A stretch of DNA of 64,000 bases. It comes from Cyanophora paradoxa CCMP329 (Eukaryota; Plantae; Glaucophyta). The translations under genes were made by a program, and so were the position numbers. The DNA is taken from the NCBI GenBank assembly GCA_004431415.1, contig QPMI01000520.1:1-64000 (forward strand), written 5' to 3'. Each line of letters opens with the position of its first letter. Positions within the stretch are counted from its first letter, which is position 1. The notes beneath the pieces were generated by a model. The model was not told where the DNA came from. It was given only the letters and a program-made list of their open reading frames with translations, and did not search any database. This document shows positions 1 through 64,000 of the stretch, piece after piece.

Positions 1-757
1 GGGCGGCAGGGACTGGAACTTCGTGTTCGGGCAGGCGCGGGTCGGGGAGGGTGTCGGGGTCTTCAGCTTCGCGCGCTACGGGCCGCCCTTCGAGGCCGCC
101 GACCCCGCCCTGCTCCTCCGCCGCTCCGCCAAGGTCGCCACCCACGAGATGGTGCCCCGCCCCGCCCCGCAGCCCCCCTCCCCCCCCCTCCTCCTCCCCC
201 CCCCCCCCCTTCCTCTCCCTGCATCCTCTCTCTCCCCGCTGTCGCCGCGCGCTGACTTGGAGCGCCCGCCCAAGGGTCACATGCTGGGCCTTGCGCACTG
301 CACTGCTGGCCACTGTGCGATGAACGGCAGCAACCATCTAGGTCTGCCGCGGCCCGCCCCCGCCGGCGCCGCGTGGCGGGGCCCCGGGCGGCCCTCCCCG
401 TCCTGAGCTTTGGCAGGCGAGAGCGACGCGAGGCCCCTGTTCCTCGTGCGCGCCGACCCCCCGCCCCCCCGCCCCCCCCCCCCCCACCCCCCCCACCCCC
501 CCGCCCCCCCCCCCCCTCTTCCCCTTTCCGCCGCGCGCCCGCGCGCCGCGACCGGCGCCCTGAGCGCCCCGCCGCGCGCGCAGTGCCCGCAGGATCTGCG
601 GAAGCTGCAGGCGGCGCTGGGATTCGATCCGCTGGGGCGGTACCGGGCCCTCCTCGGCGCGCTGGAGCGGCACCCGGCGCCCTTCGCCCCCGACATCCCC
701 TGGCTCCGCCGCCGCATCGAGGCCCTCGCGAGCGCCCCGCCCAGCCCCGCGAGCTGA
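1..757 (+). CDS. Archaemetzincin-like Zn metallopeptidase (M54/AMZ family), 5'-partial, spliced
   Basis: Joining across three GT-AG introns gives WNFVFGQA...GVGVFSFARY...ATHEM|GHMLGLAHCTAGHCAMNGSNHLG|ESDARPLFL|CPQDLRKL. This is the HExxHxxGxxHC-x4-CxM...LC motif of archaemetzincins. Stop TGA at 755-757. Confidence 0.9.
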
Positions 758-1035
758 ATTCGAACGTTGACATTCCGAATCTCATAATTATGTACAGTTA
801 CACCAGTTTACAGCAGTCAGAAACATCGCAGGTTGTCACACCCACAAGTTGAAAAGGAACCCATTGTACAACACTAAAACGGCGGGACCTGAGCGCCCGC
901 GGGATGTCGAACCGGGAGGGTAGAAAGGCTACTACTATACAGGGACTCGGCGCAGGGCCGGACGGGAGTTGAAAAGGTAGGGGCTCGGCGCTGGGCCGGA
1001 GGGAGGAGCAGTCGTCCGGCGCGGCGGCATGCGGC

Positions 1036-2000
1036 TCACGCGTCGCCGCCGGCCTCGGCCTCGGGCTCGTCAGTGGGCTCCACGTTGTCAAGGCTCGACT
1101 CGCGCAGGTGTTTGCGCAGCGTCTCGATCTTCGTCTTCTCCAGGTTCTCCATCAGCAGCTCCCTGACCAGCTCGGCGTCCGTGCACTCAACGATCTCCTC
1201 CTGCAGCGCGAAGAAGCGGAACCCTGCCACCGCCCGTCAGCCGCTAGGCGGGCGCGCGAGGCCAAGAGCGCCGCGGCGGTCCGCACCGAACGCGGGATGC
1301 TCCTTCAAGAGGTCCATGGCGAACTCCTTCGGGTCACGGCGTAGGCTATGCGAGTTGAAGAACGCCCTGCCCCAATCGATTAACAATAATACCAGCAATG
1401 TTATTTGAAGTCAAGCCCTCGATCTACCGGAAAGCAGTTGCCTCCGCCTCGTCCAGCTCGGAGATGAGGCGCTTGGCGGTGAGGTAGTTCGTGACGTTAA
1501 ACACGATCGTAGCCGCCTCCTTCTCCTTCACATAGAAGGGGTCGAAGGAATCGTAGGCTTGCTGGCCGCCGGCGACCTGCGGGCGGGAGTCAAAAAGTAG
1601 GCGCCCGGCCACGTATGCAAGGAGCTCGGGAGACGCAAGAAGCGAGCTAGTGTTATGACGCCCTGCACCCGGATAATGTTGCAAATAGCATTAGACGATC
1701 CTAAACTCCGCGCGGCGAACGGCCGCAACCGGAATCATGGCCTCTCGCCGGCGGCCGCGAACGTCAAACCGCGTGATCGCCGCCGGAGCCTCGGGACAGA
1801 CCCCGCGGAGCGTCCAGGGTCCCGGAGCTAATAATGGCATGGCTCACCACTTCAAAGCGAGAAGGAGCAGGTCGCGGCTCTTCGCAGAACTGGCGGCGGA
1901 CGCGGGATGTGGATGGCCTGAGCTGTTCCCGCGCCACCAAGCTGGAAGACGGCAGAACGCCGCGGGCGCGCTGAGGAAGGGCGACGGCGAAGGAGAACAT
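1036..2000 (-). CDS. rbcX: RbcX-like Rubisco assembly chaperone, plastid-targeted (exons 2000-1848, 1576-1428, 1366-1287, 1223-1036)
   Basis: Four phase-consistent exons with GT-AG introns. A transit peptide (MFSFAVALP...SRFEV) precedes DSFDPFYVKEKEAATIVFNVTNYLTAKRLISELDE...HSLRRDPKEFAMDLLKEHPAFGFRFFALQEEIVECTDAELVRELLMENLEKTKIETLRKHLRES, which aligns by eye with RbcX helices in length and pattern but is divergent. Confidence 0.7.
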
Positions 2001-2195
2001 GGTTGGAGGCTCGGGGCTGCTAACGAGTGTGAAAAGAGCAAGCTGGTTTGAAGTGTTTTATGGGCGTGCGAACGAAGGCAAAAAAAATCATCGACCACTA
2101 TGGGGCGAAATGATGAAATGATGGAGCGAACACTGGTCGATCGCATGCATATGACTCATGAATATTAATCTTGATAGAACGAGCGCTTGCTATAA

Positions 2196-5100
2196 TTAGC
2201 GATCGGACATCATCGGAGGTCCGCGCCGACTCCGCGGCCGAGACCCGGTGACCGTCCGACGGATCCCGGACTCCGCCGGACTCCGGACTCCGGAGTCCCC
2301 CCCCCGGACTCCCCCGTGGCCGGCCGCGGCCGCATGCACGTGCACTGCGCATGCGGCAGCTCGGGAGTCGGAACCAGCTGCAGCTGCAGCCTGCAGGAGG
2401 CCTGTGCAATGCGCAGGCCTGCAGCATGCGCACTGCGGCAGGGCGCCGGCCCGGCCGGGCCGGGGACGGGGGCCGGCTTGCCTTGGCTCTGGCACGGGCG
2501 CGAGCGCGGCCAGCGCGTCAGCTGCAGGTGCCCTTGGCCTCAATATCAATGCGGCCGGGCCCGGGCCGGGGCCCGGCGGGGACTCCATCACGATCGCGAG
2601 CCTCGGAGCTCTCCGATTGCGACGGCCTAGCTCAAGGCCTAAGTCTGGTCGCCCTCGTAGGCGCCGGGGAAGTAGTAGGAGAGGACGGCGCAGTAGCGGT
2701 GCGCCGCCCCATACGCGATGACGCTCCCGTTCACGAACCTGATCATGACTCACTTGGTTAGTGCCATGGTAAACTTGAAAGGGCCCCCGGGGGCCCGGGC
2801 CGGCGGGCGGGGCCCCAGCTGCAGCCTGGATCCGGAGGGCGCACATGCAGGCGAGGCTCCACTTGTTGGCGACGAGGAACCCCCAGGCGGTGGCCCCCTG
2901 CGCGCGGAGGCCGCCCCGGCGCGCTCATGATTAGAGGCGCATGCGCACTCGATCGCGATCGGGGCCCGGTGCCGGGGCGGCCGGCACCATCGGGAGCTCG
3001 AGCTCGAGGGGCGCGTCGAGCTCTGTGGCCGGAGGAGCCTCGGCGTCGGGGTCCGGGCCGCGGGCGGGGCGGCGGGCGGCGGCGCGGAAGTAGAGCCCCG
3101 CGGCGAGCCAGGCGAGGGCGACGACGAGGATCGAGGCGCAGGCCGCGCCGGCAATGGCCGCCGCCTGCTGCTCTGAGAGCACCGCGGGGCCGTAGGGCCA
3201 CAGGAAGCGCGCGGGGCCGTAGCGGCAGGCCGCCAGCCACACGAGGAAGTGCACAGAGGCCAGGATGCTGATGAGGGACTGCGCATGCGCACCGGCGCGC
3301 GGGCGTCGAGATCAGCCCCGGCCGATTGGGGCGGCAAGCTCAAGTACGTATACGTAGACATCTAGATCTGGCGCGCCTGGATGAGGAAGACGGAATAGCC
3401 GGCCTCGGCGGCGAAGGCGCGGGCGAGGGGCAGCTCCTCCTCCAGGTCCCCCCCGGGGCCTAGGCCTGCGGCTGTCGGTTGCTCCCCGTCGACGTCGCGG
3501 TCGCGATCGATCGCGAGGTGCGCGATGCGTGCGCACGATCGCGAGGAGCGGGGGTGGAGGAGGCGCGCTTGGGCCCGGATCGGTGGCGGCCGAGGAGGAG
3601 GGAGGCGATCTCGCGGAGGAGGCGGAGCACGAAGCGGCGCGCGAAGAGGCGCGCCAGCAGCGGGGCCCCCAGCACCGCCACCTCCTGCCCCGGCCCCGCC
3701 CCTCAGATCGAGATCCAGGCCGCTCCGGCGACGACCGGCACATGTACAGGCCGGCCGCGGTGGAGGGGCGGGGCGGACCGTCAGCACGGAGGCGGCGAGG
3801 ACGGCCGGGTCGCCCGCCCGGAACGAGAGCGCGAAACGGAAGCTCTTGTGCATGTACTGCGCATGCACGGGGGCGGGTCAGATGGGATGGGATGGGGTGG
3901 GGTCGGGTGGGGTGGGGCGTCGACCATGAGCCAAGAGGCGACGATGAGGGGGGCCTGGCCGGCGGGGAGGAGGCCGGCGAGGAAGTCGCGGAAGGCGCGC
4001 AGGATGGCGAGCGAGAGGAGGAAGAAGGCCGCGTTGAAGGCCAGGTTGATCACCACCTGCGCCCCGCCACCCCGCCCACCTCGCTTCCGCCCCGCCCCGC
4101 ATCTAGATCTGCAGCGCAGCTGCCCTCCCCCCGCGCCCTCTCGTCGCCTCGGATCCCGAACCTGGGCGGTGGGCTGTGCGGAGTAGGCCGCGAAGAGAGC
4201 GACGTAGCTGCGGAAGCCCGCGCGCGTCACGAGTGCACGGACTGTGGGCGACGGGGCGGGGGCGGGCCGGGGCGGCGGGGCGCACGAGAACTGGAAGTAG
4301 ACGGTGAAGTTCAGCGAGGCGAGGAAGACTCCGAAGACGACCACGAAGCGCAGCGGCCGCTCCGGCGGCCACGCCCCCTCGCCCCGCCCCGCCCCCGGCG
4401 TCCCCGCCCGGCTCACGGAGGCGGAGCCGGCCGCGGCCGCGGAGGCGCCAGCAGGGGCGGGGGTGGGGCCCTCGCTATCGCCGGCGGGGGCGAGGCCGGA
4501 GACGATCGCGAGGGGAGGGGGCTCCAAGGCCCCCGCTCGCCGGGGCCGCCGCCGGGGCCGCCGGCGGCGGCGAGGAGCGCGAAGGCCTGCTGGAGGGCCT
4601 GCGAGGGGGCGGGGGCAGGCGGCGGCGTCAGCGATCGCGCGCCTGCAGCTGGCGGCCCGCACAAGTCGGCGCTGCGGCCATGGCCAGCTGCTGCGCGCAC
4701 CTGGAGGTCCCAGAGGAAGCCCGAGCGGCGCTGCGAGCGGCCGCTCGCGGCGCCGCGGCGCGCGGAGCTCGAGAGGAGCGGGGCCGAGGGCGAGGGGAGG
4801 GCGCGGGGAGGGCGAGGCGCCGCCAAGGTCCGATCGCGATCGCGACGCCGGGCGCGACGGCGAGTCGGCGTCACGGTCGGCGTCGGCGCGCGGCGCGAGC
4901 GCGAGGGGCGTGACCGTGATGCGCACGGGCCCCGCCGCCGGCGTCCGGCCGGCGAGGCGGCCGTCCTCGTCGCCGTGCCCGGGTACGCCGTTGGCGTGCG
5001 GTGCGTGCGAGGGCCGGGGAGAGGGCGCCGCCGGCGGCGTCGCCGGTGCGCCACAGACATCGAGGGGCCCGGGAGCTCGAGCGGGGTGAACTTGCGATCG

Positions 5101-6215
5101 GAGGGGCGGGAGGCGGCCGCGGCCGGCCATGGGGGCGACGCTCAGAAGTTTGCGGAAGGAGCTCGTGGGACGGGTACGGGTACCGCGGCCAGCTGCCGCC
5201 AATGACGAGGCGGACCTGGATCCCGAAGTCGAGGCGGCGCCGTGCGCGTCGACGCCGATCGCGACGCCGTCGCCGGCGAGCTGCGCATGCAGCGAGCCCG
5301 AGGAGGCGGGGCTGGCGCGCCGCTCTCCAGCCCGCGACCCCCGCGATGTCGACGGCCCGCCCTCCGCACCGAGGTCGCCGGCGGGGGCGGGGGCGGGGGC
5401 GACGGGCGGGCCGCGGCGGCGGAAGGCGAGGGCGGAGAAGAAGGCGAGGCAGAGGACGACGCCGAGGATCCAGAGGAAGGCGATGAGGGTGCCGATGAGG
5501 GGCAGGCGGCGGAAGCCCGGGACGGCGGCCGCCAGGAGGCGCATGCCGAGGAGCAGGACGGAGGCGACCGCCGCGTTGCTCGCCGCCGACTTGGCCGGCG
5601 CCTCGCGGGGCGCCCATCGCAGCGCCAGCGCCATGAACACGTTCACCAGCAGCGTCGCCTGCGCAGCGCATCCCCGAAACGTGACCTCCGGCACGCCGGC
5701 GCGGAGGGCAGGACGGGAGGGGCTGCATGCGCATGCGCGATTGGACGGCGGGTGGGGCGGATCCCGGAACGCACGGAGCAGGCGGCGCAGGCGAAGACGG
5801 GGATGGCCCAGGCCTCGGGGAGGAGGTGGTAGGGGACGATGCCCCAGAGGAGAACCTGCAGCAGCGGCGCCGCGAGCAGCACGGCGGTTGCCCACGCCTT
5901 CTCCCGCCGGCCCGCCGTCGCCCGGCAGGCGGCCGCCCCCGGCGCCGTGCCTTTCGCACTCGCCTTCACATGTACATGGACGGCCCGTGCGCTCGCAGCG
6001 AGGCCGAAGCTGAAGCTTTTTAAGGCCCCCGCGTCGGGCTGAAGTCCGCCGGCAGCTGCTGCGGCGGCCTGCCCCTCGCGCTCTGCTTCTGCTGCTGCAC
6101 TAACACTGCAGCCGAGGCCGCCAGGCTCCGGTGGCGCCGGCAGCTGCGATTCCGGCCGCGGGGTTCGCATGGCCGCGGCCGTGGCCATGGCCGCAGTTGG
6201 CCAGCTCATGATCAT
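2196..6215 (-). CDS. Uncharacterised polytopic membrane protein, spliced; ends uncertain
   Basis: Successive minus-strand exons encode about 10 or more hydrophobic helices (e.g. AVLLAAPLLQVLLWGIV, LIGTLIAFLWILGVVLCLAFFSALAF, FVVVFGVFLASLNFTVYF, VVINLAFNAAFFLLSLAIL, ACASILVVALAWLAAGLYF), separated by introns of the local type. No family recognised. Confidence 0.5.
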
Positions 6216-6757
6216 CCGCGGCCGCTGCCAGCGGGCTCGAACGCGGCCCGCATGCGCATCGGCCGCGGGCCGGCGCCGGCCAATGCTGCCGCGGCCGCAG
6301 TGCTCCGATCCGCCGCCGGATCGATATCCCGGACCGCGGCCGACGCCAAGTTAGGGTCGAACGTCCGACGCCGCCGCCGTGGGGTCCAAGTTGGGGTCCG
6401 ACGCAGCCTTTAAGGCAACGTGCCAAGTTGGTGTCCGACGTCGACGGTATATACGTAGTACTAGTGGTGCATGGCAACTTCGTGCGCGTGAATATTAATG
6501 CGGGCCGGGAGTCCCGGGGGGCCGGGACGACTACGTCACGGACTCACGGTTACCGGTTAACCCCAAGCCGCAATCATTTTTCGATACCCGGCCTTCGAAT
6601 TCGTTGCATTATGGACGCGCGCTCATACAAAGCGCGCTCTGCTTCTCGTTGCGGGGGGGATCTAGATGGGTGCGGGGGGATGCCTGGGCGCGGGGCGCGG
6701 GGGGCGGCGGGCTTGGGGGACGGGAGGGGAGGGGGCCCCGCAGGGCGCCGGGGGCGG

Positions 6758-9700
6758 CTAGACGGAGGCGTGGGAGACGAGGCGGCGGAAGGGGCCGTCC
6801 CGCGCCATCAGCTGCCGCGGCGTCAGGGCGGGGCGGGCGGGGCGGGGGGCGGGGGCCGGGCGGGGCGCCTCGGAGTAGGAGCCGAGCTCGGCGATGCGCC
6901 CGTCCTGCAGCACCGCGATCGTGTCCGCGTGCTCGATCGTGCTCAGCCTGCCCCGGGGGCCCCTCAGCGGGGGGCGGGGCGGGGCGGGGCGGGGCGGGGC
7001 GGGGCGGGGACCGGTGGGCGATGACGAGGCAGGAGCGGCCGCGGGTGGCGCGCTGGAGGGCCTCCTGGACGAGCCGCTCGGACTCGTTGTCCAGCGCCGA
7101 CGTCGCCTCGTCGAGGATCAGCAGCCGCGGCCGCTTCACCAGCGCCCGCGCGATCGCCACCCTGCCCCCGCCCTCAGCCAGGGCCCCCCGGCGGCCCCTC
7201 GCCCCGGGCGGGGCGGACCGCTGCTTCTGCCCGCCGGAGAGGGAGCGCCCGGCCTCGCCGACGTGCGTCTCGTACCCGTCGGGGAGCTCCCGGATGAACT
7301 CCTCCGCGTTCGCCTCTGCGCCCGCCCCGCCGCCCCCGCTCGGGCCCTCGCCCCGGCCCCGCCGCGAGGGCCGGCCGACGCACCGCGCGCCGCCTGCTCG
7401 ACCTCCTCGTCCGTCGCGTCCAGCCGCCCGTACCTGGCCCGCCCCGCCCGCCCTCAGCCCCCGCCCCGCCCCTCCCCCTCCCTCCAGGCTCCCCTCCGGA
7501 CCCCGAGCGTCCGGCCTCGAGCCTTGGGCCGCGGGCGCACCGGATGTTTTCGCGGATGCTCGTCGCGAAGAGGGTCTGGGGCAAGGTCGGCGGGGAGGCG
7601 GGGCCCGGGCCGGGGGCGGGGCCGGGGCGGCGCACGAGTTCCTGCGGCACGATACCGATACTCTCGCGGAGCCAGCGCGGGTCCAGCGTCCGAGCCTGCG
7701 CGCCCCGGCGCCTCAACGCGGGAGAGCGGAGGCGGCTCGGGGCCTCGGGGCGGGGGCGCACGTCGACGCCGTCGAAGAGGACGGCGCCGGCGTCGGGCTC
7801 GTAGAGGCGCGCGATGAGCGCCGCGATCGTGCTCTTCCCGCTCCCGCTGCCCCCCACCACCGCCACCATCTGGCCCCCGCCCAGGCTCGCCCCCGAGGGG
7901 CGAGGGCGGGGGCCGGGGGCGGGGGGCGGGGACCCGGCCGGGGTGGATGGCGAGGTCGAGGCCGGAGAGGACCTCGGCCTCGGGGCGCGTCGGGTAGCGG
8001 AAGACGACGCCCCGCAGCTCCACGTGCCCCTCGAGCCGCTCCAGGCGCCGGCCCCCCGAGCACGGGACCGCGGGGACGCGCTCGAGGATCTCGAAGACGC
8101 GGGCCGAGGCCCCCACGGCGCGCATGAGCTCCGAGTAGACGGAGGAGGCGCCCGTGATGCCCAGCCCGGCGTACACGGCGTACATCGAGAAGGCCGTCAG
8201 GTCCCCCACCGTGATCGCCCCCTGCGCCCCGCCCCTCAGCGGGCCGGCGAGACCGGGCGGGAGGTCGGGCGGGGCGGGGGCGGGGGCGTGCCTGGGCGAC
8301 CATGGTGCCGCCGACGAAGAGGACGAGGAGGGAGGAGAGGTTCGCCACCGACGTCGCGAACCCTGTGTACAGCCCGTTCGCGATCTGCGGCCGGGCCGCT
8401 GAGCGGGAGCCGGGCGCCGGGCAGCGGGGCGGGGGCGGGGGCGGCGCACGGCGCCCTCGCGGCCGGTGCGGAAGACCTCGAGGGCCTTCTGCCAGTAGCG
8501 CTCCTGCGGGGCCGGCGTCAGGGGCCGGGGCGGGGGCGGGGCGGGGCGGGGGTGCGGGGCCTTCTCGAGGGGCTCGCGGGCGAAGTAGCGGACGAGGCGG
8601 ACGGAGCCGAGGCGCTCCTCCGCCACGCTCGTCGCCTCCGCCAGCGCCCCCTGCCCCCCGCCCCGCCTCGCCCGGGGGCCCCCGCGGCCCCGGCGGGGCG
8701 GGCGGGCCTGGAGGGATTTGGAGAGGAGCTTGATGTAGCGCCCGTAGACGGCCGCCAGCGCCGCCATCGGCAGCAGCACCGACACCGAGATCACCGCTGC
8801 CCCGCCCCGCCTCAGCGCGACACGCGGGGAGGGGGCGGGGCGGGGCGGGGGCGGGCGGACTGAGCTTGGGGGAGATGGAGAGGAGGAGGACGAGGGAGAC
8901 GGCGAGGGCGAGGACGGAGCGGGCGGCCGACGAGGCGTTCTCCGAGATGCACTTCGCCACGATCTGCCGCCCCCGTCGGCCCCCCGCCGGGGCGCGGCGC
9001 GGCGGGCGGGGCGGGGCGGGCCTTGACGTCGGAGCCGAGGCGGTTGATGATCTCGCCCGTGCGCGCCTCGTCGAAGAACGCCAGGTCCTGCTCGATCACC
9101 TGCCCGCCCCGCCCCGCGCTCGGCCCCACGCCCCCGCCCCCCCGGCGCCCCGCGGCGCGGGCGGGGCGGACCGAGGCGAACATCTGCTGGCGGAGGCGGA
9201 GGGCGATGCGCTCGGTGGTGAGGTAGAGGAGGACGCTGCGGGCGGAGGAGGCGACGGCGCCGACGCCGAAGAGGGCCGCCAGCAGCGTCGCCGACGACTG
9301 CAGCTCCTCCACACCCGCCGCCCCCCGCGACGCCACGTCCATCTGCCCGCCCCGCCCCCCCGCCCGTCATCCCCCGGCCCCGCCCGGCCGGCGCGCGCGC
9401 GGCGCGCCATCGATCCCATGATCTGCGCCCCGCCCCCGCGCCTCGTCGTCAGCTGTAGGCAGGGGCGTGCGGGCGGGCGGGGGCGGGCCTTGGGGAAGGC
9501 GAGGCTGGTGGCGGAGGCGACGCCGAGGCACGCGATGGCGGTCAGCAGGATCGGCGCCTCCGGCCTCGCCAGCTGCCCCCGCCCCCGTCACCCCCGCCCC
9601 GCCGGGAGCGGCCCGGGGGGGCCGCGATCGCGAGGGGCGGCCCGGCGCCATAGCGGCGCCTCGAAAGCTGGGGCAGGCGAGGTGACGCGGGCGGGGCGGG

Positions 9701-10112
9701 CGGCCGCGCACGTTCCAGAGGCGCATCATCTCTTCGCGCTTGGGGAGCAGGCGGCGCTTCTGCGGCTGCGCGCGCTCCTCGTCCTCCTCCTCTTTCGTGA
9801 GGCTGCGATCGTCGTCCTGCACCGGCGGATCGCTTAGCTACGCTACGCCTCCGCGGCCGCGCCGCCCCTCGGCGCAAGCCAGACCTCTTCGGCATCGCTT
9901 CGGAAGCGCCGGCCCGCTGCAGCCATCCAGTCTCGCGCGCTGAGCTTCGGAATCTTGAGCTTGTCCGAATGCGACGCCGAGCTGGGACTCGACACGGGTG
10001 CTGCATGCGGATCGCTCGGGGTCGCGAACGCCCGAAGCGGCGCGCCGCCGAGGCTGGACCGCCAGGGAGGTGCGCGCACGGACACCCGTAACGCCCAAGC
10101 TGCAGAAAGCAT
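6758..10112 (-). CDS. ABCB half transporter (ABCB10/Mdl1-like), probably mitochondrial, many short introns
   Basis: TMD motifs ([47 protein letters not shown]), Walker [10 protein letters not shown], signature LSGGQKQ, Walker [17 protein letters not shown]. Arg/Ala/Ser-rich presequence from ATG at 10112. Stop TAG at 6760-6758. Confidence 0.92.
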
Positions 10113-10267
10113 CGCTGCACCTCTGACGCTTCCCCGATCGCTGACGCCGGATCGCAAACTCGAATCGCGCTGAGCCGATCGAAGCCGCTTATGGAGCAGT
10201 TGAGAACGTTTTGGGAGCGCCTCTAGCTGAGCCCTGGGCGGCTGTGACAGGCCGTCCAGGTACGATG

Positions 10268-10335
10268 GGTGCTATCTAGATTCGAACCGCGGTCTCCCGA
10301 ATGCGACAGGTGCTACCTGGATTCGAACCGCGGTC
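10268..10335 (-). repeat. 27-bp direct repeat (2 copies, 25/27 identical) containing a tRNA T-arm/B-box-like GGTTCGAATC on the minus strand
   Basis: ggtgctatctagattcgaaccgcggtc (10268-10294) and ggtgctacctggattcgaaccgcggtc (10309-10335). No full cloverleaf. Confidence 0.6.
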
Positions 10336-11222
10336 CGAGTCGACGTCCAGCCTGGTCCAGGCCGCGCGCCGCGCATGCAGTGCACATGCATGCGCACTTT
10401 CAACTCCCGATCCGCTCCGGGATCCTGCTCCGCAGGCCTAGGTGGCCGTTCCTTGTGTGCTTTACAGATTTACGGGGCCCGAGCGCAGTTTAGCGCTAGC
10501 GTGCCTGCGTTTAAACCACGTACTCGAGCGCTAGCTCGCCGGCACCGTGTTGCACGCCGTGACGGTACCGGTAATTGCAATTGTCGTGTGCGCGGCGCGC
10601 CCGGCGGGCGGCCGCGGGCGGCCGCGGGCGCATGCGCACCCCCGCGCGCGCGCTACATGTACAGCTAACGTTATAATTAACCAGCGCGCGCTAATAACCA
10701 GCTTGGTAACGAAAGCGCGAGGTTTCGAATTCGGTAATGAATTCGAAGTCGGCTACCCAGGGTAAACTTATGGAATCCGCGGCCGGCCGCGGCTCCGGAT
10801 CCCCGTGTACATGTCACGCCACAGCAGCAGTCTGCAGCTGATGATATCGATTGCAGTTGCGCTGGCTGATGCACAACACAAAATCTTGCGCTATCGATTG
10901 CTTAAAGTTATTTATTGCAGCTGGACTCTAAAGTAATAAAGGGATCAAGAGTCTGCGTGTTCAAAATGGTAGCTGAAATATGCGCCGAGGAGGAGCTTCA
11001 TACTTCACGCTCGAAATGGTGGCTTCATGATCGAGACCGAGAAAGAAGCGTACTAGTCTGCGAAGAAAGAAGCAACGGAGCGTTCTGAACGTGAGCCAGT
11101 GAGAGAAAAGGAGCGTCTCTGAGGAACGTGAGAGAAAAGGAGCCGGCTGCGGCTGTCGCGCGGCAGCGCGTGCCGGCACAGAGGCGGCACAAAAGATCAA
11201 GCGGGGCGCAGGATCGGCGGGC

Positions 11223-14200
11223 TCAGAGACCACCCGGGCCGGAGCTCGAGGAGCCGGCCCCCGCGGCGGCGGCGGGGGCGTCGGCGGCGCTGGAGGAGCC
11301 GGAGGGGGCCGGGGCGGGGTTGGCCCTCAGGGCGTGCGCGGGGCCGGGGCCGGCGGCCGGCCGCCCTTGCGGGATGCGCTCGATCGCCGCCCTCAGGTGC
11401 TCCATCTGCGCCGGGCCGGGGGCGGCGTGAGAGAGGGGCAGGGGAGGGGGTGCAGGCGGGGGCGGGGGGCTGGGGGGGCGGGCCTTGATGGGCTTGGTGA
11501 GGTAGTCGTTGAAGCCGGCGTGGTACGCGTTCGCCTTGTCCTCCGCCAGCGCGTTCGCTGCCCCCGCCCGGCCCTCGACGTGAGGGGCGCGGGGCGGGAG
11601 GCGGGGGCGGCCCGGGGGGACCCGTGAGGGCGATGATCCAGGGCTGACGCGAGGCGGGGACCTCCGCGCGGATGCGCCGCGTCGCCTCCAGCCCGTCCCT
11701 GCACGCCCCCGGCCCCGCTCGAGATTCGGCGCCGCCGGAGCGGGGGCGGAGCGCGAGAGGGGGGAGGGCGAGGGGAGAGAAGATGGGGCTTGGAGGGGGA
11801 GGGAGGAGAGGGGGGGGGGGGGGGGGGAGGAGAGATTGGGCGGCGTGGCAGGCAGCGCACATCTCAGGCCTGCGAGGCGGAGCTAGCTCGTCAGAAAGGC
11901 ACAGGACGGGGGAGCGGGGGGCGCGGGGCGCACATTTGGACTGCGGGGCGCAGCAGAGGATGCGACGAGACGGGAGTGAGTGAGTGGGAAAGAAACCAAA
12001 GGGCGGGAGGTGCGCCAAAGCCGGGGCCGGAGCACACCGTCCATGAAGACCTGGAGAGAATGAATGTAAGAGAAGGCGGGACAAGAGGAGGAAAGTTGCA
12101 GAAAGGGCGGGCAGCTTCGCAGGAGGGAGCGACGAAACAACCGAGTGATGGCATCAAGGATCCGGAGGGCTCGCTCATGAGATATAACAGATACGGGACT
12201 CGTAAGAAGGGCGCGTCTGGAGTTGGCAGGGCCTCTAGAGTTGGCACGGGGAGCGGCTCCGGTGTGCGGAGGCGGTGTGCGGGCGAGGGGGCGGGGCGCG
12301 CTGGGGCGGAAGGCGCACGACGTCGTAGGGGACGCGGCGGACGGCGTCGAGGGCCTCCAGCCCGTTCCCCGCCACGTCGCAGTCCCGCCCCAGGTGCTGC
12401 AGCAGCCGCTTGCAGAGCTTCGCGTTCACCGCTGCCCAAAGAGGTCACGCCCGGCGTGGCGCGGCGGGCGCGGGGCCGGCCCTCCCGCACCGTTGTCCTC
12501 CGCCTGAAGGATCCGGAGCGAGAAGCGCGGCTCCGGCGCCCCCCGCCGCCCCTCCGCCGCCGGCGCCGGCTGCGGAGCCGCCCGCGGGGGCGAGGGCCCC
12601 GGGGCCCCGGCGGCGCGATCCCCAGCACGGGTGACGTCGCCAGCTGCCGCCGGCATCAGCGGCCCGCGCCGGCGGCGGGGCGCGCGCGGGCGCAGGGAGC
12701 CCGCCTGCTGGGCGAGGCTCGAGCTGCGGCTGAAGCCTGCGGGCGGGGTCAGCGGCGGGCGCGCTGGAGAAGCCGTCCGAAGCGGCGGGGACGTGCCGGA
12801 GGGACGCTCGTGGCGCGGGGAGTGCTCGGGGCTGCGGCGGCGGTGAGGCGGCACGCGGGGCGGCGGGGCGGGTGCTGACGGGGTGGCGCCGGGGCGGGCG
12901 GCGCGGGCGATGGCGGCGGCGAGCGTCTCCTGGAGCTGCGCCCGCTTCACCGGCTTGTACACGGCCGCCTGGGCGGGGCGTGACGGGCGGGAGGGGGCAG
13001 CGGGGCGGGGAAGGGGGTCGAGGGACCGAGACGAGGCGGCGGAGGGAGGCGTGGAGGGGCTGCCCCTGGAAGAGGAGGATCACGAGGGGCGCCCCCGCCG
13101 CCCCCGCCAGGCCCCGCAGCCGCTGCAGCTCCCCTCCGCCGCCGCCTCCTCCTCCCCGGCGCCGGCTCCGGCGCCTCCGCCGGCCGCCCCGGCGTGCCGG
13201 CCTGCGGCTCCGACGCAGCGCGGCCCCGCACCGGCCCCTCGTCCGCCCGTGCTGCCGCGATGGCGGCGGCGGAGGCCGGCGAGTCGGCGGCCGGCGGGCC
13301 CGAGTGGAAGCGCGGGCGGGGCGCCAGGACGGGGGTCGCGCGCCCGCCGCCCGACGCCTCTCCAGCGGGCGGCGGCGGCGGCAGCGGCCCGTCCACGATC
13401 ACCGCGTCGATGCGGCTGCGGACCGGGGCGGGGTGGTCGCGGTCAGAGCGGGGGCGGGGCGCCGGGGCGGGGCGGGGCGGGCCGGGGGTCGGCGGGGGAG
13501 GGGAGGGCGAGGGCGGCGTCGGCCTCGGCGGCGGTGGCGAAGGCGTCGACGTCGGCGCCGAGGCGGGCGAGCTCCTTGCGGAAGAAGGCTCGCGCGAACT
13601 TCGAGGCGTGCACCACCAGCACCCGCCGCCCCTCCAGCCCCGTCCCCCGCCCCGCCGCCCCGTGCAGCGCCGCCGGCGCCGGCAGCGGCAGGGGCACCGA
13701 GCGGGGCGCGGCGGCCGGCGCCGAGGTGGCCGGCTCGCTCCCGGGGCCCCCGAGGAAGACGGCGGTGAAGGAGAAGGTCGCCCTGCGCGCCGCGTCAGCC
13801 GGCGGCACTCGCCGGAGAGGGGAGGGGCGCCGGGCGCGCCCGTGCCCGAAGACGCTCTCGGCCCAGATGCGGCCGGCCATGTACCCCACGATCTTGTTCA
13901 CGATGGCTAAGCCGAGACCAGTGCCCCCGTACTGGCGGCGCCGGGTCGGAGAGGGCGGGGAGGGAGGGGCCGGGGAAGGGGCAGGACCTGGCGGGAGATG
14001 GAGGAGTCGACTTGAGAGAAAGTTTTGAAAAGACGCCCTTCTCAAAAATCAGCTTTTTCTCTATTACACCAATGGGCAAACTCATGTAGAAATTCATGTA
14101 CCCATGCGATCGGGCGGGACGCCAATGCCCGTGTCCACTGGCGGGGGCCGCCCCGTCGAGGCGGCGCGGGGGACGGGGGGGGGGGGCGGGGCCGGGGCGG

Positions 14201-17200
14201 GCAGCGCACCGACGCGGAAGAGGAGGGTGTGGTACTTGCAGCGGGCGCTGGCGGCGCACAAGGTCCGCCGCGCCACGCCCCGCGCCGAGGCCCACCCCGC
14301 CACCGAGTCCGGACTACCCGCTGCCTCGACGCCGGGCGGGGCGGGGCGGGGAGCGGGCGGCGGGGCGGCACCTGTCGGAGGCAAAGCTGCCGGCGCGCAC
14401 GGGCGTGGCAGGCGTGTTGGGCCCGCCCCGGCCTCCACGGCCGCGCTCGGCGGCGAGGGCGCCGAGGCTGAGATCGGCGCCGACGCCTCCTTCTCCTTCC
14501 CCTTGGGGCTCCCCTTCTGAGGCGGCGGCGACACGCTCTGCGGGTACCCGGTGGCGCGCGTGAGGGGCGGGGGCGCCGGCAGCCGCGCGCCGGGCGCACT
14601 GCGGCGGTGCTGTTGCTGGCGCTGGAGGTCATGAGGCGCTGCTCGACGTCGGGGGCGGCGGCGGCGCGGTGTGCGCGGGCCGCCCGGGTCCCGCCCAGCG
14701 CCGCCTCGTGGCTCCCGTGCGAGTCCGCAGAGGAGGCGCGCTGCCCCGAGGGCGGCGAGGGCGGCGCCGGGCCGTGGCCAGCCGGCGCGGGGATCCCCGG
14801 ACGGGCGCGGGGAGGGACGGCAGCGGCGGGGGCGGCGGGCTCGTCACCCGCGGGGGCGTGGCCATGGTGAGGAGGGGCGACATGCGCGGGGGCCCGTGCT
14901 GCGAGCCGCCCGAGGCGAAGGAGGCGACCGAGCTGCGGCGGCTCCCCCCGGAGCCCCGCGACGTCCGCCGGATGCTGATCCCCGGCCTGCCGCGGCATCG
15001 GCGCGGGGCAGGGGTGCCGCACCGCGCGGCCGGCAGGCGCACGGGGCGACAGTCGGGAAGAGGGCCGTCGAGCGCGGGGCGCCGTCGTCGCCCGACGCTG
15101 CGAGGGGGTGAGCTGCACGGAGAACCAGGGCGGGGAGCCGCGCACGGGAGGAGTAGGCCGGGGCGGGGGGCCCCTGCGCACGGAACGCCCCCGCGGAGAG
15201 GGGCGGGGAGATGCCGACGTCGCGCCCGTGGCCACGGCTCGCGTCGCGGTCGGGGGGCCCGCCCGTCGGGGGCGCCGGCCCCACCAGCACCGCGATCTCG
15301 CCCCTGCGCGGACCCGCTCGGATGCGACCGAAAAAGATAGGTCCCACCGCGCCGCGCCCCGGGCGGCTGCCCATTAGGAGGCGATCGCTGTACGGTCGTC
15401 CTGCTTACTTCTTGGTGAACTTGACGGCGTTGGAGAGGAGGTTGCTGGGGGGCCGGTCAGGGAGGAGGGGGGGGGGAGGGGGGCGGGCGAGGCGGCAAGG
15501 CGCACACGAGGACCTGGCGGAGGCGGGTGATGTCCGAGATCAGCTCCCCCGGCGTTCCGTCCTCGATCACGAACGAGAGCCCGAGGCCCTGCCGGCAGGC
15601 GAGGACCACGTCAGGGAGGGCGCAGGCGGCGGGGGGCGCGGGGGGACCTTGGCGGCGGCGGCGGGGCTGACGAGGTCGAGGGCCTCCTCGACGCACGAGG
15701 CGAGGTCGAAGGGCTGGAACTCGAACTGCAGCTTGTCGCTCTCCAGCTTCTGGAAGTCCAGGATGCTGCGCAGGGCGCCAGCTCGGGCGCGCCGCCCGGC
15801 AGGGGCAGCCCGGGCCGGCGCACTCGTTGAGGATGGTGAGGAGCGCGTCCCCGCTCGCCCGGATCGTCTCCGCGTACTCCCGCTGCCCCCGCCCCCCCGC
15901 CGTCAGCCCCGCGCCCCGCGCGATCGCAGCGGGCGGCGCCCTCGCCTGCTCGGCGGTGAGCTCCGTCATGAGCAGCAGCGTGGTCAGCCCGATCACGGCG
16001 TTCTGCGGGGCGGCGGAGGCGAGGCGGAGCTCTTAGCGCGGCGCGGCGCGGCGCAGGGCCGGCCAGCGGGCAGCGCGCGCGAGGCACCATCGGAGTCCTG
16101 CGAGGGACACGGTCAGAGGCGCGGAAAGCGAGGCCAAGGGGCGCGCTGGGGGGGCGATATTCATCGCTGGTCTAGATCCGTCCCGGGGAGATGCGTCGAG
16201 AGGGCGGCGGGCGGGGCGGGCGGGGCGGGCGCACCGGATCTCATGCGACATCATGCTGAAGAATTCGGTCTTGGCGCGGCCGGCGGACTCGGCGGCGGCG
16301 TTGGCGCGCTCGAGCTCCTCCCGCTGCATCTTCTCCATCGCCAGCAGCCGCGACTGGAAGACGGCGACGCCCATCGACTCCGCGATCTGCTCGAGCACCT
16401 GCCCGGGGCCAGCGTCGACGCCGGCGCCGGCGCGGCGCCCTCGCGCTCCCCGCTGCCTCACCGTCGTCTCGTCCTCGCGCCAGATGCGCTTCCCGAAGCA
16501 GCCGTGGAGGAGGATGAGCCCGTTGGCCTCGCCCTGCGCCGCCCCTCGACGCGCCGGCGCGGGAGGCGCGCGAGCGGGGCCGGCCGCGGGGCGGGCCTGG
16601 TGGCTGGTGCGGACGGCGAGGAGGGAGCGGATGCCGTACTGGCCGCAGAGGAGGCGCATGCGGCCGCACGTGAGCGGCGAGGCCCCCGCGCTCTCCACCT
16701 GCACCGCGATGTCCGAGCCCAGCGCCCTGCCCCGCCGCCCCCTCGGGAGAAGGAACGAGAGGCGGGGGCGGGGGCACCGCTGGAGGAAGGGGGACTCGAG
16801 GACGGGGAGGTCGGCCTCGAGGAACGAGGCGGCGTCCTCCGCCAGGTACTCCGCCACGCACGGCGCCGCCGCCGGCCGCTGCCGCCCCGCCGCCTCAGCG
16901 CGCGGCGGCGCGGGGGCGGCGAGGGCCGGCAGCGTGCACCGCGGGGTCGAAGGAGTGGATGGTGACCCGGTCCGCCTCGAAAGCGACGCCGATCTGCGCC
17001 GCCGCGCGCCGGCGCCTCGCTCGGCGGGGCGCCCGGGGGCAGGGGCTCGTAAGAAAGCGCGCCGAGGTGGCAGCGGCGACGAAGATGGTCGAGGCGTCGA
17101 GCGTCGAGCGGATCTCAGTCGTGATGCGGCCTGCGCGTCGCAGGGGGGGCGTGAGGGGGCCGCGGGAAGAGGGGCGGGGCGGGGCGGGGCGGCGGGGCGC

Positions 17201-18576
17201 GCGGAGGAGGGCCGATCGGAAGAGCTCTCCCTGCAGCGCGGCCTCGGCCGACTTCTGCGCGGCGAGCGGCGCTCTGCGGCGCGAGGCGAGGCGAGGCAGG
17301 CGGGGCGAGGCGGGCGGGGCGCACCCGCTCCTCGACCTCCTTGGCAAGCTGCGTGGGGGTCGGCACCCGCAGCGCCTCCGGGAAGATGAAGAGCAGCGCT
17401 GACGGGTCGCTGAGCGTGGCGCCGGAGTGGCGTGTGGCGGGGCGGCCACGGGGCGCACTGGCGGCGGTGGCGCAGGAGACTATGGCGGTGAAGAGCTTCA
17501 CGCAGGCGAGCATCACCGGCGTCGGATACCTGCCGCCGGCGTCGGCGCATGGGCCGGCGCGCTAAACGGCGGGGGCCAGCGCGGTCGCGCGCACCAGGGC
17601 ATCCAGACCTGGACGAGGTGGGAGGTGCCGCAGGAGACGATGAAGAGCCCGAACTCCTGCGGCGGGAGGGGATGATGAAGAAGCGGATCGAGGGAAGGCG
17701 GAGGAAGATAGCGCACGAGAAAAATGAAATGGAAGGGAAGGTCCTTCCGCCGCGAGGCAAAGAGCAGGAGGAGGAAGGGGATAGAGAAGTACGCGGCGAA
17801 GATGAACTTCGAGAATCGCCGGGTCAGGCGGGGCGCGCAAAACGTGCGCCCCGCGCGGCGAAAGCGCACGAAGTCCGAGACGACGGAGAGCCAGCGGATG
17901 AATGGTGTCTCGAAATCAGGGTGGCCTGCATGAGTGCGTATGCAGCTTAAATTCGAAGGGCGTGGCGCTGCGGGGCGCGGCGGACTGGCGGACCGGGATC
18001 GCCGGAAGTTGGGAAGGGAGGCGGCTCAAAAAGCTCGAGTTCGATTGGCACGGGCTCGGCGATCACGGCTGCTCCGCTGCCTGGCTCTGCCGCGAAGGTG
18101 TAGGCGAGGCTGGCGCTTCCGTTCTGCTTGAGACGTATCGCAGCTGCGGAAATTAAATTACTAAACGCGGAACACGCCAAAGATCTACCGCACGGAACCA
18201 TCAACGCGGCAGTGCTTACCGATGAAAAGCGCTTGCGGGGCGGTTTCCGATGGAAAAAACGTATCTTCTGCGTGAATAAGCGCGGCTGGCAATATCGCCA
18301 CGCGCTCCCCGTCGCGGTGCAACGCGAAAGAGGCCCCGGACGTGGACTTCGGCGCCATCGCAACCAGCGCGACGAACGCAGCGCCTGCATCGCTCGCATC
18401 CTGCAGAGAAATGACTCCCGATCGCACAGGCGACCGCTCGGGGCTCTCCGCGCCTCCAGAAGCCTGCGAGTTCCATTATCGGCTGATGAGGCGGAAGCAC
18501 GCTCCACGCGTACCACAACAGCAGCAATGAACGGCAAGAGCAAGAGGAAACGTCGTACGAGCGCGCACAGAGCCAT
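11223..18576 (-). CDS. Ethylene-receptor-like hybrid histidine kinase: putative signal peptide - ethylene-binding 3TM domain - GAF - HisKA - HATPase - degenerate REC - REC
   Basis: Spliced EBD: SDF|[10 protein letters not shown]...[11 protein letters not shown]|[14 protein letters not shown]...[15 protein letters not shown]: EIRSTLD. H-box: [10 protein letters not shown]|TPM|NAVIG. N-box: [11 protein letters not shown]1: DTGIG. F/G2: [20 protein letters not shown]: ILQAEDN..VFMDVQMPEMDG..IIALT..YLTKP. Start at 18576 is tentative; coding is secure from about 17926 downward. Confidence 0.92.
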
Positions 18577-18915
18577 GCCGTAACAATGGGGGGTATAATG
18601 GGGGGTATGCAGGCTAGGAGGGGGATACAGCTTCGAATTCCATCGCACCTTTCCAGCCACCCGGACGGCAGGGCAGTACTCGCAGGAGCAACTGGAAGCG
18701 CGTAAGAACGACCGCACCGCGCCGGGGATCCAAACGCTTGGTGTCCTGTCGACACTCGAACTGGCGCCGCTGGCCCGCGGCATGCTCGTGCACAGCGAAT
18801 GCACGTTGCCGTGTCGCGCATCTTCTTCAGCTGGCCGCGGAGCGGGCATCGAGCGCTAGCTAAGACTCAAGAGGCCTAGGTGGTAGGAGCCGCGGCCCGA
18901 TCCGCGGGCTCGAGC

Positions 18916-21900
18916 ATGTCAGCAGAGCGCCCGCGCGGCATCCCGCAAGCAAAAGAGATGCAGCGGACGAGAAAGACGGGGAAGACGCCGGCGTCAAGTG
19001 GCCGGCCCCGGCGCCGCGCGTGGGCAAGCGGGACGTGCGCGCTCGCAGCGCTGGTCCTCCTGGCCATTGCGGTGCCGACGCATCTGTTTGGTGCGCGCTG
19101 CAGCGCGCAGGCGGGGCCGGGGCGCCGCTGAGCTCGAGGGGCGCGCGCGAGCGCAGAGGGCGGGGCGGTCTCCCTCTCGGCGCTGAACCCCGTGATGGCC
19201 GTGTCGGCGGGGATGCAGGCCGTCCTCCCCTCGAGCCGCATCCTGCCTCCCGACGCGACGTGGGTGATGTACGGCGGCGCGACGCTGGACCCGGTCAGCG
19301 GCCGCGGCGCTCGCTCTGTCCCGGCTGCTCACAGCGGGCCGGCGGCGGCCGCGGGCGGCAGGTGATCGTGCTGGTGGACGTGCAGGAGGACAAGGCGGCG
19401 GTGCTGCAGGGGCAGGTGATTGAGGCGCAGGCGGGGACGCTGGTGGACTCGATGGCGGTGGCGCGCGTGGTGGCGCGGGCGGGGCCCTCGTACGCCGCCG
19501 CCTCCTACGGGAACTACGCCGCCCTCAGCAACGGCTCCCTCTTTCGCGTCGACCTCTTCGCCTCCAACCGCCCCACCAAGCCCGTCCGCCCCAGCCCGCC
19601 CTCCCGGCCCCCGGCCCCCGGCCCTCCAGCCCCGCCCCTCTGACCCCGCCCCTCCCCCCCCCCCCCTCCTCCCCGCCCCCCTTCCCCTCCCCTCCCCTCC
19701 CATACAGGGCTTCACAAAGTTCGAGATGCGCCGCTACGACCACCTGACGGCCGCGAACCTCACCTCCTGCACCAGGTCCGCCCGCCCCGGCCCGCCGCGC
19801 CGGCCCGGTTGAGAGCGCCGCCTCGCCGGGGGGCAGCGAGCACACGCGGGACGAGCCGTCGGCGACGTGCCGCCAGGTGGGAGCCCCGAGGGGAGCCGGC
19901 GGGCGAGTCTGACGCGCCGCCAGGTGCACATCTTCCCCGCGACGACCGCCCCGGCCGGGCTGCCGGCGGCGGCCGCCGGGGGCCTCTACGTGGCCGTGTC
20001 GGGCCCCGTGCTGGGCCAGGCGCCCGTCAACGGCATGCGGGGCGGGGCGACCCTCCTCCACCTCCTCCCCGACGCCGTGCGCCGCCCCGGGCCCCGCTCG
20101 CGCCGCTGCCGCCGGCCCCGGGCCCACCCCGCGGGGCGCAGACGGATGCCGGGGCGCCGCTGTCGGCGATGACGCCGGACACGGTCGGCGAGGTCGAGTT
20201 CTATCACGCCGTCGCCCAGTGCGCCCCGCCCCGCCCCGCCGGCCCCGCCCCGCCCCGCCGGCCCCCGCCCCGCCCCCGCCGGGCCCCCGACGCGGGAGCA
20301 GGCAGGTGGGGCCGGCCACGCGCGTCTTCGGGTTCGCGCGGAGCTACCTGGGGGCGTGGACGCACAACAGCGGCTTCTGGAACAAGTTCGCCACGCGACC
20401 GCCCCCGCAGGTGGCGACCCCCGACGCCCTCTACGTGCTCGACCCGGGGGACCTCTCCGTGGTGGCCCGCCACGCGCTCCCCTGGCTGCACCCCACCGGC
20501 GGCCCCGTCGCCTTCGCGGACCTCGCCCGCGTGCACACGCTGGCGCTGCACGGCGGCAACGCGACGCACGGGGGCAAGGCCTACGCCCTCTTCTACCTCG
20601 TCGCCTCCCACACCGCCGCCGTCCTCGTCGCCGACGACTCGGAGGCCCTCGTCCTCGCCACCGCCTCGCACCGCCTCTGCGGCGAGGCCACCGAGCCGAG
20701 CGCCGGCAGGCGCGTCACGGGGGCCGTCCTCGTCGACGGCTACATCTACGCGACGAGCAGCGACGGCCGCCTGCTCAAGCTCGCCGTCGAGCCGTTCCCC
20801 TCGGTGCGGGAGGTGACCTACACGACGGCGCCGCGCGGGGCCGACCTGCGCGCCCTCGTGGCGCTCCCGCGGACGGTGCCCGCGGGGGCGGCGCTCTCGG
20901 ACTCGGGGACGCGGCAGCTGCTCGTCGCCTTCAGCGAGATCCCCTCCTTCGTCGCCTCCGTCCCCACCGCCTGCCCCCCGGTCCGCCCCCCGAGCCCCCC
21001 CGCCCCCAGCCCCCGCCCGTGCGACGCGCGCGCAGGGCACGTACATCCAGAAGGAGTCCCTGTGGGGTCAGGGCGTGCGCGGCTGCGGCGCCCTGCCCCC
21101 CGGCTTCGCGTACCCCTACGCCAGCTACGCGACCAACACGCCGCTCTCGCCCGAGGAGATGACCGTCTGCCCCGCCGGCTTCTTCACCAACGCCGAGACG
21201 ACCTTCGACCACTGCGAGCAGTGCCCCGTCGGTGCCTTCTGCCGATCGACCGGATCCCGGAGCTCGGCGCGCCTCTCCGCGCCCCCGCCTGACCTCTCGC
21301 GCAGGCTCGTACTCGGTGGCGGTGGCGCCGAGCCCCTTCGAGGAGCCCGAGTTCTGCCCCGCCTGCGCCTCGGCCGCCACGGTCTACGACCGCTGCGCCG
21401 CCTGCCCCCCCGGCACCTACGCCGCCAACGCCACCGACGCCTGCTACCCCTGCGCCCCGGGTGCCGCCTCTGCCTCGAGCGCCCCGCGGGCTCCGCCTCG
21501 CCGGCTGACCGGGGCGACGTGCACCCAGGGACGTACTCGGACGTGGGCGCGACGGAGTGCAAGCCGTGCCCGGCGGGGCGGGCGAACCCCGCCTGGCGGG
21601 GCCGGACCAGCGCGGCGTGCGAGCCCTGCGGCACGGGCGCCTTCTCGGGCGCGGGGGCCGCGGAGTGCACGCCCTGCCCCCTCGGGCACGTCGCCGCCGA
21701 CCAGGGCCGCGCCTGCGCCCCCTGTCGCAAGGGGTCCGCGCGCGCACGCGCCGCCGCCCACTCGAACGCTGCCGCCTTGCCGGCGCCGACGCGCCGCCGC
21801 CTCGCCGCGCAGGACGTTCATGGCCGTCGTTCAGAGCGGCGGTGGAACCACCACCGACCGCGAGTGCAAGGCCCGCCCGCCGGCTCGCACCAGTCTCTCG

Positions 21901-24900
21901 GGGGCGCCTCCTTGACGCCGCGTTCTCCGCCGCAGACGTGCGGGCCGAACGAGCACTCGCTGGACGGGGCGACGAGCTGCGAGCGCTGCGGCCCGGGAAC
22001 CGTCGCATCCGAGGACTTGAGCCGCTGTGCGCCCCGCCCCGAACGGCACGGGCCGGCGTGGCCGGCGCCCGGCTGGGCCGGCACGCTCTCACCGAGATCC
22101 GACCCGATCGCGGGGGCAGGCGTGGCGTGCAAAGCGGGGACGCTGGCGAACGGGACGACGGGGGTGTGCGACCGGTGCCCCCGGGGCCAGGTCTCGCCGG
22201 CGGGGGCCGAGGCGTGCGAAGCCTGCCCCGAGGGCCACGTTCCCGACACCGCCGGCGAGAAGTGCCTCGCCTGCGCACCCGGGTGCCCCCCCTGCTCCCG
22301 CGCCGCCCTAGGCCTGCTCCTCCCGCTTCCGCTCCTCACGCTCGGCCCCGCGTGCGCAGGCACTACAGGACGGCGGGGTGGGTGTGCGAGGCGTGCCCGG
22401 CGCCGAACATCTCGCGGCACGCGGCGGCCTCGAACTGCAGCGAGTGCCCCTTCAACGCCCTCCCCGACGACGCCCGCTCCGCCTGCGTCGCCTGCGAGGC
22501 CGGGTGCGCGCCCCGCCGCCGATCGCGAGGCCGAGGCCGTCGCCAAGCCCAGCCGAGCCGCGCCGCGCCGCATGCGCAGGTACTACCGGAGCCGGGACGC
22601 GGAGGGCAAGTACGTGTGCACGGCGTGCGAGGCCGGCACGTACCTCAACGTGACGGCCGGCGCCTGCGTGGCCTGCCCCGCCGGGTCGGTCTCGCCGAGG
22701 GCGGCGACGGAGTGCACGCCGTGCGCGCCGGGGAGCGCCCAGCAGGGCCCCTCGGAGTGCGAGCGCTGCCGGCCCAACACGGTCGCCGCGCGCTTCGGCT
22801 CGACGGAGTGCGAGCGCTGCCCCGCCGGCACCGTTAGCAACGAGCGCGGCACCCGCTGCACCGCCTGCCCCATGGGCTCCTTCCGCCCCGAGGGCCGCCC
22901 CGCCTGCGCCCCCTGGTGCAACCCCCCTCCCCCCCTCCCCCTGTCGGAGCGCCGCTCGCTGACGGGGGCCTGGTGGTCAGCCCGTACGGGACGCACGCGC
23001 CGGGCGAGGGGGCGTCGGAGTGCCAGGCGTGCGGGGCGGGCCAGCTCTGCGTGCTCGCCACCGTCGCCCCCATCGAGGACCCCTGGCTCCTCGCCGCCTT
23101 CGCCACCCCCACCCCCACCCCCGACCCCGACGCCGCCGCCGCCTCCTCCTCCCTCCTCCGCCGCGCCCTCTCCTCCTCCTCCTCGTCCTCCACGGCCGAC
23201 GCCGAGCCGACGCCGTCCGGGGACATGACGACGTCGACCTTCACGGGCGGCAGGACGACCGTCACGCTCTCCATGCCCGTGCGACCCGCCCGCCCCGCCC
23301 CGCCTCCACCTCGGCGTCCCCCGCCGGCGCGCTGAGGTCGCGGGCGCAGGCGACGGCGACGGAGGAGGCGAACAACCGGCGGCTGTACACGACGTTCCTC
23401 TACGTCGCCGTCGCCTTCGCCGGCTTCTCGCTCCTCGTCGGCGCCGCCATGTACGCCTTCGTGCACTGCGCGGGGCGCGCCGCCGTCCCCCGCCGCAAGC
23501 GCGCCCTCGCCCGCCTCGACCTCCTCTTCCGCGCCGACGAGCGCCGCCGCGTCTCGGGCGCCTTCTTCACAGCGTTCGGGGCCGGCCTCGCCGCCCTCGC
23601 CGCCGTTTACGTCTGGCTCCAGTTCTCCATCGTCCGCCCCGGCCCACTCCACCCGAGCCCGCCATCGAGCCGCCCCGCTCGGCCTGAGCGCGCGCACCCC
23701 GCCCCGCAGGCGAACTACCAGATCGTGACGAGCTTGAACCCGGGCTCGAGCCCCTCCGCCGCCGACATCCGCGGCTTCTGGCGTGCCCCTCGCATGCCAG
23801 AGCCCTGCGCGGTGCCTCACCGCGCTGCGCAGGAGAGCGGAGGTCGAGTTCACGGGCTACACGGGCCCGTGCTTCTCGGTGCCCCGCGCCCCGACAGTTC
23901 AACCGCCAGCGGGGCGGCCCCCTCGGGCTCACGGCTCACGCGGGCGCTCGGGCGCGCAGGCGAACACGACGGCGACGCTGCCCGACGGGCGGGTGCGTCT
24001 CCTTTGAGCTCTCGACGGAATCAGAGCGAGCGCCGACTCGGGCGCGGGGGCGCTGGGTCCGGCGGCAGGTGGCGACGGTGCAGGACGTGTTCGTGACGGC
24101 GGAGAACTTCGTGGTGGGGACGCAGGTCGTGGCGGCGAGCCACGGGGCGCTGGGGAACGCGTCGTGCCGGGTGGAGTGGCGCTGCAGCGATTGCCGCGTG
24201 GCGGCGACGACGGGCATCCGCGTCCTCTTCGCCCTCCGCACCCGCACCACCTACGCCCTCGCCCTCTCCTTCAACGTCTCCGTCCCCCACGCCGTCTCCG
24301 CCTGGGGCAACGTCTCCGTCACCGCCCCCTCCCGCGTCTTCCGCGGCTCCTCCCCCGCCGTCCTCCCCGCCTACCTCATCCGTGCGCCCCACGCCGCCCC
24401 GCCCCGCCGCCCCGCGGCGCGCTGAGGCGGGGGCAGCGATGCACTTCGAGAACAAGGACGACGGGCAGCCGCGCTACGCGGTGTCGGTGGCGAGCTACGA
24501 GAACGACGCGGCGGAGCGGACGGCGGAGGACTTCGACCTGTGCCCCCCTGACCGCCAGCTCGCCGTTTGCCCCGAGGAGACGGTCGCCTTTGCCGTCGCC
24601 TTCGAGGTCCAGCAGGTCGCCCCCGCCCCGCTCCGCAGGCCGCCGCCCGCGCTGACCCCGCCCCGCCGCCAGGTGTACCTGCTGGTGTCGCGGACGACGA
24701 TGCTCTCGGTGCTCTCGACGCTGGCGAACCTCGCCTCGCTGGTGGGGGCCGCCGTGGCCGGCGCCCGCTACCTCACCATCGGCTACGCCTTCTCCACCCG
24801 CCGCCTCGAGGCCCGCGGCCTCCGCATCGACGACGTCGCCGAGCCGCACGACGACGCGACCCAGCCCGACCCCGGCCCCCTCGACCCCGACCTCAAGCCC

Positions 24901-25350
24901 TCGGCCCCCCACAAGGCCCCCCCGCCTCTGGCCTCGGGCCTCGCGCACCGCGCCTCCGACGCGCGGCCGGCGCCCCGCGCCGCCCGAGCCGCCGGCACCC
25001 CGCCGCCGCCGCCGCCCCCCGCCCCGCCGGTTTACGCGCCGGCTCGCCCGCCGGGGCCGGGGCGCGGGCGGGGCGGGAGCGAGGCAGGGCCGGGAGGGGG
25101 CCGGCGGGCGGCGGGCCTGGAGGAGGTCGACGTGCACATCCTCGAGCCGGCCCCGCGCGCCACGCCCCGCGCCGCCGCCTCCGGCCGTGCCCCCGCGCCC
25201 GCGCCCTTTGCGGACGCCGCGCCCGACCCCGCCACGCACGCGGCCGCGGATCCCGGGCCGCCGGCGCCGGCCGCGAGGGCCGGGGCCCCCGCCGCCCGCT
25301 ACGCCGCCCTCTCCCCCTTCTGGAGCTCCTCCGGCGATGGCCAGCGATAG
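18916..25350 (+). CDS. Large secreted/membrane protein with many Cys-rich (GCC2/GCC3, ephrin-receptor-like) repeats and three C-terminal TM segments
   Basis: Hydrophobic leader (ALAALVLLAIAV), repeated CxxCPxGxY/F...C units from 21160 to 23050 (CKPCPAGRA, CEPCGTGAFS, CTACEAGTY, CERCPAGTVS), TM segments near 23390, 23560 and 24700, Pro/Ala tail, stop TAG at 25348-25350. Confidence 0.8.
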
Positions 25351-26037
25351 GAGCCCGGAATTAGAACACACTGCAATTCGAAAGAGCTGCATCAAACAAT
25401 TAGTGGGGAAGGGAAAAACACTTCCCCTGTCACTCTCCTTCGGGCCGCGGTCGCACATGCATGATTCTGTTCTCGTTCCACCCCGGTCGCTCATCCTAGC
25501 TTACCGGAACATAGCCCAGTGGAACATATTTTCGGACGCGACCCGGATTTCCTGGAACATGTTTTCGGCCCCGGGCCCCCTCTAGCTAGGGGCATGCCTT
25601 GCTAGGCCCGAGGCCTCATGATCAGGATCCGGTGAGGAACGAACCCCTACTTTTTGGAAGTCGACGTCGGGACATTTCGTTTTGGCCCAGGCCTAGCTAT
25701 AGTGTGCACGTACGCGTGGGCATCCGGATCCGGACAACCCCAAGTACTAGTGGAGGATCCGGAAGGGGAAGGAGGTCCTTCGAATTCCCCGATCATCGGA
25801 TCCGGATATATGCTCTTTCAAACCCAATCACACAGCTTGACAATACGGATACTGTACAACAGAAGGCAGTACAAGTGCTGACTCCTGCGTCTGCGCATGT
25901 AGTGCAGGGATCAAAAGCTTTTTGAGGGGCCGGCCCCAAGAAACAGACCGTCTCACTGAGTCATGATCACACATTGACCATAAGAATCGGAAATTTAAAT
26001 ACAAAGAAAACGCCTCAGTGAAATGAAAGATCCGTGA

Positions 26038-29000
26038 TCAGCTACCGGTGCGGGGGGAGGGAGCGATGCGGGGCGCGGAGGCGCGGACGGCAGCGGCTGC
26101 GGCTGCGGGCGCCTTCAAAGAGGAGAGCACCGCGGCAGGCGCCCCGCCGGCCTTCGAATTCTGCGGCAGCTCGATGGCGGGGGCCGCCGCGGCGACCGCG
26201 GGGAGCGGGGAGCTGCAGCTGGGAGCAGGCGCGGCCTCCGGGGCCGGAACCGGGGCCAGGGCCGGCGCCGGCTCTGGGGCGGGGCCTGCAGCTGCCTCCG
26301 GGTGCGATGCTAGCGAACTTGGAGCTTCGGCGGCGGCGGGGGCGGCGGCAGGCGGCTCCCGCATGTGCAGGCCTAGAAGCGCTAGCGGTGCGGCGGCCTC
26401 GGGTGCCTTCTCCGGGGCGACGCCGGTGCCCGACCCGGAGCTCGAGGCGGCCTCGGGGGCAGAGGCGGGGGCGGCCGCGGGGGCGGCCTCCGCCGCCGGG
26501 GCCGGCTTGGGCTCCTTGGGGTTCGGGGGGCACCAGTAGAGGTTCCGCGTGCTCACCCCGTGTTCCCCCTGCCGCCCCCCCACTCAGCGCCAAAGAGAAG
26601 GGGGGGGCGGGGCGAGGGGCGGGGCGGCCGCGGGCCTCGAGGATGTGGCGGAGCTGGCCCGCGCAGTGGTTCCAGTACTCCCTGTCCTCGTGCATGCGGT
26701 CGGGGTTCCACTCGACGCCGTAGTGCCGCACGCCCTCGATGCCCCCGAACTCGTTGCCCTGCGCGTGGAAGAGCAGCAGCTTGAAGGGCCGGCCCCCCAT
26801 CTTCCACCGCATCTGCCCCCGCCCCCCTCGAGTGAGGCGCGAGGCGGCCGGCAAGGGGGAAGGGGCGGACCTTGCCGACGAAGTCCTCGACCTCGCCGCG
26901 GCTGGCGTGGCCCGTGCGGAGGAAGAGGACCTCGCCGGCCGCCCCGCACACGTGCCGGAACCGCCGCGCCCGCGAGGCGTACCGGCTCTTCATCCGCTGC
27001 GCGAGCCCCGAGGGGCCGAGTCAAGCTTCAAAGCGACGGAGGATGAGCGGGGCCGGCCGGCCGGGGGGAGGGAGGGAGGGGGGGGGAAGGGGGGGCGAGG
27101 CGGGGGGGGGGGGGGGGAAGTGGGGGAGGTGCGAGGGGGGAAATTAAGCACCTCGAGGATGGGCCAGACGTTGCCCACGGGGTCCTCCCCGTCCTCCACC
27201 TCGTGGGCGAAGGAGAGGCCCCCCCAGCGGCGGTGCCGCAGGCGCCCCTCCTCCCCGCTGTACCACAGCTGCTCCGCGTTCCACATCTCCCTGCGGGGCG
27301 GGGCTCGCGATCTCGCGCGGGGGCGGGGGGGGGGCTCGCCGGGGGCGCGCCGCACCCGAAGTCGCTGGCAACGATGTCGGCGACGTCGGAGAGGCGCTCC
27401 GTGCGCGTCAGGTCGAACGGGAAGCACGGCCCGTCCAGCCCCAGCTTGTACAGCAGCATCCGGATCGCGCAGCGGTGGCCCAGCGGCACCAGCGCCACCC
27501 GCCTGCGCGCCCCCGGCTCGCTCGCGGGGGGATGCGGGGTGGGTGGCGCCGGCCGCGGGGCCCTCGCACCGGCGGGAGGGGAGGGGCCCTGCGTAGCGGA
27601 GGAGGAGGCTGGAGCGCGGGGGCACCTTGACGCGCGACTCGAGGCCGCCCGGGCCCACGAAGAGCGTCTGAAAAGCTGGCACCGCGTCCCCGGCCCCCTG
27701 CGCCGCCAGCGCCCAGGCGGGGTCAGGAGGAGGGCGGCGGGGGCGGCCGGCGCCGGCGGCTCCCGCCCTAAGAGGTGGGAGCTGAGGGCGAGCCGGGGCG
27801 GGGCGGGGGCGCACGGCGGGTTCGTAGACGCCCGCGGGGGCGGCCTTGAGGGCGTCGCGGAGCTCGGCCCACATGGGGTGCGCGTTGTACTCCTCGCCGG
27901 ACTCGTTCGTGAGGCGGAGGGCGACGCCGGGGTAGCCGTCGCCGAGGGGCGAGGGGGCGTCCGGCACGAGCAGCACGCCCAGCGCCCCGTCGTAGAAGAG
28001 CACCTGCCGGCCCCGCGCCCCGCCCCGCGTCAGCTTGAGTTTCAGCGGTCGCGAGGGGAGGGGGCGGGGGGCCGGCGCGCCTGGGAGGCGCCGGGGGCGA
28101 AGAGGCCGGTCAGCGGCTCGAACTGCACCTCCGCCCCGGGCGCCACCTGAGCGGATTCGAGGGTCGGGGGATCAGAGGAGAGGGAGGGGGGGAGAAGGGC
28201 GGGGGGGGGAGGAGGGGGGGGCGGGACCTCGAGGGGGGAGGGGACGGAGCCGTCGGGCTCGACGAAGAGGGACCCCGCGTCGCTCCCCGCGAGCTGCGTG
28301 GCGGGGTCGGCGCTCGAGGCGGAGGCGGGGGCGGGCGGGGCGCACGGAGGTGGAGGAGGCGGAGGTGGCGAGGTAGAGCCCCGAGGGCACCCGCTGCCCC
28401 CGCCCCGCCCCCTCAGCCCCGCCCTGCCAGCGCGGCGGGGCGGGGCGGGGCGGGGCGGGGATCCGGACGCACCCCGCCGAGGCCCGAGCGGAGGGCCGCC
28501 TGCAGGTTGCCCCACGAGGGGCTCACCTGCCGCCCCACCCCCTCAGCCCGAGCCCGCGCGCCCCCGGCGCTTTCGCCGGCGCGGCCCTCGCACCTTGTAC
28601 GGGTGCTCCGAGGCGTTGCGGAGGACGATGCGCGCCGCTGCCGTCGACCCCGCCGCCGCCGCGACCCGGAAGCCTGCCGCGAGGTCAGTGCTAGCGCTGG
28701 GTGGCGCGCCGCTCGCGCCGCGTCCGGCGGCCGGCGGCCCAGGGGGCGAGCGGGCGGACCGTTGGCGTCCTCGAAGACGGTGGCGGCGGCGCCCTCGCTC
28801 CCGCCGGGGCCCCGCTGGAGCCGGCGTGGGGGGCCCCGGCGGCGGCGGCGCGGAGGCGCGCCGGTTCGAAGATGGCGAGGTCGACGGCGCGGAACATCGC
28901 CTCGTGGCCCGCCCCGTTCGGGTGCGCCGCGTCGAACGAGAGGCCCGCCTTCCAGCGGCCGGCGCCGTCGTCGAGGGCGGGGAGCCAGTTCTGCGGGGCG

Positions 29001-30653
29001 GGGCGGGGCGGCCCTCGCGTGAGCCCTCCCGCCGGGCCCCGCGGGGCGGCGAGGGGCGGCGGGGGCGCACGAGCACGGGGACGCCCAGGCGCAGCATCGC
29101 CTCGTGGGACTGCCGCCCCGCGTCAGATCGCCCCCGGCCCGGCGGGGCGAGAGGAGGCGGCAGGCGGGCCTGGCGGAGGAAGTGGGCGTGCTCGGGCCCG
29201 TAGTCGCCGTGGGGGTACACCCCGCCCAGCACGGGCGCGGCGCGGATCTCGCGGGCGATGGCGACGAGCTTGGCGATGCCGGCGTCGAAGGCGCGGGCGG
29301 CGAGGGCGCGCTGGTGCGGCGCGCAGTGCGCCAGGCCCTCGTTGCCCAGCGAGAGGGCCACGATCACCGCGTCCGGCCGCAGCGGCGCCACCTGCCCGTG
29401 CCCGGCGGCGTCAGCGCGGCGGGGGTGCACGAGGGGCGGCTCTGCTCGCCTCGCTGGGGAAACGCTCCACCGTGCGGGCGACGTTGGCGCCTGCGATCGC
29501 GAAGAATGAGCGGCGGGGGGCAGGGGGCCGGGCCCGGGGGGGGGGGAGGGGAGTTGGAGGGGGGGGGGGGGTCGGCCGGGTACCGGGCTCGGAGACGTTG
29601 AGGACGACGTGGCCGCCGGGCCGGAGGGCCTCCGCGAGCTGGTGCGCCCAGCCCCTGCCCCGGGGCGTCAGCGGCCGGAGGGGGTACGGCGTCGAAGAGA
29701 AGGGGGTACCGGTGCAGCCAGGTCGCGTGGCCGGCAGCGACGCTCGAGCCGATGATCACGATCTGTTGCCCGGGCGGGTACGTCGGCATTCGAAGGAATA
29801 GAGGGGCGGGGTGCCCTCACCTTGAGCGCCCCGGGGGCGGGGCTCGGGATGGGGATCGGCAGGGGGACGGAGGAGGACTCGCCGTCCCGCCAGCCGCGCG
29901 GGCACGGCTGCGGGTGCGCGTCAACTTGAAGCGGGCAGACCATGATCAAATTCTGGAATCGCAATATTAATCGGACCTGCACATAGCCGAACTCGCCGTC
30001 GTCGACGGTGATGTCACCCGGCTCGGCGGGGACCCAGCTGCGCGCGCCGATGCTCGAATGTTGGTCCTGGCGGGGAGGCTTCGAGCTTCTCCGTCGGGGG
30101 CAGCTGCAGGCGGACGCGGGCGCACCGGTTTGGCCCGCCGTCGCGCTCCCAGCAGACCACGCCCCCCGCCTCGTTCACCTTTATGTACTTGTACTCCACC
30201 CGCTCTGCCCCGGCCCCCAGGCTCGAGCCCCCGCGGGGGAAGCTTTTTAAGGGGGGGAGGGCCGCACCGGCGACGGAGACCTTGTCGGGCAGGGACCAGT
30301 ACGGGTACGTGTCCGCGCGGGTCGCCAGGCGGAGCGCCCGCGAAGCGTCCCTGAGCGAGACGCGAACCCGCGGGTCAGCTCACCCCGGCCTGCAGCTGGC
30401 AGCGCAGCTCGCGGTCGCAAAAAGTGGTCCGGGCGGGGCGCACCAGGCGCCGAGGGCGGGCGACGAGCCGACGAGCGCGATGCACTCGCCGACGGTCGTG
30501 TGCGCGCGGACGGCAAACGTGTAGCGGCCCTGCGAGGCGGGGCGCATTAGAATGCTCCCGCGGGCGCCGGCCGCGGCGGGCCGCGGCGCCGGCCGCCGGC
30601 CGGCCGCCGGCGCGCAAATCTGCACAGAGCCCGCGCACCATTGGCGAGGACAT
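26038..30653 (-). CDS. CBM20 starch-binding + SGNH/GDSL hydrolase + DUF1796-like (putative papain-like) fusion protein
   Basis: CBM20: YTFAVRAHTTVGECIALVGSSPALGAW..YPYW..VEYKYI..WE..PNR. SGNH blocks: IVIIGSSV, SLGNEG, DAAHPN. C-terminal VPLGHRCAIRMLLYKL..PCFPFDLTRT..SFAHE..LFLRTG. Confidence 0.82.
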
Positions 30654-31762
30654 CGCCTAGGCCTCGGGAAGAAGGGATACCAGAGGCTGCGCGCCGGTGC
30701 GCTCAGAAACCGTGGCCCCGGCACGCGCACGCTTGCGCGCTTCGAATTCTAGATCTTTAAATTTGGACGGCGCGCGAGAGACCTCTTTCATTCTCTATTC
30801 TGGCATTATGCCTGCACCTTTCGAGAAAGCGCGACTCCGCCGTAAATGAGCGCAAACGGCGGCGGCCGCGAGCGCGCGCGAAGGGTCTTGGGCGCCGGCC
30901 GCGGCTAGCGCTAGCGCTGGCGCAGCTCCGAATCTTTGACGGCTGCGTGCTGCAGCTGTGCAATACCCTTCACTCAACGGTTTCTAACTTGCGCGCAGAC
31001 CCGCCGGTCCGCAGTCCCAAGCGCGCGCGCGCCCGAGCTAGCGCTTTGACCACTGCAGCTGCCGGCCGCCGTGCACGTGCGCTACGTTTACGCGCTGCTT
31101 GCGCTGGATGCCTCGCTGGGAGCCGCTGCTGGGACGGACTCTGGAGAGCCCAGACGGACTACCAGCCGAGATGCATGATGCTCTGAGCGCATCTCGGTTC
31201 TGATTCGGTACCCCGGTGTAGCTCATCCCGCCGTCAGGGGTACGAGGCCTCGGCTGGTGAAAACGCTTGATCTGGAGGCCCGTCGATATAGAAAGCGCTC
31301 TCCGTGCGCCGCGTGCTGCGCAGTGCATACAGATCGTCCAGCTGGCGGCCACGCCAAGCTAGACGGGCCTCGGAGTTTTGCCACGTCGACCGCGGACAGC
31401 GCCGGCGCGGCGGGAAGCGAGTAGACAGAAGCCAGCTGAAGCTGTATGAGCGCAGACGGCGGACGGGCGCTCGCCGCGCAGCGGCCCTAGCAGCGAATTC
31501 GACCAGTTCCGATCCGCCCGCGGCCACGGTGCTCAGCAACTGCAGCCGCAGCGTGCCGTCGGGCGCATCCGCCCGGCGCCTTCGCTTTTCTGAGCTCTTA
31601 GGATGAAGAGCCCCCCGCACGCTCTTGAGGTTTGACTGGTACCGCGGCCGCTGAACCGGTGCGTGGCCGGTGCTGCAGCTGTTGCATACGCATGCAATAG
31701 TACTCGTCTGACACCGTGCTGAGTCGCTGCTGACCCGCGCGCGTGCAGGTCACCTCGGCTCC

Positions 31763-34700
31763 ATGCGGCGGCCGCGCATGCGCAACGGCGTGGCGCCGGC
31801 GTACGCGTGCGGCGCCGAAGCCGCAGGGCCGGCTGCAGCTGCAGGCCGCGCGGAAGCGTCGAAGCCGACTCCGGGGAGCCGCCCACAGCGGCGCTGGCCG
31901 GCGTCGGGGCGCGGGACGGGAGCTCGAGTACGAGTCACGGGTAGGGCGGCACGCGCCCTCGTCGTGGCGCTCGCGGCCGCGCTGCTCGCCCTCGCCCTCC
32001 CCGCCGCCCCCGCCGCCTGTCAGCGCCCCCCGCCCCCCGCCCCCCGCCAGGCCCTGTGCCGCCCCCGCCCCCTCACGCGCCGCCGCCAGCCGTCTCGATC
32101 TCGCCGCTGCCGGTGCCGAGCCCGCTGGGCGCCCCGGAGTACGTCTTCACGACGGGGGCGCTGGCGGGGGCGGGGCCGGAGGGGCGGGTGGAGGCGGCGG
32201 GGGCGCTCGTCCCGTCCGGCGCCTCGGCGGTCTTCGCCCTCGTCGGGGGCCTCGCGCGCAACAACTCGGCCGCCTACGACGACGTCTGGCTCTTCAAGCT
32301 CGGCGCGCCCCGCCCCCCGCTTCGCGGCCGCCCGCCTGACGGGCCGGGGGCGCGGGCGGCAGAGACGGGCGCGTGGGCGGAGGCGCCGGCGCCGGCGACC
32401 GCCCCGACGCGAGTGCACGCCCACGCCTGCGGGTACGACGAGATCCGCAACGGCGTCTACTGCGCGGGTACCCCCGTGCCCCCGCCCCCTCCCCCCACTC
32501 CCCCCTGCTGACGCCGGGGCCAGGCGGCATCGACGGGACCAACGGGGGCTACAGCGACCTCTTCTGGTTCTTCCCCGTGCGCGCCCCCCGGGCCCGGGGC
32601 GGGGCCCTGCGGCGGGGGAGCTCGGCGAGGGGCCGCCCCGCAGGCGGACTTCTCGACGCGGGAGGATCTGGCGCCCATGCTCGTCCCCGCTCCAGCTTCA
32701 GCGCGCCCCGCCCCGCCCCGCCACCCCCCCCCCCCCCCCCCCCCCCCCGGGGGCCCGCGCCCCTCACGCCCGCCCCAGCCCTCACCGTCTACCGCGGCGA
32801 CGTCTGGGCGAGCACGACCCTCGCCTACCCCCTCCTTCCCCCCTTCCTTCCCGCCGGCTCATCGCGCCCCCCTGCAGATCGCGGCCGGCATCGCGACCGA
32901 GATCTACGCCAACAGCGTCCACCGGTGCGCCCGTACCCCCCACGTCACCTCCCTTCCCAGCTGGAGGGCGCGGGGCGCAGGTGGAGCAGGGGGACGGGGT
33001 GGTCGGTGGAGGTGGCGCAGGGGGCCTCGGAGTGGGCGCCCCGCTCCTTCGCCCCCTCGGCCCGCCTCGGCGCGAGGTGGTACATCGCGGGGGGCGAGCT
33101 CGACTTCACCGTAGCGCCCCCGCGCGACATCGAGGTCTAGTGCGACCCGCCCCCAGCCCCCGCCCGCCCCCGCCCCGCGCCCCCTTCCGGCCCCGCGCGA
33201 GCCGCGCGGGGCGGCAGCGAGGTGGACCTGAACGTGACGACGGGGCCGACGGAGACGCCCCCGCCGGGGCGGCCGCGCCTCGTGGGCGGCCTCCCCTTCC
33301 CGAGCTTCCTCGCCTCCGCCGCCGGCAACGTGCTCGGGGCCTGCGGCGGCAGCCTGCTCCTCACCGGCCCCTCCATCTACCCGCTCCTCCTCGACCCGAT
33401 CTGTGCCGCCCGCCCCCCTCCGCCCCGCCCCGCCTCCCCTCACGCGCGGCAGCGCTCGCGGTGCTCGCCAACGAAACCAACGCGAACTACGAGGGTTCGA
33501 GCCCCGGCCTCGCCCCGCCCCGGCCTCCCGCCCCGGCCCGGCGTCACGGCCCATCCCCGCAGGGACCGACCCCGCCCTCTCGACGCTTGTCACGCGCCCC
33601 GCCTACGGCTACGACGCCGCCTCCTGCACCATGTGCGCCCCGTCGCCCCTCCCGGGCCTTTCCTCCCCCCTCCCCTCAGGGTCGTGTACCCTTACGCGTA
33701 CCCCCTCCCCTCAGGGTCGCTGCGATGGGATCGGACAGCGACGCGGCCTACAAGCTCGTCGGTCCGGCCCCGTGCCCCTCGTGCCGCCCCCGCCTTCCCC
33801 GATGATGACCCCTCTCGGTCCGCAGCCCGCAAAGTCACGCCGACGCCCAGCCCCTCCCCTTCCCCGTCCCCGTCCGCCACTCCCTCCCCGTCCCCGACCT
33901 CGTCCCCGTCGCCCTCCCCCTCGGAGGCCCCGTCCCGTGCGCAGTTCCGGCCTGAGAGGCCCGCGCTTTGGGCCGCCTGACACCCCCGCAGCAACCCCGA
34001 GCCCCTCCGCCACCCCATCCCCGAGCCCCCAGCCGACCCCCGCCCCCTCCGCCCCGTTCCCCGACCTCCGTGCGCCCCCTTCTGCCCCCTGCCCTTATCA
34101 CACGGCTGACCTCCTTCGCCAGTCCGCTTCCCCTCCTACGAGGTGCTGTACCCCACAGTGGACTCGATCCTCGTTGCCGGGAGCCCGTACCCCCTCTCTT
34201 GGTCGTCCAACATGACCCTGTACCCCTCCGCTACCGTCCGCTTCGGGCCCGACGGCGGACCCGACTCTTCCTTCCTGGTACCCCCGGCCCTTTCCCGCCT
34301 CCCCCACCTTTTCTTCTCGCCTCACCTCTGTCGGCAGACGGCGTGCAACGGGGCCAATGTGGGGGCGTGTCGCTTCACTCCCCCCTCGGGCCTCGCCCCC
34401 GGCACGTACCGCGTGTCCGTCAACCTCTCCGGCCCCTCCGCCGCCCCCCGGGCGTTCCTCTCGGCCCCATTCCGCCTCGCTTCCCCCCCCGGCTCCGCCG
34501 CCCTCGCCCCCTCCGTCTCCCTCCACCTGCCCCCCGCCGACGAGGCACGCCTCATCCCCCCCTTCTCTTTGTTTCAGGCCCCGGCCCCCCGCCGACGCGT
34601 CCCCCGCAGGGCCTGTACATCGGGGGCACGCTCTCCGTCAGCTGGGAGACGGCGGGGATCGCCCCGCCGCACCGCGCGGCCCTCTCCCTCTCTCCCGTGG

Positions 34701-37700
34701 ACGCCCCCTCCCGGGCCGGCGGGACCCAGGTGGCGGAGGCGGACTCGGACTCGGCGTTCGGCGCCCTCGCCTGGACGCTCGCGCTGCCGGCGCCGGGGCG
34801 CTACCGCCTCGCCCTCGCCGTCACCGCCGCCTCCCTCGCGGGGCCCGTCGCCGCCGCCTGCGCCGCCGCCTGCGAGCTCACCGTCCTCCGTGCGCCCTCC
34901 GATCGCACCCGTCCCCGTCTCGCTAGGCCCCGCCTTTCAGCGTCCCCCGCAGCGTACGAGGTGAACGTGACGGCGTCGGTCGCCCCTAACGGGACCCTTG
35001 AGGTGACGGTCAGCCGCGCCCGGGGCGCTGCCGGCCCCGCCTTCGCCGGCCCCGCCGCCGCCCTCTCCCTCCTCCGGTACCCCTCCCTCGAGCCGGCCCC
35101 CGGCCTCGAGGCGGCCCTCCTGCTCTCCGCCTCCCCCGCCCCCTCCGACCCCCAGCTCGAGTCCGCGTCGGCCCTCTTGACCCTCCCCGAGGGGCTGAGT
35201 ACCGGATTCTACGTCCTCCAGGCCCAGGTACCCCTCGACGGGGCCCTCGGCCGCAGCGCTCCCTTCTGCCTGTACCCCTCGTGCTCCCGTGCGCCCCGCC
35301 CGAATGCGCCGCACCCGCGCGCCTCGCGACGCCCCCGCAGCCTCCCTCGCGTTCCTCGAGCCGGCCCCCGGCGACCCGCCCCTGGTGCGCTCCGCTTTTT
35401 CCCCCCGCTGTCCTTGTCGCACCCCTCAAGGGCGACGCGGGCGGCAGGGCGTGGAGGTCGGGGGCGCGGTGGAGGTGCGGTGGGCGGGGGCGGGCCTCGC
35501 GCCGGGGGCCTCGGTGCAGCTCTCCGCCGTCAACCTCGCCACGCGGGCGCGCGCGGCCGTCGCCGCCCTCGCCGCCCCGCCGCCCCCGCCGGGGCGGCCT
35601 CGCACCGGTGGCAGGTGCCCTTCTCCCTCGGGCCCGGCGCATTCGCCCTCGAGCTCGCCGCCCCGCCCCCGCCGGCCCCGGCCCCCTCCTCTCCGCCCTC
35701 AGCGGGCGCCTCGCCCTCGAGCTCCCCCCGGCCCTCCTCCTCCTCCGCCAGCCCGCCGCAGGCGCCCGGGCCCCCGCCGGCGCCCTCGCGCCCGTCCGCT
35801 GGGACTCGTGGGGCCTCCGCGCCGCGCCCCTCACCCTCCGCCTCCTCCGCGAGGCCGCCGCCCCCGTCCCCGCCACCCCGGTCCTCGTGCGTGCTCCCGC
35901 CGCCTGAGCAGCCTCCATCCGCTTGCTGCACCCATGTCGACCTGTACCCCCCAGACGATCGCGGCGGGGGCCTCCAACACGGGCTCGTACGACTGGCGCG
36001 TGCCCCCCGACACGCCCCCCGGCCGCTACCGCGTCGAGGTGCCCTTCCCTTCGGCCGGTACCCCTCCCCGTCCTTTCAACCGTACCCCTCGTCAGATATC
36101 GGCGCTGGGCTTCGCCGTGGCGGACCGGAGCGCAGACTTCGCGGTCGTGCCCGGGCCCGCCTCGGTCGCCCCCTCCTACTCCCTTTTTCCCGTACCCGAC
36201 CTCCTCGCCGGCCAGCAGCTCACGTGCGCCGGCCGAACCCCCCCCCCTCCCCTCCACCCCTTCTGACGGGGCCCAGGCTGCGGTGGGGGGCGACGGAGTT
36301 CCTCGCGGCGCAGGCGGCCTCCGTGGCCGTCCTCCCCGCCTCGGGCCCCGCCTCCGCCTCCCCGGCCCCCGTCTTCGCCGCCCGCCTGGAGCCCGGCGCC
36401 CTGTCCGCCTCGTGGACTGCCGCCGTGCCCCCCGGTCTCTACCGCGCAACGATCGCCTCCGCGCTCGCCGCCGCCTCCGGCCCCGCCTTCGCCGTCCGCC
36501 CCGCCGCCAGCGCCGCCGCCGCCGCCGCCGCCTGCCTCGGGGTCCCCCGGCCGTCGTCGCAGTGGCGTGGGACCCGGCGGCCCGCGCCGAGCGCGCCGCG
36601 TCGCTCTCGATCGAGGCCGGGCGCGGCGAGGCCGAGCTCGACGCCTCGGGCAGCCGCGCCTGCGACGGCGCCGCTCCGGCCTCCTTCGCCTGGCGGCAGC
36701 TGGGCGCGCCGGACCCCCGCCGGCCCGTGCTCCTCCGCGATGCGGGGGCGGGGCGGGCATCGGCGTCGCGGCTGCGGCTGGGCCGGACGCTGCTGGAGGT
36801 GACGGCCACGGACCGCCTCGGGCAGTCCGCCACCGCCACCCTCGCCCTCGACCTCTTCCCCCGCCGCCGTCCGCCCTCCCCGCCTCCTCTCCCTTCCCCC
36901 CGGGGCTCACGCGCCGCGCAGTGGTGACCGTCACGCTCTGCTCGGCGGCGGGGGCGGGGGAGGTTGCGCGGGGCTTCAACGCGAGCGAGGCGGCGGGGCC
37001 CCTCGCCGCCTCCTTCGCCGCGCATCTCGGTTCCCGTGTCCCCGCCTCCGCCTTCCTCTCCGCTGCCCCGGCCGTCTGCACCGCCCCCGGCCCCGCCCGC
37101 CGCGGCCTCCTGCAGACTCAGGCGCCCCGCGGGGCAATCACCTTCATCTTCCCCCCCATACGCCGTCCGCCTTTCCTGCTGTGGCTTTTGATCTCTACTC
37201 GCCCCCCTGAGCGCGCGGCAGGGCGGACGGGGACGGAGGTGGCGCGGCTGCTGCAGGCGATGGCGGCGGCGGCCTTCCGTGCCGGCGCCCTCGGGCCCTT
37301 CCCCGTCGCCTCGGGCCCCCTCGTCGCCCTCTCCCCCGGCGAGGGCGCGCCCTCCCCCGCCCCTCCCCCCTCCCCCCTCTCAGCACCGCCGCAGCAAACG
37401 GCCCGCCGAGCGCGCCGCGGCTCCGCGTGGAGCCGGCCTCACGCTACGGCTACGTCGCCGTCGGCCGCCACTCCAAGGCGCGCCGCCCGGCATCCCCCGC
37501 CCGCCTCCTCGCCGCCCCCCGCCTGAGCCGGCCCCCGCAGACGGCGGCGGTGACGGTGGTGGCGGAGGCGGAGGAGGCGCCCCCCGGGGCCGTCACCGAG
37601 TTCGAGTGGCGCGTCGGGGACGAGGCGCTGGACGTCCTCGACGAGGCGCTGCGCCTGCGCCTCCCCGCCGGCACCCACCGCGTGGCCGCCCTCGCGGTGG

Positions 37701-40700
37701 ACGGGGACGGGGAGTACGCCGAGGGGGAGCCCCTGCTGCTCACCGCCGTCGACGCCGCCGCCTGCAACGCCGCCAGGGACCTCTCCTTCCTCGTCGACGC
37801 CGCCGCCGCCGCCGAGGCGGGGGCGGCGCTGCTGCTGCGGCGCGCCCTGCTGCCCTTCTTCGTGCAGGGCGGCGCCACGCGCGCCGCCGTGCTCCTCTAC
37901 GGCCTCCCGCCGGCGGCGGGGCGGCCGTCGCCGTGCCCGCGCCGAGGCCAAGGCCGTGTACGACGCCCTCGGCGCCGGCGCCCTCGCCAAGGTGCCCCCG
38001 CGCCCCCGCCGCGCCCCGCCGGCTCCCCTCACTGCGGCCTCGGCGCAGAGCGCGGCGGCGTCGTCGCTGCTGGAGAGCGGCCCGCGGCTGCTGGCCCCGG
38101 GGCTCGAGGCGGCGCGGTCCGAGCTCGAGGCGGCGGCCCGCGAGGGCGCCGCCCCCGCCCTCCTCCTCCTCGCCGCCGGCGCGCCGCCCGACGCCGCCGC
38201 CGCCCGCAACGCCTCGCTCGCCGCCCGCCGCCGCGCGAGCCTCCTCGCCGCCGCCCTCGCCCCGCCGGCTCCGAGGCCTGGGCGGGCGGCGTGGGGCCGC
38301 TGCGGGCGCTGGTGTCGGAGCCGAACGGGACGAACGTCGTCGCGGCGGCGCTGGACCTCGAGGAGGAGCTGCAGCGCGCCGCCGACGCCCTCGCCGCCGC
38401 CGCCTGCCAGGCCCGCCCGCCCCCCGCGAGGACCCCGCCCCCGGCGAGCGCGTCGGCCGCGCAATCACGGTGCGCGGGGTGGTTCGTGCGGGCTCTCGCC
38501 CTCTTCTGAGAGAGGCGGACCGGCAGGCGGCGGTGGCGGCGTCGCTGGCGGTGAGCCTGGCCGGCTCGCTGGCGGGCTCGCTGGGGGGCTCGGCGGTGGG
38601 CGGGGCGGCCGGCGGGGCCTCGCTCGGGGTCCTCGCGCAGGCGCACTTCGTGGCGGCGACCTCCTTCCTCAACATGGAGCTCCCCGCCTCGTACAACGCC
38701 ACCGCCACCTCCGTCCAGGTCCCGCTTAGCGCTCCCGGCCCCGCCCCGCGGCGCCGCACGCCCCGGCCTCACTGCGGGGCCCGGCCGCGCAGTGGTCCAT
38801 GCTCTACCTCGGCCGCTTCTGGCGCTCCCCGGGCCCCCTCAACGCCACCGTCACCGCGCGCCAACCCCGCCCCCGCCCTCCGGCCCGCCCCTCCCCCGTC
38901 GAGCCGGGGCGCAGGCGGCATCGGGGGCGGGGGCGCGGCGGCGGCTGCGGGGGGTGACGAGCTTCGCGCGGGAGGTCGGGGGCGAGCTGGCGAGCCCGTA
39001 CCTCGAGGAGAGCCTCGTCTGGAGCGCCCTCGCCCTCTCCGCCGTCTCCATCCTCCAGGCCCGCCCCCGCGCCCCCTCCAGTGTTTATCCAGAAGGCGTA
39101 ATCAGCCGGCGCAGGGCGTGGCGCTGCTCGCGTGCCGCTTCCTCTTCCGCATGCCGGCCGCCCCCAAGCACCTCTGGCGCGCCCACCGCCTCCCCCCCTC
39201 CACCCCTCCCGCCCTGAGGGGGGCGGGGACCGGGGCCAGGTTCCCCAAGCCGCAGGTCACCGTCGTCATCGTCGCCTACGAGGCCCGCCGCCCCGCCCCC
39301 GCCCCGCCCCCCGCCTCCGACCCGACCCCCTCGTGCGCGTGCAGGGCTTCGTGATCGCGGCGGCGGCGACGGCGCGGGTGCAGAGCGCGGCGTGGCGCGC
39401 CGTCGGCGTGGCGCTGCTCGCCGGCGTCGCCGGCACCGCCTTCGCCTTCGTCGTCGCCGTCGTCGTCTGGCGCCTGCGCTTCGAGGGGCGGCTGCTCTGG
39501 CAGGAGCACCGCGCCCCGCCCTGGGGCCGCCTCTGGGGCGCCAAGGACTGGCACGAGACCGAGGCCGAGATCCAGGAGGCCAGGGCGCGCCCCGGCCCTC
39601 TCCCCCCGCCCCCCTCCTCCCCTCCCCCTCACGCCTCCTCGCAGGAGCTGACGGCGCTGCCGGCGACGGTGACGGCGGCGGACGCGGCGGAGTTCTCGCG
39701 CCGCGTCCTCGCCCGCTCCCAGCGCTCCCAGGCCTCCCTCCCCGGGGTACACTCCCCTCCCTTAGCCCCCCCCCTGCATGCGGAGCCGCGACGCCTCACG
39801 GCGGGCGGCAGCTGGAGGGCGCCGCGTCGCTCTCTCCGGCGCCCCGCGCCCCGAGGCCCGCCCTCGACCCCGAGGCCGCCCCCGAGGACCCCGCCCCGCC
39901 CGATTATTACGACCTCGAGCCCCCTCCCAACGCCCTCCGCCGCAAGGCGCCCCCGCCCCGCCCCCGGCGCCCCCCGCCCCCGTGCCCCGCCAGTTGATCC
40001 TGTACCCCGGCGCAGGCCTCGGGGGCGGACTCGGGGTCCGATGCGGCGCCGACGCCCCCGCCGGAGCCGCTCGAGCGGCCGGCCGGGCGGGCCGCCGGCG
40101 CGGGGGGCCGGGGCGGCGGCTGGTGGGCGCGCTCCCGCACCCGCACCCGCCTGCGCGTCATCTCCACCTGGCTCTGGTGGGAGCGCGGCCTCTGGCGCGT
40201 GCCCCCTCCCCCGCACGCACCCGGCCCCGCTCATCCCCTTCCAGGATCATCGACCCCGATCTGAAGGAGGACAACAGCTTCTGGACGGGTGCGCGCCCCG
40301 TGTACCCACCTTCTTTATCCGGATCCACCTTAATCGAATCGCCGTAGCGGAGAATTTTCGCTGGGTGCGCGGCCGGCGTACCCCCCTTCTTCCCCCTCCC
40401 CCTAAATTGCCGAAGACCTTCGACGTCTTCTTCCTGGGGTACCGCGGCGACAACTTTGGCCGCTGGTTCGGCATCTGGTGCGCTTCGTACCCCCTCGGAA
40501 GTCTCCCCTCCTCTGAACCCCCGCAGGGACTTCTCGCGGAAGCTCATCGCGGGCCTCGTCGTCGGTGCGTGTACCCCCGCCCCCCGGGGGTGCAGGGAGC
40601 AGCGAAGGAGCGCGTACCCCCCAGGGCTGGTGCTGGACCCGGACCCCGACGCCGCCGAGCCGGCCTTCGTCTACACCGCCGCCCAGGCCCGCCCGCCCCC

Positions 40701-41836
40701 GGCCCTGGCCCCTCCGCCGCCTTCCCGGGGCTCAGGGGCGGGGGCGCGGGGCAGCTGGGGGCGCTGGTCGGGGTGAACGCGGTGGACGTGGCGTACGTGC
40801 TCGCCGCGCGGCCCTTCCGCGAGCCCGTCGAGAACTACGTCCAGGCGCCCCGCCCCGCCCCCGCACCCGCCCCCGCCCCCTTCCCCTCCTCCCGTCCTCG
40901 AGCGGGGCCGCGGGCAGGTGCTGCTGGACCTCTGCCAGGCCGCCGTCCTCGCCCTCCTCCTCGCCGTCCGCCCCCCCCGCCCCGCCCCGCCTCTGTGCGC
41001 CCTTCTCACCGCCCCGGGGCCGCAGGTGGCGCGGGAGCCCGACGGGCCGCGCGCCTCCGACTGCAGCCACGCCGCCTCCGCCCTCCAGGCCCGCCCCGGC
41101 CCCGCTCCGCCCCTTGCCCCGCCCCGCTCCGCCCCGCCGGCCCCGGCGGCGCGCTGAGCTGGCGGGGCGGGGGCAGATGGCGGCGATCGGCGTCCTCCTC
41201 CTCAACCAGGTCCCCGCGCCGCCCTGCCGGGGGAGGCCCCCTGCAGCTGGCGCCCGCCCTCGCGCTGACCCGCCCCCGGGTGCAGATCCGGGCGGAGCAG
41301 AAGATGTTCCGCTGGCTCTTCTCCCGCCTCCTCCTCCCCCTCCGCCTCCTCCGGGGCGCCCTCTTCCCCCCGCCCCGCCGCCACCTCCGTTTCTACAGCG
41401 CCCCGCCCCCGCCCCCCGAGGTCCGCCCCCCGCGCGTGCTCCCCCCCTTTCTCTTTGCTGAGTCATTGGCCATGGTTCGCAGCCCGAATTCGGGACGATC
41501 CTCCCGGCGCACGTGGTCAACGTCTTCCGCACGACGGGCCTCCCCCCCGGCCTGGAGGCCCCGCCCCGCGTCGAGGGCGAGTGGCTCGCCGCCGCCGACG
41601 CGCACCTCGCCCGGCCCCTCGTCCTCTCCCTGCCCCCGACGCCCCAGGGCGAGCGCGAGGCGCCCGGGCCTGGCCAGAAGGTGGCCAGCAGGGGCGAGCC
41701 GGCTGTGCATGTTGACCTGGACGGCTGGGAGGAGAAAGCCGGTCCGGGCCCCGGTCTCGAGCCCGCGATCGGCTCGGCGGCCGCGGGGCGGCGCTGGCAG
41801 TTGGCCGGTCAGCGCATCAAGAGCGTGCACATTTGA
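31763..41836 (+). CDS. Giant multidomain surface protein: signal peptide, Kelch-like repeats, (SP/TP)n stalk, Ig/PKD-like domains, degenerate VWA, multi-TM (TRP/PKD2-FLC-like) region
   Basis: Leader ALVVALAAALLALALPA; Kelch-like LVGG..YDDVWLF, WYIAGG; [18 protein letters not shown] at 33837-33920; NTGSYDWRVP; ELDASGS..SFAWRQL..EVTATDRLG; DLSFLVD; LAQAHFVAATSFLNMELPASY..WSML followed by several TM helices. Stop TGA at 41834-41836. Exon structure only partly resolved. Confidence 0.65.
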
Positions 41837-42751
41837 TTTCATTGTGAATAGGATTTCAAGTGAATCAGTGATTGAATTTATTCTTTGCTGCGACGATGAT
41901 GCCTCTTTATTTTTGTGATGATCTTTATCCTCTGGCCATGGTCTGCTCTCTTTTGACTCGTTAATCTTCAATTCCAGCCTGATTGTAAAGAAACCTTTCT
42001 TTTCTATTCGCTTATCTCTGCCAGCCTTGAAAGGCTTCGAGCCTTCGTGTGCACGTGCCAGCCTTCGCATTTTTTAAGTCGCCGACTTTCCCTCATGATC
42101 AGGGCCTCTAGGACTTGAAATTCAACTTCCGGGCCTCTCGGAGTACTTTCAATTGCCCTAAGCTAGATGGAGCCTAGATCCGACACCATGATGCCGTGAT
42201 GCCACTGCGACATGTTGTTTTATGATGAATTTGTGCTTGGCTGTACTCCCGCCCCGTGTGCTGCACGCAGGATTGCCCCGAGGGGTGGTGGGGCTGTATT
42301 GGGAGCGCGGTACGGCGCAACGGGTACAGCGATACGACTGACTGGGGTACGTGATACGACGACGAGTGCGACTCGGGGAAAAACCCTACTGGCAACAATG
42401 TACATGGGCAGCGCGTGAAATTCTGATTCTGAGGGACTCGATTGCAAAAAGTGGCAGTCGACGTCGACTTGACAATTTGCTTGCTGCACCGCCTAAGCAC
42501 AGCGGTACGGTCCCACTGCGGTACGCCGTGACGCTCAACGGCTGGTACAGCCTGGCAGCTCGCTTTTCAAGTTTCAGGTGTCAGTGTCATGATCAGGTTT
42601 GGATATGAAGGAGACGGAGACGAGCTGCTGGGAAGGCCCGAGCTCGAGGGGCCGGTTGTAGAGGAAAGATGGGAGGCGGCCCGGGGGTATGCCGCTTTTG
42701 AAAGGAGCGCTCTTTGAAAGGCACATTGACTGATCTCGAGCTCAATGAAAA

Positions 42752-42793
42752 CCTGCAGCTGCGTGCCCCCACCCTGCAGCTGCGTGCCCCCAC
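42752..42793. repeat. Perfect 21-bp tandem duplication downstream of the prfB stop
   Basis: cctgcagctgcgtgcccccac x2 (42752-42772, 42773-42793). Confidence 0.9.
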
Positions 42794-42840
42794 AAAGAAT
42801 GCGCCTTGTGGGGGGGACGGCCAGCGGGGCCCCGGGCCCC

Positions 42841-45018
42841 TCACTCGAGCTGCTCGGCGGAGGCGTCCTTCGCCGCCTCGTGCTTCAGGAACGCCTGCCC
42901 CCGCCCCGCCCCGCCCCGTCACGGGCCGGAGCGAGGGGGGGGCGGGGGGCGGGGGCCAGGGCGGGCCTGGACGAAGTCGTCGAGGGCGCCGTCCATCACG
43001 TCCTGCACCGCCGCCGTCTCCGCCCCCGTCCGCAGGTCCTTCACCAGCTTGTACGGGTGGAACACGTAGTTCCTGCCCCCCCCGAGCCCCCCGAGCTCAG
43101 CCCGGCCGGCCGGCGCGCCGGGGCCGGGGGCGGAGGCGGAGGGGGCGGCACCGGATCTGCTGGCCCCAGGTGGCCTCGACGAGGTCGCCGCGGATCGCGG
43201 CCACGTCTCGCGCCCGCTGCTCCCGCGCGATCACCATCAGCTTCGCCTTCAGCAGCGCCAGCGCCTTCGCCTTGTTCTGCAGCTGCGCCGGCCGGCCTCA
43301 GCGGAGCGCCGTGGGGGGGTACGCGGGCACCGGCTCGCTTGGGAGGCGGGGGGTACGTATACGTGCCTGGGAGCGCTCCTGGGCGCAGCGGACGGCGATG
43401 CCGGTGGGGAGGTGGACGATGCGGACGGCCGTCTCGACCTTGTTGACGTTCTGCCCGCCCTTGCCCCCGGCCCGCGTCGTCGTGATCTCCAGGTCCTGCC
43501 CGCGGCCGCCGCATCGGATCGGAGCGCACAGGATCGGATCGCGCAGGGTCGGAAAGGACCGCACCTTGTCGGGGATGTCGAGCTCGATCTCGTCGTCCTC
43601 CAGCAGCGGCATCACCTGCGGGGGAGGGGGGGGGGGGGGGGGGGGGTGTTCAGCGCCCTTGGGGGGGGAGGGGGGGGGGAGGGGCGGGCGGGGCGCGCCT
43701 CGACGCCGGCGAAGGAGGTCTGGCGCTTCCCCTGCGCGTTGAAGGGCGAGATCCGCACCAGCCGGTGCGTCCCCTGCCGCCCCCCCCGCCAGCTCAGACC
43801 GCCGCGGCGGCGGCGCCGGGTACCCCCCCCGCGCCTTCTCGCCCTGCAGGTAGCCGTAGGCGTTGGGCCCCTCGACCTCGAGGGTGGCGCTCTTGATGCC
43901 GGCCTCGTCCCCGTCCATCACCTCCGCCACCCGCACGCGGTACCCCTGCGCCTCCCCCCACCGCTCGTACATCCGCTGCAGCATCTGCGCCCAGTCCTGC
44001 GCGTCCGTCCCCCCGGCCCCCGCCGAGATCGTCACCACGGCGCCGCCCCGGTCGTACGGCCCTGCGGGCCCCGGTGAGAGGCGCCGCTCCGGTGCCCCGA
44101 GGGGGCGGGGCGGCACCGGAGAGGAGCTGCTCGAGCTCCCACTTGTCGAGGGCGCGGCGGAGGTCCCGCAGGCCTCCCGCCGCCTCCCGGTAGAGCTCCT
44201 CGTCCTCCTCCCCGCCCTCGATCAGCTCCGCCAGCGCCCGCAGGTCCTCGACGCCCCGCCGCCAACCCGCCGCCCCCTCGATCGCCCCCCGCGCCTCCGT
44301 CAGCTGCTGCATCACCCGCTGCGCCTTCGCCTGGTCCTCCCAGAAGTCCGCCTGCGCCGAGCGCTGCTCCAGGTCCTTCACCTGTGCGCCAGTCGGCCCC
44401 GCGGGCTCGCCCGGCCCCGCGGCGCGGCGGCGGCGCGGGGCGCACGCGCTGGCGGCAGGCCTCGAGATTGAGGACGGAGATCGCGCTCTCCACGCGCCGC
44501 TCCAGCGCCTCCGTCTGCCGCTTGATCTCCGTGATGTCTGCCCGCGTTCAGGCGCCGCGCGCGGCCGCAGCGGAGCGGCGGCGCAGCGCACCGAGCCGCC
44601 CGAGGCCCGTGATCTCATCGCCGCCGGCCTCGGCGGTGTCGGCCTCCGCCTTGGACGCCGCGCGCACCGCGATCCGCGGCGCCGAGTCGATTACTCGCTT
44701 CGCCATCTGGCTGCGCGCTCGCTCCACCAGCGCGCGGGAGTACCAGCGCGCCGAGAATCTCCCGCCCGCCGACCCGGTCAGGAACTCTCGTACGCGGAGC
44801 TGCAGCTGAGCTTGCTGGGACGAAATGCTGGCCCCTGAGCGTGCCTGTGAACGGCTGATCGAGCCGATAGGGGCCGCGACTGCGCCGGCCACCGCACGCG
44901 ACGCCATGCGAGCCGTCGACGCCACGGCGGCGCCGGAGCGGCGGGCTGCTACATTCATGGACACAGCCGGAGCGAGGAACGCGCTGCTGAGCTCGACGGG
45001 CCGCTCGCCGCGCGGCAT
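42841..45018 (-). CDS. prfB: Peptide chain release factor 2, organellar (likely plastid), spliced
   Basis: [20 protein letters not shown]|[12 protein letters not shown] (SPF = RF2 specificity), [18 protein letters not shown] (GGQ), WGQQIR|[12 protein letters not shown]. Long Ser/Ala/Arg-rich presequence (SAFLAPAV...). Start is 45018 or 44958. Stop TGA at 42843-42841. Confidence 0.93.
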
Positions 45019-45281
45019 CTGCGCATGCAGAGAGAGCAAAATCACCGACTGCTGCCCCGATTCCACCCCCCCTCTGGCCCGCGCGGCCCATGGCCTCCGG
45101 CATCGCGTTCCACGGCGCCGGCGCCGGCGCGCAGTTGCAATTGCTAGCCGCCGAATATTCGAATCTATACCTGGGCCCGCCCTAGGCCCGCGCACCCAGG
45201 CCCGCGCAAGCGCTAGCGCCAGCGCTCAGCATGCATGTGCACCCTGGTTGAAACAACCGAACTGAACCTACCCTAGCCGAA

Positions 45282-47808
45282 CTAACTGAATCTGCGCGAA
45301 TTACCGCCCGCGGCCCGAGCCCGAGCCGGCGCCAGCGCGGCCGCCTCGGCCGGCGCCGGCCTGCAGGCGGGGCCGCCCCCCCTTCGGGGTGTTCCACGAG
45401 CCGGCCGCGCCGCCGGCGCCAGCGCGAGCGCCGCCCGCTCCCGATGGGCCTCTCCGCGCGCTCGACGAGCGCGGCCGGCCGGCCCCAGCCCCACGGGCCG
45501 CCCCTCGCGCGCCCCGGATGCGGCGCGGTCGCCGACGGGGCCCGGGCGGGGCCCGCGGGGCCGCGGGGTGCGCTGCGCGGCGGCGGCGGCGGCGGCCTCC
45601 CTCTCCGCGGCGATCTCGGCCGGCTCCTTCTCGCCCTCCAGCAGGTCCTCGCCCCGCGCGCTCCCGTCCTGCCCCCCGGCTCGAGCCGCCCCGAGCGGCG
45701 GGGGCGGGCGGGGGCGCGGGGCGGGCGGACGCGGATGGCGTTGGCGAGGGTCATGTCGCGCTTGGTGACGAGGCTGGTGACGGTGCCCTTGTTGCCGGCG
45801 CGGGCGGTGCGGCCGGCGCGGTGGAGGTAGTCGGTGCGGTTGCGGGGGAAGTCGAAGATGATGACGTGGTCGACGTCGTAGTCGAGCCCGCGGGCCGCGA
45901 TGTCCGTGCACACCAGGATGTTCTTCTCCCCCGACTTGAACGCCTCGAAGCTCTCCGTCCGCCGCTCCACCGGCATCTCCCCGTGGTAGCACGCCGTCTC
46001 GAAGTCCATCTCGTTCAGGAAGTGGTCCGTCGCCCGGCAGCTGCCCCGCCCCGCCCCCGTCGGCCCGCCGCGGGAGGGGGAAGCGGGGGGAGGAGGGGGC
46101 GGGGGGCACCTGTCCATCGTGTTGCAGAAGACAATGGCGCGGCGCTTCTTGTTGCGGTACCCGCTCAGCTCCAGCATCTCCACAAGCTTGGCTGACCCCC
46201 ACGGCGCTCAGCCGGCCCCGCGCGGCCCGCCTCGCGCCCTTCGGCGCAGCACGCCCGCACCGCGCTTCTCGGAGGAGGCGACGGGGATGAACTCCTGCTT
46301 GAGGGTCGCCACGGGCGCGTGCAGCTCCGCCGTCGAGATGCGGATCGCGTCCTGGCGCGTTGGCGCGGGGGAGTGTCGGCGCGAGGGGCGGGGGTTGGGG
46401 CGGGGCCGCCTCGGGCCCGCACGGGGAACTTCTCCTCGAGGAGCTTCTCGATGGCCTTCTTGATCGTCGCCGTCACCAGCACGAACTGCACCTCCGCCCC
46501 GCGGTTGATCTCGTTCCCCTGCCGCCCCGCGTGAGCCCCGAGAGCGGCGCGGCCTGCAGGGCTCTGCACGGACGCGGATGGGGACGAGGATGGCGCGGAG
46601 GTCCTGCGCGAAGCCGGCGTCGAACATCGTGTCCACCTGCGCCCCCGGGCGCCTCAGCCCGCCGCCCCGCCGCCCCGCGCCCCGCCGGCCGGCCGGAAGA
46701 AGGAAGAAGAAGAAAGGCGGGACCTCGTCGATGACGACGTGGCGCGTCTGAGTGAAGTAGACGGCGCCTGCGGGGCGGCCTCGGCGAACGAGGAAAAGGA
46801 GGGCGGGGGCGGGCGGCGCGGGCCCTTCTCGCGGAGCTGCAGGAGGCGCCCCGGCGTGCAGACGAGGATGTCGACGGGCGTCTGCAGCATCTCCGCCTGC
46901 TTCTTCATCGACTCGCCGCCCATCACCGCCACCGCCCGGATCTTCGCGAAGTGCGACAGCTGCTTCGCGATGCTCTGCGCCCCGCCCCGCGTCGGCGGCG
47001 CGTCGCGAGCCCGCCGGGACAGCGCAGCGCACCAGGACCTGCTTGCCGAGCTCGCGGTTGGGCACGAGGACGATCGCGCGCGGCCGCATGGGCTTGCGCT
47101 CGATCTGCGCGATCTCCTCCTGCTGCTTCAGCGTGTCGATGACCGGTAGCAGGTACGCGAGCGTCTTCCCGGAGCCTGCGCGAGGTCTGAGCGCTCGATG
47201 GAGGGTTTGCAAGCGCGCGGAAAGCCGGCGCACCGGTCTCCGCGGCGGCGACGACGTTGAAGCCGCGAAGAATCTGGGGAATAGCCTTGGACTGCTCGAG
47301 ATCGTGTGAGCGCTAGCTGCGGCTGCGACGGGAGGCGCGCGTCCTTGCCTGGATCTTGGTCGGCTTGTGGATCTGCAGCGACTCGAGGCCGGCGACGAGC
47401 TCCTCGCGGAGCCCGAGCTCCGTGAACGTGTTTGCCTGGTACTCGCGCTTTTTCGGCGCCTGCGTGCGGAGCGCCTTAAACATAGAAATCGTGCATCGGA
47501 GCATCGAAGAGCACCTCGGCGGATGCGTACGCGGCGAACTCGTGCACTGGCTGCCGCACGGGACGGCCGAGCGCGACATCCAGTCCCTGGAAGCGCAGCC
47601 GGGGCGCCGCGACATCGAAGTGACTGTAGCTAGACACGCTAGACCCGAAGAAGCTCCGCCGGAGCGGCTGCGCAGTCTCCGCGGAGGGGCGAGCTAAAGA
47701 TCGGGGCGAGGGCTGTGCTGCCGGGCATGTGCTGGGGACTTCGGGAATAGCGCAAGCGGTTGCCTGGGGTGCCGCGCCGGCAATGCCGACCGTGAACGCG
47801 CTCTGCAT
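45282..47808 (-). CDS. RH39: Plastid DEAD-box RNA helicase, RH39-like
   Basis: Transit peptide MQSAFTVG...RRSFFG; Q motif FTELGL..PTKIQ; AET|GSGKTLAYLLP; IDE|VDTMFDAGF; LVTAT; IVFCNT; YHGEMP; VCTDIAARGLDYDVDHVIIFDFP; YLHRAGRTAR. The pattern resembles plant RH39. Confidence 0.82.
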
Positions 47809-48074
47809 GGCTTTCGGGACTTCGGCTGAGAGGGGTAGCACCAACTGGCTGCCGGGTACAAAGGCCGTTCGGACGCATGCTTCCCAGCGCAGCGCGCGCG
47901 TTCTGCATGCATAGCGTTAAGCCTGTGCGCATCGCCTGCTTTGTCGCCTGCCCTCCGCAGCGCATGGCGGTTCGGCCGAGGCAGGTTCGGTCGAAATCTC
48001 AGTCGAACCGGCTGAGTTTCTGTACACCCGAAAGCTGAGATCGCCATTTCTTTACTCTTCATCGATTCATCGAA

Positions 48075-51000
48075 ATGCAGCGCGGGTGCGAAGCCGCCCG
48101 CCTCGCCTGGCTTGCGTACACGCGCGCTGATGCCGCTGCGCTGGCCAGGGGCAGAGGAGGCGGCCGCGGGAATCCGCAGGACCGCCCGCAATCCGCGCAA
48201 GGCAGAGGGCGTGGCGGTACTCAGCCGTCTCGCCCACAGACCGCTCAGGCCGGCCCTTCAGGTGCTGGCGGGCCCGGGCCTTCCGGCCGCGGAGCCGGCC
48301 GAGGCGGGACGCCCATCGGGCAGCAGCACGCGCTCTCCAGACAGGATGCGGATAGGCTGCACGCGGACCTCGTTCACATGAATCTCGGGGCCGGTGGTGG
48401 AGCTCCGGCGGCGGCTCCGGCGCGCCGCGGGGGCGACAGTTCCTCCGCGGGCTCCGGCGGCACGAAAGAGAGCGCCCGCCGCCGTCGCGAGGGTCCTGGT
48501 CCGCTCTCGTGCTCGTCTTTTTTGCGAGCGTTCTTTCCTGACGGTGCCGTGCCGAGCGCAGCCGAGAAGCAGATGCGAGACGCGGATGTGAGCGTTCCGA
48601 GGCGCCCGCCGAGCCAGCCCGTCGGCACGCCCGTCCAGCTCCTCAGCAACCACTTCAAGGTCCTCGCGCGCCCCAGTGGAGAGCGGCGGGTCGTCCGGCA
48701 GTACCAGGTCGACTTCATCGTGCGTCGTGCCCGCCCGCCCTGCCTCCGATGCCGCCGCCGACGTCCCGGGCCGCAGCCGGACGTGCCCAGCATGCGCGCG
48801 CGCCAGTTCCTCGTCGGCCGCGTCCGCGAGCGGTTCTCGCCGTACATCTTCGCGGGGACCCTGCTCTGGACGCCGAACCTGCTGGATGACCAGGACATCG
48901 ACGTCGGCGAGATGCACGGCACGCGATACACGATGCACCTCACCCGCACCGTCGACGGAGTGGACATCGCGAGCCACCCGATGGCGCGCCCGGGCCCGCC
49001 CCCGCCCCCGCCCGCCTCGCCGTGACCGATCGCATCGCCGGCGCGCAGGTCCTGAACAACCTGGTCAGGCAGGCGCTGCGACAGCTGCACATGGTTCAGA
49101 TCCGGCGGAACTACTTCGACAGCGCCCCCGGGGGCATCGCGAGCTTCCCGCAGCTGAGGATGGAGATGTGGCCGGGGTTCGTCACGGCGGTCAACCCCCA
49201 CGACGCCTTCGTCTCCGTCAACGTCGACTCCATCTGGAAGGTCCTCCGCACCGGTGCCCCGGCCTCCTCGGTCCCCGCCAGCGCTCCGCCGGCCCCTGAC
49301 CGCCTCCGCCAGACACCGTCCTGGACACGATCACGCAGATCGCGCGCAGCGTCGCCCCGAACGAGCGCCGCGTGCGCATCCGCGAGGCCCTCCTTCACTC
49401 CATCGTCCTCACGCGGCGCGCCCCTCTCTCTTCAAACGGTTTCGCCTGCCTCTACAAGCTGAGGCCGCCTCGCAGGTACAACAACCGCACGTACCCCGTG
49501 CACGACGTGGACTTCGCTCGCACGCCCCTGAGCCCGATTACGTTTGAGTGGGCCGGGCATGGCACCGCGACCTTCGCTCAGGCTCGCCCCGCCCTACTCC
49601 CGCCCGGCCTCGCCTCCGGCCGAATTCCCCTCGCGCGTGCCCCGCAGTACTACGAGCAGGCGTGGGGGATCACGGGGCTCGTTCCCAGCCAGCCCCTCCT
49701 CGTCTCTCGCAAGAAGGCCCGTGCCGCTCTCGAGAGGACTGGGCGCTCGCTGTTAACGTTCTGAGGCCGGCGCAGAGACGGCAGCCGGACGGGGCGACGG
49801 TCGAGCAGACGCTGCACCTCATCCCGCAGCTGTGCTTCCGCACGGGGATGTGAGCGCCCGCCTCACAGCCTCGCGCCCCGCGTCTCACGCACGCCCCGCA
49901 GCGCCCCCGAGGACCGCCGGAACCGCTTCGTCATGCAGCAGCTGACGGGGACGGCGGCCGAGCCGCCGGGGCAGCGCGCCTCCCGCGCGACGCAGTTCCT
50001 GGCCCGCCTCCTGTCGAACCCAGCGGCCGCGGAGCAGCTGGACAACTTCGGGGTGACGCTCGACCCGAACATGGCCGCCGTCCCGGGCCGCGTGCTGCCC
50101 GCCCCGGTCGTCAAGGGCGGGCCCACCGGCAGCGACCAGCTCAACCGCGAGGACCGTGCGCAGGGCTCCCACCCCACTCACTTCGCCGCGGCTCGCCCGC
50201 CCGCTGAGCGTCGCGCAGCGTACGAGTGGATCAGGGGGCTGCGCTCCAGGCGCCTCCCGAACCCGAAGCCGCTTCGCAAGGGCGAGTGGGCGGTCGCCTA
50301 CTGCGCGAACGACGGCAAGGAGTACGACGCCGCCGAGGAGATCGTCGCCAAGCTCCGCCAGGCCCGCCCCGCCTCCCGCCCGCCCCCGATCCCTTCCGCG
50401 CAGCTCTCACCCCGCCGGCGCAGTTCTCCGCCCCGATGGGCGCCACGGTCGACGAGCCGACCTGGATCGAGGCGCCGCCCCGTCCCTCCCTGCCGCCCTC
50501 GAGACCGCGAACGACGCGAGGGCCGGGGCAGGTGGCGTCGCCGCACCCGGGGGCGTACGCGGAGGCCATCCTGAAGGCGCTGGGGGCGCGGGCGCGGCCC
50601 TTCGCGATCGTCCTCGTGCTCCTCCCGACGGACGACAAGGACCGCTACGACGCCCTCAAGCGCCTCCTCCACGTCGAGCGCGGCCTCCCCATGCAGGGCC
50701 TCGTCACCAGGCGGGCCCCGCGCCCCGCGCCCCGCGCCCCGCCGCCCCGCCGCGGCCGGGCTGACGGCTGTGCAGGCGCTACGACAAGCAGCGCGGGTGG
50801 AACGCCTCCGTCGTCACGAAGCTTGCCCTGCAGATGCAGGCCAAGCTCGGTGCCTGCCTCTGGAACGCCCAGGCACGCCCTCCCGCCCCGCCGGTCATGC
50901 TTCGCGCCGCGTGACGGCCGGCGCCGCGCAGCTGCCGCAGGCGCCGCAGGTGCAGAACGCGATGTTCATCGGGGTCGACGTCTGCCACCTCGCCGGCCGG

Positions 51001-52057
51001 TCAGCGGGCGCCCGGGGTGGCGCCGCCTGCGGCCCCGGCGGCGCGGGGCCCTAACGGCCCCGCAGGGCCTCAGTGGCGGGCTTCGTGGCGTCGCTGCGAC
51101 CGCGCGTGGAGGGCGGCGAATACTTCGCCCAGACGAGGAAGCAGGAGGCGGGCGGGCAGGAGCTGATGGACCACCTGGGGGAGTGCCTGAAGGAGGCCCT
51201 GGAGCTGTGGCGGAAGCGCAACAAGGGCGGCCTCCCGAGCCACGTCTTCTTCTACCGCGACGGCGTCGGCGACGGGCAGCTCGCCGAGGCCCGGCCCCCG
51301 CGCCCCCTTTCCTCTCAGCTCCGCCGCTGAGCGGGGCCGGCAGGTGGTCGAGCGCGAGGTCACCAAGGTCGAGGAGCGCCTCCGCGCCGCCGCCGCCCCC
51401 CACGACCCGTGCGCCCCGCCCCGCCCCGCCCCTCTCCGCTGCCGACGCCGGACGGCAGGCCCAAGCTCTGCTTCATCGTCGTCAAGAAGCGCATCAACAC
51501 GCGCTTCTTCCTCCGCGAGGGCGCCGCGTGCGCCCCGGCCCCTGCTCGCCCCCGGCCTCGCCCCCCGGGGCTGAGCTCGGGGGGCAGGGTGCAGAACGTG
51601 CGGCCGGGGACGGTGGTGGACAGCGTGGTGACGCACCGCGGCTGGTACGACTTCTTCCTCGCCTCCCAGCACGTCACCCAGGGCCCGCCCCCGCCCCGCC
51701 CCCGCCCCCGCCCCGGCCCCCGCCCCCGCTGCTGACGTGGCGGGCAGGGACGGCGACGCCGACGCACTACCACGTGGTGCGGGACGGGACGAACGTGGAG
51801 CCGGCGAAGCTCCAGCTCCTCACCCTCGCCCTCTGCTACGCCTACGCGAACTGGACCGGTGCGCTCCCGGCCGGCGGCTGCTGGCGCAGGCGCGCGCCCT
51901 CGGCGATCTGACGGGGCGGGGCGGGGCGGGGCGGGCAGGGCCGGTGAAGGTGCCGGCGCCGTGCCAGCTGGCCCACAAGCTCGCCTTCCTCTCCGGCCAG
52001 TCCCTCCAGGCCCGCGACGCCGCCCCCGCCCTCCGCACCACCCTCCACTTCCTGTAA
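48075..52057 (+). CDS. piwi: PIWI-clade Argonaute protein with intact DEDH tetrad (21 exons modelled)
   Basis: RG-rich N-terminus; [11 protein letters not shown]; PAZ IVLTR|YNNRTY..TFAQ|YYEQ..QPLL..LIPQLC; [23 protein letters not shown]; [69 protein letters not shown]; C-terminal LHFL*. Confidence 0.95.
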
Positions 52058-52721
52058 TCACATGATTTGAAATTCGAATTTGAACGAGAGCCACATACAT
52101 GCTGCTGCGCATGCTGCTTGGCGGGCAGGGCGACCTCAAATCGATTTCTGCCGGGCCCGGCCGCGGGGCGGTGTGCCGGGCTGGGTGCACGTGGGGCAGA
52201 TAGATGAAGAGGAGGCAGGAGCGTCGGGGCGGGGCGGGAGCTAGGTACCGATAGCTGAGCGTGAAAGCGTGAAAGCGTCGCGGCGGCGGCTATCGAGGCT
52301 CCAATGCATGCGCATGCAGACTTAAGCTTGAAAACCTGCTGCGTGTGCGTGTCAACGCGTACGCCTGTCCGCGCGCAGCCGGGGCGCATGCAGCTCGAAG
52401 AGCGCACGACGCTGGCACCTGCATATGCATGCGCAGCTGACAGCTCCGGCGCGGAAAGCTTTTGAGCACGTACGCATGGATGGTCTGAGCGCGCAGGGCG
52501 CTCGGCCGGGCCGAGAGCTCGTGAATAGCACCGCGCGGGGAGCGTGAACGCTGCGTGCGTGCGGCCGGCGTCGACGTCGCAGCATTTCGAATGGGCCAAA
52601 TTGCAACGCGAAAGCTCGAGGTACCTGTACCCGTTTTGATCCTCAAATAAAAAGCGCAACGGCTCTTTCAAGTCCTCAGTCTTTTTGCGATCCTCGCAAC
52701 GAGACTACCCAAAACAACGCT

Positions 52722-54341
52722 ATGGCGTGCGAAATGGATTTCGAAGTGAACGATATTCTCAAGTCTTCTTTCGACGCGCCCCTGACGCGAGTTGCGCCCT
52801 CGCGCTTCGAGCGGAAGGCGGCCGAGAAGAAGGGTCGGACCCCCAGCAAGACCCCGTCTGCGGACCGCTTCATCCCGAATCGTTCGGCGATGGATTTCGA
52901 GGTTTCCCACCTCAACCTGAGCGACCAGGAGAACTGCAACCCGGCCAGCCCGGCCAAGGAAGAGGCGAAGAAGAACCTCGCGGATGCTCTGCTTGATGGT
53001 GCGCCCCGATCGCCTTTTTCAGAGTCTCAAGCGCTTCTAGAATGCGTTTTCGTTGCCGGCGCCGGGCCTCACGCTGATTTCGGAAACCGCGATCCCAGGC
53101 CGCGAGAAGGCGAAGATCCTCGCGTTCAAGACCAAGGCCCCGGCTCCCGAGGCAGGCTACCAGAACAACCTGCGGGTTCTCTACACACAGAACAAGTTGG
53201 AGAAGCTGTGTGAGCCTAAGAAGGCGAACCGCAACATCCCGCAGTGCCCCGGTGCGCGCGATCCCTTCACCCCCACACCCTCGCCCGCGCCTACGGCTGA
53301 AATCGGATCGCAGAGCGCATCCTCGATGCGCCGGAGATGGTTGATGACTACTACCTCAACCTCCTCGACTGGAACGCCGAGAACATGCTTGCGGTGGCCC
53401 TTGGCAAGACGATCTACCTGTGGAACGCCGGCTCGGGCTCCATCACTCAGCTGATGGAGACCTCTCAGCCCGACGACTACGTGACGAGCGTGTCGTGGAT
53501 CCAGCAGGGCAACATCCTTGCCGTCGGCACCAACCAGTGCTCCGTGCAGCTGTGGGACGTGACCAAGCAGAAGCAGCTGCGCGAGATGCGCGGCCACACG
53601 GCCCGCGTCGGCAGCCTTGCGTGGAACAGCCACATCCTCTCGTCCGGCAGCCGCGACTCGAACATCCACAACCACGACGTGCGGATTGCCCAGCACCTCG
53701 TCTCGACCTTCGCCGGCCACCAGCAGGAAATCTGCGGCCTCAAGTGGAGCACCAACGGCACTCAGCTCGCCTCGGGCGGCAACGACAACATCCTCAACAT
53801 TTGGGAGATGTCGCGTCAGCAGCCCCGCTTCACCATGGACCACCACATGGCGGCCGTCAAGGCCCTCGCGTGGTGCCCGTGGCAGCGTGATCTCCTGGCC
53901 TCGGGTGGCGGTACCGCAGACCGCACCATCAAGTTCTGGAACACCACTACAGGCCCGCCCCTTCTCCTCCCGCTTCCTTTTCCTTTTCTTTTCCTGACTC
54001 GGCGGCGTCGCGCAGGCGCGCTCCTGAACTCTGTGGACACGAAGTCCCAGGTTTGCGGCCTGATGTGGAGCCGGAACGATAAGGAGCTCCTCTCGGCGCA
54101 TGGCTTCAGCCAGAACCAGCTCACCGTGTGGAAGTATCCGACGATGACTCGGGTGGCGGAGCTCACGGGCCACACGGCACGCGTGCTCCACCTGGCGATG
54201 TCTCCGGATGGCTCTACGGTCTGCTCGGCGGCCGCCGACGAGACTCTTCGCTTCTGGCGCTGCTTCTCTGCTCCCGAGTCGAAGGCGACTTCGAAGGGGG
54301 CGGACGGCGCCGGTGCGTTCTCTACCCGGTCTATCCGGTAA
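52722..54341 (+). CDS. CDC20: APC/C co-activator CDC20 (Fizzy), 4 exons
   Basis: C-box DRFIPNR, CDK sites (TPSKTPS), Mad2-binding [29 protein letters not shown]40 repeats, C-terminal IR tail (RSIR*). Confidence 0.95.
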
Positions 54342-54492
54342 AGGGGTCCAAACAGGGTGCGCGCGCGCGCGTTGCTATGCCTCTCGCTCGCACACCCCTC
54401 CGGCGCCCCCCGCGCCGCCCCGTGTACTTTACGCGCACTCGCAGTTAAGAAAAGGAGCACTGTCCCTGCCCTTCGTGGCGGGCCAACCCTCC

Positions 54493-54624
54493 GGCGTTTC
54501 TAAACGCCTTCCCCTCTCTTCGTCCCTTGTTAGCATTTACTTATACGGCGTCTCTAGACGCCTCCCTTTCAGCACCTTCGGCGTCTCAAGACGCCTGTCA
54601 GCTGCACAAGCGTTTCTGAACGCT
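54493..54624 (+). promoter_or_regulatory. Array of four 16-nt stem-loops (6-bp stem, 4-nt loop) of histone 3' stem-loop geometry downstream of CDC20
   Basis: GGCGTT-TCTA-AACGCC (54493-54508), GGCGTC-TCTA-GACGCC (54547-54562), GGCGTC-TCAA-GACGCC (54580-54595), AGCGTT-TCTG-AACGCT (54609-54624). All stem differences are compensatory. Confidence 0.75.
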
Positions 54625-54796
54625 CCCTGCCTTCCCTGTGTTCCTTTCCTAGTTAGTAGTTATAGTGGTCTTCGCTTCTGAGAACCTTAGATGCTAATAT
54701 GCAGAGCTTGCGTAGAGATTGTCCCAGACAATGTACAATAACTACAGTGGATTACAACATTCCTTGGAGGAAGAGGGGCGCCGTGGCGGAGCCCGT

Positions 54797-57725
54797 CTAG
54801 GGGTCGGCGCTGTCGCCGTTCTTGAGGCCGGGCCGGTAGGAGAGGCGCTTGGGCTGCCCACGGGAGGGCTCGGTCCCGTGGAGGTAGATGAGGCGGGTGC
54901 GGAAGAGCTCGCCGCTCGGGAGCAGGCGCCACGCCGGCATGCGCCCGTAGCGCCCCGCCCCGCACATCTGCGGGCAGAGGGCGCGTCGGCGGGCGGCGGG
55001 GGGAAGGCGCGGGGTGCGAGGGTGCGCGGGCCTGCATGTCGAGGGCGCCGGGCCAGGCGCGGGGCGAGCCGAGGGCGGCGCGGACGGCGGAGAGCAGGGC
55101 GGAGCCCAGGCGGCGGTACCTGCGGGGCCGGCGGTCAGGGCGGGCGAGGCGGGCGGGCGGGGAGGGGCGGACCAGGCGGCGACGGCGGGGTCGCGGAGCC
55201 ATGCCGAGGGGGTCGCCCGGGCGTCGAGGAGGCGCGCCCAGACGTGCAGGCCCTGCGAAATCGGGCGGCTCGGGCCCCAGCAGGGGCGAGAGGGGAGGAA
55301 GGGAAGGGGCGGGCGGACGGTGGGGCCGGTGAGGACGACGGCGACGGCGCCGTCGGCGGCGCCGTGCTCCGGGGGCGCCGGCGGGGCGGCCCCGGGCTCC
55401 CCTCGCTCAGCTTCCCGCTGTAGGGCGGCAGGCCGGCGATCTGCAAGGGGCGGGGGGGCGGTCAGGCGGGGCGGAGGCGGGGCGGGGCGGGGCGGGGGCC
55501 GGGCCGGGCCTGGGAGTCGGCGGCGAGGATGGCGGCGAGGCGCTCGGAGAGGGCGGCGAGGGCGCGGGGGTCGGCGGCGAGCTGCGGGAGGCCCTCCAGG
55601 CGGTCCAGGTCGAAGAGGAGGTACTCCTGCAGCCACGGCTCCCACCGCGCCGGCAGCAGCCGCTCCGCCGCCCACGGCGCCGCCTCGAAGGCCACGGCCC
55701 GCATGCGGGAGACGGAGAGGAGGCGGGCGGGGAAGGCGGGGCTCGAGGCCGGGGCCCCGGGGCCCTCGGGGTCGCCGGCGGGCGGGGAGTGGAGGAAGAG
55801 GGCCTCCGAGGCGAGCGCGCGGGCGGCCGCCGTCGAGCTCCGCCGCTCCGCCGCCAGCAGCGCCGCCAGCACGCCCCGCCCCGCCCCAGCGCCACCGGCC
55901 GCGTCCGGTACAGGCTCCCGTCCCCCGCGCTCCGCAGGTCCGTCCGCAGGTGCCGCAGGTAGGGCCGCAGCGCCCCGGCGGGGCCACGCAGCCGCCGACG
56001 GGGGGCGGCAGCGCCCGCTCCACGCCGGCCTCGGGCCCCGCCGGCTCGGCCGAGGACGCCGGGTGCGCCGGCGGCTGCCCGAGAGTCCCCTGGGCTTGCG
56101 GGGCCGCCCGCGGCGCGGGGTGGCGAGCCACTCGGCGGCGGCGAAGCGGGTGAGGCGGCCGGCGCGGGCGGCGGCGGAGCGGAGGGCGGGGTCGCCGCCG
56201 GCGCCGCGCCGCATGTAGGCCCGGCGGGAGCTCGTGGGGGACTTGCGCCACCAGTACGTCAGGGGCCTGCGGCGCGGCGCGCTCAGCGCGATTGAACGGG
56301 GCGCGCGGGGTGCGGCGGCACCGGCGCTGGCCGTCCTCGCCCCGGACGGTGCAGACCATGCAGCGCGCCGAGCCGCAGGTCCCGTCCTCCGCCGACGCCC
56401 ACATCACGAGGCTCGGGTGCCGGTCGCCCCGCCGGTGGCCCGCCCGCTGCCCCGCGGCGTCAGCGCGCGCGCCTGGAGCGGGGCGGGGGCGGGCGCGCGT
56501 TGGGGCAGTGGACGGCGACGGAGGTGCGGCTGTCGGGGAAGCGCGGCACGTCGACGACGAGCTCGTCGCTGGCGGGGCCCGAGGCCGCGGCCGCCGGCCA
56601 CGCCAGCGGCGAGCGCGCGCCGTGCCCCAGCAGCGCCGCCGTCAGCTCCTGCAGCTTCCCCGCCGACATGAGCACGTGCCGCCCAAAGCGCCGCCTCCGG
56701 CTCTTGTCCCTCAGCTTCACGCCTGCGACGGCGGCTTCAGCGCTGGGAGGGCCCCCTTCGAGCGAGGCGTGGAGGAGGGCCGCCGCACCGAGGCGGGCGG
56801 CCGTGCGGGTGTCGACCTCCGTCCAGCCGACGACATCGCGGAGCGTGCTCCAGCCGACCTTCGCGATGTAGTAGCTCACGTCCGGCACGCGGTCGACGTA
56901 CGCCGGGCACCTGCAGCCGCCGCGGGGCGTGAGTGCTGGCTGCCGCCTACGGAGCACAGCGGGGGACGCACAGCTCGAAGTACATGAGCGACTCGCCGCC
57001 GTAACCGAGAGCCTCTAGCTCCTCTGCGCGGCTTTCAGAAACGCCGGTGTGGGAGATCGCGCCAGAAAGCTCACCATCCATGCCCGTCACAGGTTGGGCG
57101 CGGGCGGCGACGGTCAGGAGGCTGCCGAGAGGGCGTTAGCTCATACGTCAGCTTGCATAGGGGCAGAACCGGCTTAGACTCACGCGAAGAGGGTCGCCAT
57201 CGCGCCGAAGCCGGACGTCTTGCTCGATGCGGCCAGCAGGTCGCGCAAGCGCTCATGGTCGAGGGCCTCGAACGCCGTCGTCAGATCAATACGCGTTTTT
57301 CGCCCCTCGTCGAAAGCTCGCCGCAGCTCCTCGACTGCCCGCGCAGATCGTGCTTGGAGAGGCGCTGGCGAGTGCGTCGCGGTCTCTCCCCGAAGCCGCG
57401 GCTCGGGCGGGACGCGGATGCTGAACGCCGCGCGGCTGAAGCTGTCGAGCAGCGCGTCGAAGCTGTCCGTGTGCTCCTCCGCGTCCACGCTCGAGCCGTA
57501 CGCCCGCTCGGCCGGCGGGGGCTGCGGAGGCGCATGTAACTGGTCGAATTCCTCGCGGAAATCGCACGTGGGGCCGTCAAAGGCCCGCGGCGTGCGCCTG
57601 ACAGGTCGCTGGCTGACCAAACCCAGCGGACGGAGCCGCGCTGGCGCCAGCGACGCCAGCTGGTGCTTCGGCGCCTGCAGGCGACCGCCGGGCGGTGCCA
57701 GGACGCCCCCCGCGAACGAGGCCAT
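54797..57725 (-). CDS. Uncharacterised protein with a plastid transit-peptide-like N-terminus; internal exons only partly resolved
   Basis: MASFAGGVLAP... Arg/Pro/Ser-rich leader, then globular-looking exons (RIDLTTAFEALDHERLRDLL, CPAYVDRVPDVSYYIAKVGW, WEPWLQEYLLFDLDRL, WRLLPSGELFRTRLIYLHG). Stop TAG at 54799-54797. Could be two genes. Confidence 0.5.
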
Positions 57726-57821
57726 CACGGCCGATCTGGGGTACGCAGCTCTGAAGTCTTGATCTGCGCACAATCGGCAAGCGGCAAGCGCTGCATGGAG
57801 GGCGAATCGGGAGGCCGAACG
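57726..57821. promoter_or_regulatory. Very short divergent intergenic region (putative bidirectional promoter)
   Basis: Only 96 bp separate the inferred ATGs of the minus-strand MASF gene (57725) and the plus-strand MVAF MFS gene (57822). Confidence 0.4.
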
Positions 57822-60204
57822 ATGGTGGCGTTCTCCGCTGTCGTCGGCCTGCCGCGCTCCGCCTCCTCGCTGTCCGCGGGAGCAGTTTCGCCGGCAAGCC
57901 GCGCAGCGCAGTCGGCCGCCTGTCGAGCGAGCTGTCGGAAGATTGCAGCCGCTCACCGACCATTTCTGATCAGCGCCGGCCCGTCGGCGTCCGTACAGTG
58001 CTTCCAGCCCTCCCGTCCACCGCGGCTCCGGCTCCCGAGTGATCGGCTCGCGTTCTTCGGCGGCATTTTACAGCCAAGTCCTAGTCCGAGCACAACTGCC
58101 GTGCGCCCCGCCCCAGGAGCGCACCGTGGCGCGTGCCACATTCCTAATCCTCGGCGGGCACTGCGGCAGTTGCGGAGGCGCAGGCGAGCAGGTATCGACG
58201 CGGGCGGAGTGCGGCCGGTTGTGTCGTCGTTGCTCGACTTCAGCCTGCGCGATCTGGGTCCGAACAAGCGCGACATCGGGCTCCTCTTCGTGTCCCGCGG
58301 TGCGCGCGGCCGCGCCCGCAGCGCCCAGCGCGCCCTGCGCCGGGCGCCGCGTGACGTGCTGCGATGGCCGGCAGCCATGCGCACCTTCAGCATCGGCCTG
58401 GTCAACGTGATCCTCGTGCTGTACCTGAAGGAGGTGCACGTGCCCGCCTGGAAGGCCCCGCTCCCAGCGCGCCGTCCGAGCGGCCCTCACGCTTCAATCG
58501 CCGCCGCGCAGGTCGGCCTTTCGGCTCCGGAGATCGGCACCCTCTTCACCCTCGTCCTCGCCGGCGGTGCGCTCGCCGGCCCGGCCCGCCGCACGCCCGC
58601 CGGCGGCGACACGTGGGCGCGCGCGCGCCTGGTGCAGACGCGGGCCTGTCGCTGTGGATCGCGACGATCGCGGACCGGGTGGGGCGCCGGAAGGTGATCC
58701 GGGCGATGGCGGCGTCGGTCGTGGGGGCCGGCCTGGTCTTCTCGATGGGGGTGGACAGCCTGCCGCTGCTCACCGTCGCCTCGCTGGTCGGCATCATCCG
58801 CCCCGGCGGCGGCGACCTCGGGCCCTTCCTCGCCATCGAGCAGGCCGCCCTCTCCCAGTGCGCCCCGCCGCCGCCGCACCCCGCCCGGCCCCGCCCCGCC
58901 CCGCCGCCCCCGACTCGGCCGCGCAGGCTCGTGTCGAACGAGTGCCGGACGACGGTGATGGGCTGGTACCAGCTCACGGGGAGCCTCTCGCAGGCGCTGG
59001 GCGCGCTGTGCAGCGGGGCGCTCTCGTCGGGGGCGCTGGGGGCGGGGAGCACGGAGCTGGAGTCGTACCGGCAGGTGCTCGTGCTCTACAGCCTCCTCGG
59101 CGTCGTCGTCATCTTCCTCTCCACCCTCATGTCCCCCGCCGTCGAGTTCTACGGCCCCGACGGCGCCCCCACCCCCGCCCTCTCCCTCGCCCCGCACTCC
59201 CCGCGCCCCTCGGGCGTCCCCCCCGCCACCCCCTGGCTCATCCGCTCCCTCCCCGCCGGCCTCGGCTCCTGGTTCGAGCGGCACCTGCCGGTCTCGAGCC
59301 CAGTCATCGCCCGCCTTTGCCTCCTCCTCGCCCTCGACTCCTTCTCCTCCAACTTCGTCATGCAGACCGGTGCGCTGGCGCCCGGGCCCCCGCCGCGCCG
59401 CCCCCTCTCCGCTCTCGAAGCCGACTCTGCCTTCCTCTCCGCAGTCGTCTCGGACTGGTTCAACGTGCGCTGGGGGGCGGAGCCCGCGGCCCTCGGGCGC
59501 ATCTTCTTCTGCACCAACGTTGTCGCCGGTGCGCCCGAAGTCGGGAGGGGCCGCTGCGCCCCAACCCCCGCCCGAGCGCGCCTGACGGCGGGGGCGGGGG
59601 CGGGGGCGCGGCACGCGCAGGCTTCTCCTCGCTCCTCTCCGCCACCATCGCCAAGCGCGTCGGCCTCATCCGCACCATGGTGCGCCCGTGACGCCGGCCT
59701 CGGTTTAGACCTGATCTGACCCCGCGCGGCGCGCCGCAGGTCCTCACGCACCTCCCCTCGAACCTCTTCCTCATGACGATCCCCCTGGCCCCCACCTTCC
59801 CCGCCGCCGTGGGCGCCTACCTGCTCCGCGGGGGCCTGGGGTACATGGACGTCCCGGCGCGCAACTCGTACATCGTGGCGGTGGTGCCGCCCTCGGAGCG
59901 GACGGCGGCGGCCGGGGTGTGCAACATCGCGCGGACGGCGGGCGCGTCGCTCTCGCCGCTGGTGGCGGGGCTGCTGGCGGAGCAGGGGGCGGGGGCGCTG
60001 GGGCCCGGGGCGCTGCGGGACGCCCCCTTCTTCCTCGCCGGCACCCTCGCCCTCGCCTACGACGCCCTCCTCCTCCTCCAGTTCCGCAACATCCGGCCCC
60101 CCGAGGAGGCCCCCGGCCCCCTAGCCCCCTCCCCCTCCGACGCGTCGCCCCCCGGCCCCGAGCAGCCGGCGCCCCCCGCGGGCAGCGCCAAGGACCCCGA
60201 ATAG
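57822..60204 (+). CDS. MFS transporter, probably plastid-targeted
   Basis: Leader MVAFSAVVG...RLAFFGG; motif A IADRVGRRKV; GPFLAIEQAALSQ; LALDSF; IAKRVGLIRTM|VLTHLPSN; MDVPARNSY; PFFLAGTLALAYD..FRNIRPPEE. Stop TAG at 60202-60204. An upstream in-frame ATG exists at 57795. Confidence 0.88.
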
Positions 60205-60315
60205 CGCTCTGCGCTCGCCTCGCAGTCTCGCAGGTAGATTTAGACAGAGACTTGAGCAGTTACAGCGAGGAACAGGTCGCTAAGACCGTGCCCCGCGCTG
60301 GGCGCTCGCGCGAGC

Positions 60316-61693
60316 TCACCAGCGGCCGCCGCCGCCACCGCCGCCGCCGGCGCCGCCTCCGCCGAAGCCGCCGAAGCCGCCGCTGGGGGTGAAGGGCCCC
60401 GTCGGGGGCGGCGGCCGGGCCAGGACCGGCTCGTAGACGTGGATGCGGTCCCGCGCGTTGAACGCCCACCTGCGCCCCGGGGCGGTCAGAGAGGCACACA
60501 CTTGAAAGCTGCAGAAGGGGGCGGCTCGCCAGTGAGCGATGACGGCGCCGTCGATGAGGTCCGGGAAGCGGCCTGCACCCCGTCAGAGGAGGAGGGGAGC
60601 TCTAGGGGGGAGGGCGCACGCTGGAGGCGCTCGAGGGCGCCGTTGAAGAAGACGACGTTCTCCTGCCCGCGGCCCTGCGCCTGCGCCTGCTCGGCCGGCC
60701 CGCACCCGTCCTGCGGCCCCGCCCCCGCCCCGGGGCCCTCCCGCCAGTCCGGCCGCCCGAACTGCGCAGGCCGTCCGCGGTCGGCGGCGTTCGAGGCCTG
60801 CGCGGGCGGAACGCGCGGCGCACGTCGCTGGGGCCGGAGCCGGTGGCCGGGGCGGGATGCCGGTGCCCGGGAGGCGCTCGGCGGCCGCCGGGTGGAGCCC
60901 GTCGACGTTCTGACGGCACACGGGGCAGATCGAGCGCGTCTGGGGCGGCGGGCGGGGCGCAGCTCAGAGGGGGCGCGGGCGGAGTGGCGCGGGGCGGGGG
61001 CACCTCGAGCCAGTCGCAGACGCACTTGACGTGGAAGCGGTGCCCGCAGCGGAGGAGGACGGTGTCGGAGCCGGCGTCCACCTGCGGCCCAGACGGCCCA
61101 GACGGCCCCGCCGCCGCCGCCGCCGCTGCTGGGGCGGCGTCCCCGGCCAGACCCGCCTCCGCGTCGGGGTCACGCGGCGCCGCGGGGATGGCGGCGCGGG
61201 GCCGGCGCTGGAGGCGGCGCGGGGCGCGGAGGGGCGGGGGCGAGGGGCGTGGGGCCGGGGCGCCGGCGGGGAAGTCCTCGAGGCAGATGGGGCACGACGA
61301 GGAGCGGAACTCGGGGACCGAGCGCAGGCCCTGCAGGTCCCGCAGCAGCTGGTGCAAGAGCCGCGCGCAGGCGCAAGTCAGCGCGGCAGCGCGGCAGCGC
61401 GGCAGAGGGGCGAGGGAGCGGGCCGCCGGCCGGCCCGAGCGCGCGCACCCGCTCGACGTGCTGGCGGCGGCCGATGTCGCGGTAGCGCGCCCGGGCCGCC
61501 CGCAGCGCGAGCGCCGCGAAGAAGCCGCCGAAGAGCTGCGCCGCGGCGTGAGCGGGGGCGCGCTCCGCCCGAGGGGCCGGCGGGCGGGGGGGCGCGCCAG
61601 GAGCCCCAGGTTGTCCTCGATGAAGTCCCAGATCTCCTCCAGGGCGTCCCAGAGCCACCACTTGGCGCGCGCCAGGCGCCCGCCCCCGCCCAG

Positions 61694-61735
<42 letters not shown>

Positions 61736-62421
61736 GCCGCCTGCGGCGCGAGACTTGACGTTGCTGACGATGGAGCGGACGATGGCGAGGACGCCGCCGT
61801 CGACGTCGCCGGCCTTGAGCTGCCGCTTGGCGTCGTCGATGGCGCGCTCCGCGCGCTTGTCGGGGAGGTAGTCCCGCGCCCCGCGGCCCGTCGAGATGTA
61901 CGCCTGGCGGTCGTTCCGCGAGAGGAGGAGGAAGATGCCCGTGTTGCAGTCGCGGTCCCCGACGCCCCACTTGTCGTGCACCGCCTTGGCGAAGTTCCTG
62001 AAGTCCTCGTCCTCCACGTCGTTGTCGTGGTCGTCGTCGTCCGGGTCCACGGGGTTCGTGATCCTGCCGGCGCGTCAGAGGCGTGCGGGAGGGAGAGCGA
62101 GGCAGGGCGGAACGCCGCGCACTTCACTTTCTGAACGACCAGCACGCCCAACTCGAAGTTCGCGCTCTTTCCGCTGCACGACGCCGTCGCAGCCTTGAGC
62201 TCGGCCATCGCCGCCTCGATATCAGTCATCGCCTGGTTGCTCAGAATTCCGTCGCAGTTGCATAGGGGGGCTGGCGCGGTCAGGCCGCACGCCTCCGGAT
62301 TCTTGACTGGGTCCGGCACATCGGCGACAGTCCAGCCGCCGGCGGGCGCGGCAGCGCTCGCCGCGGCTATGGAAATATAGCAGATGAGGGTCGCGAGGGC
62401 GACAGTGCGCAGCGCCCGCAT
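60316..62421 (-). CDS. Signal peptide - TPM (MOLO-1-like) domain - TM - RING-H2 - Gly-rich tail protein (putative membrane E3 ligase)
   Basis: WTVADVPDP..CG..LCNCDGILS; FAKAVHDKWGVGDRDCNTGIFLLLSRNDRQAYISTGRG; TM; CPICLEDF...CGHRFHVKC..W..CPVC; ends [16 protein letters not shown]. Confidence 0.85.
61694..61734. repeat. (GCCGGA)n coding microsatellite, about 7 units, encoding a GSGSGS linker
   Basis: Directly visible perfect hexamer repeat within the TPM-RING gene. Confidence 0.9.
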
Positions 62422-62642
62422 CGTCCGTTCGCTGGCAACTGTACTAAAAAGCTGCTGGCCTCAATCGTGCGCTAGGCTTGGCCTGTCTTTCGTCAGCAGC
62501 TTCAGACGAGCGCCAATAGTAGGCTCTACCCCCTGACAAGGGCCTACCGGTACCCCCATCGCCAAACACGTCGGTTACTCGAGCCCGTTTCTAGCACAGC
62601 TGTACTGCTTAAAGTCTACAGCGCAGCCGTCAATTTACAGCG

Positions 62643-63706
62643 ATGGAGGGTCCGGCCGGCGAGGTCCGGTTCCAGGTCCTGTCGCCCGAACTAGTCGCCC
62701 AGGCGCACGCGGTTCCAGTCGACCAGTCATTCGATGAATCCGAATTCCAGGTGCGATGCTGGGTGCAAGCGGCCCCCGCAGGTGCCTGTGAGCCCTCGTC
62801 GCCCCGTTTCCGACGCGCGCCTCGCAGCCGATTCAAGCAACACTGGGCTGGGCGAAGCGGGGGAAGCTCCTCTCCACAGTGGAGGACAAAGATGCGCTGG
62901 AAAGCAGACCGAAGCCGCCGCCGGCCGAGTCGGAGAGCCCCTCAGTAGCGTTGTATCCAGCTGGCGTTCCGCGGTCAGACGTGCCGGAGCCGCCGGGGCC
63001 CATGCCCTTAGCACTCGCATCTGCGCCCCCTGCGGTCGTGGAGTCTCCGCGCCCCGCGTCGGCCTTCCTCAGTAACTTCTTGAACCGTATCGGGCTCCCC
63101 CTTCCGGGCCGCCGGCTCTCCGCAAGCGACGGGCGAGCGCCGGCTGTCGCAATCGGCGGGCTCTCTGCGTCCAATTCCCCGCCTTCCACCCCCGGACGCC
63201 TCACGAGGTCGCTCCCGGGACCCGGCGCCGGCCCCGCCCCCGCGACGGGCGAGAAGCCGGAGCGGACGCGCTCGCAACACCGGGCGAAAGTCCCATTCGA
63301 GAACCAGGTGGAGCTCGGGAACCCACGAGCACTCGACGGAGACGCGGTGCGCGCGCGGCGCAGCGCCCCCGCCCGTCTGCCGGCCCGACTGACGCCGGCG
63401 CGCCCGCGGCCGCCGCAGGCGCCCTCCTCGGCGCGGGCGCAGACGCCGTCGGCGGCGGGCGCGTGGCGGCGCGGGCTGGGGCGCCTGTTTGACTGGCGGC
63501 TCCTCGCGGCGGTCGCGGCGGTCCTCCTCACTGTCTGCCTCGTCCTCGCCTCCGTCGGCGGCCGCAAGAACTTCGGAATGGCCCTCGCGAGCTTCTGCTG
63601 CGGCCTCGCCAGCTTCCCCCTCGCCTTCTGCGCCTTCTTCTCCAGGAGACGCCTCGCCCACTCCAACCCCTCCCCGCGGGCCGCCTCGGCCTCTGTACAG
63701 GTCTAG
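62643..63706 (+). CDS. Uncharacterised protein with disordered N-terminus and two C-terminal TM helices
   Basis: Exon 1 MEGPAGE...SEFQ|GTGCGA intron to CAG at 62876-62878, then a Pro/Ser-rich region and LLAAVAAVLLTVCLVLASV..FGMALASFCCGLASFPLAFCAFF. Stop TAG at 63704-63706. Confidence 0.6.
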
Positions 63707-64000
63707 GCCCAGGTCAGGGCCTATGTTTTTTCATTCGGTGCAAAACGCACCTTCTTGCTTTTATTTCAATTCGAAATGCGCCCATCTCTCGATCCAGGTA
63801 CAGCGTGTACGTAGCGTTATCTTCATTATTTCTTGACATAGCACATGATCACAAATACAAACAGTCCGCGCTGCACAGGGTGACTGTTCTGCCTACACGA
63901 AGAGCACACGAGTAAATCGCATACGACGATGCACGACGAAAGCGGCCAGGCGGCGCGCGTGGGTTCAGATCCTAGAAGCCCCGCGATAGCCGCCAGAGGC

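Follow-up and report, generated by a model that had tools for sequence, protein, structure and literature searches.

The 3' stem-loop of histone mRNAs is the textbook case of an RNA element that is restricted to one gene class. Four hairpins of this type lie together behind a gene for the mitotic regulator CDC20 in the glaucophyte Cyanophora paradoxa, on a 64-kb stretch of DNA that was analysed as a whole (hereafter the window), and they raise the question of what a histone signal could be doing on a non-histone mRNA. The initial annotation proposed that the CDC20 mRNA had recruited a multimeric, histone-like stem-loop for cell-cycle-coupled processing, translation or decay. The element at this locus is a known one, placed in a conserved setting that has not been described. 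The features on which this statement depends are collected in Table 1.

Table 1. Features of the CDC20 locus, in window coordinates
Feature	Position	Strand	Basis
CDC20 exon 1, start codon and C-box DRFIP	52722-52998	+	spliced joint 52997/53098 in two RNA runs
CDC20 exon 2, KILAF Mad2-interacting motif	53099-53251	+	RNA-run contigs, frame check
CDC20 exon 3, WD40 propeller, then 63-nt GC-AG intron	53314-53952	+	PF24807, E 2e-90
CDC20 exon 4, IR tail and stop codon	54016-54341	+	product matches P0001
CDC20 3' UTR, minimal extent	54342-54722	+	inferred from RNA-run contigs
Hairpin 1, GGCGTT-TCTA-AACGCC, U-A closing pair, UCUA loop	54493-54508	+	best histone-type core
Hairpin 2, GGCGTC-TCTA-GACGCC, C-G closing pair, UCUA loop	54547-54562	+	18.5 bits, E 0.05
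Hairpin 3, GGCGTC-TCAA-GACGCC, C-G closing pair, UCAA loop	54580-54595	+	10 bits, E 6.5
Hairpin 4, AGCGTT-TCTG-AACGCT, A-U pair 1, U-A closing pair, UCUG loop	54609-54624	+	19.2 bits, E 0.03
Convergent neighbour gene, last exon and 3' UTR	54711-54967	-	run X20 contig 54711-54967

The gene upstream of the hairpins is CDC20. Its four exons, joined to verify the frame, comprise 464 codons, and the product carries a C-box, a KILR-type motif (KILAF), a WD40 propeller that matches the Pfam family WD40_CDC20-Fz and an IR tail. EukProt entry tig00020961_g16632.t1 matches this product, and the match to protein P0001 starts at residue 5; CDC20 searches used genomic positions 53337-54338, single exons or P0001 as queries. 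All three introns are confirmed by contigs from four probable RNA runs. The third (53953-54015) contains no stop codon, and its retention would keep the reading frame. Ahead of the gene, AACGG (an MSA-like core) lies at 52658 and TTCGAA at 52586, and two CHR-like TTTGAA words (52066 and 52079) occur directly past the upstream PIWI-like gene.

RNA contigs 54202-54614 and 54547-54722 span the region from exon 4 to the hairpins, which lie 151-267 nt past the CDC20 stop and inside the 3' UTR, which continues for about 100 nt or more beyond them. Because these contigs reveal neither strand nor true ends, this UTR placement is strong but indirect, and a minor isoform is possible despite them. The transcript does not end before 54493, and the view that CDC20 mRNA contains the histone-type hairpin stands. 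The contigs also traverse the array, so the array is not the mRNA end; a terminal, histone-like 3' end is not supported, given this continuation and the missing ACCA tail and purine-rich element. The convergent gene (54711-56400, minus strand) is expressed and spliced, has a 3' end that overlaps that of CDC20 in RNA contigs and a TGTAA on the minus strand at 54756 within its end, and gave no Pfam match with the two pieces tested. In a run with almost no CDC20 its contig ends at 54711, short of the hairpins, which rules out that they are part of this gene.

All four 16-mers are present as first described, at 54493, 54547, 54580 and 54609 with spacers of 38, 17 and 13 nt, and three of their four loops fit U-Y-U-N on the plus strand and none on the minus strand. 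Two details were amended: T(T)CCC, said to follow three copies, lies outside the stem only in copies 1 and 2, the T of copy 4 being its last stem base; and the spacers, said to be unrelated, share short words (by eye) in the case of spacers 2 and 3, so that an old tandem duplication is possible. G-C occupies stem position 2 in 4/4 copies. Loop U1 and U3 together with a U-A closing pair are complete in copies 1 and 4; copy 2 has a C-G closing pair, and copy 3, which in addition has no loop U3, is likely a weak or decayed copy. The pattern RGCGTY-N4-RACGCY has four matches in the window against 0.12 expected, but it was derived from its own matches, and the independent test is a covariance model that contains no window sequence. 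With such a model, built from orthologue hairpins only, copies 1, 4 and 2 rank first in 64 kb; copy 1 reaches 25 bits (E 0.001), compared with 15.5 bits for Histone3, and has a pairing probability of about 0.99. The array is the densest cluster among the 54 perfect 6+4 hairpins of the window, in which no looser copy occurs elsewhere. The hairpin region folds far more stably than shuffled sequence (z -4.4). Copies 2 and 3 pair mutually, rather than as two hairpins, when folding is unrestricted; all four hairpins form when the pairing span is limited to 40 nt, and copy 1 remains stable under all folding conditions used. The 6-bp stem and 4-nt loop of RF00032 are thus found in all copies, in copies 2 and 3 only under local folding. 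The term multimeric holds for this locus and fails for the orthologues, which have a single copy; judged from the sequences compared, the four-copy array is a local, lineage-specific elaboration with two deviant copies.

Conservation in orthologous CDC20 UTRs, which had been proposed as a check, is borne out in many lineages, both in an initial set of 31 flanks and in loci added later. Forty-two CDC20 loci were taken from metagenomes and others were fetched by exact protein; the tested set consisted of 31 non-redundant CDC20 3' flanks (13.2 kb), a sample without animals and SLBP-less lineages. A strict rule based on the published hallmarks of histone stem-loops (6 bp, G2-C, U-A closing pair, U-N-U-N loop) gives six sense and no antisense matches in this set, compared with 0.053 in dinucleotide shuffles (Poisson p 3e-11). 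Since the rule was set after the hairpin list had been viewed, new loci were tested. Among four later-fetched loci, two satisfy the strict rule (0.008 expected, p 3e-5), and with loop base 1 free, a relaxation prompted by Parachlorella, all four do so (0.035 expected, p 6e-8). Across 694 kb of strand-sequence, which comprises the window and all fetched loci minus histone loci, the strict rule has ten matches, all of them sense and behind a CDC20 stop, and none antisense.

One sense copy each occurs in Parachlorella kessleri (+297), Tetradesmus obliquus (+509), Prymnesium parvum (+87) and Physcomitrium patens (+279), and window copy 1 shares its left arm with the moss copy, GGCGTT-CATA-AGCGCC. 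Other carriers are prymnesiophyte-like loci, Diacronema lutheri, a locus nearest to Picozoa and unplaced ones, among which related haptophytes are not independent observations. Behind CDC20 of the dictyostelid Cavenderia fasciculata, at +695, is a copy with fully canonical flanks (AAAA 5', ACCCA 3'); it lies past the 600-nt limit of the flank search and is the sole case outside Diaphoretickes, and so counts as a single data point. An unannotated histone gene ahead of this hairpin was ruled out, as no histone ORF lies nearby. The hairpin is present in 11 of the 24 CDC20 flanks of at least 500 nt; the Porphyridium CDC20 flank has no such hairpin, and no glaucophyte CDC20 orthologue was among the search matches. 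Bacterial and archaeal genomes and viral contigs searched for CDC20 gave no usable UTR. These comparisons show a predicted element conserved behind CDC20 in a glaucophyte, green algae, a moss, a Picozoa-like lineage, haptophytes and a dictyostelid.

Several further observations concern these loci. The long CDC20 3' UTR of Cavenderia fasciculata has a possible intron (GTAAGA...TTAG, L078:4236-4390) before its stem-loop at 4564. In Prymnesium parvum the CDC20 hairpin tops a longer stem, TGCCCA ... TGGGCA (L075:4597-4625), and the prymnesiophyte-like loci L004 and L011 have similar stem extensions. Locus L063, from Microbacterium assembly QNUV01000058.1, is an insect-like CDC20 contig and evidently contamination.

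The same conservation bears on whether the array is a neutral by-product, namely a repeat, a transposon remnant or a palindrome-writing insertion scar. Ten scars of X-revcomp(X)-X type do occur in the intergenic stretch ahead of CDC20 (52058-52721), and local duplication could explain the copy number, but the window has no other copy and the hairpin recurs behind CDC20 in unrelated lineages. The scattered or transposon-derived motif that the initial annotation had named as a possible refutation did not materialize in the window and the fetched loci. Insertion scars were also rejected as the origin of the array itself, inside which no X-revcomp(X)-X scar is found. A neutral origin appears largely refuted by cross-lineage conservation, and we regard it as barely credible.

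Four copies of inverted half-sites with a 4-bp spacer also look like a DNA element, and a palindrome that a dimeric transcription factor would bind behind a G2/M gene was considered. The spacer is oriented, however: T at loop positions 1 and 3 invariably falls on the sense strand across copies, and antisense matches number zero. The half-sites vary in matched pairs, including G-U pairs in the moss and Cavenderia hairpins; in an alignment of 13 copies (A2), five of the six pairs vary on both sides and G2-C is invariant, while the 100% pairing of these copies proves nothing because they were selected for pairing. Identity with a known RNA element argues in the same direction, and a DNA site is highly improbable.

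How far the element is a histone stem-loop can be judged from algal histone genes. The suggestion that algal histone hairpins have G at stem position 4 was confirmed in green-algal histone stem-loops of two genomes: the histone genes of Gonium pectorale and Tetradesmus all have GGTGTT-TNT(C/A)-AACACC followed by A, usually ACCA, located 49-126 nt past the stop where measured. In Tetradesmus obliquus the CDC20 hairpin and the H4 stem-loop of the same assemblies are identical over 16 nt (GGTGTT-TCTC-AACACC). The CDC20-hairpin model, which includes this shared core, ranks all four Tetradesmus histone stem-loops at the top. Window copies have 9-12 of 16 bases in common with the algal histone consensus. 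An Rfam scan of the region yields only a sub-threshold Histone3 match (RF00032, 15.5 bits against a cut-off of 34), a score that is uninformative because true algal histone copies (21-28 bits) also fall below the cut-off. CDC20 hairpins and RF00032, the stem-loop bound by SLBP, have in common the 6-bp stem, 4-nt loop and G2-C and, in part of the copies (copies 1 and 4 in this alga), loop U1/U3 and the U-A closing pair; several CDC20 copies have the green-algal histone stem GGTGTT/AACACC. They differ in that the CDC20 copies are in a non-histone mRNA, internal, 38-695 nt past the stop, fourfold in this alga and mostly without an ACCA tail and purine-rich downstream element.

Histone genes were also sought more widely. 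None occurs in the 64-kb window, giant-virus histone genes (found with a short, degenerate, approximate H4 bait) have no stem-loop with a 4-nt loop, and an approximate SLBP motif bait has no match in viral contigs, fetched loci or the window. The one match of a double-hairpin pattern in viral contigs is a coding repeat in a phage protein and was rejected as unrelated. An H4 gene on an IMG/VR contig that is probably eukaryotic is followed by the histone stem with a 5-nt loop and an ACCA tail (L060:12940-12956). In Gonium pectorale, an unannotated Lys/Ala-rich H1-like gene has a canonical algal stem-loop (L067:86-1170), and an unannotated H3-side stem-loop lies on the minus strand at 6254 of the same locus.

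The flanks are where CDC20 and histone hairpins part. A follows the stem directly in 9/9 algal histone copies versus 0/15 tabulated CDC20 copies; the moss and dictyostelid copies have A. The A-rich 5' and ACC(C)A 3' flanks of histone ends are absent from the window copies, and only the Cavenderia CDC20 copy is canonical in this respect. The purine fractions after window copies 1-4 are 0.2, 0.3, 0.5 and 0.1; the 20 nt after copies 1, 2 and 4 are purine-poor (0.1-0.3, versus 0.4-0.65 in algal histones), and these three copies have no purine-rich downstream element. The predicted CDC20 hairpin core is of histone type; the processing signal is not. This difference matters for the proposal that the hairpin directs histone-like cleavage, so that at some point in the cycle a CDC20 isoform without poly(A) exists alongside a polyadenylated one. 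The canonical flanks of the Cavenderia copy would suit cleavage, as would the mixed poly(A)+ and poly(A)- isoforms of moss histones. Four tandem copies are, in contrast, ill-suited to one cut, and the flank composition of the window copies and the RNA contigs that pass all four also speak against it, with a minor isoform still compatible with those contigs. Cleavage is an improbable function, at roughly one chance in eight.

We favour, at somewhat better than even confidence, an internal 3' UTR site for an SLBP-family protein that would make the translation or stability of CDC20 mRNA follow the histone mRNA programme. The sole base-specific contact of human SLBP is with G7, which is stem position 2 (PMC10388802), and full affinity of the human protein requires two 5' adenines and one 3' adenine (PMC10388802). 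An SLBP that lacks the SLIP1-binding motif of animals is reported from green and red algae, mosses and many protists (10.64898/2026.10.14.759114), and the histone mRNAs of algae and moss are poly(A)-less yet translated (PMC13130582). From the features that SLBP reads having been kept and those of cleavage and trimming dropped, we infer binding without cleavage. The CDC20 mRNA, presumably polyadenylated, would contain the histone-type stem-loop as an internal element of its 3' UTR, and an SLBP-family protein would recognise this element by G2 and the loop uridines, with no cleavage ensuing. Owing to the absent flank adenines the site would be weaker than histone ends, which four copies could offset. 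Under co-activation, CDC20 mRNA would be stabilised or better translated as long as SLBP is active during S phase and would lose that support upon SLBP removal; alternatively, S-phase repression with later release could act as a brake on premature APC/C activation. Co-activation is favoured over repression and takes up about half of the confidence that we place in an SLBP-family site. Counting against such a site are the absent flank A, the relaxed loop base 1, patchy carriage, the deviant copies 2 and 3 that may mispair, and the lack of non-histone mRNAs among the targets of human SLBP (PMC4604434).

Some of these points would also suit a conserved element of histone-stem-loop origin with another reader (an ERI1/3'hExo-type nuclease, an SLBP paralogue or an unrelated protein) that is independent of histone control. 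CDC20 flanks differ systematically from histone ends, and loop base 1 is relaxed, being other than U in 3/12 orthologues. The algal histone stem occurs with 5-nt and 7-nt loops behind two CDC20 genes (L008:1852-1868 and L027:4018-4036), and second SLBPs with other roles exist in Physarum and animals. Set against this, the kept G2-C, loop U3 and closing U-A are the positions that SLBP uses, though they are also the search rule; the stem is identical to a histone stem of the same genome; and a 5-nt loop is also found behind the H4 gene of L060. Another reader is unlikely, at about one chance in six. As to the age of an SLBP-family site, it is conceivable, at somewhat less than even confidence, that CDC20 is an ancient conserved non-histone SLBP target that predates the Amorphea/Diaphoretickes split, was lost in animals and, by SLBP also timing how the APC/C activator is produced, couples replication to anaphase onset at the RNA level.

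Known systems resemble this case in part. CLIP of SLBP in human cells identified histone targets only and no non-histone mRNA (PMC4604434). Polyadenylated histone mRNAs of Physarum, moss and early fungi likewise have a stem-loop upstream of the poly(A) site but, unlike CDC20, are from histone genes, and no non-histone case of this arrangement was found in the literature searched. The nearest precedent is trypanosome SLBP2 with EIF4E2 and PUF9. In Trypanosoma brucei the EIF4E2-SLBP2-PUF9 complex brings an SLBP-domain protein to non-histone, cell-cycle-regulated, polyadenylated mRNAs (10.1101/2022.05.10.491326), but these are S-phase mRNAs chosen through PUF9, with no stem-loop and no CDC20 described (10.1101/2022.05.10.491326). 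Xenopus oocyte SLBP2, as summarised in PMC8600027, is a paralogue that represses translation when bound to the stem-loop and brings about no processing; it acts on stored histone mRNA only, unlike the CDC20 case. The literature covered, which leaves out most subscription journals, yielded no account of CDC20 carrying a stem-loop of histone type.

The conserved hairpin suggests that anaphase entry and the control of histone supply are connected in an old way that has not been described. If this is true, CDC20 would be the first case to be found of a conserved client of the histone stem-loop outside the histones, and histone supply would be coupled to the APC/C at the mRNA level. Reading by SLBP predicts that the hairpin is lost wherever SLBP is lost, and such a client may partly explain why protists have retained SLBP.
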